Shown here piece by piece: positions 1-64,000 of a stretch of 64,000 nt of DNA; position 1 is the stretch's first letter, and every line of letters starts with the position of its first letter. The notes beneath the pieces are model-generated. The model was not told the origin of the DNA, did no database searches, and worked only from the letters and a program-made list of their open reading frames with translations. Both the position numbers and the translations under genes were made by a program. The stretch covers positions 14,694,001-14,758,000 of the forward strand of contig CM069164.1 of assembly GCA_035221665.1 (NCBI GenBank). The letters are read 5' to 3'. The DNA comes from Okamejei kenojei. Lineage: Eukaryota.

Positions 1-101
1 TTCTTCCTTGCATATGAATTATTTTTCACCATCCTTGCTCTAATATCTGACTTTATTTTAATGCAACACTCAGAATTATATGAGTGTTGCATCTCAGAAT
101 T

Positions 102-231
102 GTCTGAAGATGGGTTTCGGCCCGAAACCTTGCCTATCTCCTTCACTCCATAGATGTTGCTGCACCCACTGAGTTTCTCCAGCATTTTGTGTACCCTCGA
201 TTTTCCAGCATCTGCAGTTCCTTCTTTAACA
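102..231 (+). mobile_element. Penelope-type pLTR fragment with hammerhead-like core
   Basis: ctgaagatgggtttcggcccgaaac...gagtttctccagca; flanked by ctcagaatt at 93-101 and 232-240. Confidence 0.6.
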
Positions 232-715
232 CTCAGAATTATCTTATCTTTAAGCATTCTATATAATTAAACTAGCTTGCTTTAACTGCCCTCCGTTGCC
301 TGGACTATCTGAGGTTTCTCACAGCTTGTTCTCCCTGTTCCCCAACATAGAATATAAAACAGTGAATGTGCTTCCATCGCTTTCCCTGGATGTGCATTCC
401 GGGCCTTCACCATATCCTCCTGCAATCCTCTTGCAGACAATCTGATACCAAATCGGTTTTGGATGCAGTTTGTTGACTTGCACGTTTTCCACCAGTCTCC
501 CATGTGAACTGTGGTGGTGAAAGCTGAGACTCTCACAACATTTACGAAGCATCTGGACAAGCACTGGAATGCCATGGCATATGGGGCTACAGACCAAGTG
601 CTGGGGAATGGGATTAGAGTGGATGGGTACTTGATGGTCAGTATGGATATGATGGTCCAAAGTGCCTATTTCTGTGCTGTGACTCTTAAAGACTATGAAC
701 AGTTGCAATACTCAC

Positions 716-831
716 CTCTCAAAGTCAGAAGTTCCAATTGTTTTATCCCCTTTTAGGATGGTGTGGCTGAGAAACCTTTCCTGGACTGTCGTCAATTTAT
801 TGGCCAACAGCATATCCAATGCAGTGAGAAT
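716..831 (-). CDS. STRC: Stereocilin-family exon 9 (ILTALDMLLANKLTTVQERFLSHTILKGDKTIGTSDFER); gene continues beyond the left edge
   Basis: catttaccag|...AG|gtgagt, 116 bp, open frame, phase 0/2. Confidence 0.82.
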
Positions 832-1205
832 CTGGTAAATGACAGAAAAGTTTATGCCTCATTGTGTAAATGTATTTCAGAGATTTCCATCCATTACGAA
901 TGAAATTCAAAAGTTAGTTGACTTATAGACACTGGAAGTGCAACAGTAAGTGACTGACAAAAATAGCATAATAAATATTTTTTTTGTGTGTGAAGAAAAG
1001 GTGAAGGTTCTGTGGATGGCAGCATTTGCAAGGTATGGTGTGGGGGAACATTTACACAAGGGGCATTCATGGAGGAGGATTTGCACAGGGATTTGCATTG
1101 GAGCAAATTTGTATAAAATCTGTATCTTAATCTTTCTCCCGATATTCATTTTTACTGTTATCTTGTTTCTCTTAATACAACGTTAAGAGTGGAAAGAATC
1201 AAACA

Positions 1206-1380
1206 AAACATAGAAACATAGAAACATAGAAAATAGGTGCAGGAGTAGGCCATTCGGCCCTTCGAGCCTGCACCGCTATTCAATATGATCATGGCTGATC
1301 ATCCAACTCAGTATCCTGTACCTGCCTTCTCTCCATAACCCCCTGATCCCTTTAGCCACAAAGGGCCACATCTAACTTCC
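1206..1380 (-). mobile_element. CR1-clade (HER1-like) LINE 3' end with (catagaaa)n tail
   Basis: aacatagaaacatagaaacatagaaaataggtgcaggagtaggccattcggccc; near-identical to 36984-37140. Confidence 0.8.
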
Positions 1381-1610
1381 TCGACTAAAGGACCCCAATT
1401 CTCAACTACTTAATTAGTGACATTAGAGTATGTATATCCTGGGTCCATTGCAGTACCCTGATGATAGTTCATTCTCGACCATACTGGTTAATTCCATTGA
1501 TCGTAGAGATGTGACCAACTTCTACCATAAAGTCTACAACAGAGCCAGCCAAGAGGGTGAGTAAACTGGAAAGTTGCCTGTCCATGGAACCTGAGGTCTA
1601 CTCTCCATTG

Positions 1611-1756
1611 AGGGTACACAAAAGGCTGTAGAAACTCAGCGGGTGCAGCAGCATCTAAGGAGCGAAGGGGATAGGCGACGTTTCGGGTCGAGACCCTTCT
1701 TCAGGGTCTCGACCTGAAACGTCTACTCCTCCTGCTTTCTCCTTCTTTCTCCTCCT
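1611..1756 (-). mobile_element. Penelope-type pLTR fragment with internal inversion and 15-bp TSD
   Basis: gtctactctccattg at 1596-1610 and 1757-1771; core CTGAAGAAGGGTCTCGACCCGAAACGTC on the minus strand. Confidence 0.65.
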
Positions 1757-2133
1757 GTCTACTCTCCATTGTTCTGTCTGACCATCATGCCTCAAATATC
1801 ATACATCATACTCTCCCACCATGTCTCTGGTTTCTCACATCCCTGTTCAGATGCTAGTCTCTAAAATGAAATCCAGTTAATGAACTGAATCAATTCAGAC
1901 TGGCTGTCTGAATGACTGGCTTCATGCTTCTTCCGACAGGTGGCCATTCATTCCCTGTTCAGATTTCTGTGTATGTGTAAGCCCTGGCTGAGCAATTTAC
2001 ATTCTCATCTCCGTGCTATTTGTGGAATCTTCCTTCCTAGATTTCTCCCACATTACGTGCATCAGAAATACTTCAAGAACTGCAAAATACTTTGAGTTAT
2101 CCCGAGTAATGCATGTTCCTTCTCTTACAGTAC

Positions 2134-2320
2134 CTGTGTACGGGACAGAAGCTGAAAGCTCTCAAACGGCAGGTATGCTAGCAGGTTACTGACATGGGTC
2201 AGGAACATCAGGGGCCAAGCCGACACACTGCTATAACTCCCTGATGCCAGGATCCACTGGACGAAGGCTGTCTTCTGGTCATCAGACAGCTTCCCAGAAA
2301 TCTGGTTGACCACAGCCATC
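2134..2320 (-). CDS. STRC: Stereocilin-family exon 8 (MAVVNQISGKLSDDQKTAF...VSAWP...LPFESFQLLSRTQ)
   Basis: ttttttattccag|...CAG|gtactg, 187 bp, phase 2/0; resembles human MRPEQKEALA...VPAWP...LPLENFLQLSPHQ. Confidence 0.9.
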
Positions 2321-3807
2321 CTGGAATAAAAAACATAACATAAAAACATAACATAAAATCATAAGTGAATGAGATGGGTGTTGTGCCCTGGATACCAGTC
2401 AATAGCTCAGCATAATTGCAAAGCACTTGAGTGATCAAAGTAAATGCATCTGCCTTAAAGCCATAGCATCTAGAGATTTATAGAACTGAAGGATAGATCA
2501 GCTATTAGTTGCTAAGGAATATATAAACTAATCTAATTCCAAACTCCCTACAACATATCAAAAGTTTTTTTTAATATGATCAGGGTCTTTATCATCATTG
2601 TTCGGGTAAGGTTCCATATCCCTCCATCTCGGAATGAAAACATGCAAACCTTAGCTCCCTTCAACATCTCTACCAATTAGGTTAATCTATGCCTCAGTTT
2701 CTTGTACAACCGGCCCTGAATCAGCTACCAATAATAAGAGATCACAATTTAGAAGCAAAGAAACCAAGAATTTGAAATGAAAACAGCAAAAAACCTGGAG
2801 ATACTCAGCAGTCCAGGCAGCATTTGTGGAGGGAGAAAATGTGAACCATTCAGGTTGAAGACCTTTCATGACAGACCTGAAGCATTATTTATTTTTATCT
2901 TCTCAGATGCCTTCTGACTGAGAATTTCCATGAATTTCTTCTTTTTATATATATAAAAATCACAATAATATTTAATGTTGGATGAAACCGGGTTTGAGTT
3001 GCAACATGTTCATGGAATATGAAGCATCTTCACCCCAAGTGCTGCTATAATATCTTTTAAAATATTTACACCTTATCACATAAAAAAACCACAAAGTGGA
3101 TCACCACAGACTAAGGAAAAATTATGATTCAGAAGGAAACCTGTCTGATCTGTGTCAGTCTAATCCAGCCTTCCAGTATTATATTCGTAATCCCGCAGGT
3201 CACGACTTCAAGTAATATATCAAAGAACCATTTAAATGAACATTTCTGCCTCTCCCACTCTTTCCTGTCACAAGTTCTCAAGCGCTACAAGGTTGTGTGT
3301 GAAAATATTTTTCCTCATCTTTCTCTAATCCTCTCACCAATTACTTCACTCTGTGCTCCTGTGTTTTAGCCTATCTGCTAAGGGAAATTTACTTTGTCCC
3401 TGCTTTTACACATCAACAGTCAATTCAAAGCTGTACGATAGTGACAACCCGAATGAAATTGGTAAGACTTTAAAATTCTTCAAAGTCAATGTAAAAAAAG
3501 TGATCCAGAAAAGTAGTTCATAATTAATCTTAAATTCAATTGCCCATTGAAAATCTGTTGCACTTGAATTAGAACCAAATTATCTTATGATTTGAATGAA
3601 ATAACCGAGCTAAATGGGAACTCAATGCCTAAAAAATTCAATGGATCAGGTAATTTTAATTTGGAAAAGTTAGAATTTTGTTATAAAGCATTAAAGCAAT
3701 CTGTATGCATCAGTTCCTACAAACAAATGTTGTGTGAAAAGGAGGGAAATAATCAAACAAAGGCATTAACTAAAGATCTTTAGCTGTTGAAGATACGTGT
3801 GACGCAC

Positions 3808-3962
3808 ACTTCCTCCTTGTCCAGGGTCAGCGGTAGTGCTCTGATTTCAGACGTTGACAAGTGAGGTACAAAGTGAACAAATTCTTGGAACATATTTGGG
3901 TCAACGAGCAGTATTCTGTTGAAGAAGACCAACGCCAGAATCCTCTTCAAATCTTCCGGAAT
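3808..3962 (-). CDS. STRC: Stereocilin-family exon 7 (IPEDLKRILALVFFNR...FVHFVPHLSTSEIRALP...)
   Basis: ttccaatttcag|...GT|gtgcgt, 155 bp, phase 0/2; resembles human [21 protein letters not shown]. Confidence 0.87.
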
Positions 3963-5074
3963 CTGAAATTGGAAGAAATATTGTAAAACTATAAATCATT
4001 TAAAAATCGTATTTATTCCAAAACAAATGTCCGTTTTTGGTTTACATTTAGTATTTAATAGTTTAATTGTTCTTATCATTTTGATAGGCCTCTTTCACTG
4101 ACTAGCTCTCCTTACAAATAAAATGTTCTCATTTTCCTTTGTTGAATAATGTCAATTCTCAGCTTATTCTGCATGCCAGAAGTAGCTAGTTCATGACAGA
4201 GTAAACATGTTCATGATCAGTAAACTGCCAAGTCACTGATGTCCTCTAAGTAAGAGAAACAGCACCTTACAATCCCTAACGGCGATTAATGTTTTGTTGA
4301 AGAATGAAATCTCATAGGCCATGAGGGTGGCCAAGGTCACATGCAGAAGGAGAACCATCAGAATGTGCGTTATCTGTGGATCACAGCAGAGGGGTGTGGG
4401 GCAAGTCCCACCCTAGAAACATGATCACAAAAATACAGTCTGACAATCCAGTGAGGGTCCTCGGAATGTCACACAGTTGGAGAAACGTTCTTTAAGATAA
4501 CATTCAACTGAGGTTCCATCTTGGGTGATTATCAAAGACCCAGTGCCACTATTTCAAAGAAGGGAAGTGAAAGTCTCTAAGATGTCCAACTTTAATTTCA
4601 CTAGGAAGTTTAATCTTAAAATTAGAGCCAGGCCTTTTAGCAGTGGTTAGGCATTACTTCAGCACACTGGCAGAAAGAGAACATATCTGTAAACAACAAT
4701 TGATATTGGATCACGTACTAACTTTAGAAGTTAAATGAATAGATTTTTTGTTCACCAAAGGATTATCGAGAAAGGGTGAGTGAGTGATCTCAGGTCACAG
4801 ATTAGCCTTGAGCTCGTTGGATATCTGAACAACCTCTAACAGCTGCACAACATCCTTCTGGGTCCATGATTCTACTTATCCCACAGCCAACTCCACTACA
4901 ATTCATTAATTGGCCTTTGTGGAGTTTGCTCTGTGCGAGTTAGCTGGTGTTGGGAAGGGCACGATGCAAATTCATTTGCTCTAGTTCTGTCTCCTCTGAT
5001 AATAGTGGTGCGTGATTATGATAAGGTACCTTTTTGCCTTGAAATACAGTTTGGCACCAAAGTGCATTAAATGG

Positions 5075-6070
5075 ATTAGATTAGTTTATTGTCATAGTTA
5101 TCAGGGTCACATGAAGCTCATAAAGTAAAGCGCGTACATACAGCAGTGATCAATACTACAATAAATACAATGACGAGTACAAAGAGTGGTGCAAGATTTT
5201 AGTGCAAAACAATGATGGTACAATAAAGGAAATAACCCAATGAGGTAGAGTTGTGGGTGTGTGGCAGCATCTTCGAGAAAGGTTTGTGAACAAGATGATT
5301 GGCTCTGGAGTGTGATATCCGTGGGAAAGAGGTTGTTCACAAGTCGGAATCTCCAGACTTTCAAGCTCCTGTATTTTCTCCCAGAAGGTTGAAGAGGGAG
5401 TGGCCAGGGTTCCAGCTTTCCCTGATGCAACGCCCCATGTAGACTGATTAGATGGATGGAAGTGATGGACTGGGCTGTGTACAGGACTCATTGCAGGTTA
5501 AGGCAGTCAAGAGCAGAGCAGTTGCCATGTCAGACAGCGAAGTATCCCCCCAGAATACTTTCTATAGTTCATCTGTAGAAGTTCGGGAGAATACTCATGG
5601 ACCTGCCCAAATCTTCTTAGAAGCCCATGAGAAAGCACTATACTGACGTGCCTTATTGATCATCACATCAGAGTAAAGGACAAGGTTACGTTGCTAATGA
5701 TATGGATGCCTAGCTGTCCACTGTCTCTACATCAGCTCCGTTAATGAGGATAGGGTGTGTTCACCTCGTTCACTTACTTGGGTCAATAACTAAGTCATCT
5801 TGTTGACATCAAGAATTAGATTATTGCCCCGAAACCATGACTCAAGGTTCTCTATCTCTTTCCTGTACTTAGTCTCATCATTGTTGTAGATCCAACCCTC
5901 AACAGTGGTATCATGGGTGAACACAAAGACTATGTCAGCATTGTAGTTGGCCACAGTCATGGGTATGCAGGAAGTAGAGCAAGGGGTGGGAACACAACCT
6001 TGAGGTACACAAGTGTTGAAATTCAGGGTGGAGGAAATTTCATGACCAATTCTAACCTACTGAGTATGGT
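5075..6070 (-). mobile_element. Degenerate Rex1/Babar-like LINE 3' part
   Basis: ORF fragment PSGRKYRSLK...RLVNNLFP resembles the Rex1-type C-terminus; boundaries approximate. Confidence 0.6.
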
Positions 6071-6412
6071 ATTCAAGTCAACCATGATTCTGTCATTTGG
6101 ATTATTGTAATTGGAGATTATTATCATTAAATCTCATCTATCTTTCACTTTATTGCAGCCAAACCCTTTTCATCACCCCCCACCCCCTCTTTCCTTGCCT
6201 ACAAACATGCTCATAACTTGTATCTTTAACTTTTCCTAATTTTAATGTAAAATCATTAATCTGGAGCAACTCTATTTCTTTCTATACTGATGGTGTCTGG
6301 GCTGTTGAAATTTCCAGCATTCTGTGTTTAGTGCAGAAGTCATGTTTCCATTTAATGGATTGCCAACCTATCTTCAAAGGATTCAAAAGGTTTCATGTAT
6401 TAAAGCGTTTAC

Positions 6413-6523
6413 CTGCAAACTCTTCCATCTTGTATTTAGGAGGTACAGCAGCTGTTTCAGATTTTGAATGTCAATTGCAAACAGTGCCACTTGAAGATCA
6501 CTTGCAGAAAGCTTCATGTATTC
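6413..6523 (-). CDS. STRC: Stereocilin-family exon 6 (EYMKLSASDLQVALFAIDIQNLKQLLYLLNTRWKSLQ)
   Basis: cttttccaaacag|...CAG|gtaaac, 111 bp, phase 0/0; resembles human AYLHMPPENLQQLV...KLQ. Confidence 0.85.
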
Positions 6524-7915
6524 CTGTTTGGAAAAGGATAAAGAAAGATCTCTGAAAAGCACTGGAGCAGATTTCTACAGCCGGTTACTGGTGAATGAAA
6601 AAGATGGCAGCTTTCTATCAGTTGTCTTTTGAAATATGATCGATGTTGGCAATGCCAGTATTTACCATGCACCATAAACTTACGAGTCATATAGTCATAG
6701 GGCACGGAAACAGGTCCTTCGGCCCAACTTGCCCATGCCGACCAAAATGCCCCATCTATCTTAGTCCCACCTGCCCACGCTTGGTCCATATTCCTCCAAC
6801 GTTCTTTAACAGTGGTTGCAATTAAGAGGGAAGCACATTGTTAGCTCTGGAGTCACACTTATGACAGACGGGAAAGGATGGCTGATACCCTAAAGTGGAG
6901 TATGTTTGTGAAACCGATAGTTTTATTGTGACAATCCAATAGATTAATTTTACCATTACTTAGACAGTGAGTTCACTTAGTTATTTACTTACTCAATAGA
7001 ATGTGAACTCACTTCTCAGGATCAATGAGTCCAGGTGATGCACTGTGCACTAACCATTGTGAAGATCATTAGAGTGGAATCTAATGTTTCTGTTTTTAGG
7101 TGAGTTCGATGGGCATGAACCACAGAGCTGTAAGAATATGAGCCAGTTTACATCATGTGGCACCTTTAACATAGGAAACAATCTCAAGGTTTCGCACAAG
7201 AACACGACCAAACTGGAAGTGAAAACAGATATCTGGGCTGATAAGCACCACTATATGGCCACATATACCGTTACAAACAGATCTTGTTCTTAGAATTTAT
7301 CTACTGATGAGCTGATCCTTTCCAAATCTCCAGTACATTCCAGAAGATGCAAATAGAGACAAGGAACATGAACTTTGCTGGATTGGAAAAGCTCAAAAGC
7401 CATGTTTTAGATGGTTAAGGGGGTTTGATAGAATCAAATTAGTTACAATATCATGAATCTGGATAGAGAATCCAGATAAATGTCTATTTCCCACCATGGC
7501 AGCTGGGAGTCTGAATTTAGTAAATTAAATAATCTGGAATTAAAGAAAAGGATAACATCAGTAGTGGAGGTCATGAAAATCACTTCAACTAAAAGCCTAC
7601 CTGGTTCATTGACGTTCTTCAAAGGGAAATGCCATTCTTTCCTGCTCTATCCCAACAGCCGAAATCTAGCTGACTCCCAATGGTCATGTCAGCAGACGTG
7701 ATAACCACATACTATGAACGAATAAATACCCTCCCACTACACGCATTCCTGGCTGGTCAAGGCTGTAATTCAACGAAATATAGGTGGTGGTGGAAACCCA
7801 CATACTGAGCAACTGTGCACGCCAAAGCTCACAGGCAGTAGTCTGCCTGCCATACTGGATAGGGATTCAAAGCTACTGAGGTTCAGGTCATACTCAGACA
7901 ACTATCCATGTGCTG

Positions 7916-8008
7916 TAGACACAAAATGCTGGAGTAACTCAGCGGGACAGACCGCATCTTTGGAGAGAAGGAATGGGTGCGTTTCGGGTCGAGACCCTTC
8001 TTCAGACT
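7916..8008 (-). mobile_element. Penelope-type pLTR fragment
   Basis: Same family motif (gacacaaaatgctggagtaactcagcggg...tttcgggtcgagacccttcttcag). Confidence 0.65.
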
Positions 8009-8390
8009 ATCCACGTGCTGTGTTCACTGAAAAAAATACAACAATTCACACTTGTAATTGAGTCTAAGTAGCTCCTGTTTCTCTTCTGCACTTTAATTGG
8101 AATCCTAGTTGGCAACACTCCAATAAACGACGGCACTGTCTGACGTGGAATTGATTGGTGCACAGGTTGTTCAGCCCAACATTGTGCATGCTGGTATTTA
8201 TGGTCCAAAAGAGCCTTGTCCAACCCTAACCATATCTCACGTCATCAACATATTATCCCATTATTTTCTCTCTTTCATGTTTATCTTTCCCTCTTACATT
8301 TTATTTATACCTCTAAATGGTGGGCTCCTTCTTTAGTGCATATATATGTATTTAACGTTGTTAAACATCTGTTTAATGATGATACAATAC

Positions 8391-8450
8391 CTTTACCAGG
8401 CCCACACCTGAAGATCCTCCTTCCTTCTGCACCAAGTCCAATAGCACAGA
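8391..8450 (-). CDS. STRC: Stereocilin-family exon 5 (SVLLDLVQKEGGSSGVGLVK)
   Basis: tttatttcctcag|...AAG|gtattg, 60 bp, phase 0/0; resembles human [21 protein letters not shown]. Confidence 0.85.
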
Positions 8451-8518
8451 CTGAGGAAATAAACAAAAAATAACCCAGTAAAACCAATGGCATGAGTGTA
8501 AATATCAGAATGCCTATA

Positions 8519-10146
8519 CAGTGGCTTGCAAAAGTATTCATACCCCTTGAACTTTTCCACATTTTGTCATGTTACAACCACAAACGTAAATGTATTTCAT
8601 TAGGATTTTATGTGATAGACCAACACTAAAGTGGCGCATAATTGTGAAGTGGAAGGAAAATGATACATGGTTTTCAAATCTTTTTACAAATAAAAAACTG
8701 AAAACTGTGGCGTGCAAAAGTATTCAGCCCCCTTTACTCTGATACCCCTAAATAAAATCCAGTGCAACCAATTGCCTTCAGAAGTCACCTAATTAGTAAA
8801 TAGAGTCCACTTGTGTGCAATCTAATCTCAGTATAAATACAGCTGTTCTGTGAAGGCCTCGGAGGTTTGTTAGAGAACATTAGTGAACGAACAATGTTCC
8901 TTGGGCATCATGAAGCCCAAGGAACACACCAGACAGGTCAGGGATAAAGTTGTGGAGAAGTTTAAAGCAGGGTTAGGTTATAAAAAATATCCCAAGCTTT
9001 GAACATCTCACGGAGCACTGTTCAATCCATCATCCCAACATGGAAAGAGTATGGCACAACTGCAAACCTACCAAGACATGGCCGTCCACCTAAACTGACA
9101 GGCCGGGCAAGGAGAGCATTGATCAGAGAAGCAGCCAAGAGGCCCATGGTAACTCTGGAGGAGCTGCAGAGATCCACAGCTCAGGTGGGAGATTCTGTCC
9201 ACAGGGCAACTATTAGTCATGCACTCCACAAATCGGGTCTTTATGGAAGAGTGGCAGGAAGAAAGCCATTGTTGAAACAAAGCCATAAGAAGTCCCGTTT
9301 GCAGTTTGTCACAAGCCTTGTGGGGGACACAGCAAACATGTGGAGGAAGGTGCTCTGGTCTGATGAGATCAAAATGGAAGTTTTTGGCATAAATGCAAAA
9401 CGCTGTGTGTGGTGGAAAACTAACACTGCACATCACCCTGAACACACCATCCCCACTGTGAAACATGGTGGTGGCAGCATCATGCTGTGGGGATGCTTTT
9501 CTTCAGCAGGGATAGGGAAGCTGGTCAGAGTTGATGGGAAGATGGATGGAGCCAAATACTGGGCAATCTTGGAAGAAAACCTGTTAGAGTCTGCAAAAGA
9601 CTTGAGACTGGGGCGGAGGTTCACCTTCCAGCAGGACAACAACCCTAAATATACAGCCAGAGCTACAATGGAATGGTTTAGATCAAAGCATATTCATGTG
9701 TTAGAATGGCCCAGTCAAAGTCCAGACCTAAATCCAATTGCGAATCTCTGGCAAGACTTGAAAATTGCTGTTCACAGACACTCTCCATCCTATCTGACTG
9801 AGCTTGAGCTATTTTGCAAAGAACAATGGGTAAAAATGTCAGTCTCTAGATGTGCAAAGCTGGTAAAGACATACCCCAAAAGACTTGCAGCTGTAATTGC
9901 AGTGAAAGGTGGTTCTACAAAGTATTGACTCAGGGGGGCTGAATACTTTTGCATGCCACACTTTTCAGTTTTTTATTTGTAATAAAATTTGGAAACCATG
10001 TATCATTTTCCTTCCACTTCATAATTATGCACCACTTTGTGTTGGTCTATCACATAAAATCCCAATAAAATACATTTACGTTTGTGGTTGTAACGTGGCA
10101 AAATGTGGAAAAGATCAAGGGGTATGAATAATTTTGCAAACCACTG
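8519..10146 (+). mobile_element. Full-length Tc1/mariner DNA transposon, Passport-like (IR/DR type)
   Basis: TA|cagtggcttgcaaaagtattca ... tgaataattttgcaaaccactg|TA. ~215-bp TIRs with an inner direct repeat (aaaagtattcagcccc) and a transposase ending KGGSTKY. Confidence 0.96.
8910..9928 (+). pseudogene. Tc1 DD34E transposase with a 1-bp frameshift at ~8987 and the catalytic E replaced by A
   Basis: ATG 8910 gives MKPKEHTRQVRDKVVEKFKAGLGYKK, which shifts frame into ORF 8999..9928 (GRPPK, WSDE, QQDN, SPDLNPIANLW). Confidence 0.93.
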
Positions 10147-11483
10147 TACATTAACTCCAGTTAGCGAGTGAGGGATATAGCCTTGTGGAAGCTCACAAAA
10201 CAAAAAAGAGTTTACAGAGTTTACTTATGGATGATCAGCCATGATCACAATTAATGGTGGTGCTGGCTCGAAGGGCCGAATGGCCTCCTCCTGCACCTAT
10301 TTTCTATGTTTCTATGCTTCTAAATGTTTCTGTTAACCATGACTGAAACAATTGCGATGCCTCCCAATTAATGCAGGCTCAATTTTTCATCAAAATACAT
10401 GGTGAGAATAGCTGCACAAAATAATTAATGCCTGTCGCTTACTGTAGTGTGGTCTCCAGGTCACCCAATTACCTCCACTCTGGCCAGCAAATGCAACCAG
10501 TAAATATCAAGTTAGGAACTGGGGAGTACTGCTCTGCTCTTCTTTGAATAATACCACATGATCATTCACATTCAGGTGGTGCCTTGGTTTACCATTTAAT
10601 GTACAAGGTAGCATCTCCAAAGTGTAGCACTACCTTAGATTGAGCAGGTAGATTTATCCTTGAAACTGCACCACATGAGAAATGGATGCAGCAGCAAGCT
10701 ATTCAGCCCTTCACCTGCTCCATTACACAGTAAGACCATGTCTGAACTTTTATTTCAGTGGCACTTTCCTGCATTATCTCCATAAAGATTTCCAAAGTCA
10801 AATACTCAGCAATAGGGTCTCCAGAATCCTTCGGAAGATAACTCCAAAGATTTATTAATCCCAAATAGCCAACACCTTATTTTAAGACTGTGACCTGGTT
10901 CCTAAGCTAGGGGAAACACCAACTTGCATGAACACTGTCAGGTTTGTTAAGAATGTTTCAGTGAGTTCATTTCTCATTCTTCTACAGTCCAGGGTACAGG
11001 CCCAGACTACAAGCTCCCTTGATGGGACAAACGAACCATCCTAGGAAATGATCTGGTGCACATTTACTGAACTCTATCCCAGGGATATCCTGTGATCCTC
11101 CAGCTATTGACCCAGCCACCCACTGAGAAAGCACAAATACCTCAAACTACAGTTTTAAAACGGACTAAAGTCCAGCAAAGGAATTACACGGGAGTGGATC
11201 AACAATTTTAACTTGGTTACAGGGTCCTACACGAATGATGGATGCAACCAGATCCAGAATAGGTGAACTCAAGTTCTTGAGTAAAACACAAAATGCTAGA
11301 GGAATTCAGTGGGTCAGACAGCATCTGGCCATGGAATGGACAGGACAGATGATGTTTTGGGTTAGAAGTCTTCTTCAGATTAGAGAAGTCCAAGTTCTTG
11401 TATTGAGCAAGACTGTGAGTAGTCAGTGAAAGCAATGCCGTGTAAGGAACTAGCTGGGTCATTAACAGGGCAGTATCCCTTAC

Positions 11484-13914
11484 CCCAAAACACTGGAGCA
11501 CCTCTCTTTTGATCCTGTAGCTCTTTTGATGATGCAAATAGTCTATCACAGTGTAGATGACTCGATTCCTTGCATTCTGAAGCAGCTGAAGGGATGAGAT
11601 TAGACCATCCTCTAATGCCACAAGCCCTAAAACCACCTTGTTTATGGCCTCTGTCAGCCCAGTAGTTAGCTCCTCAGCAGCTGTGCTGCCTAAGGTGAGG
11701 CCGATGTGTTCCAAACCGCAGAGGACCAAGGCAGGAACATCTGCCAGCCGGAGCAGCTGGTGTGGGCAAGGCCCTGGCGTGCCCTGGCTGCAGGTCCACT
11801 GGAGTCTTGAGATGAGATCCTGCACGGGGCAGACTTCGGTCTCCTGAGGAGTGCTGGAGTTGCTGATCGACAAACAGTCTTGTTCAACCCAGGAGTTGTC
11901 CGGGTCGCTGGTCAGGGCGTGAAGCACTCCAGGGTCCCGGCAGACCAATGTGTTGAAATTGTCCTGATCGTGGTCGAAGCAGAGGGCCACGGTTGTTGGG
12001 TCCACTCGATACACTGTCCAGGAGCTGTACCTACACGTGATGCCTGTGTCTATCCCATCTACTTGGGCATGGGCACAGTAGGCAGCGAGCCAGGTGCCCT
12101 CGCCACTGTTCAGGAGCTCCCACACTCGGGTAGAGTTGTCACACGCAACTTGTACAAAATTGTCCACGTCGTACTGGCTGCAATATTCAACGGCGGCAGG
12201 GTCTATGGAGGCTGGCCCCGTCCACGCCTCGTAGCGGCAGCTGGTGTCACCGGTGGCCTGGATGTTACACGGAGACTGCAACCACGCGTTCTCGGGATAC
12301 TGCAGAAGCTTGGTGATCAGCGCCTGGTCTTGACAGACGAGTCGGGAGAAATTCGCCTGGTCGTTCGACCAGCAGAAGTCCACGAGGTAAGGGTCGACCG
12401 GCTGCCCGGCCCACTGGCTGTACTGGCAGACTGCCGCCGGGTCGGTCTCCGTCCCGTTCACCTCCCAAGAGGAAGGGGGGCCGCAGAAGTCAACGAGCCA
12501 GAGGTTGTACGGGTCGTTCAGCAGCTGCTGGAGAACAGCTGGATTCTGACACACCCAGATGTTGAACTGCTGGGCGTCGCTGTTGAAGCACAAGGCGACC
12601 ACGGTGCTGTCCACTGCCGCCGGGCGAGCCCACGTCCCGTAGTGACACAGATCGCCCACGGCTCCGATCAGGTCCCATGGGCCGGCGGTGGGAGTGGCCG
12701 GAGAGCCCGGCTCCGGGAAGGCGGAGGCGGCTGGGACCGCGCAGACCTGGCGCAGCCAAGCGTTGGCCGGGTCGGCCAGCAGTTGCTCCAGGAGAGCGGC
12801 AGATGTGCAGACCATCAGGTCGAAGGTGGAGGGGTCCAGGTCCCCGCAGAGGGCCACCAGGCTGGGGGGGACAGGCGGGGCTCCCAGACCCAGCCACTCC
12901 TCGTAGCGGCAGCGGCGCCGGGCGCCACAGGCGGGGGGCAACCACTCATTGCCCGCCTCCTGGCTCAGTTTGTGGAGGAGGCTGGAGCTGCCGCACACCG
13001 ACGTGTTGAAGTTGTCCGGGTCAGTGGTGCGGCACAGAGCCACGATGGAAGGGTCGGGCACCTCCTGCTCCCAGCGGCTGTACTGGCAGAAGAGGCTGTA
13101 GCTGCCAGTCGGGGGGAGGCCACCGCATAACCACAGCCCCAGCGGATTCAGCGCCGAGCCGGGACTGCACACGGCGGCCGAGAATCCGTCACCGTCCTCG
13201 CTGGCGCAGAAGGCGAGCAACTGGTGGTCGGCGGGGGGCGAGGATACCCACTCCTGGTAGCGGCAGTGAGAGGCCACGCTGAAGGCTGGAGGTGTCCCCG
13301 GGCCGAGGACGTCTGCAGCCCCGGGGACGGAGGCGAGAGGGTCGGGGGAGAGGGAGCAGAAGGCTCCCAGCCACGAGTGCGCCGGGTTCTTCATCAGGGC
13401 TTCCAGCAGCGAAGCATTGCCGCAGACAGTCCTTCTAAAGCCGGCCTCGTCCACCACCGAGCAATATCCGATGTCGGTGGAGTTGATGAAGTCGGCGCCG
13501 TAGTTGCAGGTCTGGGTTCCCAGCTGCCGGGTCTGACGGGCAGGAGGGTGGCTCCTGGATCCCAGACCCATGGACTGGCAGTGCTGGAGGAAGAGGCCGG
13601 CTCCTTGTGTCACGGATGAGGCCACCAGGGCGACGCTCCTGCAAACACGCTTCATCAGGGGAGCCGCGCCTCTCGCTGCCAACCCTCTCACCAGCCCACA
13701 GACCCCGGGCAGCCAGGCCGCTTCCCCGCAAACCGTCCCGTTCGTCCAAAGCCACGGGTCCTGGTCGCAGTTGATGGGGACGTCTGGAAGTTTGGACATC
13801 AGCTGGAAAACGCGAGCAGTTGCCCGGGGGTGGGCTGCAGACCCAGCCTTGGCGATCTCTGCGACGTCCAGCGGAACAGCTTCGAAATTCCACGACAGGT
13901 TGTGAAGTCGGCCC
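11484..13914 (-). CDS. STRC: Stereocilin-family exon 4 (2431 bp) with 8 tandem Cys-rich repeats
   Basis: Within ORF 11217..14072. Starts GRLHNLSWNFEAV (human GVRHNLSWDVQAL) and ends RNRVIYTVIDYL...REVLQCFG (human RRSVLRTIGEYL...MELLACFS). Acceptor acgcag|, donor GGG|gtaagg. Confidence 0.92.
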
Positions 13915-14231
13915 CTGCGTGGACAACAGGATGACCATTTAATAAACCCTATCCCAGAATCATAGAAGAGTACAACATACGTACAGGCCCTTCGGCCCTC
14001 AATGTATGTGCCAAACACAGTGCCAAGTTCATCTCTGCCTGCACGAGATCCACATCTCTCCAATGCCCACATAAGTTCATAAGTGATAGGAACTGAATTA
14101 GACTATTCGGCTCGTGTGCCGTTCAATCATGGCTGATCTATCTTTGCCTCCCAACCCCATTCTCTTGCCTTCTCCCCATAACCCCTCACACCAGGACACA
14201 TCCACGTGCCTATCTAAACGCCTCTAAAAGT

Positions 14232-14660
14232 TTGGTTTATTGTCCCATGCACCCAGGTACAGTGAAAAGCGTTTTGCTGCGTGCTAACCAGTCAGTAGAA
14301 AGACTATACATGATTGTAATCACGCCGTCCGTCCAGTGTACAGACGCATGAAAAAGGGAATAACATTTAGTGCAAGGTAAAGTACAGAAAAGTCCAGTCC
14401 ATAGTCTGAGGGTCTCCAATGAGGTACATGGGAGGTCAGGACCAGTCTCAAGTTGGATGGTTCAGTTGCCTGTTGATAGCTGGGAAGAAACTGTCCCTGA
14501 ATCTGGAGGTGTACGTTTTCACATTTCTGTACCCGTTGCTTGACAGGAGAGGGGAGAAGAGGGAGTGAAAGGGGTGAGACAAGTCCTTGATTGTGCTGGT
14601 GGCCTTGCCCAGGCGAGGCGGTGTGGTGTAGATGGAGTCAATGGAAGGGAGGTTAAAGCT
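14232..14660 (-). mobile_element. Rex1/Babar-like LINE 3' fragment
   Basis: LPSIDSIYT...IKDLSHPFHSLFSPL...TSRFRDSFFP (ORF 14448..14723). Confidence 0.7.
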
Positions 14661-15501
14661 ACTCTTGTATCTGCTTCCACCACCATGCATGACAGTGTGC
14701 TCATTCACCCACCCATCACTCACTGTAAATAAACACCCTGTACATGTCCTTTCAACTCATCTTAAAGCTATGGTCGTGATAATTCCACCCTGGGAAAAGG
14801 CTCTAACAGTCTACCCTATCTATATCTCTCATGATTTTATTTACTTCTATCAGGTCTCCACTTAACCTCTGACGCCCTTGAGAAAACAATCCAAGTTTGT
14901 CCAACCTGTCCTTAGAAATGTCCCTACATTAGAGGGGCAGATGGCCCCAGTCTGGAGACAGCGCGGAGACACACTTTATCATTAAATATACCCTCTAATC
15001 CAGAAACTCTCCATGCCTCCCAACCTGGAGATCTTGTTGTCAGTAGATCAATGGCAATCACACAGGAGAGATAAGCTTTGCCTTTCTGTAGCAATAAACG
15101 AATCATCATCTCAGCACTGCTTGTGGGACCTCTCAGAGCAGAAAATGTCTGTTACCTTTTATGCAGCACAAACGGGCCATTCGGCCCATCAACTCTGTGC
15201 AATCCCTCGATGCCATTCCCACTCTTATTTCCCTGTCACCATTCCCTCTCGCAGAATCACACCTTGATTCGCTGATCACTTACACGGGTCACGGGGCTGG
15301 CTGTATTGTGGCATTATGTGGGCTTTTTTCAATATGATCACGTGCTGTCTAAGTTTTGGATGGTATCATCTCCTTTAATCAGAAATACGTTTCTCCTGAG
15401 GAGAGTGGCCGTTTCAATTACAGTCACTCACAGCCCCCTCATCCATATTTCTATATTTCTTTATCACATACAAAAGGGAAGAAACTTGTTCTTTAACTTA
15501 C

Positions 15502-15526
15502 CAGTTGAGAAGCTGGTTCAGATTCC
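15502..15526 (-). CDS. STRC: Stereocilin-family 25-bp micro-exon 3 (GNLNQLLNW)
   Basis: cgcag|GGAATCTGAACCAGCTTCTCAACTG|gtaagt. Phase 1 in and phase 2 out join exons 2 and 4 in frame; matches human 'GNLQQLLLW' (recalled). Confidence 0.92.
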
Positions 15527-15640
15527 CTGCGAAGATATGAAATAAGAATGTACAAAATTATATATATGACTACCTAAATCAACACACTCACAACGAGAGT
15601 TCAACAACAGGAATGCTAGCAGGTTTGGGCAGGGAAGGGT

Positions 15641-15664
15641 GGGGGGGGGGGGGGGGGGGGGGGG
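15641..15664 (+). repeat. Poly-G run (24 nt)
   Basis: Seen directly. Confidence 0.95.
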
Positions 15665-16344
15665 AATTGCCCAAACAGACTACAAGGAGGTGATTGACGA
15701 AGGGAGGGACAATCGATGGGTAATGTTACACTGGGTCCTAGTTGGTGAAACAGATCAGAGCTCAGACCCCCAAAGATTTTGTGTTCAGTTCTCCCGCAGG
15801 ACTCGACACCACAGCCTTCGGACTCAGGGACAAATTTCACCCACTGAGCCACACCTGAACCCTGTTGGGATCACACACTTGCAGGCCACCTTGATTTATT
15901 TAACAGAAGTTGTGATTAGGACTGATGATTCGTCGTCTCTTGTGAGTTCCATCTATTTGCAATGACCAGCTTGTCCAGAAATTGACACCTATTATGACAA
16001 CTAGGTAACAATGATGAATGACTGGACATCTGAGATGGTCATGGAGAAAATGTCATGGTGCAACTTAATCCCACCCTCAAGACAGTTTCCCTGAATGGAC
16101 CACTGTCACTCTGCTCTATCCTGCAGCCCGACAACCCACCAGTTTACAATCGTATAGCAAAACCTGGGAGCCTGCAAACTGTAGACCTGGACTATACAGC
16201 CCTAGGAAGGAAACATTCCAGGCAAACAGCAAAGAGGCAACAATATTTACTATTTCTTAGCAGGATTTCAATCCAGGTTCTAGGGACTCAAATATAATTA
16301 TGGTCCAGATAATATTAACGGGCTTAATTCTGGAGTAGAACTGC

Positions 16345-16540
16345 TGCGTGTGTGTGTCTGTGTGTGCACGCACATGTTTGTGTGTATGTTTGGCTGCATA
16401 CATGTTTGTGTGTCTGCATGTGTCTGTTTTGATATTGTTATGTGGATGTGTGCACACGTTTGCATGTGTGCATGTTTGTGTGATGTGGAATATGTGTATG
16501 GGAGGTGAGTAGACACGTGTGTGCATGCATGCATGTATCT
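16345..16540. repeat. Degenerate (TG)n/(CATG) low-complexity tract
   Basis: Seen directly; explains the His/Thr-rich spurious ORFs. Confidence 0.9.
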
Positions 16541-16641
16541 ACCTGGCTTCTAACATGAAGGGAATCAATGCCTTTTGGGGAATGGGGAGGGGGGGAGAAA
16601 ACACTGACAAGAAAGCACTGTGATGTATTGTAGCTCCTTAC

Positions 16642-17445
16642 CTTGGGGGCATTGTCCCATTCCATCCAATTTAATTATATTGCTTGCAAAGAACATTCCC
16701 TCGAAGAAAATGTCCGTTAGCTTCAATGATATTTGTTTTGCCACTTTACAAAGATAGGAGTCAAAAAATGGAAACACATTCTGACTAAAGAAATGCCAAA
16801 TAGTCTTTAGCCCAAAAGAAAGAATCTGTTGCACCTTCCCAATGAAACTTAACAGCAGGTTTGGAATATTAAAGCCATCCTTCCACATTCTGGAGCGATC
16901 TTCATGAACACTGGATGAAAGAAACACTTGGGCAAAATCACTTAATGATCTTCTATTCATAGATGAAGCAAAATAACAAGCTTCCTCCTGCATGGACAGC
17001 AATAGAGCTTTCCAATTAACTCCAAATGAACTCAACAGCTCCTCAGCAAGTGCAAAGAGAGGTCTAAAGTCTTCAGTTTCCTGAAAAATATGCAGAAGTA
17101 GCTGAGGTAGCAGTTGCTGCAACCCCAACCCAATGTCTCCAAGCTGACTATTATATAGAACCTGTAACATTATGGAATACAATTCCCACTTGTTCTCTGG
17201 AATGATGTTGGACATTATCATCTGGATGACCTCCGGGAGAGCAGAATATCCCTGGCGTGTCTGCGCACGGAGCTTCTGGTCCAAAATCTTCCATAGTGAT
17301 TTACTGGAATCATTTAGTTCAGGAGATAACTGGGGACTCTTCACTTGTGCCTCTATCTGTGATTCTCCTGTTGGGGTCAGTGTTTTAGTGTGTTCCCGGA
17401 TTGTAGTATTCACAGATCTCTTCCAGCTCGAGAATTTTGTAGTTT
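16642..17445 (-). CDS. STRC: Stereocilin-family exon 2 (~268 codons, ends ...LDGMGQCPQG)
   Basis: Contains most of ORF 16565..17413. End resembles human STRC 'DTNGQCQG' (recalled); donor CAAG|gtaagg. The 5' boundary is uncertain (see findings). Confidence 0.85.
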
Positions 17446-19460
17446 CTTAGGGAAAGAGCCTGAAGGAAAAATAATAACACGCTGAAAAAAACAAGATCAT
17501 TTCTGGAAATCTAGATGTTGTAATTCCAATCCTGATACTGAGCCAAATGTAATCAAAATCCATTACAAATCATACTCTTGCTTTGTTATAGAATATTACC
17601 TTTAAAAATGTCTTAAAAAGCTTGGAGATAGATAGATAGAGAAGGTTTGCTCTGATGGGGAGTCCAGAAGAAGAGGACAGAAAATTAAAGCCAAGATGCC
17701 CAGGATTGGTATCAGATATCTCTTCTTCACACCAACAAGACAGTAGCATTCATTCCCCACCCACTTTCAACAATTTCATGTATTTTTGACATGAAAATAG
17801 AAAATGCTAGAAACATTGAGCAAATCAGGCAGCATCCTTGGAGAGAGAAACAGTGAACATTACAGGTCAATGACCGTCCATCAGAACAGATCGATGTTTT
17901 GTTACCTGAGGATTTGAGGAATAAGCAGCCGAATGTGAGGTTCAGGTGCAGATATATATATATATATATATATCCAGGCACAAATAGAATGATGGAGTGG
18001 ATATGAAAGCAGAAAAACTTATAGGGGCCCCATGATTCCCTGCCACTCATATTTGGGAAACCTTTTAATCCAAATCTTTACTGACAAGGAGCCTTGTTCA
18101 AACTGTTGAGAAGGTAATGTTGCATCATTTGCTGGCTCTTTCACGCAAGTCGAAACATTGAGTTCAAACCGCGTTCCATTCACAATATTTCACTGTTGCA
18201 TTGAGGGGGTATTTCAGATGAATGAATCACCAATTTTCTAGTAACTATGGAATGCAGAATGTCCCTTTGCAAAGAAAGGCAGAGAGTGCCGCTCATTGAT
18301 AATGCACAACAGCGTGAACTTTCCACATATCCGTGCCAAAGTTGAACATGCAAGTTGAAGCATTAAATATCCACACAGTTGACTCCTAATGGTTCCCCGA
18401 TTCCAACCGGGGCACAACTGGGGAAGAATAGGTGTAAAAGAGAATCGCAAATACAATTCACCAATACATTATTATGAATGATTGTTAATCATTGTAGCTG
18501 TTTCCTATTTAAACATTTAATTTTATTCTTGAATATGACATTTTATTCATGTAATTTTTAATATAAAAAAAAATGCCAGAGACACTAAGAAACATGGAAT
18601 CTCTTTAGAAAATTAAAAAGAAATTGCAGATTCTGGAGATCTAAAATAAAATCTGAAAATGTTGGAAACAGTCAGTGGATCAGGCAGCATCTGTGGAGAG
18701 AGACACAGAGTTAAGGGTTCAAGTCAGTGACCCTCTGTCAAATTGGTGGTCGTTTCTGATGAAGGGGTTTGGCCTGTGATCTCTTTCCACAGATCCACAG
18801 AGTTTTCCCAGCTTTTCTACTCAATCTCTTTTATAGTCGATTCACCAAAGGGGGTGGGTTTTAAGCACGTTGAAAGAATGTCAGGAGTAGTGAGGCTTGT
18901 GATTAATCTGCTAGTAGCCAGTTTATCTGCAGGACTCGCTCCAGGTAAGAACCTGCAGATGCTGCTGAACTCAGACAGCTCACCACTCATCAGAAGATCT
19001 GACACAATAGGTTATCCAAATGTCCTCTCTCCCTTCTGGGTTAAAAAGGTTATGAGTTCAAGTCTTGCTCCTGAGGTTTGACAATGAAAATGAGATTGTG
19101 CTGTGATGTCAGAAGTGCAGCCTTTGACATGAATCATAGAGTCATACAGCATGGATGCAGGCCACTCGGCCCACCGTGACCATGCTCATCAGTGAGCACC
19201 CACATTAATCCCATCTTCCTGCACTTGTAGACTTCTTTGCATGAGTAATTCAAGTCCAGAAACCTCAAATGTTCAACGGGGACCCTAGTTTATTGCCTTT
19301 GTTTATTCCTTAACCAACTTCATCAAGACAGGTTATTTAGTTAATCTAGTTATTAGTTAGGATCTGGCTGACCCCTACAGCACACCCTAAGACAATATAA
19401 TCGCCCTTGACTGATCCGACATGAATGCTTCTAAAGAAATGCAATGTTATTGTTATTTAC

Positions 19461-19518
19461 CTGGCATCGTACACCACAAGAGGATCACCAGAGCAATTGT
19501 CTTCATCGTTTTGTTCAT
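19461..19518 (-). CDS. STRC: Stereocilin-family gene, coding exon 1 (signal peptide MNKTMKTIALVILLWCTMP)
   Basis: ATG at 19518 (second in-frame ATG at 19506), hydrophobic core, phase-1 donor CAG|gtaaat. An acceptor (ttttctgtgacag) at 19561-19562 suggests an upstream non-coding exon. Confidence 0.75.
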
Positions 19519-19637
19519 CGATGCCACTATTCCCTGACCAGTGAGCTGGTCCTGTTGCCCCTGTCACAGAAAATGGGGTGAGGCTGTAGTTCATGGGCTG
19601 GAGACAGGAAATAATTAGTTATATTTTTCAAATTTAT

Positions 19638-19930
19638 TTTAGTTTAGAGATATACCACGGAAACAGGTCCTTCTGCCTACTGGGTCCGTGCAACCAGCGA
19701 TCTCCGTACGCTAACACTGTCCTACACACTCTAGAGACAATTTACAAGTAAACCAAGCCAACTAGCCCGCAACCCTGAACGTCTTTGGAGTGTGGGAGGA
19801 AACTGGAGCTCCCGGAGTAAACCCACACAGGTCAAGGGGAGAACGTACAAACTCCACACAGCACCCATAGTCAAGATCGAACCCGAGTCTCTGATGCTGA
19901 ACGGCAGCAACAATACTGCTGCGCCACCGT
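19638..19930 (-). mobile_element. tRNA-derived SINE (HE1/V-SINE-like)
   Basis: Minus strand starts acggtggcgcagcagt (box A), has ggttcgatc (box B), a central tggagtttgtacgttctccc block and a ctctaaactaaa tail. Confidence 0.75.
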
Positions 19931-21619
19931 TACAATTGTAAAACACATCTAAAAATTTAGCCAGCACTTAACATTTCCGACTTAAACCGGAGAAAAAGAC
20001 ATAAAAGCGCATAACTCAATGTAGCTTTAATACTCAATGTAGCTTTAATACACACAATCAATTGACCACATTGTTAATCTCTTGTTTGTGCAAAGAACTG
20101 GACTCAGTATCCAGTTGGGTCTGTAATCCACTTCTATGAAGGGCTCAGCATAACTTACTGGCTTTTAGAGCCTCTCCTTATGAAAAGTTCAGGACCCACG
20201 AGCAGTTAGTGCACCGGTCTCACCGATGCAGTGACTGAGGGTCAGTCCTACCCTGTCTGCTGCCTGGATGGAGTTAATGCAAAGAATCACGGAGGTCTCT
20301 CTGTCCTGACAGACTTCATGAAACCCTTTCTCATTCTCATTCGCTCAGTTACATCAACTATGAATCGCAGCTCAGTGGTTTCCCAGATATGGTTTCTGCA
20401 TTCAAGCCCTGATAGAATTCCGGCGAATCAGTGCTGAGGGCTCCACATTATCGGGAGCTCTGCACTTCCCTCTGGGCTTTATGTGGGTAAAATTCATGGG
20501 GAAAATATAAGGTGTATTTTACGGAAATGCATTTTCCTCCCATTTCCAGGAATTTAAAATAATAAATATTGTTAAGATTTTTTTTACACTTAAATAGGTT
20601 TAAATAGTTATCTTAAAATTAATGTGACTCACCCACAATATACCGCTTCTGAGACATGTAGAGCGGAAGTGGCAACTGCTCCGAGAAGGAAGAGGACTAT
20701 GTTTAACCTTGTGTCCCACTTGCTCCCGATCTGTCTGGAAGTGTACAGTTTCCCTTTTCCACCATCCAGTCCCGTTCAACTCCTCAAATCCTCTTCGTTG
20801 TCCGATCATTCTTTCCATCACCATGTGACTCCAAATTGTGGCTCAAGTCCGACGGCAGGAAGAACAAACACATCCTTTTTAACTCGGACGTACAGTGGAC
20901 ATTAGCGAAAATAAGCAACGATCAATGACTGGACATGAAGTAATTTTATACAGAGCCGTAATTCTAACCTCAGCTAATTAAACCCAGAGGTGAGCTGTAA
21001 AGATGGTCTGAATGAGTAGAGCCCGTTACAAAACGCAACATGTGAATAATACATAGACTTGCCGCTCACCTTCTCAATAGCCTCTCTTCCAGGTATAATG
21101 GGAAGGATCTCATATCAAACTGTAACCTAGTCAGTTTGCAGGATGATTAAAACACAAAAGGAGCCAAATGTCTGATTCGTGCCAAAGATGTATTTCAGTC
21201 CAAATGGGAAGTACTGCGAAGCGTGCAATAATTAACTTGTGTCATTTTGAAGGATGATTAAGACACAATATCCCAACACGTACTGTCTTACGCTATTCTT
21301 CTTAATTGTCTCACCTTCTAGCTGCAATTATTTAAATGCCATTCATTGTGTGTGAATGAGCACATATCAGCATGAATGACTGCAATTCTATCATAATCGT
21401 GACTAACTGACCTTCCTAAGGGTAGACTGGGAGAGGTAAGCGAAAACAAAGCTGAGTGTGGGAAGGATTTGTCTGGGAAGAGAAGAATTTGACAATATGT
21501 TTTTGAAATAGACAAAAAATAGGTTTTATAGGAAATTTCAATGACTATACAGATGTACTGCAAGCTTTCTTGGTTTCCTTATTATGAGAAGAACATGATT
21601 CAGCGTGCACAACTACTTA

Positions 21620-22839
21620 CAGAGCGCTCCATAATGTTTGAGACAGACCCATTATTTAATTATTTGCCTCTGTACTCCACAATTTGAGATTTGTAATAGG
21701 AAAAAAAAATCACATGTGGTTAAAATGCACATTGTCAGATTTTAATCAAGGCCATTTTTATACATTTTGGTTTCACCATGTAGAAATTACAGCAGTGTTT
21801 ATACATAATCCCCCCATTTCAGGGCCCATATTGTTTGGGGGACAGCAATGCCATGTAAATGAGAGTAGTCATGTTTAGTATTTTGTTGCATATCCTTTGC
21901 ATGCAATGACTGCTTGAAGTCTGCGATTCATGGACATCACCAGTTGCTGGGTGTCTTCTCTGGTGATGCTCTGCCAGGCCTGTATTGCAGCCATCTTTGC
22001 CGTATGCTTGTTTTGGGGGCTGGTCCCGTTCAGTTTTCTCTTCAGCATATAAAAGGCATGCTCAATTGGGTTCAGATCGGGTGATTGACTTGGTCACTCA
22101 AGAATTGACCATTTTGTAGCTTTGAAAAACTCCTTTGTTGCTTTAGCAGTATGTTTGGGATCATTGTCTTGCTGTAGAATGAACCACCAGCAGATAGGAT
22201 GGGTCTATACACGTCAGAATTCATTATGCTACTACCATCAGCAGTTGTATCATCAATGAACATGTGAGCCAGTTCCTTTCGCAGCCATACATGCCCAGGC
22301 CATAACACCCCCACCATCGTGTTTCACAGATGAGGTGGTATGCTTTGGATCTTGGACAGTTCCTTCTCTCCACCATACTTTGCTCTTGCCATCACTCTGA
22401 TATGTTAATCTTCATCTCATCTGTCCAAAAGACCTTTTCCAGAACTGTGGTTGCTCTTTTAAGTACTTTGTGGCAAACAGTAACCTGGCCATCCTATTTT
22501 TGCAGCTAACCAGTGGTTTGAATCTTGCAGTGTAGCCTCTGTATTTCTGTTCATGAAGTTTTTGCGCAGTGGTCATTGACAAATCCACACCTGACTCCCG
22601 AAGAGTGTTTCGATCTGTCGGGCAGGTGTTTGAGGATTTTTCTTTATTATAAAGAGAATACTTCTGTCATCAGCTGGTGAGGTCTTCCTTGGCCTGCCAG
22701 TCTCTTTGCGATTAGTAAGCTCACCAGTGCTCGCTTTCTTCTTAATGATGCTCCAAACAGTTGATTTTGGTAAGCCTAAGGTTTGGCTGATGTCTATAAC
22801 AGTTTTATTCATGTTCTCATAATGGCTTCTTTGACTTTC
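21620..22839 (-). mobile_element. Degenerate Tc1-like transposon (second family), 3' part with one TIR
   Basis: TA|cagagcgctccataatgtttgagaca terminus with a related inner repeat at ~21822-21845; transposase fragment DISQTLGLPKSTVWSIIKK...GRPRKTS (ORF 22573..22812). Confidence 0.88.
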
Positions 22840-25800
22840 TTTTTTTTGTAATAATATTTTTATTAAAAGGAATCCATCATAACAACGGTATTACAACTTA
22901 TCAAATACACAACCAACTTATTTCAATAAGTATACGAATGTTATGAATAGTACTTATAAACTTCTATTTTTTTTTAAAGTAGAAAAAGAAAAGAATAGAT
23001 TTGAATCAATAAGAGTGGTGATTAAATAATAATTTTGATTATAAAGGAAGAGAAAACGAAAGAAGAGGAGAAAAAATATATATGTATATGTATATATTCT
23101 TGTTATATGTATTTAATTAAAATAAAGTATTATATAGAAAAAGAGAGAGATTATACTATACATCTTAATAGTGAATAACAATTTCAAATACAATATTAAT
23201 GGAGACATGTCAAATCAATATACAAATCAAAAAGAAAAACAAAGAGTTATTTTCATCTAATCCTGCCGGGTACCCATTGAGTTGTGATGCCAAGAACAGC
23301 TACCCCTTCAAATATTCTGTATATGGAGACCATATCTGTTCAAAGAGTTCGTATTTGTCCATTAGGACAAATCTGATTCTTTCCAAATGCAACGTCTCCA
23401 ACATTTCCACTGTCTACATTTTAATTGTGGGGGATAATGTTCCCTTCCAAAATTTCAATATAAATTTTTTCCCTATTATCAAACAGTAATCCAAGAAATT
23501 TCTTTGGTTTACTGTTAATGTTAGATTTGAATCCGGAACTCCTAATATTATTAATTTTGGATCTGGGTCTAGTTTAATTTTAAGAACTTCAGAAATAACT
23601 CTAAAGATTTCTATCCAATAATAATTACGTTTTATACATGTTACAAAACTATGCGTTAAATTAGCTTCCAAGTTCTGACATTTATCACAAATAGGAGAAA
23701 TGTTAGAATAAATTCTATTTAATTTCGTTTTTGAGTAATGTAATCTGTGTAATACCTTAAATTGTATCAATATATGTCTAGCAACGATGTATACATTGTA
23801 GACTTTCTTCCCAAATTTCCTTCGTTATAGATAAACCCATTTCATTTTCCCATGTTTGTCGATATATTTCCGAAGTTGGGATTTCCTTATCCAAAATAGT
23901 ATTATATATATACGCTATTAATTTTTCTGTATTTGGGTGTTTATTAAACAATTCATCTAATAATCCTGGTTTTCTATTTTTATAGTCTTGCGTATTTGAC
24001 AATATAATTTCTAATTTGTAAATACCTAAATATGTTATTTGACTGCAATCCATAGATATCCTGTAACTCTTGAAATGAGAGAAATTTTCCTTCCTTATAA
24101 AGGTGTTCTATCCTTTTAATTCCTAAATCATTCCAATGTTTAAACCCCTTGTCCAATATAGAGGGCTTAAACAAAAGATTATTCATAATTGGCAAACAAA
24201 GTGACAAATTATCCATATGTAGGGTCTTAACTATTTGTTTCCAAATACGTCTATTGCTATGAATTATAGGGTTGTTACCATACATTTTTTTTTGTACTTC
24301 CCTTGGTGCAAAAAGAATCAAACCTACATCAAAAGGCAAACAGTCTTCCTTTTCCATCTTTAGCCAGCTTGGTTCATGATCTAAATTTACCAACCAAAAA
24401 TTCATATTCTTAATCTGAACTGCCCAGAAATAATATAGGAAATTTGGTAGTGCTAGTCCACCATTTATTTTAGATTTACATAGATGTTTTTTTACTTATT
24501 CGATGGTTTTTATAGTCCCAAATAAAACTATTAACCAAAGTATCTATATTTTTAAAAAACATTTTAGGGAGATATAAGGGGATTGCTTGAAATAAATATA
24601 ACAATTGTGGTAAAAAAAATCATTTTTATAGCATTTATTCTACCGATCATTAATATAGGTAGTGTTTTCCAATATAAAAATATATTTTTTTAGTTTGTTT
24701 TAATAATTGAGGGTAATTATATTTAAATAGACAGTTATATGATTTAGATACATTAATTCCTAGATATTTGAGTTTGTCCGTAACTATTTTAAGTGGGAAT
24801 TGTTCTAATATATTTAATTTTATTCCAGTTATAGGCATAATTTCACTTTTATTCCAATTAATTCTATACCCAGAAAATGTACTAAACTTAGTTATAACAT
24901 TAAATAGATTAGGAATACTAATCTCCGGTTTTGTAATATAAATTAAGATGTCGTCTGCGTATAGAGATATTTTATTCGTTGTAGTTTTGGTATTATATCC
25001 ATATATATTATATTTCTGGTTCTGATCTAATCCTTTCGGCTATTGGTTCTATTACCAGAGCAAATAGTAATGGTGATAACGGGCATCCTTGTCTACAACC
25101 CCTAAAGAGTTTAAATTTTGCTGATAGCATTTGATTTGTTAATATTCTTGCAGTTGGATTCGAGTATATGATTTTTACCCATTTGGAGAATATATCCCCC
25201 AGTTGAAATTTCTGCATTATTTTAAATAAATATGGCCATTCAACCTGGTCAAATGCTTTTTCAGCATCTAAGGACATGACAGCTAGTTCAGTATCATTCA
25301 CTCTTTTTGAGTACATGACATTGAATAGACGTCTCAGATTATAGGATGAATAGCGTTTTGGAATAAAACCTGTTTGGTCATGATGTATTAATTTATTAAT
25401 CACTAAACTTAGCCTCTGAGATAAAATTTTAGTTAGTATTTTTTGATCAGTATTTAAAAGAGCTATTGCTCTGTATGATCCAGGGTCTTCCAAATCTTTA
25501 TCAGCTTTAGGGATAAGTGTAATTGTAGACTCATTTAATGATTCTGGTAACTTTCCTTGTTCATAAGCATATTTATATATTGTATGTAAGCGTGGAGAGA
25601 TCAGATCATGAAACTTCTTATAAAATTCAACACCTAAGCCATCAGAGCCTGCCGCTTTTCCGTTATTTAATGATCCAATTGATTCTTCAATATCTTTTAC
25701 TGATATATCAGCGTTTAACAAGTCTCTACCTTCCTGATCTAAACTATTAACCTGACATTCTTGTAGGAATGTTTCCATTCCATCTGATTGTCCTGCTAGT

Positions 25801-26753
25801 TTAGATAAGTAAAGATTTTGATAATATTGTAAAAATGTATCATTGATATCTTTTGGTAAAGTCAATATTTCTCCTTGATCAGATCTAATTTTATGTATCA
25901 TTTTCTCCTCATCTAATTTTCTAAGCTGTCGTGCCAGTAATTTTTGTGGTTTATCCCCAAATTCAAAATGTACTTGTTTAGTCTGTTGAAAAAGTTTAAT
26001 AATCTGATTTGAGTATATTTTATTTAGCTTGTATTTTAATGATGCAATTTTATTACTTAATCCCTTAGAAGGGGATATTGCATTTTCAATATCTAATAGT
26101 TTTATTTCATTTTCCAACTTTTGTTGAGTCTTTCAATTTTCTTTATTAAAATATGCTTGTGCTGATATTATCGCACCACGCATAAATGCTTTAAATGTAT
26201 CCCAGAGCAATGATGGTGAAATTCCAGGTTTGTCATTAGTTTCAAAAAATAATTTAATCTGTTTTACCAAGTGATCATAACAAGCCCTATCCTTTAATAT
26301 TTGGGGGTTGAGTCTCCAGTTAGAGGTTTTAATAATTATATCTTTTAATTTTATCTTAAATGTTAATGGAGCATGATCCGAGATAATAATATTTGGAACG
26401 AGTAGGTTCCAAATACAGGTGAAAAGAATGAATATTCTCGACCAGATGGGTTATCAGTTCTCCAGATATCCTTAACGTTTGCTGTGTTAATAAAAGAATT
26501 TATAAATGTATTTCACTTAGAAGTGGTTTTCCTTTTCGTTGATGATCTATCTAAATAATTATCTAAGGTACAATTAAAATCTCCTCCAATTATTAGATTA
26601 TGTTGAGTGGATATAGGGATATTGTTAAATATTTTCTTGAAGAATAATGGATTATCAAAATTAGGACCATATATATTCATAAGGATTACTTTTTTAGAAT
26701 ATAATTCACCTGTAATTATTATATATCTACCCTCAACATCTTCTATTATTGAG
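22840..26753 (-). mobile_element. 5'-truncated L1-clade LINE (ORF2: partial APE endonuclease, RT, C-terminal zinc knuckle), multiply frameshifted
   Basis: NIYGPN and GGDFN (EN); YRAIALLNTDQKIL, LDAEKAFD, GCRQGCPLSPLLF, YADD at ~24950 (RT); CDKC...H...C. Short poly(A) at 22840 and TSD ctttgactttc at 22829-22839 and 26754-26764. Confidence 0.95.
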
Positions 26754-26868
26754 CTTTGACTTTCATTGGCATAACTTTGGTCCTTAAAGTTTCCAAATGT
26801 GATGGAAAGACTGGAGGAAAGACTGGGTGCCGAGAGCTCTCTTATCACCTGCATCAAGTAGGCAATTA
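26754..26868 (-). mobile_element. 5' remainder of the Tc1 interrupted by the L1
   Basis: Removing the L1 restores RTKVMPMKVKEAIMR, leading into the transposase N-terminus. The right boundary is approximate and I could not find the second TIR. Confidence 0.65.
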
Positions 26869-28179
26869 GTGATTAATTGACTCAGATGGACACATGAACA
26901 GCCATGGAACAGAGGGATACGGACTATGTGCAGACAGATGAGATTAATTTAATTTGGCATAATGGTCGGTACAGACATGTTGGGCTGTAAGGCCTGTTAA
27001 TGTGCCATCATAATCTATGTTCTATTTCCATGAAACACAGAAGGTCACTCTCACATACTCAAGAGTCTCAAACTTCCTGTTATTCCAACTGCACTCAGGT
27101 ACTAGAAGCAGAGTCCAGGCTATGCTGTGAAATTAGCCTGCTGCTGAACTTGCAGCAGATTCGTTTTGGTGGAGGCTCAGAAACTGCTTCATCCCACTGG
27201 GGAGAATGGCTCCGAGGGAGCGAGGTAAGCTTCAGATAACTTACATTGGTTTAATTACGTAATCAGTAAATTCAATGCATTTAAATATTTTAAAGTCGCT
27301 TTTGGTGTTTCAAATAATTATATTACTAGTTTTCTTGATAGTATGACTATTTTTCCTTTGTTTTAAATGTTTGTGAATGTTAAGATTTTTAATATTTTGA
27401 CATCTGCTAAGACTTGGGCATGGCTGAGCTGGATGTGGGAAGTCTGCTGGCAGCACCGGGACCAGCAGATTGACAGCATGGACAAGTTGGGCTGAAGAGC
27501 CTATTTTCATGCTGTATAACTCTATGACTTTATTGGGAGCAGATTTTGGCACTGAGCTGCCACAGGATGCCACCAGAGAAAGCGGCTTGCTGCTCACCAA
27601 TGTGCGCACAATGTAATGGCTAGTGGGTGAGTGTGGCCATTACTTCGTACTGTGTACTGTGGGTATTGAGCCATCAGAAAAGGTACAAGGATTTACCAGC
27701 ATGTGAACTGAGAAGTTATGACTATCAGTAAATTATGCACAACCTGGCTTTTTTCCTCTGAAAGAAGAATATCTGGGAGTGACTGGATAAACATATTTAA
27801 TGATATGAAGGAGATCAACAGATAAGCTACATACTCTCCAGGACCGGAGGTCATAGATCTGAGAATCACTGCTAAATTCAATGGGTTTATCCTGAAGGCA
27901 AAGGAACATAAAATGTATAGTTGTAAACAAATGTTTTTCGGACAGTGAGAGGGGGAAGTTTATAATGATAAAACCATGTGGTGTGGGAAAGCAATTATGA
28001 AGCAATTGTGGAGAGAAACAAAATTATTACCTCAGATTGATAACATTTCCTCAGAATATTAATGCAAATTCATCAGAATTCTACCAGGGCTTAGAGTTAA
28101 GTTGTGAGAATAAGTATATAAATCTTGCTGGTAAACCACTGAGCTCCCACTCACAGAAATAATCGAAAGATAACGTGAA

Positions 28180-28480
28180 TGAAAAGGGTCATGTCTTACA
28201 GGTGACAAAGGTGATTGATGAGGGTAGGGCAATGGATGTTATCCGCATGACCTTTGGTGCGGCATTTGATAAAGTCCCACATGGTAAGCTGATACAGAAG
28301 ATGCATGGGATCCACAGTGACTTCATGGTATGGATTCGGAACCGGCTTACCCATATCAGAGAGAAGTGGTGGAAGGGTATTATTCTAGCCAGAGGTCCAG
28401 TGGTGTTTCGCAAGGATCAATGTTGAAACCTCAGTGGTTTGTGACATAGAAAAATGACTTGGACAAAAATATAGATGGAA
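28180..28480 (+). mobile_element. CR1-clade RT fragment
   Basis: IDEGRAMDVI...AFDKVPHGKL (ORF 28175..28426). Confidence 0.75.
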
Positions 28481-30554
28481 AAAGAGACACAAAGTACTGG
28501 AATAATTCAGCAAGTCAGGCAGCATCTCAGGAGGACATGGGTTTGTAGGTTAATTTGCCTCTGTAAAATTGCCACTAATGTGTAGGCAGTGGGATAACAT
28601 TGTACTAGCGTTGACAGGTGACCAAAGGTTGGCGTGGACTAGGTGGGTCGAAGGCTCTGTTTCCATGCTGTATCTCTAAAACTCTTATTTTAACATTATG
28701 TACAAATGATTTTGAAGTTGAATGTCTCTTCGTGCCATTTAAGCTTTATAAAATCCAGGTTATCAGGTAACAGAAAAGAAACTACGTGAAATATTAAACA
28801 GTGATTTGTCACATTTGACATGTAATTCGATGAGTTGGGAGGATAGTTAAGTCACTGGTAATTAAAATGTTCCAACAATTTTGTGCCAATAGGAAACAAA
28901 TTAATACATTTAAACCTATTAAATTCTCCTGACCTGCACAGGAGATCGTGATGTGATGGAAAGGACTGACTCAAAGGGGTAAAGAATAAACTGTCCTCGA
29001 ACTGCTTCCAATTGAAACGGGCCATTGATATCAAACTTGTGCTCAAGTTCTATCGGACAGCATGAAAGGATTCCTGCTCCTGATTGTTACTGGTAGTTGG
29101 CTCTCTATAATTTGAGAAATTATGGAGTTCGATTTGATTTTATACACCACTCACTCATGGGCAAGAGTCCTACAGATTGAGAGTCATTGCCGACACTACG
29201 TTTGTGTGGGAACAAATAAACATTATGTCAGAGTATTTGATATGGAGTGTGCATAATCCAGCGCATTCATGGATCCATTCAGCCCATTGGATCCATGCAT
29301 GCTGACAGAGGGCAATTTTATTAGTCCAATTTTCCTTCTTCATACCTCCCTGTAACCCTACTTATTCTTTCCATATTCCATTCATTCCCCTTAAAAAAAT
29401 GTTAAAATATGTACATTAAGGTCTAATTTAATGAAGCCAATTAACAATCAGCATGTCTTTGGGATGCGGGAAGAAAGCAGAGAAGTTGAAGAAAACCCAT
29501 TGAGTAAGAGGGAGAATGTGCAACCTACACATACACAACACCTGGGCTTCTGGAGCAGTGAGGTTACCTTAACTGACACCTGTTTGAAGACACAACAGGC
29601 ATAATTGTCTCTGTGCAACAACTGCAAGATAAATCAAGGAAGAGCATCAACCACTGTACTTGGCTATTTTTGACCTCACTAAACTTTTTCTGTTAATTGA
29701 GAGATTAAAACAATTAGTGATTGGGCCTCCCTTGTGGTACAGAATTCTAGATTCTTCTTTCTTTGGATGGAAATAATCCCCATTTTCAATCCTAAATTAC
29801 CTACCCAGTATCCTTGGGATGCAGCTGTTGATGAGTGTCACATAGGCTCATCAGTCACCTCACAATCCATTGTATGGTGTTTTGCAATTTATCTTCTACC
29901 CCGAAGGTTGATAATGGTTCATTTTATTCCACTAGATAGGCCTACAAAAGGAAACAGGTAACCAAAAACATACAACCACCAGAATCCCAACAGCACATTG
30001 AAATTACTTTATTACCCAAGTACATGGCTTTGTATGACTCATTCAAGTCTCCTGAATTCCATCTTCATTGGGATTAAACTGAAAGATGTGTGTGTCTCTT
30101 GTATCTGCAACACCCTCAGGACACCTCAAATCAATTTACAGCCAATGAAGTACTTTTAAGGCATAATCAAAAAAGAGTTAATTTAGAAAATACAGCAGCC
30201 AATTTGTGCACTGAAACTGCTTTCAGTGAGAAATGAGAATGACCCGTTCAACTACTGGCCAGCAGGTAGGATGGAATCCCTCTGTTCTTCTTCAATATAG
30301 TGCATTGAAACCTTTAACATCCTTTCGAGACAGCAGACAGACTTAACATCTCATCTCACCTCCACAGTGCAGCATTTTGTCAGAACCACAAAATTCTGTA
30401 TTGATACCTGAACACACAGCATAACGGTTCATAGTAGTGTTACCCATTGAAACGTAGCACTTTAAATCTCGAGGGAGTGAAGCCTTAAAGATAGGTAACA
30501 ATCAAAATAAAATGAAAAACACAATGCAAGAAGCAAAAACATTTCATTAAAAAA

Positions 30555-30560
30555 TTTATT
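30555..30560 (-). terminator. Candidate distal polyadenylation signal of CTDSPL2
   Basis: AATAAA followed on the minus strand by a U/GU-rich tract (tgtttttgcttcttgcattgtgtttttcattttattttg). Confidence 0.5.
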
Positions 30561-32629
30561 GATTGTATATACTTTTCAATAGTAACAAAAGCAAACATTG
30601 CTCATCATGAGCATTGTTTGATTACTCCAATGTGAGATAATTGTTCAGAAAGCTATGAGGTTTGCCTATGGTCATTCAACCTTGATTGGTACACGTTGCA
30701 GTCCACATCAAAAGAGTTGATTGATCTTTTCTTATTCCAGATTTAATATTCACATTTTCCCATGTTACTACCAAAAAAAAACTAGCACAAAGTCAATGAT
30801 GCTAATTTCAGACTATAGCAGTCTGACATTTATAGTCAATTTTACAGGTGTGGAAAGTTAAAGGAATATAAACTTGGTCAGATATGACTTTGGAGACATG
30901 TAGAAAATGTTAAGATTCCAAAATGTAGACAGTGGCATTAGAATTAACCATTATACAAAAGGTAGAGAAACAATCCTTTCACAAGTTCCGGAGTGTCAAT
31001 TAAAAGCAGTGCAATCTAAACGATGGGCTTAATTTTCATGTTTACTTTAGACCTATATTAATATAAAGGTGTTGACCCTTCATGTGTTACAATCCCACAT
31101 TATCTTGCCTAAGTTACATGTAAGCTTGCAGGCTATTCCCATTGCCAGCTATCCTGGCAGTCCTGCTCTTTGACATCACAGAGACACCAGATGTTATTAC
31201 AGCGTGTCATTTATTACAGTGTACATAATCTTCACTATCAATTTTTCAAATAGAGATACCCGCATACCTTCTCACTCTCATCCACCACCTAGACCCTGAT
31301 CTCCTTCCTCTATGCTGATGAAACGATTCCTCATCTCTATGGTGCACCTTCTCCTAATCAAATATTGTGAGAGCTTTGAATAGAGAACATTGAGAGGAGA
31401 CTTGAGATAATGATGGTTCCAAACAGTATAAATAACGAGAAGCAGTTCCCATTAGAAGGTAAAGATTACTGGGGAATGCTAGGGAAGTATCTTTTTAAAA
31501 GATCAAGTGAGCTTCTGGGTTGGAACTCACTGCTTGCATTGATTGTTAAAAACAGGTTTTTGAGAGGGAAGTGGAAAGGAACTTGACGGAACGCTGTTCG
31601 CAGGCCTGCAGGATAAGGTGAATAGCTCTGTGCAGCATGGACCTGAGGGTAGAGTGGCCCCTCCTATCCCCTAACAAATATGTGAGCTGAGATTTTCTGC
31701 CTAATGTTCACCCCAGTACATTTACAGCATGCAGGATTCTTAACTGTTTGGAGGGGGAGAAGAGGGGGTGGGGCAGGAGGGGAAGGCACCTACCATTTAA
31801 TCCTTTTGAAGAGCGCCTGTGAAGCTGTGGTGACAGGCCGCAGCCCAGGGTTCAAGAACTCATTCTGCTAATGTTATAACAATCACAAAAGACTGAACAG
31901 CTTGGGATAATTTTCTCATGGAAGTGAAGGCTGAAGGATGGTCTGGTCTTCAGGTCACAAAATGCTTCAAAAAAACTTATTCAGACGTTTCCACACTTAA
32001 ATCAAGCTCTCAGAAATATAAACTAACAAATGAATTCAGGTCATACACATTTGCCGAGACAGTGGTGGGAATGTGGAAACCAATCCCCCAGGGAGTGGTT
32101 GCGGTAATGGCAGTTTAAGGGGGAAGCGAGTAGAAAAGAACATTGATAGGCTCTGATAAAGTGGGTTGGGAGAATATTAGCATGATGAGTTTGCCAGCAG
32201 AGCCAGTTTCAAAACTGCACATTCTCTGTAATTCAAACAGAACATTTTTTCAATGTCCAGGGACTCCACCTGGCTTGCATGATTACCATGTCAGGTAATA
32301 TGCGGGCAGAGGATCAATATTCAGAGAGAGGAGAAGATCCAGTGTGAAAATGATGGACATGGTGCTTTCATGTGCAGCCTGCATGAATTCATTTCATGAC
32401 AAATGTAAACCAGCTAGTTGAAGTCTGATTTCAGCAGGATCCAAGTACAAGCCAAACACTTGCATGAACACAGAGAAGACCCGATACCTCTGCCAGGTGG
32501 TCATTAAACAGAGCAGAGTATCAAATGGTTGAACACTGACAGTAGTGGAATTAATCACAGCTCTAAAAAAATCCAGATGCATCCAATTCCAGTTCAAGTT
32601 GGTGGCTGGTGGGGAGTAGAGACGGAGTG

Positions 32630-32955
32630 CACTGTGGCACTGCTAGCAGCAGCAAAAGCCGGGGTTTCATCCTGACCTCAGGTGCTGCCTGTGTGGAGTT
32701 TATGTTCTCCCTGTGCTGTGTAATCTTTTCTGGGTGTTCTAGTTTCCTTTCATATCCTAAGGACTTGCAAGTTGGTAGGTTAGTTGACCACTGTAAATTT
32801 CCCACCGTGAGTAGGTAGAATATTATGGGAACTGATAAGAATGTGGGGAGAATAAAAATGGGATGAATGTAGGGTCAGTGTAAATGGATGGTTGAAGGAC
32901 AGCGTGGACGGTGGGATGAAGGACCTGTTTCCATATTGTTTATCTCTACGACTCT
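32630..32955 (+). mobile_element. Older tRNA-derived SINE of the same family
   Basis: gtgtggagtttatgttctccctgtg central block and a 3' cctgtttcc...tatctct tail. Confidence 0.65.
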
Positions 32956-33916
32956 ACTTTGACCATTTCATCAACTGATGAGGGAGGGCAAAATTGAAGC
33001 ATTGTAATGACTTCTACCACCACAGCCCTGATCAGCTAAATTGACAGTGAACAAGATCACACTATGAGATGTGCTATCTGATTTAGCTGCATTACTAAAT
33101 AAAGTTGGCTCTACAACTGGAACACAGATATACTAGAACAAGTAGCTGCCAGTAAGTACCTCGAGTTTTTGTTCCTGTTTGAAGAGATCAGGGGCCATCA
33201 GTGACAAAACTCCATAAACCCACATTTGGACGCTGTGCCCTTTGGTGAACAAAATTCTTAGCCTCAATTTATGAATTAATAAATGAAGAAAAGCAACTGC
33301 CATTTTTAAATTTATAGAAATATTTCCTAACTTCAACCCTGAGAGGCCTGGGCCTATTTTTTTAGACGTCTCACAAGTCCTAGTTTCCTACCAGTTACCC
33401 TTAACATCCTAAAAAACTTTGTTCAAATAACCCCAACCTGCTGAATTCTCGGGCATGCAAAGATTGAGAGAGAATTGAAGAAGTTGCCCATACAACAATA
33501 TTATCTATATCTTTGAGAATTGCTTCTACTGAAAACATAACTTCTTAAAACAAAGTGAGAAGAATGTACAGGAGGCGCATTCTCTGTTCTCTCCTGATGA
33601 AAATAATGTTTTTATCTTGTGTTGACTCTTTGCTTTATCCCAAATGGGATAAATATCATTATAATCTTCCTGCTTTTGCTGAATTAAGGCATCAAGTGCA
33701 AAACACAAAGTTGGAGCATTTTTTTTGTTACAGAAAAGCGGAGGCAGTGATCGTTAATCTTTTGAAAGAAAATTGATCAGATTATTTTGACAGAGGAAGG
33801 TGCAGGCTGATGACAAGAGAGCCCAAGTAGAGGGATTAGGTTTGGATTACTTGATGCAGAATTTGCAAAATTTCAAAATGTTTGTAACATTTGTAAAAGT
33901 AATGTACTGTACATTT

Positions 33917-33922
33917 TTTATT
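33917..33922 (-). terminator. Candidate proximal polyadenylation signal of CTDSPL2
   Basis: AATAAA on the minus strand at the end of a ~2.2-kb repeat-poor, AU-rich stretch after the stop. Confidence 0.45.
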
Positions 33923-36089
33923 TCAATAAAGACAAAATGACAAACAGCATAAAGAAAGATGCCCAGATGCCCTACGGTATTTAAATACATCTCAAAGGTT
34001 ATCATTAAAGTGAATCTGTAGTAAATAGATTCCTGCAAGCAAAATACCTTTCTTTAAATACAAAATCAGTATTTCTCTGAAATGCAAACGCTTTTCAAAT
34101 TATTTTCTGCAGAAAAACCTGCCATGATTAAAATATTTAATGGATAAAAGGGTTTTTCTTCCTCCCCACAAAAAACAGGCTTATTTCTACATGCTAGATT
34201 TTAACATTTCAGTGTCACAATGTGCTAACTACATACACAATAGATAATAGTAAGAAAAACGCTCAACCTGATGAAAAGTTAAAATCTTCATTAATACACT
34301 GAAAAAGTAGACATAACTCATGCCTTTCATAAAATCAAAAATACAAAAATTAAACCGCTTTCTTTAAAAAGATTTCTCCTTACTTTAAGGATTTTTTTAA
34401 ATGAAGCTGCATGTAGTTTTGTACAAGAAAGTTTTGTACAAGTAAATTGGTAATATACATAAAAAAATTTAACTGCCATCCTCATTCATGTGCTGCTCAC
34501 CTTTGCTACCACACACCTCGTCCTGAACAATCTACAGTTCTAAGGAAATGCACCTAGCTCCTGTCCGCAATAAAAAGTGCTGCTTTTTCCAGTTTCCTTA
34601 GAAAATGAGTCCATGGCGATGCCTGTGGCTTATCAATGCAGTCTAGAGGCAATTCATGCAATGCTCCTTCGATTAAACAATACCGTGGAAAAAGTAAGCC
34701 AGGGGAAGGATTGGGAGAGAGGAGACAATTTTTTTAAAAACGGGAATAACAATCTAGTTTACTTTTGGGAAGAATGGCAACAAGAGGGAGAGAAAGGGGA
34801 GAGAGCAGTCGGAACACAGTCTCTGTTTGGCTTACACTGCCATTTTCCTGCCACCACTGATCATGCTTCCACCACATTTACCCAAATGATGGCAGGTGAA
34901 GTATTGTGACAGTGGATATAAAAAGCTGATCAGACATTGAGTCCTGCACCTGTTAGATATGATCACCTGCAATAGTTTCCCCCCTACTTCTTCCCAGCCC
35001 ATTTCCCATTCTTCCCTCTGCCTCATCCAGGCGAAGACTGTACAATTTATGAATTAAAAATTAAGTTTGTAAAGTTAGAATGTCTGTATCATGTCTCTCC
35101 CTTTGTACTCTCACCCTTTCTCTTAACAGGTCACATCTACTGTGGGTGAGAATTTCTGTTCTTTAATTAATATAAATAAACTTGTACGTTACGAAAGTGA
35201 TTTATTTTGACTAACCTATAGATTTATCATTTTATTTTAACAAATATACATTACTTCACAGCCTGTCAAAGCAGGAAGGTGGTGATTCAAATTAGATATG
35301 ATTCTTTCTTGTTTGGGAATTGGAGGTGGTCATGGAGGCGGGAGGCATTCTACATTACATTATAGTTAAAAGGAATGCTTTTATAATTGGATATTATTTC
35401 ATATACTAGGAAAACATAAAAGCCTAAAACCTGAACCATAATTTTTTTTGTATCTTTTATAACATACTGGCCATTCCTGTTGAAATGAGACCTGCATTTT
35501 AAAAAGTGGGTAAAGACCACTTTATAAAGCACCACCCAGAGGAAATATAGTCAGCATTCTCCTCCTATGTAAACCTGTGATAATACAAGTTAAGCAAAAT
35601 GCTGGTGGCAAAAACAGAAGTACATTTAACAGAAGTACTAACGGTGTTAGTTTTGTGTCACAAAGGAAAGTGCCAACTATTGACAGTCAAAGTCTCATCA
35701 ACATGTATTGCAACAGACCACAGCATTTCACACTTGTTACCAGCAAACTGTCTTTAGAAGCACATTAAACAGGACAACAGAATATCTATTGCGTGCTGTA
35801 CATGTGCTATCGGGATCTGCACATTCAGATTTTTTGACTGCATATACCGTTTCTTATTTTGTTTTGTTTTTAAACCCTGCAATATCCTTTCCTGTTCCAA
35901 ACCATCTTAAATCTTTGAGACTGAGTTCACTCTCTGCAACCCCTTGGTTAATTGTGGGTGTCCAAGACAAGGAAAGCAAGACGAGGTACAAATATGCAAA
36001 TTTCAACAGTAATGGCAATGTCTTGTAGTCCAAAGGGTCCTGCTTTTGATTTCTCCGCCCCCTTCAGAGATGGTGTTGGCCACATGTTC

Positions 36090-36155
36090 TTAATCCGGAG
36101 GGAGCAAATCATGCAAACGAAATTTCTCTCTGATGTGGGGTCGAACATCTTCATT
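36090..36155 (-). CDS. CTDSPL2: CTDSPL2 last coding exon ([21 protein letters not shown])
   Basis: ctctctcag|AAT GAA GAT...GAT TAA; conserved C-terminus. Confidence 0.96.
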
Positions 36156-36496
36156 CTGAGAGAGAAGTATATTAGAAGAATGAGCTCAATTTAAATTTGG
36201 TTCTGATGGTTCATTAGCACCCAGTGAAATCTCCAGTGGTGTTACCACAGTGTGTGCCGGGAAGCAGTTTGTGCAAATTTCTTCAAAGTGCGTTCAAGCT
36301 GTTTTTAGCACAGATATGAATATCTATAGAAGCGCTATCCATTGGTCAAACTGTGCAGCTGAGGGCATGACTGTGATGTTCAAATAAGCACATCTGGTAT
36401 AATAAGTACATTTAACATTTTATTTCTATATATACGATTTGCCAAATGCCTGGATTTAAATACATTTAAGAATAATTATTTTTATCTGCCTAATAA

Positions 36497-38270
36497 AGAA
36501 ACATAGAAATGTGGTGCAGAAGTAGGCCATTCGGCCCTTTGAGCCAGCACAGCCATTCCATATGATCACGGCTGATCATCTAAAATCAGTCACCCATTCC
36601 TGCTTTTCCCTCATATCCCTTGATTCCTTTAACCATATGAGCTAAACCTAACTCTCACTTGCAAACATCCATTGAATTGGCCACTGCTTTTTGTGGCAGA
36701 GAATTCCACAGATTCGCAACTCTCTGGGTGATGCAGGAACACTGTTCCTGCATCTAGCCTGTCCAATCCTTTAAGAAATTTATATATTTCTATAAGATCC
36801 CCTCTCATTCAGTGAATACAAGCCCAGTCGACCCATTCTTTCATCATATGCCATGACGCCAACCCGGGAATTAACCTGGTGAACCTACGCTGCACTCCGT
36901 CAATAACAAATATGTCCTTCCTCAAATTATGAGACCAAAATTGCACACAATACCCAGGTGCGGTCTCACCAGGCCCTTGTACAACATAGAAACATAGGTA
37001 ATAGGTGCAGGAGTAGACCATTCGGTCCTTCGAGCCTGCACCGCCATTCAATATGATCATGGCTGATCATCCAACTCAGTATCCCGTAACTGCCTTCTCT
37101 CCATACCCCCTGATCCCCTTAGCCACAAGGGCCACATCTAACTCCATCTTAAATATAGCCAATGAACTGGCCTCAACTACCTTCTGTGGCAGAGAATTCC
37201 AGAGATTCCCCACTCTCTGTGTGAAAAATGTTTTTCTCATCTTGGTCCTAAAAGACTCCCTCCTTATCCTTAGACTGTGACCCCTTGTTCTGGACTTCCC
37301 CAACACCGGGAATAATCTTCCTGCATCTAGCCTGACCAACCCCTTAAGGATTTTGTAAGTTTCTATAAGATCCCCCCTCAATCTTCTAAATTCTAGCGAG
37401 TACAAGCCGAGTCTATCCAGTCTTTCATCATATGAAAGTCCTGACATCCCAGGAATCAGTCTAGTGAACCTTCTCTGTGCTCCCTCTAAGGCAAGAATGT
37501 CTTTCCTCAGATTAGGAGCACAAAATTGTACGCAATACTCCAGGTGTGGTCTCACCAAGACCCTATACAACTGCAGCAGAACCTCCCTGCTCCTATACGC
37601 AAATTCTTTTGCTATGACAGCCAACTGGGGTAGGACCTCCATGCTCTTACACTAAAATCCTCTTGCAATGAAGGCCAGCATACCATTAGCTTTCTTCACA
37701 GCCTGCTGTACCTGAATGCTTACTTTCAGTGACTAATGTACAAGCACACGCAGGTCTTGTTGCACCTCCCCTTGTCCTAATCTGACACCATTCAGATAAT
37801 AATCTGCCTTCCTGTTCTTGCCACCAAAGTGGATAACCTCACATTTATCCTCATTATATTGCATCTGCCATGCATCTGCCCACTCACCTAACCTATCCCT
37901 CACCCTGTAACCTCATATCATCCTCCTCGCAGCTCACACTGCCACCTAGCTCTGTGTCGTGAGCAACCTTGGAGATGCTACATTTAATTTCCTATATCTG
38001 GGATCCCAGCACTGAGCCTTGCGGTACCCCACTAGTCACTGCCTGCCATTCTGAAAAGGACCCATTAATTCCTACTCTTTGCTTCATGTCTGCCAACCTG
38101 TTCTCTATCTATGTCAGTACCCTACCCCCCCCAATACCATGTGCTCTAATTTTGCACACTAAGCTCTTGTGTGGGACCTTGTCAAAGGCGTTTTGAAAGT
38201 CCAGATACACCACATCCAATGGCTCTCCCTTATCCATTCTCCTTGTTACATCCTTAAAAAACTCCAGATA
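36497..38270 (-). mobile_element. CR1-clade LINE RT fragment containing a nested younger copy (~36984-37621)
   Basis: ORF 37076..37642 (LYRVLVRPHLEYCVQF...QRRFTRLIPG...RRLRGDLIETYKI...RTRGHSL); second 3' tail at ~36984; KAFDKVPH at ~38170-38195. Confidence 0.9.
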
Positions 38271-38528
38271 TATTCTTTGCCTGCCTGAAAGCTACAGGAA
38301 TTCCAGAGCTGCCCTCAGATATCCCAACATGCAATTTCTCCCAGGGGTCACTGGATATAAATTATGAATGGTGATTATGGAAATGTCCGTATCATTATAA
38401 GCACTCATTTACCAGCCATCTTAGATCAGTTAGTTAGAAAAATCAGGCAATAAATGGGGAGCCTTCCCACAAGAATCTGGAGGAACTACTCTTTAATACG
38501 CTATTTAATAAAAGCCATCATAACTTAC

Positions 38529-38624
38529 CAGCTCTACTAGTTTCTCTAGAAACGGAATCAGTTTCAAAAGCTCCATGTCATTCTTATCCATGAACCAGCT
38601 TTCAATTGGAATTCCATTGGATAG
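38529..38624 (-). CDS. CTDSPL2: CTDSPL2 exon ([32 protein letters not shown])
   Basis: 96 bp, tctatcag| ... |gtaagt. Confidence 0.96.
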
Positions 38625-38984
38625 CTGATAGAAAAGGATTGAAGGTATATTTTACAATAGCTTATAAACAAAGCTACAGCAAAAGCTGCTGTATCACACT
38701 TTCCAATGTTCTCACCAATTAAACTTCAAATTGGGGAAGTCAGGGAGTATATCCATGCACATATAAACAATCACAACATCAAACACCAAAATCCAGTAAA
38801 TACTGAAGCGACATTAGTTTAAGGATACTCTATTCAATTTTCCTCCATGTAACATCTTTCCTGAATTAGGAAGACTACCCGACATAACACTAAGAGCAAA
38901 CACAAATGGCCCAGTTTATTTTTCTCGCAGATACTGATTACACAAAATATCGGGGAAAAATTAGGCCTTTGGCCAAAATGGTCA

Positions 38985-39430
38985 TTAGAGTCATAGAGTG
39001 ATACAACGAGGAAACAGGCCCTTCGGCGCAACTTGCCCACACCGGCCAACATGTCCCAGCCCTACCTGTCAGCATTTGGTCCATATCCCTCCAAACCTGT
39101 CATATCCTTGTACTTTTCTAACTGCTTATTAAATGTTTGGCTAATCCCAGCCTCAAATACCTCCTCTGGCAGCTTGTTCCATATACCCACCACCCTTTGT
39201 GTGAAAAAGTTACCCTCAGATTCCTATTAAATCTCTTCCCCTTCACCTTAAACCTATGTCCTCTGGTCCTCGATTCACCTACTCTGAGCAAGAGACACTG
39301 TGCATCTACCCAATCTATTCCTCTCATGATCTTATACCTTTATAAGATCACCCGTCATCCTCTTACACTCCAAGGAATAGAGTCTCGGCCTACTCAATCT
39401 CTGCCTATAGCTCAGACCCTCCAGTCTTCA
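38985..39430 (-). mobile_element. CR1-clade LINE 3' fragment
   Basis: GESRTRGHRFKVKG motif (ORF 39118..39327) and a typical 3' tail. Confidence 0.8.
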
Positions 39431-41473
39431 CAACATGTCAAATCAATGTTATATTCCACTGAGCCTCCTCATAACTCACTTTATTTAAACCCTCGAGAAC
39501 ATCCTCCATTGCTACTGTTTCCCCAATCACAGACCTAATTTCTTCTGGCGATCTGTCTTCCCTGTACAGTCTTCAACATCATAGTCCCGACCACGTATAG
39601 CCCAATTCTATTTCTTCTTCAAGATCAACAAGCAGGATGATCCTGGTAGACTCATTGATTTAGCCTGTTTAGTCCTGCAGAACTTATTCTTTTCAGTTAT
39701 TTAGATCTTATTTCTTTTACTTATTCCTTTCAATGCTTTATCCTTATGTCCAGTCTATTTTGATTTATTTCAATATCACCTCAGATACCATCTACTTTGG
39801 CTTTTCAGTTTTCAGATCTCCAATGGCTTATTTCCACCAGATATCAATTTTCTCTATCCCACTTCAAGGTCCTTTGCGTTTTCTACAAACACAGCAAGGC
39901 CCAAAGTGGCTGAACTTGTTCTCACATTGGAACAACTTCTCCTTTAACACCATTTAATTCTGAGAACCTGCATGGGTTTGAGCTACATCTGTCTCTTTTT
40001 GTGGGATTTGTGGACCAGTCCTTAATTTATCCCTTTTCAATCTCTCTCTCTCTCGCTTTCTCCAGCACACTGATGAATGTATAGGTAGCTTTAGGCTCTC
40101 AATCAGAACACCAGTTTCATCATCTTTGTTGCAATTTTCACCGTATCATTTTCATATGATCCATATACATGACTTTTTTGTTCTAGTTCCTGATTTTTCT
40201 ATCGTAATTTCAGAAAATGGGTTCTCAGAGCACTCAATATCAATTGCATGCCCAGACTCCTACCATCTTCGCCAAATCTTCTCACATTCTGCTTCTCTTA
40301 AGGACCATTCAATTCTCCCAGTTTCTCAAGATCCATATCTATTCTGAAGGCGACATCTTCTACATATGTACTTTGCAGGTATCATCCCTTTTCCCTAACT
40401 GTTCCTTCCTCTGCGTCATAGGTGACAAAGCGTTCAATTACAACTGATATATTTTCTGCAATTCCTAGGAGCGGAATTAGACCATTCGGCCTATTGAGTT
40501 TGCTCTGCCCTTCAATCTCTGGCTGATCTATCTTTCCCTCTCAACCCCATTCTCATGCCTTCTCCCCATAACCTTTGACACCCTTATATAAATAACGAGA
40601 ATCCCAAGGCACAAAATTACTTGGGATTCTATTTAATATTCCCTGCTTGAGTTCTTTCCAGTTTTCTTTATAATCCTCAATGGTTCTGCCTGATTTCTTA
40701 AAACTTACAGATGCTTCCTTTTTTTTGACCAAATTTACAACCCCTCTCAACAACAAAGGTTCCATTACCTTGCCATCTTTGTCCCTCCTCCTTAATGAAA
40801 AATGTTGGTCTCTGATAAGCTGCCCATTAAACTCCCACATGTCAGGTGTGAATTTACCCAATAACCGCTACCAATTTACTCTACCAAGCTCCTTGTTTTA
40901 TAATGTTATAATTTACCCCGTTTCAATTTAGTGCTTTCCCTCAGGTTCCAGATGTTTCCTCATTATTATCCCACACCAGTCACTTGATCAGGCTCATTTT
41001 CCAATATAAGGTCCAATATGATCCCTCGTCTAGTTGAATGATCCAAATACTGTTTCCGGAAACCTTCTTGGATATTCCTCTCACATTCTGCCCCATCTAG
41101 GTCTCTTGCGCTAAGAAAATACTAGTCAAAGTTGAGGAAGCTAAAAAAAAATTAGCCATACAGCCCCTGCTGTTTTCACATTTTTCTACATATCTATTCC
41201 TCTATCTCCCTCTGAATAGATTTTATGAAAGGCCATCAATATACATTAATTGCCATTTTCTCACTCCATAGACATTGCCCGACTTGCTGAGTAGTTGCAG
41301 CATGCTCGGCTTTGTTTCAAATTTTCAGCATTTGCAAAGGTTTGTACCTTACAGATCCAATGTTTTGTATTCTTCTGCTTTCATTTGTTTTCTATTTACA
41401 GACCTTCCAGACAGATCAGCTGTGAAGTACAGGCTTCCAACACTCTCTCAAACAACACCACCACCACTTGACT

Positions 41474-41500
41474 TTCTTCTTCTTCTTCTTCTTCTTCTTC
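41474..41500 (+). repeat. (CTT)n microsatellite
   Basis: Seen directly. Confidence 0.9.
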
Positions 41501-41619
41501 TCCTCCATTGATAGTCCCTCAGGATCGAGGATGATTTGTTTTCACTGCAGTTCTGTGGGCTCTGAAGTGGTTGATGGGTCAAATGTAAGAAGCAAGAGGA
41601 GCTTAAACTTGAGAGTCAC

Positions 41620-43190
41620 CACTTATGAACAGGTGCCATGTTGGATAGGTTGGCAGAAGGTGATACACTTGCAGGATACCCAGCATCTGACCTTCCCTTG
41701 TGGCATAGTATGTATGTGGTTGATCCCACAGAGATTTTGTTCAATGGTAATCTCTGGGATAACAATGGAGGGGAACTCAGCAATGGTAATGCTACTGAAT
41801 GGTAATGCCTCTGAAGTGGTATGATGGACATTGACTGGCACATTTATTACTTGCCCAGGAGCCCATGACCGAATGTCATCTCAGTGTTGCTGCAAGAAAT
41901 GCTTCATTGGCTGTGGAATTATGAATAGAATTGAAAATAGACCATGAATGAGCAGCCCAACATCTGACCATAGGATGGAAGGAAGGTCATTGATGAAGCA
42001 GCAGAAGGTGTTTGAGCTCAGGACATTGTCCCAAGAAGCTCCTGCAGTGAAATCCTGGGATTATGCCGATTGCTCACCAACAACCACAACAATCTTCCTT
42101 TGTGCAAGATATAACACAAGCCATTGAAGTGTTTTCCCGTTGATGCCCATTCAATTCAGCTTTATCAGTGCATCTTCATGCAACTCTTGGACAATGCTTG
42201 ATTTTAAGGACATTTTCTCTCACACAAGCTCTGTATTTCAGCTCTTTGCACCATGTTTGCGAAGAGGTCTGGAACTGAATGATCCTGTGACCATTTCAAT
42301 TGGGTATCTCTAAGCAGGTTAATGGTGAGTTAGCAATGTTGCCCATGGTATTATCGACTTGTTGATGACAGAGGTTGGCAGTACTGAGCAAGATTGGAAT
42401 TGTCTTTCTGTTTGTCGAAAGACCTGCCTGGACAAATTTCTGGGTAGATTCGTATTGTAACTGTTCTGGAACAACTGTTTACAGTTGCAGATGGTTCTGT
42501 AGTAAAGTTATTCAGTGCTCTAGCTGGTATGTTGTCTGGTCCAGTTGACTTTTCTGTATCTAGTATTCTCAGCTGATCTTTGATATCACATGGAACGAAC
42601 TGAAGTAGCTGGACATGGGCTGCGCACCTCAGGAGTAAAGCAAAATGGCACTTCTTGGTGAGCATGTTTACAAAAGTTTCTGGTTTCTCTTTGGCAATCA
42701 CATGCTGGGCCCTGTCGTCGTTGAAGATGGGAGATATTCTTGAAAGCCCCTTCTTTCATAAGCTGTTCACCACCATTCACCCATCCTGGTCTCAGCAGAT
42801 TACAGATGGGCAAGTTTGACTGTTGCCCAGTAGACGCCAAGTATTGAGCCAAATGTTAGGTTTGATCTTTGGCCACAAATGACTAAAGGTTGTGCTGGTG
42901 CACTGAAGTCAATGGTAAATTTCTTCATCAATGCAAGGTGGCTGCGGAGATATGGGAAACAGTCCATGTTTTATGGAGTTTTATGTCGATCATTGCGTCG
43001 CACTTCATCTGGGTACTGAAGCTTGGTAACCCGATTTTGGTGACCTTGTTTCTAGAGTGGATGAAATGTAGGTTGCTTAGCTCCACTGGAAGTGAGGAGC
43101 ATCATTGTGGCAAGAAAGTCTGAGAAATACGTGCTGGGCCAAAGATGTTTGAACTTGTGATCTTAATCAAGGGATCTATATTAGATCCAG
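41620..43190 (-). mobile_element. Old CR1/L2-superfamily LINE RT fragment
   Basis: LDTEKSTGPDNIPARAL...KDNSNLAQYCQP (ORF 42351..42701) resembles the RT N-terminus; heavily decayed, boundaries approximate. Confidence 0.6.
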
Positions 43191-44131
43191 TCTCAGGGCA
43201 GACTGGTGTCTTGGTCGCTAATCTGTAACTCTGTAGCCCCTACTCCCTTCTCTGTAAGTGAAAAAACGTTTCATTTAACTTTCCTTTGTGCATTTGAAAG
43301 ACTGAAAGACCCTATCCCTTTCTTTACAGACCTGCTGAGAAATGTCAATATTTTATGATTTTATAACATATCCCCTTATTCTTTTCCCCACAACGTATTT
43401 ATACAGCTTCCACTGAAAAGCATCTTTGTTATTCACCTCAACTATTCTCTGTGGAAATGAGCTGCATGTTATTTATTCTTTGAATAAATACATTTCAATT
43501 CCCCTTTGAATTTATGAATAACTCAGATCTGGCCACTATTACTGGTCATGCCTGCAATTTGAAATATATTTGCTATGTTTATCTTATTAAACTCCATAAC
43601 TCTGAACACCTTTATAAGATCATCCTTTAAATGTTCTTCCTGCTGGGGGTTAGGTTAGACCTGGAATAGATATTTTACAACACTGATGACTTAAAGGTGA
43701 TAATTTCATAAGCGCAATTGAGTGGCGTTTTATTTTATTTTTCAATAAACACAATAACTGGCCCATGAATGTTAATTGGAAAGATGGCTACATAATTTGT
43801 ATCTCTAAACTAAAAAAACTGAATTAAGCAAGGGAAATAATGCCCCAAAACTAATTTGGGAAAATGTAAATAAAGATGAAACTATTATTATTATCCATAA
43901 ACAAACACTTAAAAGAATACATTTTGGTGGAAGGTAAAGCCATCTTGAGCATGTAAATGGCTATTTTCCATTGCATTCATGATAAGAAATATTTTGAGGT
44001 ATTCTCTTTACTCCAGTCTTTCTTCCTCCATTTTTACATATCTTCTGTAGGTTAAGGAAAGTGCTTTTATTTCTAATTAAAGATACTGCCTGCAAATAGA
44101 TTAACAGCAGCCTAATAGATTCCTTGTACAT

Positions 44132-44422
44132 AACTTCAAGTAGCCCCGGCATTCCCCCTCTCTCTATCCCTCCCCCACACAAGTCGCACTAGCTTCTCAT
44201 TTTCACCTAACAAACAGCTACGATGGCATGTTTCCTTTATCATCATTACTTTTTTGCATATCTTTCATTCGTTGTTCTTTATCTCTCTACGCAATCGCCT
44301 CTATTTCTCGTTTCCCTTATTCCTAACCAGTCTGAAGAAGGGTCTCGACCCGAAATGTCACCCATACCTTCTCTCCAGAAATGCTGCCTGTCCCATTGAG
44401 TTACTCCAGATTTTTGTGTCTA
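44132..44422 (+). mobile_element. Penelope-type pLTR (longest copy in the window)
   Basis: Pyrimidine-rich LTR body followed by ctgaagaagggtctcgacccgaaa; flanked by tccttgta(c/t)at at 44121-44131 and 44423-44433. Confidence 0.7.
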
Positions 44423-44999
44423 TCCTTGTATATGAAACCCTGGTTGCTCTACATGATTATTAACATAACCAATGAACAACCTCACTAGTTGGATAGAAAC
44501 GTTTTAAACACTCATGGAGTGTGGATGTCATTGGCAAGATCAACATCCATTGACCTACTAAATGTTGTGTGGCCTAATCAGCCACCCCGGTATTGTTTAG
44601 TCAATTACATTGATCTGAAATCACATATAATACAAACAGAGCAAGGATAGACAATTTTCTTTCCCAAGATATATTAATGAATCAGATGGGATTTTATGAT
44701 AATCTAATAACATGGTTATTCTTTCTCATATTTGTTTATTCCAGATTAACTGAAATCAGCTCCCGTGATTTAGATTCAAACCTTTAGATTAATCTGTCTG
44801 GCCCAACATAATCATCAAACTATGCACATAACCCCAACTACATTCTATGTCCATTCTATTGAGGCGATCATTTGATTTATGCTGCAAACAAAGGCATTTT
44901 GATTTAATTTCCATCAAGCAAAACCAAAAACAGCACAATACTAAACTCTCTGGCTCTTCTCTTATCCTTGTACTCCCATTGGATAATTCCTGAACTAAC

Positions 45000-45126
45000 C
45001 TGGTATGCAAAGGCTTGCGGAGAGTTGTCAATAATGATTGTTTTTGAAAGATCCCTTCCGAGGATATTCAAATCCTTTATGTAATTTCCCTGCACACACA
45101 CACAATGCTCGCGGAATAGCCTGTGC
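45000..45126 (-). CDS. CTDSPL2: CTDSPL2 exon ([42 protein letters not shown])
   Basis: 127 bp, phase 2/0, inside ORF 44904..45143. Confidence 0.97.
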
Positions 45127-46523
45127 CTAGACGAAAAAAACATTGCACAATAACAAAACTAGCGTGAAAATGAATGCTGTATTAGATTTGAAAATTAAAA
45201 ATTTTAAATATCTAAATTAAAAAAAAAATAAAATCTTGAATGAACTGGTATTTTAAAAAGGAACGCAAAATTGAATGTCCAAGGTATGGAGTGTTGCAAC
45301 TACATTGGCAATAAGCCAATTACAAAAATTCAAATGCGCCATAAACTGGGCAGACAATGTATGTGAAGAAAAAGAGCAGATTCAATATTAGTAATATAGC
45401 ATCAGCTCTTAAAACACAAATTATTTTGTGTGCAAAAAAATGTATATGATCACAGAATCCAGAGGTGATACACAGGATCAGAAAATACAGTACTGAAACA
45501 GGCAAGATTGCACAAGAAACTTTCCATTAGAATCATATTACAATTGTATTCTCTTGCTTAGACGTACGTAAACCTGGGACACAAAGTGTGGAAAAGACAC
45601 TGCAATTCATGATAGCCTTTGCTGTTAGCATTCTCACATTTGAAAGGATTAAGATCCTTTGTGAGCACTTTTTTTTAGTGGTGAATGCACAGGGTGTTGC
45701 AATGGAGAGACATTAAATTGAAACACTTTCTACCTGTGGATTTCTACTAGTGGATTTCAAAGATCCATTGACATTTTTCAAAGGACGTTCTTCCAGCCCT
45801 TCAAGCAACATCTACCACTCATTAAATATTATCAGATGAAATAAACTATGAAATTTTAACGTATCGATTTTGCTCCTCACAAATCTGTTGTTACATAATT
45901 AATTGGCTAAAAGGTTCCTCGCGGTATGGGGTGATGAAACGCAGCAAATGTACACAATGTTTCATTCTGTACATTCAAATGCAATACAATTTTAAAATAT
46001 AAAAATGGGGTGGGGGAAGCAGCACTGTTGCATAACAGGGCCAACTATTTTTTCCAAATGGAAGGACAGGTGGAAGTGGACATTTTATCCTAAATCGTCC
46101 TCTATACCAGCTGGCAGGCAACAGAATGAGACCCGGTCATGCAGCAGAGTGATCATGTAACTCCACTGGCAACCCAGAGACCTGGACTAAAGATGCAGAG
46201 ACACAAATTGAAATCCTACAAAAGGATAATCTAATTCAGTTAATTAAATAAAAAATAAATGAAATAATAGGATTGTCTTTAAAAATCCATTCTCTTTAAT
46301 TTGCTTGTTTGTGTCTCCAGCAATTCTCAACTGCCTCTTGAAATGGATTAGTAAACCACTTGATTCAACGGAAATTTTGGGATAGACAACAAATTCTGGC
46401 CTTATCAGTGATGTCCACATCTTTGAATAAAGTAACTGGGAGAGGTCAAGGGCAGGAACACATATTGGTTCACATTGCTTTCACTCTTTCTCAATTAGGG
46501 CACGGCCATTGCATAGAACATAC

Positions 46524-46603
46524 CTGACTAGCTGCTTCTTAGGATCCAGAATATTCAGCAATTTATCTGCATAGACTTTCTTGGAGGCAGTGAACAGAAT
46601 AAT
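46524..46603 (-). CDS. CTDSPL2: CTDSPL2 exon ([27 protein letters not shown])
   Basis: 80 bp, phase 0/2, ctgcag| ... |gtatgt. Confidence 0.96.
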
Positions 46604-47361
46604 CTGCAGATAAATTAGGGAAAGATTAAAGAAGCATTAATGTACAATTTTCTATAATCTATGCAGTTGGTATCTAATGCTTCAATGATGCATAAAATAA
46701 GCTTTAGGATTAATACAGATCTTTGCACCAATTGGCTGGATTCAACAAATTCAGATATTGCTGTTGCTATTTTGATTTACATCTCATCAGGAGCCTCTTT
46801 CAATTGTCCCATTGTCAACTTTCACCTTGCATTATCGCCCCGTTTGCCGTTCCTATCTTCCAACCCAAGCGTCCCTTCATATCAGGGATAAAGCTCACTT
46901 CATGTTTCCAATTATGATGAGACGTTCATGGTTCTAAAACTTTTTTTCTGTTGAGTTAGTGCCTCACCCGCAGAGCATTTTTAGCATGTTCCTTAAAATA
47001 CAGGGCACCTTTTGTTCTTAAAACTAGAACTTCCAATTGTATTTCTTGCATCAGAATAATATCAAGCAAACATCAAATCACATCTACCGCACATGCAACA
47101 TCTTTAATGGCTGCTACAAAACGAACAATAACCAACTTTAAACAAAACAAATGTAGGTGGGAGGAGAAAGAATTGAGCTCGAATGGATCTGCTTTGCATG
47201 ATTAAAACATACATTCTGCTAGAAATACTTTGCTTAGTTTTATAGTGCAACATTTGCAGCTAAGCTTGAAAATTAAGAAACGCTGTTGTCAGAATGTTTT
47301 GAGGTGATATTAAATTATCTAAGGGAAAGCTCCAACTGTACAAATCTACGTTCAAACTCAC

Positions 47362-47424
47362 CTCGTAAATTTGGGACATTCGTTCCAGGAATTCACGGAA
47401 GTAAGGTCTCAACCGTACGTAAAC
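47362..47424 (-). CDS. CTDSPL2: CTDSPL2 exon ([21 protein letters not shown])
   Basis: 63 bp, cccag| ... |gtgagt. Confidence 0.96.
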
Positions 47425-48334
47425 CTGGGACACAAAGTGTGGAAAAGACACTGCAGTTTATAAAATCACAAGGAAATACATGCCAAGTTCTAAAGGAACA
47501 TGAGGAACATAGGTATCAATCAAATCATTTTTAGAAAGTTCAAAAGAATATTTTGGTTGCAGTATTCGAGGGATGCCAGGGAAAGAGAATGAAGCAAGAG
47601 GTATTTAACTCTCAATTATTTTACTTTAAATATTTTTGGAAAATAATTTACTTGAAACAGAACCTTGTGTACAGAAGCAGTTAGACGCTCAACAGCAGCT
47701 GTTTGTTAAAAGGGGAGCTGACAACTGACCTGTTAAGTTCCTCGTATTTCTAGTTTATATTTCAGTTTTTTCAACAGCTTAATTAAAAAAAAAACATTTA
47801 TAGGCATTTTCTTCCCTCCTCTCAGACCTCTCTATATTACCTCAAACAATGATTAATTTGGATCTATGTTATCATTATTTATGTGAAACCTCCTCAGAAT
47901 CTACACAGCACATCCCAAAGGCTGGCTGGCCCTAATTGGTACTGGTATTGGTTTATTAATGTCATGTGTAACGAGATACAGTGAAAAACATTGTTTTGCA
48001 CATGCTACCCAGACAAACATACCTTCAATGAGCACAATCATATCATACATGATTGCAATATGTAGTGCAAAAGGAGAAAAGAAAGAAAGTACAGAATATT
48101 GTGTTACAGCTACAAAGAAAGTGCAGATTAGAAAAGTGCACGGGCTGCAACAAAGTAGATCGGGATTACATCTTTAGCATTTGAAAGATATGTTCAGGTC
48201 CATCCATTGAAATGAATTATCTATCCCGAGATGCTTGACAAGAATTTTCAGACACAGTTTTGCAGTCGAAATGGGATCACAAAGGGTGAGGTGTGGTCCA
48301 GTATTTCCCAAAATTCAAGATAAGGTAGTCTTAC

Positions 48335-48421
48335 CTGGTAAATCACATCTTGGAAAAGGACAGGAAAGGTAAGTGCTGCATCATCCAGTTCATTGAGACT
48401 GCAGTGCACCAAGGTCTCATC
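48335..48421 (-). CDS. CTDSPL2: CTDSPL2 exon ([29 protein letters not shown])
   Basis: 87 bp; completes the DxDxT motif of the FCP1/SCP phosphatase domain. Confidence 0.97.
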
Positions 48422-48918
48422 CTGCCAAGATAAAAGATTTCCAAGTATCACAAAACACCAGTAAGGGAATGCAAAAATTGAACTGACATTTTAACAAATA
48501 GCAAGCTATAATAATTTTAGACAAAGCAAATTGAAAAAAAATTACAAACCACTTTTTTTCAGGAATCTGTTAGTTGAAAATAGATAGTTCTACTTGCATC
48601 AATTAACCATTACTTCTCTATGTTTACTTTTCATAAACAAATTCAAACTTATATGCAAAAATAAAAATAAAATGAAAGTTAATTTGAAGATCAATACTAC
48701 ATTTTGTTAGTAGAAATAAGGAACTGCAGAAGCTGGTTTACAAAATATAGAACACAGAGTGCTAACACATTTTGTTATCTCTTACACATTGAAAGCATCA
48801 GCTTGTTTCAGTTATTTTTACTTTATATATGGAATATGCAACACAACATAAATATATTGTGTAAATATTTCAAAGCATATTATTTTATACATACACTTTA
48901 AAGCATAGTTTCTCTCAC

Positions 48919-49030
48919 CAAGTCTAGAACCAAAGAAAATTCAGGTGTACTTCTGGTTTTAAGTGGCAGAGCCGGTTTTCGACTGAGCTGTTCTTCTGTT
49001 AAAGGTGGCACATGCTTGATGAAGAAATAA
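48919..49030 (-). CDS. CTDSPL2: CTDSPL2 exon ([37 protein letters not shown])
   Basis: 112 bp, phase 2/0; carries the first half of the HAD DLDET catalytic motif. Confidence 0.96.
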
Positions 49031-50359
49031 CTACCAAAAAGGCAAAAACAAATGGCTAAAAGGCATGGTAAAAGCAATCACTATTCAGCAATTTAGCTAA
49101 ATGGCACAGCATTTAATTTATTGATTGGTTTCAAAGCACTAGAGCACTTACAACATATTTACACAGCAAACAATGAATAAACGGCTCAAGATTGACATCA
49201 AGTTTTACCGTAATTGCAAAAATTCTGTGCGGTCAGTGATGTGACTGTCTGAACACATTAGCTAGCATCACCTCACTCTCAATGCAAAAAATTGATTCAT
49301 ACACTGTTAGAATATGTCTATTTTTCTTGTGATGTAGAAGGCTGCCATTTGGTCCAATAGGTCTGCTGGCTCTCAGAGCAATCACATTTCCCTGCAACCT
49401 ATTTTCTCTCATGTTTAAACATGCATTTCAAATGCTACTATGCCCATGTAGTCAATAGTCGTGGCTCTCATGGCAGTGTTATGGACAATACCCACAGGGA
49501 CCAAATATTAATTTCAAGATTTTTGAAAGGAAGTCATCAGTTCAATAGACATATTTTTTGATAACTGAGATAGGATGAATGGTCCCTGTAAACATCAAAG
49601 AGCCAAAAAATATATATTTTTGTAATAAATAATTTAAATCTTTAGGAATAGTTGAGCAGTACAGAAATGTTTGTCCAGGCAGAGGGCAAGAGTCACTCAC
49701 TAGAGTCAGCTTGTGTGAACTTCCAAGCAACCTAAAATGTAAGGACAATTAGTAGGAATCTAGGAGTCATCATTCAACCAAGAATTACTACAAATGCTTG
49801 GACTGTTAAAGAAAATAGAAGCAGGTGAAATGAGATGAGTTTTTAGAAATATTTTTAATTCACTATCCAAACAAGATGCTGTTTTTCCAATGAAGAGAGA
49901 TAGTGCAAGACAGACCTACACCAATGGAATGAGAGATGATCATATTGAAGCAAACAACATTCTGAGGAGGATTGATAGGACAGATCCTAGGGTCTCCTGA
50001 CATTGGGTAAGGGGACAGGCATTAGTACTGATAAGAAGACATTTCTTGACATTTGGTTGTATAGCTTTAGAATTCTCCTCCACAGAAGATAGTAGAAACT
50101 CAACCATTGACCAAATTCAAGACTACAATGGATTTTTTGACAGGAGAGAAATCAAGGAACATGGAGATCAAAAGCGAACTTGAAACTCATGAATGACCAC
50201 AATCCTACAGAGAATACAGCAAACTCGAAGAGCCATGTGGCCTACATCTGCTTCTATTTATTTATTTTAAAGTACATTTGGGTAGCACACTTTATGGTGT
50301 TTAAGCCGTGTTTTAGGTGCTAAAGTCACGAAGTAATGCTAACCAATTATAATGACTTT

Positions 50360-50585
50360 TTGTGTAAGAAGGAACTGCAAATGCTGGTTTACATCAAAGA
50401 CAGACACAAAATGCTGGAGTAACAGCGGGTCAGGCGGTATTTCTGGAGAAAAGGAATAGGTGACATTTTGGGTCAGAACAGACACAAAATGCTGGAGTAA
50501 CTCTGGCAGCACCTCTGGAGATAAGGTATGGACGATGTTTCGGGTCAAGACCCTTGTCCAGACCAAGAGTCAGAGGGGAAAAAAG
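50360..50585 (-). mobile_element. Tandemly duplicated Penelope-type pLTR fragments
   Basis: Two units beginning cagacacaaaatgctggagtaac (~50401 and ~50479). Confidence 0.6.
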
Positions 50586-51189
50586 GGTCGGGTCACAACA
50601 CTTGTTTAGTCCTTTTTTATATCTTAGTCTAGAATAAGAATTACTTTTTAATGTTTTAAAAGTACATAAACTGACCACTAGATAGCAGCACCTCGTCTCT
50701 AATTCTTATTTCATTTGAATGCAAAATAATTTACAGTAAACAGAATGGTATGTTGTAGTTACCAATTTATATTAAAACTTATGTTAACATTTAGGGGCAA
50801 GATTATAAAAAATATATGCTGCACGCTCTGCCATTCGATAATTGCGGTCTGGAACCACAACTAAATTTTCTGATTAAATCTCCATACTAATAGCACCAAA
50901 AATCAATCCCTCCCCTAATGTACGCTGACCGAACATTCACACCTCTCTAGGTAAAACATTCCATGGATTCACAGCCCAAAAGACATCATAGTCTTAAACA
51001 CCAACTGCTCGATCTGATGCTCTGACCAATATATAACCAGCTTTCAGGGGGCGCTTTAAAAAAATCTGTTTTTTCAGTAGAAGGAAACATAAGAACAGGA
51101 AGAGCCTATTCAATTTCTGTTCTGCAACTCAATTAGATCATGATCTAATCATAGAATCCCTGACTTCACAGTAATCCTTAATAATCATA

Positions 51190-52025
51190 ATTGGTGGCGG
51201 TATTATGGATAGTGAAGAACATTGTTTAAGGCCACAGCATGGTAAAGATTAGTTGGAAAATTGAGCTAAACTTCGGCGGGTGGAATTTAATCCCAACAAG
51301 TGTGAAGTGATATATTTAGGGAGGCCAGATAGGGGTCAGACACAAATGGCAGGTTGCTATGAAATGTTGATGAACAGATTGACCTTCCAAAGTTCCCTGA
51401 AAGAGGGTGATGCTTGCCTTCATTGATCGAGGTGTAGAATGTAAAAGTTGGAATGTTATGCAGCAACCTGGCAAACTACTGGTTAGACCATACTTGGAGT
51501 GTCGTGACAGTTGTAGTTTCCACAATGTAGGAAAGATGTGATTGTGCTGGAGAGAGTGAGAGGAGATTCACCAGGACTTTGACTGGATTGGAGTTCTTTA
51601 GTAATGGAGAGAAAATTGATAGGTTAGACTTGTTTTCTCTGGAATGAAGGAAGTTGAGAGGTGATCTGATAAGATGTGTATAAAATTATGAGCTAGTAAT
51701 ATGCAAGATGGTCCGGATCTGTTCCACATGACAGGTCTTTCAAAAATCAAAAGGGCATAGGTTTAAAGTGAGTAGACGTTTTAAGGGAGATTTTAAAAAA
51801 AAAGCTTTATTTTACACGGTGTCAATCAAATCTGGAACTCAATGCCAAACATGGTGGTAGAATCAGATACAATCACTATGCTTAAGATATAATTAGATAG
51901 GCACTTGAATAGGCATAGCATAGAAGAATAGGGACCTAAAACATGTAAAGGGGATTAGTGTAGATGACCAAAAACATCGATATGGATGTGAGGGTCGAAG
52001 GACTTTCGGTGCTGTATCATTGTAT
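51190..52025 (+). mobile_element. Old CR1-clade LINE 3' part
   Basis: tttaatcccaacaagtgtgaagtgat, ggttagaccatacttggagt and gaggtgatctgata blocks typical of the CR1 RT C-terminus. Confidence 0.75.
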
Positions 52026-52257
52026 ATTCTAAAATGTGTTTTATTGCCCTCGCAACTAACTCTTCAGCAAAACTTTACCCTTCGTAGCAAAATATTATAT
52101 TTAAGGGATTTTTGCAGTAGTTGTACGATTCACCCTAATGCAAATCAATAAAATGATTACTCAATAAATTCATTAAAAATAATTTTTGATATGAATGATG
52201 AAGTTATAAAATCTGCACATTTTGCAACTTCTGATAAACAAGTGCTGGCAAACTTAC

Positions 52258-52378
52258 GGATCAAAAACCTCCCAGTCCTCTTCATAGCTTGCCTCCGGGT
52301 GAGCAGGTGCTTCTGGATAAGTGCCAGGAGGAGATATTGTCTTACAGAGTTCTGCATTCGTCACATTCAATTCTGGTG
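52258..52378 (-). CDS. CTDSPL2: CTDSPL2 exon (APELNVTNAELCKT...AHPEASYEEDWEVFDP)
   Basis: tttttag|...CC|gtaagt, 121 bp, phase 1/2; YEEDWEVFDP conserved. The acceptor is less certain than the donor. Confidence 0.88.
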
Positions 52379-53039
52379 CTAAAAATGTTTAAACAAAGAG
52401 TAAACAATGCAAAGATGGTTGAAAAAAGAAGACCGCATGCTTCATATAATTACCTAGTTTAAGGAAATGATCATAACACCTTACTCTGACATATACTTTA
52501 ACATTAAAGCACTTCTCTCTCCCTCCACACCCCCTTATCCCCATTTTATTTTTCAAAAAGCTAACGTGCAGTGTAGTCTGCACACATACACCATAACCTC
52601 TCAACATAAAATATACTCATTTTTAGTGCTATTAGCCAACTCTCAACCCATGCTAGTGCACATGATCAAGTACCACACACTTGAATCTTAATAATTTGTG
52701 TGCCTTCTTCATCCAAATACAGTGGAACAACTGGTTTGCCTTACCTATTCTATTTGTAACAACCTTAAATATTTCCAGAGTTCCTAAACATGATTTCCCT
52801 TTCAGAAATCCATAATGTCTCTGTTCAATCCTATTAGTACTTTGTTATCTCTTCCTTAATAATAATCATAGATATGTATTAATTCCCTTTATAAGTTTTA
52901 GATGTCTCTGCGCAGGTATTCAAAGCCTCCTGCAATTAAGGCCAACATAACCATTTGTTACGGTATTTAAAAACATATAGCACCAAGAGATTTACCTACC
53001 ACATTATTGGTACACGACTCCATTCTTCTCTCTTTGTTT

Positions 53040-53381
53040 CCTAAGATACTCTTAAGATAATGACAATCCATATTTGAAAAACCCGCCAAGAAACTTGCGC
53101 TGCACATGCGCAGTACTGCAAAGGCAGAATTTCAGGTGCCTTCAGCACCCCTTGTCATGAAGGCTTGAAGCAGCGCCGATGGCACGTGGGCTGCACAGAC
53201 TTTCGCGTGTTGCAAGTACTGCGCATGAAAGGCACGGAGAATTATGCCTACCTAAGACATCAATCTCTTAGATAGGCATAATTCTCCCATGCCTTTACTA
53301 TTTATATTTAATAATCACCATTTTATAATTTTAGTCACGGTAGGCAGTGCCTACCTTGCCTACCCTGACGGCACGTGCCTG
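53040..53381. mobile_element. Probable non-autonomous DNA transposon fragment with two hairpins
   Basis: Inverted repeats at 53105-53227 and 53228-53296; right end reads CAGGCACGTGCCGTCAGGGTAGGCAAGGTAGGCA on the minus strand, resembling a hAT-type terminus. Confidence 0.45.
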
Positions 53382-54911
53382 ACCTATTGTCTTTTGATAG
53401 AGGATGATAACACTAGGGGACATAAGCTCAAGGTGAGAGGCAAGAGAATTTAAGAGGGACCTTTTTCCACAGAGGATAGTTCATATCTGGAACAAGCAGA
53501 CAAAGGAAACAAGCAGATACAATTGCGACTTTCAAAAGACATTCAGATAGACATATGGGTAGCAAACGTGTAGAGGGATACAGCCGAAAATCGGGAAATG
53601 GGATTAACCCAAAACACCAATTTGGCGAATAAGTTGGCAGCCTATATTTTTCCCTCTTCTTGAGCAGCAGAGCAATATTTACAATTTTCCTATCGTCTGG
53701 AACCACCCCCTGATTCTAGTGATTCTTGAAAGATCACAACTAATGTCTCCACAATCTCTGAAACTTCCTCTTTCAGAACCCTGGGGGAAAATCAAAATCT
53801 GCAGATGCTAGAAATTTGAAAGCTAATGATCTTAGATGTGAGATATTAGCTGTTTCTCTCTCCACAGATGCCAAGTGTTACCAACATTTACTGATTTTAT
53901 TCTCGTCACCAGAAATCCTTGCAAACCAATGCCAAACTGGAAAGTATGGAACCAGTTCTAAAGCACAAGCATGATACCTTGCAATTTCACAGTTTGAAAT
54001 GCCAATGGTACTTTGTTCAGTAAATTAAAAAGTCCTAAAGGCTTGCTCAGAACAATGACAAGGGAACTACACTTTGCCTATATGGGGATGGGAGACTGGG
54101 ACATGAAAGCATGGTAATAGGCTACATGACACATCTGCTTGGCAGATATAGGAAAACTGCCAAATGTGAAGGCAGTTTATAATTAGCACAATGCTAGGAA
54201 GTCTTCAGTGACCAATAATGAACACAGCATAGAAACAAACATCAGGGTTACATGACCAAAATCATTGATACAAAACGTAACAAAGAAAACCAGGAAGGGT
54301 CTTAATAAATACACCTGCATATATATTCTAATATCTGACCTGCATTCAGACTGTGATCCCTGTTTCTATAATTCCATCCAGCAGAAACAGTCACTCTGCT
54401 AGCCTCTTAAGAATTTAGCCTGCTTCTAATTCATTAAAACTCAGAAGAGTTAAGCCAATCAGTTAATTGTTCCTCATACAACAAACGTACCATCTCAGGA
54501 ATCAATACGATGAATCTCAACAGCACTCCTTCTATTTAAAAGTATATTCTTCTTTGGGTAGGAAGACCACATTGGAACACAATAGTCCACGTGAAATCTC
54601 ATGCAGCAGTTTGCACATACACCTTTTTTTGTTGCATTTCGGAGTATACATTCAGGAGGCAGGGCAGCTGACTGAAATGAGCATTATAGCTAAGATGTTT
54701 GAAACCTAATGCACAGGGCAGTCTTGTGCCACTTTGGTTCCCGAGATGAATAACTGTAATGATCCCTTCTTCAAAGCACATCAGTCCTTCTTCAACTTTC
54801 CAAAAGCCCAAAATGCACCACTGTCAGGAAACACCACTACCGTCAATTCCCAATGAGTTTTTATTTACCAGAATATGCAACGCATCTGCTTGTCTAAAAG
54901 GTCTGCTATAC

Positions 54912-55130
54912 CTGACATTGGATGAACTTTACTGGCGACCTTATCTTCTGCATTATCTGAACTGCTGTCAGGGGACGGTGATTGTGCTGTCACTGCCTGG
55001 CCAGAGTATAGTCCTCCCGTTGCTGATGTTGCTGTGCTGGTGGTTATCTCGTCTACTTGCTCCAATTCCAGCTGTTTGACTATTTCTTCAGCCTCCACAG
55101 CTTGACCTGAGGAGTCAGATCCTGATGTTC
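54912..55130 (-). CDS. CTDSPL2: CTDSPL2 exon ([32 protein letters not shown]...)
   Basis: Inside ORF 54865..55167; 219 bp, phase 1/1. Confidence 0.93.
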
Positions 55131-56268
55131 CTACAAACGAGATCACAAGCATAAAATCATATCTCAAAAATGCAAAGATTACCTACCACAGCATATTACA
55201 TACTTTATTTATGTTCTGTTTTCACCAAAGTAGTGCAGCCACTGGAGACAAAACTAAAAACTAAACTAAACAATATTAGTGAAGGAGAAAGCCTTGGTCT
55301 ATTTACATTTTGCCTCCTGCTCAAATAGATCAATGCTAGAAAATGCTATTAGTGAAGGCAATAGGCAACATTTCGGAACCCTTCTTCAGACTTCCTTCCC
55401 GCTGCTTCACCCGCTGAGTTTCTCCAGCATTTTTGTCTACCTTCGATTTTCCAGCATCTGCAGTTCTTTCTTAAACATTTTTAATTACTGTTCATTTTTA
55501 TTTATTCATTAATACCGTCTCTAATTGTTTGTCAGAGACATTGCACAAGTTAAATAATTTCTAATGCACAACAGAGTAAAGAATAAACACATTTCATTCA
55601 CAAATACACATTTTTTTTAAATGGTTGAATGTTTAACATACCACAAATGCCAGTAATATCAAGTATGAAATGAGCGTGGAAGGTTTTTTTGTGCTTATAA
55701 ATCTATTGCTTTTCTTATATAATTATTTCTGAAGTGCATACTACTCAATTTAAATTATGGGAACTCCAAAATATGTCACGAGAAAAGGATACAGAATCAT
55801 CTTGGCTAATATTTTTGTTTATAATTTATACAGATAATTGTAGAACGGTGGTTCTGAGGTAATAAATCAGTTTTGATTTTACTGATTGGCAGACTTTGCA
55901 TAAAGGGCTGAAAATCTATGCATGCATTTGCTTCTTATGTGAAAGCTTGGTGGAATCAGGTTCCATTTTTAGTCAAATGGGCAGGTATTTCAAAAGGACA
56001 ACTAAACATTACAAGGGAGAAGCTGGGGAATGGGACTGCTTGGACAGATTTTTCCAAGAGCGGACCTGATAAGATGAGTGTATACTGATTGTGGTTGAAG
56101 TCTCCACACCCAACTTTCTGCTACATGGTATATAAATGTTACTTGTGCTGCTTCCTGACATTGCAACGGCATCTTAAAGAAAGTATTACTATAATTCAAA
56201 TGCAATACTTAATTTCATTTTAACACAGTTCTACATTTCAGAAAGTATTTTAGTAATTAATACTTTAC

Positions 56269-56403
56269 CATTTTTGTTTGCTGGTGAAAAGAAACTGAAA
56301 ACAGGAGAAAAGATGGTTCCCAGTAAGGCAGTTCGTGGAGGGCTAACAACATCATTTACTATCGTTAGTTTTCCATTCTGTTTATTTCTGTAACCTCCAG
56401 TCT
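56269..56403 (-). CDS. CTDSPL2: CTDSPL2 exon (...[26 protein letters not shown])
   Basis: 135 bp, phase 1/1, canonical AG/GT, conserved motif. Confidence 0.93.
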
Positions 56404-56454
56404 CTTAAAAAAACAAATAGCAAATGTAAGGTGTGTTGTAATTACAATTTACAA

Positions 56455-57080
56455 TCTAGTGGGAGGAACTGAAGGAAATCCACATTAGTCAGGAAATGGG
56501 TTTTGGTAAACTGTTGGGGATGAAGGCAGATAAATCTCCAGGGCATGATGGTCTGCATCCCAGAGTACTCAAAGAGGTGGCCCTAGAAATCGTGGATGCA
56601 TTAGTGATCATTTCCCAAATGTTCTCTTGACTCTGGATCAGTTCCTGTAACTCCACTTTGTAAGAAAAGAGGGAGAGAGAAAACAGGGAATTATAGACAA
56701 GTTAGCCTGTGACATCTACAAGTTTGCGGGTGGCAGCGTGGGCTGCGATGAGGATGCTATGAAGCTGCAGGGTGGACTGATAGGTTGGGTGAGTGGGCAG
56801 GTGCCGTATAATGTGGATAAATGAGGTGGCAAGAAGTTCACGAGGTTAATTCCCAGGACAGCGGGACCGATATATGATGAAAGAATGGGTCGACTGGGCT
56901 TTTATTCACTGGAATTCAGAGGAATGAAAGGGGATCTTATAGAAACATATAACATTCTTAAGGGATTGGACAGGCTGGATGCAGGAAAAATGTTCCCAAT
57001 GTTGGGGGAGTTCAGAACCAGGGGTCACAGTTTAAGAATAAGGGGTAGGCCATTTAGGACTGAGATGAGGATTTTTTTTG
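56455..57080 (+). mobile_element. CR1-clade LINE, internally deleted
   Basis: KSPGxDGLHPRVLKEVA block at ~56530 and ORF 56885..57133 (RLGFYSLEFRGMKGDLIETY...RTRGHSL). Confidence 0.8.
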
Positions 57081-60000
57081 TTGCCGTGGCTTCATATACA
57101 ACTGTGTTCAAATACACATTTGCATTAACATAATTAAAAACTAAAATTATTGCTAATTGGTTTATGCAGTAAAGTATCACATACCTGTTGCAATGACCTT
57201 GCATACAATTACAATGAATATTTCCAAACAGTGAAAATAACCAGAAATAATCTATGGCCTATTCTTAGTCACTTATGTGACCAAAAAATGAAAAATTGTG
57301 GAATACATCTCTTCTAATTCTGAAGGCATTAGAGGTACATTCTGTATGCTGTATATACGATACATATTTTTTCGGTTTATCAAGTGAATTTTTTATGTTA
57401 TGCTGACAATGTTTGTTTAGGGTCAGGGCCAAATATGACTGGTCACATGTGTGACATCACACGGAAGCATTTACAAACTCTTGTGAATTTTAAAAAGCTA
57501 AAATGTCCATATATTTAGCAGACACGCATTATAGTTCTGTAGGTAGGAAAATAGCAATGAATAAGATTAATTTACAAGGATTTTGTAATGTATTAGAGTT
57601 TGATGACATCTGGTCACGTGTGTGACATTTTGGTTCACTTTCCAAAGAATGGGGGCTATACAGCAATGGATAATATCTTTACACCATCCAGTGTTTCTAA
57701 TCACTCATGGATGCTGGGACTGAAAATAAATTAAACTGATTCAAAAATTAATTCTCTGTCACATGATACAATGCCTTTATCTTGCATCCTTTCCACTATT
57801 GAAAGGTCATATAACATTTATTGACAACATTTAATACACTTATAAACTAGTTAGCTCCAAGCGGCAATTCATAAACTATAATCCTAATTGACATTTCCAG
57901 TCCAATGGGCATTTGGTGCCAGGCTATTCCACCTAGCGGTTCAAACCTTAATCTATTCACAAAATGGCCAACACAACACTTTACTGGGTCAACTGCCCTT
58001 TTTCTCAATTTTCCCCCACCCAATCTCCTACTTCAACCAAGCTACTTCAAATAGTGCCAACCATTATCCAGCCATACACAAAAGTGATCTCCTGCCTACC
58101 ACAACAATAGGAGAAATTACAGAATTGTCTGGGTGGACTATCATTATCCTATGATTCACCCGTTGGAAGAATTCATTACCTGTAAATCTGAAAGTAATTA
58201 TCAGACCATGGTATCATAAGAGTTATCTGACTGACTGCACATATGGAATCACCTCGATGCTAATTCAACATATGGAATCACTCACTGACAACTATATGTG
58301 ACAGGCATATAGAGTGAGAGGCAAGGGAAAACATATACAATGTTAAACAAGAGAAAGACAGGCAAAGAGGACAGTGGAAACAAAGTAAAAAGAAAAAGCG
58401 ATGAGACAGAATCGTTTAACCTATGTTTACAAGCGAAACCACAGAATGTCAAATCAATTTCATACAAAATATTCCGTTTTACATTACAGTCCAACAGCAC
58501 TCTGTCTCAATTACCAATGGTCAATTATAAATGATCTATTCAAAACCATGGAAATGAAAGTTCTGATTTAATCTATTTTGTTGTCCAACATGCAAAATTC
58601 CCACTTAAAGCATTTTCAACCCTAGTTACAGTCTGTTTTAAATTGGGTGCAAAAGTATTCAGGACAAATATAACTCACTTTAGACAGAACTTTAATTATC
58701 ACAGAAATACACAAGAAAAAGTTTCATTAAAAATTGTGTGTGAAATATCCAGTAACTTTAAGCTCCAAGGCTAGAAGCATAAATAACAACCAACCAACGA
58801 CAAGATTTATACATACAAAGATACTTTTTTTTCTTTTAACAGCTTAAATAATGCTGAAGCAATGTTCAGAGGCGTCATTTGACATACAGACTTTCTGTAT
58901 GTTTAATAATTCCACTCTCAGAGGTAAATGCTTATTTCAGACTGTGCAATGCAAAAATCCTGCTGAAAATTGGCATACAAATGTGCAGAAGAATATACCT
59001 GGTACTGCTTTGGATTCTTGGTATTGGTTTTTCTATACCAAAATACAATGAAAATCTTTGATTTGCCTGTTATCCAGATGTGAACGTGAAAAGGAGAATA
59101 TAGATAGAGTGCAGAATCGAGCGTTACAGTTATCGAGTAGGGGCCGATTAAAAACAAGTGCAACGGCTGCAACAAGGCAGATTGGAAAATCAGAAGTTCA
59201 TCCTCAACATACAAGAGGTCCATAAAAGAGTCTGACAAAAGGCAGAAAAAGGTGTTCTTCAATCTGGTGGCATGTGTTTTTAAGCTTTTGTACCTCAGAG
59301 TACTTCATTTCAAGGTTATTTGCAACCGTGTATAGTATGTCCCGTGCAGTGGGATGTAAACTAGTCATGACGGCAAAGTGAATGATATGTCGATTTCTTC
59401 AGCTTTATCTGAATATTCCCGAGACCCTTATGCATGTGGCAAGATTGTCCAATGGAGTTATTGTTGGGTCAACCTTTCTTTCTATTTGGAAGGTGGCCCA
59501 ATCACCAGCTTGCCAACAACGTGGATCTCAGCAAGGGACTGTGCAGCCTCTCCATCAACAGGTGCCTGCATCATGAAAGGATCCAGGTTCTCTGAAATTC
59601 ATTGGTGCAACCAGACAGCCAGGTGGTGAGAATCAACCACAACGTGTCTCAACACTGGAGTCCATGTAACTGTCCAGTCAACAAAGTAGAGTTATTTGTG
59701 GAAAATGATTAAGCAGCTGGTCTTGTCATTTAGTTTGAAGTCTTAATTTACATGCAGTAATTTGTATGGAAACACAGCAGCCTTTCTCAGCTGATTCTTT
59801 TTTCTGGACAGTGGAAGGGTGATAGGCCTTTGCCTATCCTGAGAAAGGACGACCTAGAAACATCACAATGGTTTTTCATGTTCAATCGCTTATGAAATTA
59901 AGGAATTGATACAATGTACATGGTCATGGGATGAGCACATAATCTCCCCACATGTCAAAGATTGCCAAGTGGTGAGCTGCGCAGTCAGTCTGCTGAACCA

Positions 60001-60459
60001 GGTCAGGGATGCCAAGCTCAAAGAGAACACCAAGCTCTTCGCTGTTAAATTACTCAACAGATAGCACTCAGTTATCTGTTCAAACTGCATGAATATTTTG
60101 GCAGAGTGTCACCACCACCTGCCATCTGGTAATGGGACTGGTACACATTTAAAAATCACAAAATAGTTTTAGTAGGGAAGGAGGCCATTCAGCCACTGAG
60201 TTTCAATAGACTATGGAAATGCACTCCAGCCATTTATATTCCTCCTCCTGCCCTGCAAAATTATTTGAGATACTTATTCAGCTATCTTTTGAATGTTCTA
60301 GTGCATTCTGCCTCCAATATTATTCCAGTCCCTAACCACTTGCTGCATAAATAAATTTCCCTCATGCCATTTTCAGTCCTTTTGCAAATCGTCTTCATTT
60401 TGTAATCCCTGGTTCTGCTATGGCTTCTCTATCTACTCAGCACCCTGGGTGATTTTAAA

Positions 60460-60603
60460 TCTGAAGGGTCTCGACCCGAAACATCACCCATTTGAAAAAT
60501 CACCCATTCCATCTCTCCAGACCTGCTGCCTGTCCTGCTGAGTAACTACAGCTTTTTGTGTCTATCTACCGTTTAAACCAGCATCTGCAGTTCCTTCTTA
60601 CAC
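60460..60603 (+). mobile_element. Penelope-type pLTR fragment inserted in an older LINE
   Basis: ctgaagggtctcgacccgaaac...gcatctgcagttccttcttacac, flanked by aaatct. Confidence 0.6.
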
Positions 60604-62403
60604 AAATCTCCTCTTAACCTCCACTGTCCAAGGAGAACAACTACATCTTCCAAGTCATTCTATATAACTGAAGTTGCCCATCCCAGAATCATCTTAATAA
60701 ATCATTTCAGCAATTAGCCAAAATCTTTACATATTTTCTAAAGTGCAGCACTCAGACATCTGACTTTGTTGCTCTTGTACTAAGTATTTATATTTATAAA
60801 GCATGGGATTCCATATACTTTTTTAACAACTTTGAGTAAACCTACACTGGCACTTCCAAAGAACTATGCAAATATACCCTGGATCTCTCTGATCGTGCCT
60901 CTTTCAGAGTTGTGTCCTCTAATATATATTTGCCTCCTCACATTCTTACCAACAAAATGTATCTCTTGCATTTCTCTGTATTAAAATTTCATCTGCCACC
61001 TATTTTCCCCATTCCACCAATCTCTATGTCTTTCAAATGTATCACTGTCCTACATGGTCTCCTGTTGCATGTTCTATGTCAGTCTCTTCCAATTACATCA
61101 CTAGAGCCTCTCCAAAAATAAATTGAACTGAACACGAGCCAAACATTACATGGTATACTTAATAGGAAATATAGGATGTCCAGAGCAGGAAATGAATGTG
61201 ATTTAGTAAGTGATGCTTTTCTAAAATTAGAATTAAGGTATAATTTTAGGACAGAACAAACTTTACACCAAGGTGATCTCTTCTGTGTTAAAACAACACA
61301 GGAAATCCTTAATTTTGAGCCTGCTTAACAGGAAAACGATTCCACTTTGTTTTAGTAATGTTCCATGTGATTTTACAAAGCTATCTCAGGTCACCACTCA
61401 GCCTCTTACACTCCAACAGAAAAATGACCCAGCCTGCCCAGCAATTCCTTGTAGCTCAATCCCCTCAGACCCAGTATCATCCTCGCAAATCTTTTTTGCA
61501 CCCTTTCCAATTGAATGATATCCTTCCTCTTGCAGGGCAACCAGAACTACACACAGCAGTCCAAATGTGGCATACCCACAGCGTAATTCAAATGTGAGCT
61601 TACCAGTTGGTGGCCCGAGGAAGGATACGGTAATTTCTGGAAAGATTTATCTGGGATGAGGTACAGGGTTAGATGGGGAAAACTAGTTTTTGTTATACTT
61701 GAAAGATTAAATGGCGATTTGATAATGATATACTAGTTTAGGTCACAGTTTTGACGTTTTGGTCAAAAGACAGAAGAGGGATAGAAGAAATCTTATTCTT
61801 GGACATCATTGGTGATGCCAGTATTTACTGTCCATTCTGAACTGAGGAGGCAGCCAAATGTCTTGTCACATTGATAAATCACCTGATAAGGGAGGTCGAT
61901 TTTCTTCCCCAAAACAACATTACTGCAGATGATTTCTATGTTAGTCTGGTGGTTCAGTCAAACTTCAGTGGAACCAGATATTTTTTATACTCATGTCTTA
62001 TTTAATTAATACCTAAGTTTAAACAGCAGCCATGCTGGGTTCTGAATATACATATCTAGCCATATGATCCAGACTTTTGGCTGATGGTTCAGTCATTAAA
62101 CCAGCAAGCTACCAAGCACAGGGTAGATCTAATCTGGAATTTACTGCTTGTAGAAGCAGAGGAAATAGAATCATTCAGACTTACAAAAGGGAACCATATA
62201 GGCACCAGAGGAAAAATAATTTCAACGCCATGGGGAAAGGGGCTATTGGGAGCGCTCTGCTTGGAGCCATCCAGACTCAAAGGGCTCTTGCACTGCAACA
62301 AATATAAGATTTAGCGATAATTATCACCGCAATGGTTCTAAAATGATATTGTGAAAGAGATACCTGAATTTCCAATCAATGAAAGGAAATGGTCTCTACT
62401 GAC

Positions 62404-62545
62404 CTCCGTTCACTGGGCTTTTCCGCCTTACTCTCGAGATTTGTTTGTTAGGTTTTGTGCCGGTGTGGGGTGTTGAAGTGATCATGTTGTCATCCAGGTC
62501 ACCATCAAGTTTACATTTTTTCTTTGGAGGGTTCTCTGCTTCCGC
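62404..62545 (-). CDS. CTDSPL2: CTDSPL2 exon ([26 protein letters not shown]...[17 protein letters not shown]); ATG exon lies beyond the right edge
   Basis: ccacag|...GAG|gtcagt; matches human DNNLITSTP...[17 protein letters not shown] (recalled). Confidence 0.92.
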
Positions 62546-64000
62546 CTGTGGAGTGAACAGCAAAATGATCTTTGATTGATATCACCAGGATTTCCATATT
62601 TAATCTGGAAACACCCTTCTAAAGACAGCGCAAGGATCCAAAGTCAGAGCAACTACAAAAAATAAACGCAAAGCATTACACCAATTCATATTACTTAAAA
62701 ATATGAAAGTATAATGATTTGACTCTTTCTAACGTATGTAATTTATAGATAATTTTAATGCTAATTTGGAAATTAACCTGAATTTTAAAGTTTCTCCCTC
62801 GCCACTTCATATCCCATTACCCAAAATACATTCTTAAAGGAATTTTATTCACAAGCCATCTCAGCAAAATAGCTGCAATGAAACGTTGCCTCAAATTCAC
62901 CTTCCTCAAGCTTTCCTTTTTCTTAGAGATGGAATGTGATGAAAAAAAACAAGCAGACATTAACTGATGCTTTTCCATTTCCAGTTGCAGTATACAAGCC
63001 GTTGCAGCATTTTGATTATAAAAAATGACTTGCAGTGGAGCGCACCATTCCCTTTCGATGAGGTAATATGCCGATGGGAATAAGGGTATGTCAGATTATC
63101 CTTTAATTCATGATCAACAATGATGTCTTCCATATTACTTATGCAATAAAGCATTATATAAAAGATAGAAAAATGTGCCATGCACTAAGTAAATAAATAC
63201 TTTCCTAATCAGAATTGTTTTCAGCAGCTCAAAGCTAAAGCACAACAGTATTTTAGGCAATATTTCTTTCTAAATTTAATCTTTGCTGTTAATATGAGGC
63301 TTTTTTAAAGATGAAACATTCAGATCTGATTTGAAATATTCAGCTCCATTTTCATTAAAACTCTCTCAAACAAATAAGAAACGCACAACACTTAACAAAG
63401 TCAAAGTCAATGGATTAAACAAATAACCCAATGTGACTCTATCACAGTTATTTAAAACAATAAGACAGTAATCTGAGCTAAGATGCATTTCAATTACCTT
63501 CCTTTTTTTGAGAAACGGGATTGGTTTCCTCAGGTACATTTTGGAAAGCATGCACATAAAGATGGAGTAACAATTTATCTTGAAGTGAGAGTGCAAGAGG
63601 AGAAAAAACCCAGGTTTTTGATTTCATAAAATGATCACAATTGCTCAAAAACATGTTTTCATATTTGTGGGTATATTTTTTTGTGCTCTGTGTGGCCATC
63701 TATTTTTCAGCCTTAGTTAAGACGCCCGACTCAATTTTTTTTTCTCTTGGATTGTTAAAGTTGGCTTTGTCTACCACACAAAAAATATTTTACATGCAAT
63801 GAACAATTCCAAGCCTAATGGACACTTGGATAGGAGAGCAAAATCCAAAACATCAATTAATTGACAAAAATATTTAATCGGTAATCACTTAATGTCCAAT
63901 ATGAGAATTCAGAAAAATCACTTCCTTCTGATAATGTGAAAATGTTTTTTATTTAGGTGGAAGCAAACTTGGAACCTGTAATCTTCACAAAAGCAATGAA

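Follow-up and report, generated by a model that had tools for sequence, protein, structure and literature searches.

Eight tandem four-cysteine units in the strc1 gene of Okamejei kenojei and their counterparts among vertebrate stereocilins

Results

The strc1 gene in the window

We analysed a window of 64,000 nucleotides from Okamejei kenojei (GenBank assembly GCA_035221665.1, contig CM069164.1, positions 14,694,001 to 14,758,000 of the forward strand); all positions given below are those of the window. On its minus strand lies a gene with a Pfam PF21058 region and full-length similarity to stereocilins, which place it in the stereocilin family. Eight exons were found:

16642..17445, minus strand, first of the upstream strc1 exons found, probably exon 2 (43% to Stegostoma residues 48-303 by tblastn; 5' border inferred)
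15502..15526, minus strand, micro-exon of 25 nt, probable exon 3, preserving the frame
11484..13914, minus strand, strc1 exon that carries the array, 2431 nt or 810 codons, entered in phase 2 and left in phase 0 (AG acceptor, GT donor, open frame)
8391..8450, minus strand, downstream exon, PF21058 region, match to shark/ray stereocilins
6413..6523, minus strand, downstream exon, match to shark/ray stereocilins
3808..3962, minus strand, downstream exon, match to shark/ray stereocilins
2134..2320, minus strand, downstream exon, match to shark/ray stereocilins
716..831, minus strand, downstream exon, match to shark/ray stereocilins; the gene extends beyond the window start

From 17445 to 716 the exons join into one open frame of 1296 codons (counted from the inferred 5' border of the first), and the identity of the downstream exons in their matches to stereocilins was 51-90%. 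The part of strc1 in the window appears intact, and the gene continues beyond the window edge. An exon 1 encoding a signal peptide was looked for and not located. The two upstream exons splice in frame, which fits the placing of the array in exon 4 by an earlier note on this DNA.

The array-bearing exon is enclosed by a minus-strand stop-to-stop frame of 961 codons (14102-11217), and its single-exon status was judged from splice signals and the open frame, not from RNA. Over its full length it matched the Narcine, Mobula and Stegostoma proteins at 46-57% identity. PF21058 starts at exon residue 776 with an E of 0.012, short of the cut-off, because the domain is interrupted by an intron; orthologue P0004 reached 337 bits. 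The upstream neighbour in the window is represented by one exon of a CTDSP-family phosphatase, which may be akin to CTDSPL2 of the human STRC region. A local duplication would place both paralogues, strc1 and STRC, near such a neighbour.

The eight-unit array

Eight units were reported for this exon by the earlier note, and all eight are present, spanning 13508-11874 on the minus strand with the starts CNY, CRY, CQY, CRY, CHY, CQY, CRY and CRY:

13356..13508, minus strand, unit 1, 51 aa; no Trp after C-x-Y
13125..13265, minus strand, unit 2, 47 aa; second half 8 residues short
12927..13088, minus strand, unit 3, 54 aa
12741..12911, minus strand, unit 4, 57 aa; linker to unit 3 of 5 aa
12483..12647, minus strand, unit 5, 55 aa
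12267..12428, minus strand, unit 6, 54 aa
12075..12239, minus strand, unit 7, 55 aa
11874..12035, minus strand, unit 8, 54 aa

The units measure 47-57 aa from first to last cysteine and each of the eight has exactly four cysteines, with 12 residues between Cys2 and Cys3 in all of them and 21 between Cys3 and Cys4 in seven, so that the pattern of the module is C-x14/20-C-x12-C-x21-C. Across the alignment the columns C, Y, C, D, F, C, W and C do not vary. The earlier description of the units is accurate, with two small departures: unit 1 lacks the first Trp, and unit 2 is shortened in its second half. The linkers are 5-31 aa long, and the array contains six N-x-S/T sequons, where several had been noted.

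Pairwise identity among the eight units was 26-45%, and none of the 11 rows of Tandem Repeats Finder overlapped the exon, hence the expansion must be old. To control for chance, we took a profile of 60 units, all from bony fish or frogs, and scanned 2112 six-frame segments covering the window with it; eight matches of 25.7-66.8 bits resulted, all in the array exon, and the next best reached 6.7 bits. No higher-order repeat was detected among the window units (all lags p above 0.19). The GC content of the array exon is 63% (GC3 0.76) and that of the other measured exons 40-54%; since the exon is GC-rich, its Pro/Gly/Ala-rich linkers may partly reflect base composition.

Among six named elasmobranch orthologues the identity was 59-69% in the units vs 24-47% in the linkers, in agreement with the old, conserved expansion that had been suggested. 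When the window was compared with Stegostoma, the best match was the same-position unit in all eight rows (45-76%). From shark to paddlefish there was no clear diagonal, and the order of the units turns over between lineages. Over 127 units Tyr, Trp and Asp were near-invariant and all four cysteines were retained in 92-100%, and because of this retention two disulfides per unit can be inferred. The arrays are acidic (D+E 8-14%, K+R 4-5%) and carry 1.1-3.0 sequons per 100 aa, denser than the rest of the protein in 7/7. The named strc1 orthologues have hydrophobic C-terminal tails. Two further observations were made on single units. Their position-by-position conservation exceeds what a pure spacer needs, and the tree group of unit 8 includes the last unit of ray-finned fish and that of protein P0043.

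Predicted fold and searches for known domains

When the whole exon was modelled with AlphaFold, the helical units were confident and the linkers were of low confidence (pTM 0.31). Units 3-4 alone gave a pLDDT of 94.4 and a pTM of 0.78, each unit having three main helices plus short helices at its ends. The models suggest modules on a jointed chain, in which closely linked pairs would pack rigidly.

Pfam gave no family for the array of 545 aa, with E allowed up to 1. Similarly, no match to the array was found among PDB chain sequences, no usable one among ESM Atlas features, and nothing with E below 0.001 by Foldseek with the 810-aa and 120-aa models. VIA-align over 48161 chains gave three at Z 5 or more and none at 8; the best (CIP2A core; Z 5.7, rmsd 3.2, 115 aligned) was at the background level for helical proteins. 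Generic ARM/HEAT helical repeats lead the VIA-align rows, and mesothelin was absent from the best 50. The description of the array as a helical repeat without a name was thus borne out. The module is without a match in Pfam-A or PDB sequences, although empty searches are no proof of a new fold.

Tandem disulfide-type modules of 50-60 aa, such as EGF, LDL-A, saposin and the DB module, form arms of secreted proteins. The strc1 module differs from these in its own four-cysteine pattern, its all-helical predicted fold and the lack of a Pfam match. It shares with the ARM-HEAT solenoid of mesothelin, otoancorin and stereocilin (PF06060, PF21058) an all-helical extracellular character, and the C-terminal part of strc1 is itself PF21058; however, the window array precedes PF21058, has no PF06060 or PF21058 match inside and has low-confidence linkers between its units. 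The solenoid was predicted for the family in PMC2628672, and a mesothelin structure is described in PMC10035497. The array is a module without a Pfam name and a distinct architecture inside the known stereocilin family.

Identity of the gene as strc1

Trees were built from the non-repeat region with an otoancorin root under LG+G4, and the clade groups were named after the first tree. The window gene grouped with Mobula (support 100/99), as befits a ray or skate, in an array-rich clade of sharks, rays, paddlefish, teleost strc1 and frogs (98/98); the other teleost strc genes, turtle, birds and mammals formed an array-poor clade (100/100). A quick tree of 30 rows showed the same two clades, with support of 99 for the strc1 clade when the window row was left out. 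Forcing all teleosts into one clade cost 486 log units (p-AU 0.00022) and forcing the frogs together with amniotes cost 197 (p-AU 5e-6), these AU p-values being a guide, as the groups were post hoc, the model was LG+G4 and several rows differed in composition. The two-clade split is nevertheless safe because the log-likelihood gap is so large. The one lamprey protein retrieved stood outside both clades in the 30-row tree and with the ear-type proteins at 80/82 in the other.

The best match of the window protein was Narcine strc1 (57%). Among the matches listed, the NCBI symbol strc1 was carried by five array-rich proteins (Narcine, Embiotoca, Pseudorasbora, Eucyclogobius and Garra) and by no array-poor one. 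On the evidence of the trees, the window gene is a member of strc1, a paralogue of ear-type STRC and not an orthologue of mammalian STRC, contrary to the earlier naming of it as STRC proper. Therefore the mouse hair-bundle data reach it by paralogy only. The same trees show that the strc1/STRC split predates the divergence of sharks and bony fish, and imply that both paralogues were inherited by the cartilaginous-fish lineage. No ear-type STRC of a shark, ray or amphibian was among the matches listed, each search covering up to 8000 candidates, and strc1 might therefore have an ear function in these animals.

The nearest known counterpart is zebrafish strc1 (stereocilin 1, ZDB-GENE-110411-215). 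The window gene falls in one clade with the cyprinid proteins to which NCBI gives the symbol strc1 and shares their array-bearing layout, with eight units to the six of teleost strc1. Mammalian STRC (DFNB16) and teleost strc are of the same family, with a PF21058 region after the array and the module at the same place; they differ in forming a separate clade, in having three degenerate units vs 6-15 well-kept ones and in their N-terminal region.

Copy number across vertebrates

It was found that the number of units is stable inside a lineage and different between lineages. Eight units were counted in the window and in Narcine, Mobula, Stegostoma, Heterodontus and Chiloscyllium (the first unit of the last is cut), that is, in five of the six named elasmobranchs; the Hypanus model, which begins within the array, has six. 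Ray-finned strc1 has six units in 20 of 20 proteins, from paddlefish to pufferfish, and so have all ten of the fish proteins P0049-P0058. Among the frogs, Rhinoderma has 14, Pelodytes 13 and Pyxicephalus 9, and P0043, a sister of the frogs (SH-aLRT 93), has 15; P0043, P0044, P0045, P0047, P0048 and P0063 were placed by BLAST or tree only. Two fish proteins have 8 and 12 units by near-identical duplication (P0047, units 79-98%; P0045, blocks 73-100%), and these duplications may be recent or assembly artefacts. A 3-unit period was found in P0043 (p below 0.0002) and, more weakly, in Heterodontus and Pyxicephalus, the p-values being nominal for 10 proteins and up to 6 lags. An isoform of Rhinoderma without the array, X5, was considered as a case of exon skipping and rejected: it is a late-starting model that begins at residue 1203 of the longer isoform.

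With a balanced profile at 12 bits, 0-2 units were counted in seven ear-type teleost proteins, two in turtle and 0-1 in five birds, and none in five mammals, in lamprey or in four otoancorins; the otoancorin of the ray-finned set (0/1) also had none. The maximum for this profile over 400 shuffled proteins was 5.2 bits.

The 8-unit profile was also run over 1.84 billion representatives and gave 38 matches. Leaving aside three weak ones (P0074, P0076 and P0077, with 2-3 stretches at 37-39 bits), all matches with four or more full units resembled fish or frog proteins, as judged from name, BLAST or tree. Occurrence of the module outside stereocilins was rejected: P0069, P0071, P0073, P0075 and P0078 are chance matches without a 15-bit unit, three of them WD40 or ankyrin proteins. 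The protein searches returned no array-rich amniote protein. Copy number varies, as had been supposed; with 6 units in ray-finned fish and 9-14 in frogs beside the 8 of sharks and rays, the array is a strc1 feature of aquatic jawed vertebrates and not of elasmobranchs alone, and a tuning peculiar to elasmobranchs does not agree with these counts. We hold the identity and the distribution of the strc1 array to be very well founded.

Divergent units in ear-type STRC

In 15 aligned ear-type rows, three units lie at the position of the array. With hhalign on the pooled ear-type rows they were recognised at probabilities of 96.6%, 78% and 16%, and the window 8-unit profile matched the third turtle unit at 92%. 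The pattern C-x12-C-x12/24-C occurred three times in lamprey, three times in turtle and twice in cat (shuffle P below 0.0005, 0.0005 and 0.0065, respectively), and once in Myripristis (P 0.10). The mammals inspected were cat, bat and false killer whale, and in all three the degenerate traces that had been expected in mammals were found. The aligned rows and profiles show that ear-type STRC, from lamprey to mammals, retains three divergent units. The simplest history would start from an ancestor with three units, which STRC kept while they eroded; in strc1, in-frame duplications inside the exon would have multiplied them.

Discussion

It is already known that zebrafish has two stereocilin genes, with expression in the ear and in the lateral line. 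At 3 dpf, in situ hybridisation showed strc in the ear only and the strc-like CR293520.1 in the lateral line only (PMC4619078). The zebrafish identifiers of 2015 have been retired (PMC10299642), and the link made here to zebrafish rests on gene symbols, the transcript id of the 2015 in situ work differing from today's strc1 id. In PMC9851615, strc1 is named a lateral-line marker and is also placed in an inner-ear gene module, with a Moran's I of 0.098 vs 0.595 for strc. According to the data of PMC12361438, 69.6% of the mature hair cells in the wild-type lateral line have strc1 and 0.4% have strc, and the log2FC of strc1 is +1.36 in the lateral line and -1.26 in the ear; in prdm1a mutants, which take an ear-like fate, strc1 falls (log2FC -0.84) and strc is switched on. 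One integrated table of the same source has 99.8% of ear cells 'expressing' strc1. Because of this table and the inner-ear module, zebrafish strc1 is described here as lateral-line-enriched, not as proven exclusive.

Mouse STRC builds tectorial-membrane attachment crowns and horizontal top connectors (PMC12789471), and its anchor is disputed, GPI-anchored according to PMC2628672 and secreted according to PMC12789471. The strc1 protein would be secreted, and its C-terminal tail would probably carry a GPI anchor, which would set a mesothelin-like solenoid beside the membrane. Each unit would close two disulfides, and the acidic, N-glycosylated array, its unit amplified inside one exon to 6-15 copies, would form a jointed extension arm of some tens of nanometres. 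With such an arm, strc1 at the tip of a lateral-line bundle would extend into the cupula and secure it, much as mouse STRC secures the tectorial membrane. We give about even chances to the proposal that the array works as an extension arm, stabilised by disulfides, by which hair bundles of the lateral line are tethered to the cupula. Attachment to the cupula, one of the gels named in the earlier functional guess, is its best-fitting part, given the lateral-line enrichment of zebrafish strc1. A main role at otoconial or ampullary gel fits poorly, as that enrichment points elsewhere and the array is kept in teleosts and frogs, zebrafish and Xenopus being non-electroreceptive (PMC5429088).

A rather unlikely reading, and one that is compatible with an extension arm, takes the units as binding modules that grip a glycoprotein or glycan of the cupula (otogelin-like or zona-pellucida-type), the copies adding avidity in flow-exposed organs. 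The match of same-position units in all eight window-Stegostoma rows, the higher identity of units than of linkers and the near-invariant Tyr, Trp and Asp would suit it, as would the lectin-like role proposed for the family in PMC2628672; however, the invariant residues are explicable as a fold core, the order of units turns over between lineages and no ligand is known.

We consider it improbable that the array self-associates, making side links between the stereocilia or kinocilia of neuromast bundles in place of a cupula attachment. The presence of mouse STRC in horizontal top connectors is in its favour and tandem modules might suit antiparallel pairing, but the strong net acidity of the units disfavours pairing without cations, and the mouse links also require otogelin and otogelin-like (PMC12789471). 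Equally improbable is that elasmobranch strc1 is the general or only stereocilin of ear, neuromasts and ampullary organs, with its eight-unit length tuned to those gels. Such a role would account for the absence of a cartilaginous-fish ear-type STRC among the matches listed, and a sturgeon STRC transcript, its paralogue not stated, is enriched in ampullary organs and neuromasts (PMC7720607); the array nonetheless also occurs in non-electroreceptive teleosts and in frogs, where it is longer, and by the tree cartilaginous fish inherited both paralogues. There were no matches to stereocilin in the paddlefish supplement of PMC5429088. That copy number is neutral, the product of unequal crossing-over in a long exon and of no functional meaning, is very improbable: the near-identical duplications in P0047 and P0045 (possibly assembly artefacts) and the frog range of 9 to 14 are of the kind it would produce, but eight units are constant in sharks and rays, six persist from paddlefish to pufferfish and all four cysteines are kept in 92-100% of 127 units.

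The lateral line was lost in amniotes and is retained in aquatic amphibian stages, according to PMC11979771, the text of which does not mention stereocilin. Judged by its absence in protein searches, strc1 was probably lost in amniotes along with it, and strc1 would then be a likely case of a gene lost together with the lateral line. On a wider reading, which we regard as possible and on balance doubtful, the module represents a novel extracellular fold that occurs in stereocilins only, and it determines how far the bundle-to-gel link can reach. Stereocilin would then have split in jawed vertebrates into two genes, one for the ear, fixed at three units, and one for the lateral line. The array of the lateral-line gene would serve as a molecular ruler or as a multivalent cupula anchor, with 6 units in ray-finned fish, 8 in sharks and rays, and 9-15 in frogs and their kin, and this gene would have been lost when amniotes left the water. 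If this were true, the link-forming domains hit in DFNB16 would be the three cryptic units seen in mammalian STRC.

In the open-access literature that was searched we found no description of the repeat, its counts by lineage, the hidden copies in STRC or the paralogue tree with apparent amniote loss. How neuromast bundles are fastened to the cupula lacks an explanation in the literature cited, where strc1 is only a lateral-line marker and its domains are not analysed; the array is a concrete candidate part, and natural length variants of it run from 6 to 15 units. For stereocilin, a gene commonly involved in deafness, the three mammalian copies map the domains of its N-terminal third, which should aid the reading of missense variants and the judging of which parts are dispensable in a shortened gene. 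In addition, annotation is corrected, as many fish and shark proteins called 'stereocilin' are the paralogue and not the orthologue of human STRC.

Composition and gene models of the array exon

The exon of the stereocilin paralogue strc1 that holds the eight tandem four-Cys units (11484–13914, minus strand) had a GC content of 0.63 and a GC3 of 0.76. Its CpG observed/expected ratio was 0.69–0.76, whereas that of the window was 0.36, and in composition the exon resembles a CpG island. We also noticed that Ala, Gly and Pro appeared more frequent in this exon in ray orthologues than in shark orthologues.

The protein P0044, a close relative (87–89% identity), has a gene model with one exon only, which runs on into both introns and starts in the same intronic frame as is seen in the window. 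This model is a gene-model artefact, arising because the array exon is long and open.

Unit variants in other vertebrates

Two fish strc1 proteins, P0045 and P0047, contained 12 and 8 units, respectively, both with near-identical unit duplications, which represent either recent growth of the array or assembly artefacts. In ray-finned strc1, unit 4 carried an additional conserved cysteine (V-C-C), found in paddlefish and teleosts (e.g. P0008 and P0015); it has no obvious partner and might be bonded to another unit or another chain. The one lamprey protein retrieved, the stereocilin P0081 of Lampetra fluviatilis, had three divergent units, and its N-terminal region was like that of ear-type STRC.

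Surroundings of strc1

The following features were found around the array exon:

8984–9928, plus strand, stop-free frame of 314 codons for a Tc1/mariner transposase, within the intron that follows the array exon
21822–22890, minus strand, broken Tc1 element
23414–26872, minus strand, fragmented LINE reverse transcriptase
37076–37651, minus strand, fragment recognised by translation, which we take to be CR1-like
45005–45125, minus strand, CTDSP-family (NIF) phosphatase exon in ORF 44907–45158 (Pfam NIF, E 2e-16; PDB matches)

The Tc1/mariner element at 8984–9928 is possibly a young insertion.

The phosphatase exon, which has AG/GT borders, shares its strand with strc1 and lies upstream of that gene. 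It is presumably similar to CTDSPL2, a neighbour of human STRC. If the exon is CTDSPL2-like, the two stereocilins may have arisen by local duplication and not by genome duplication.
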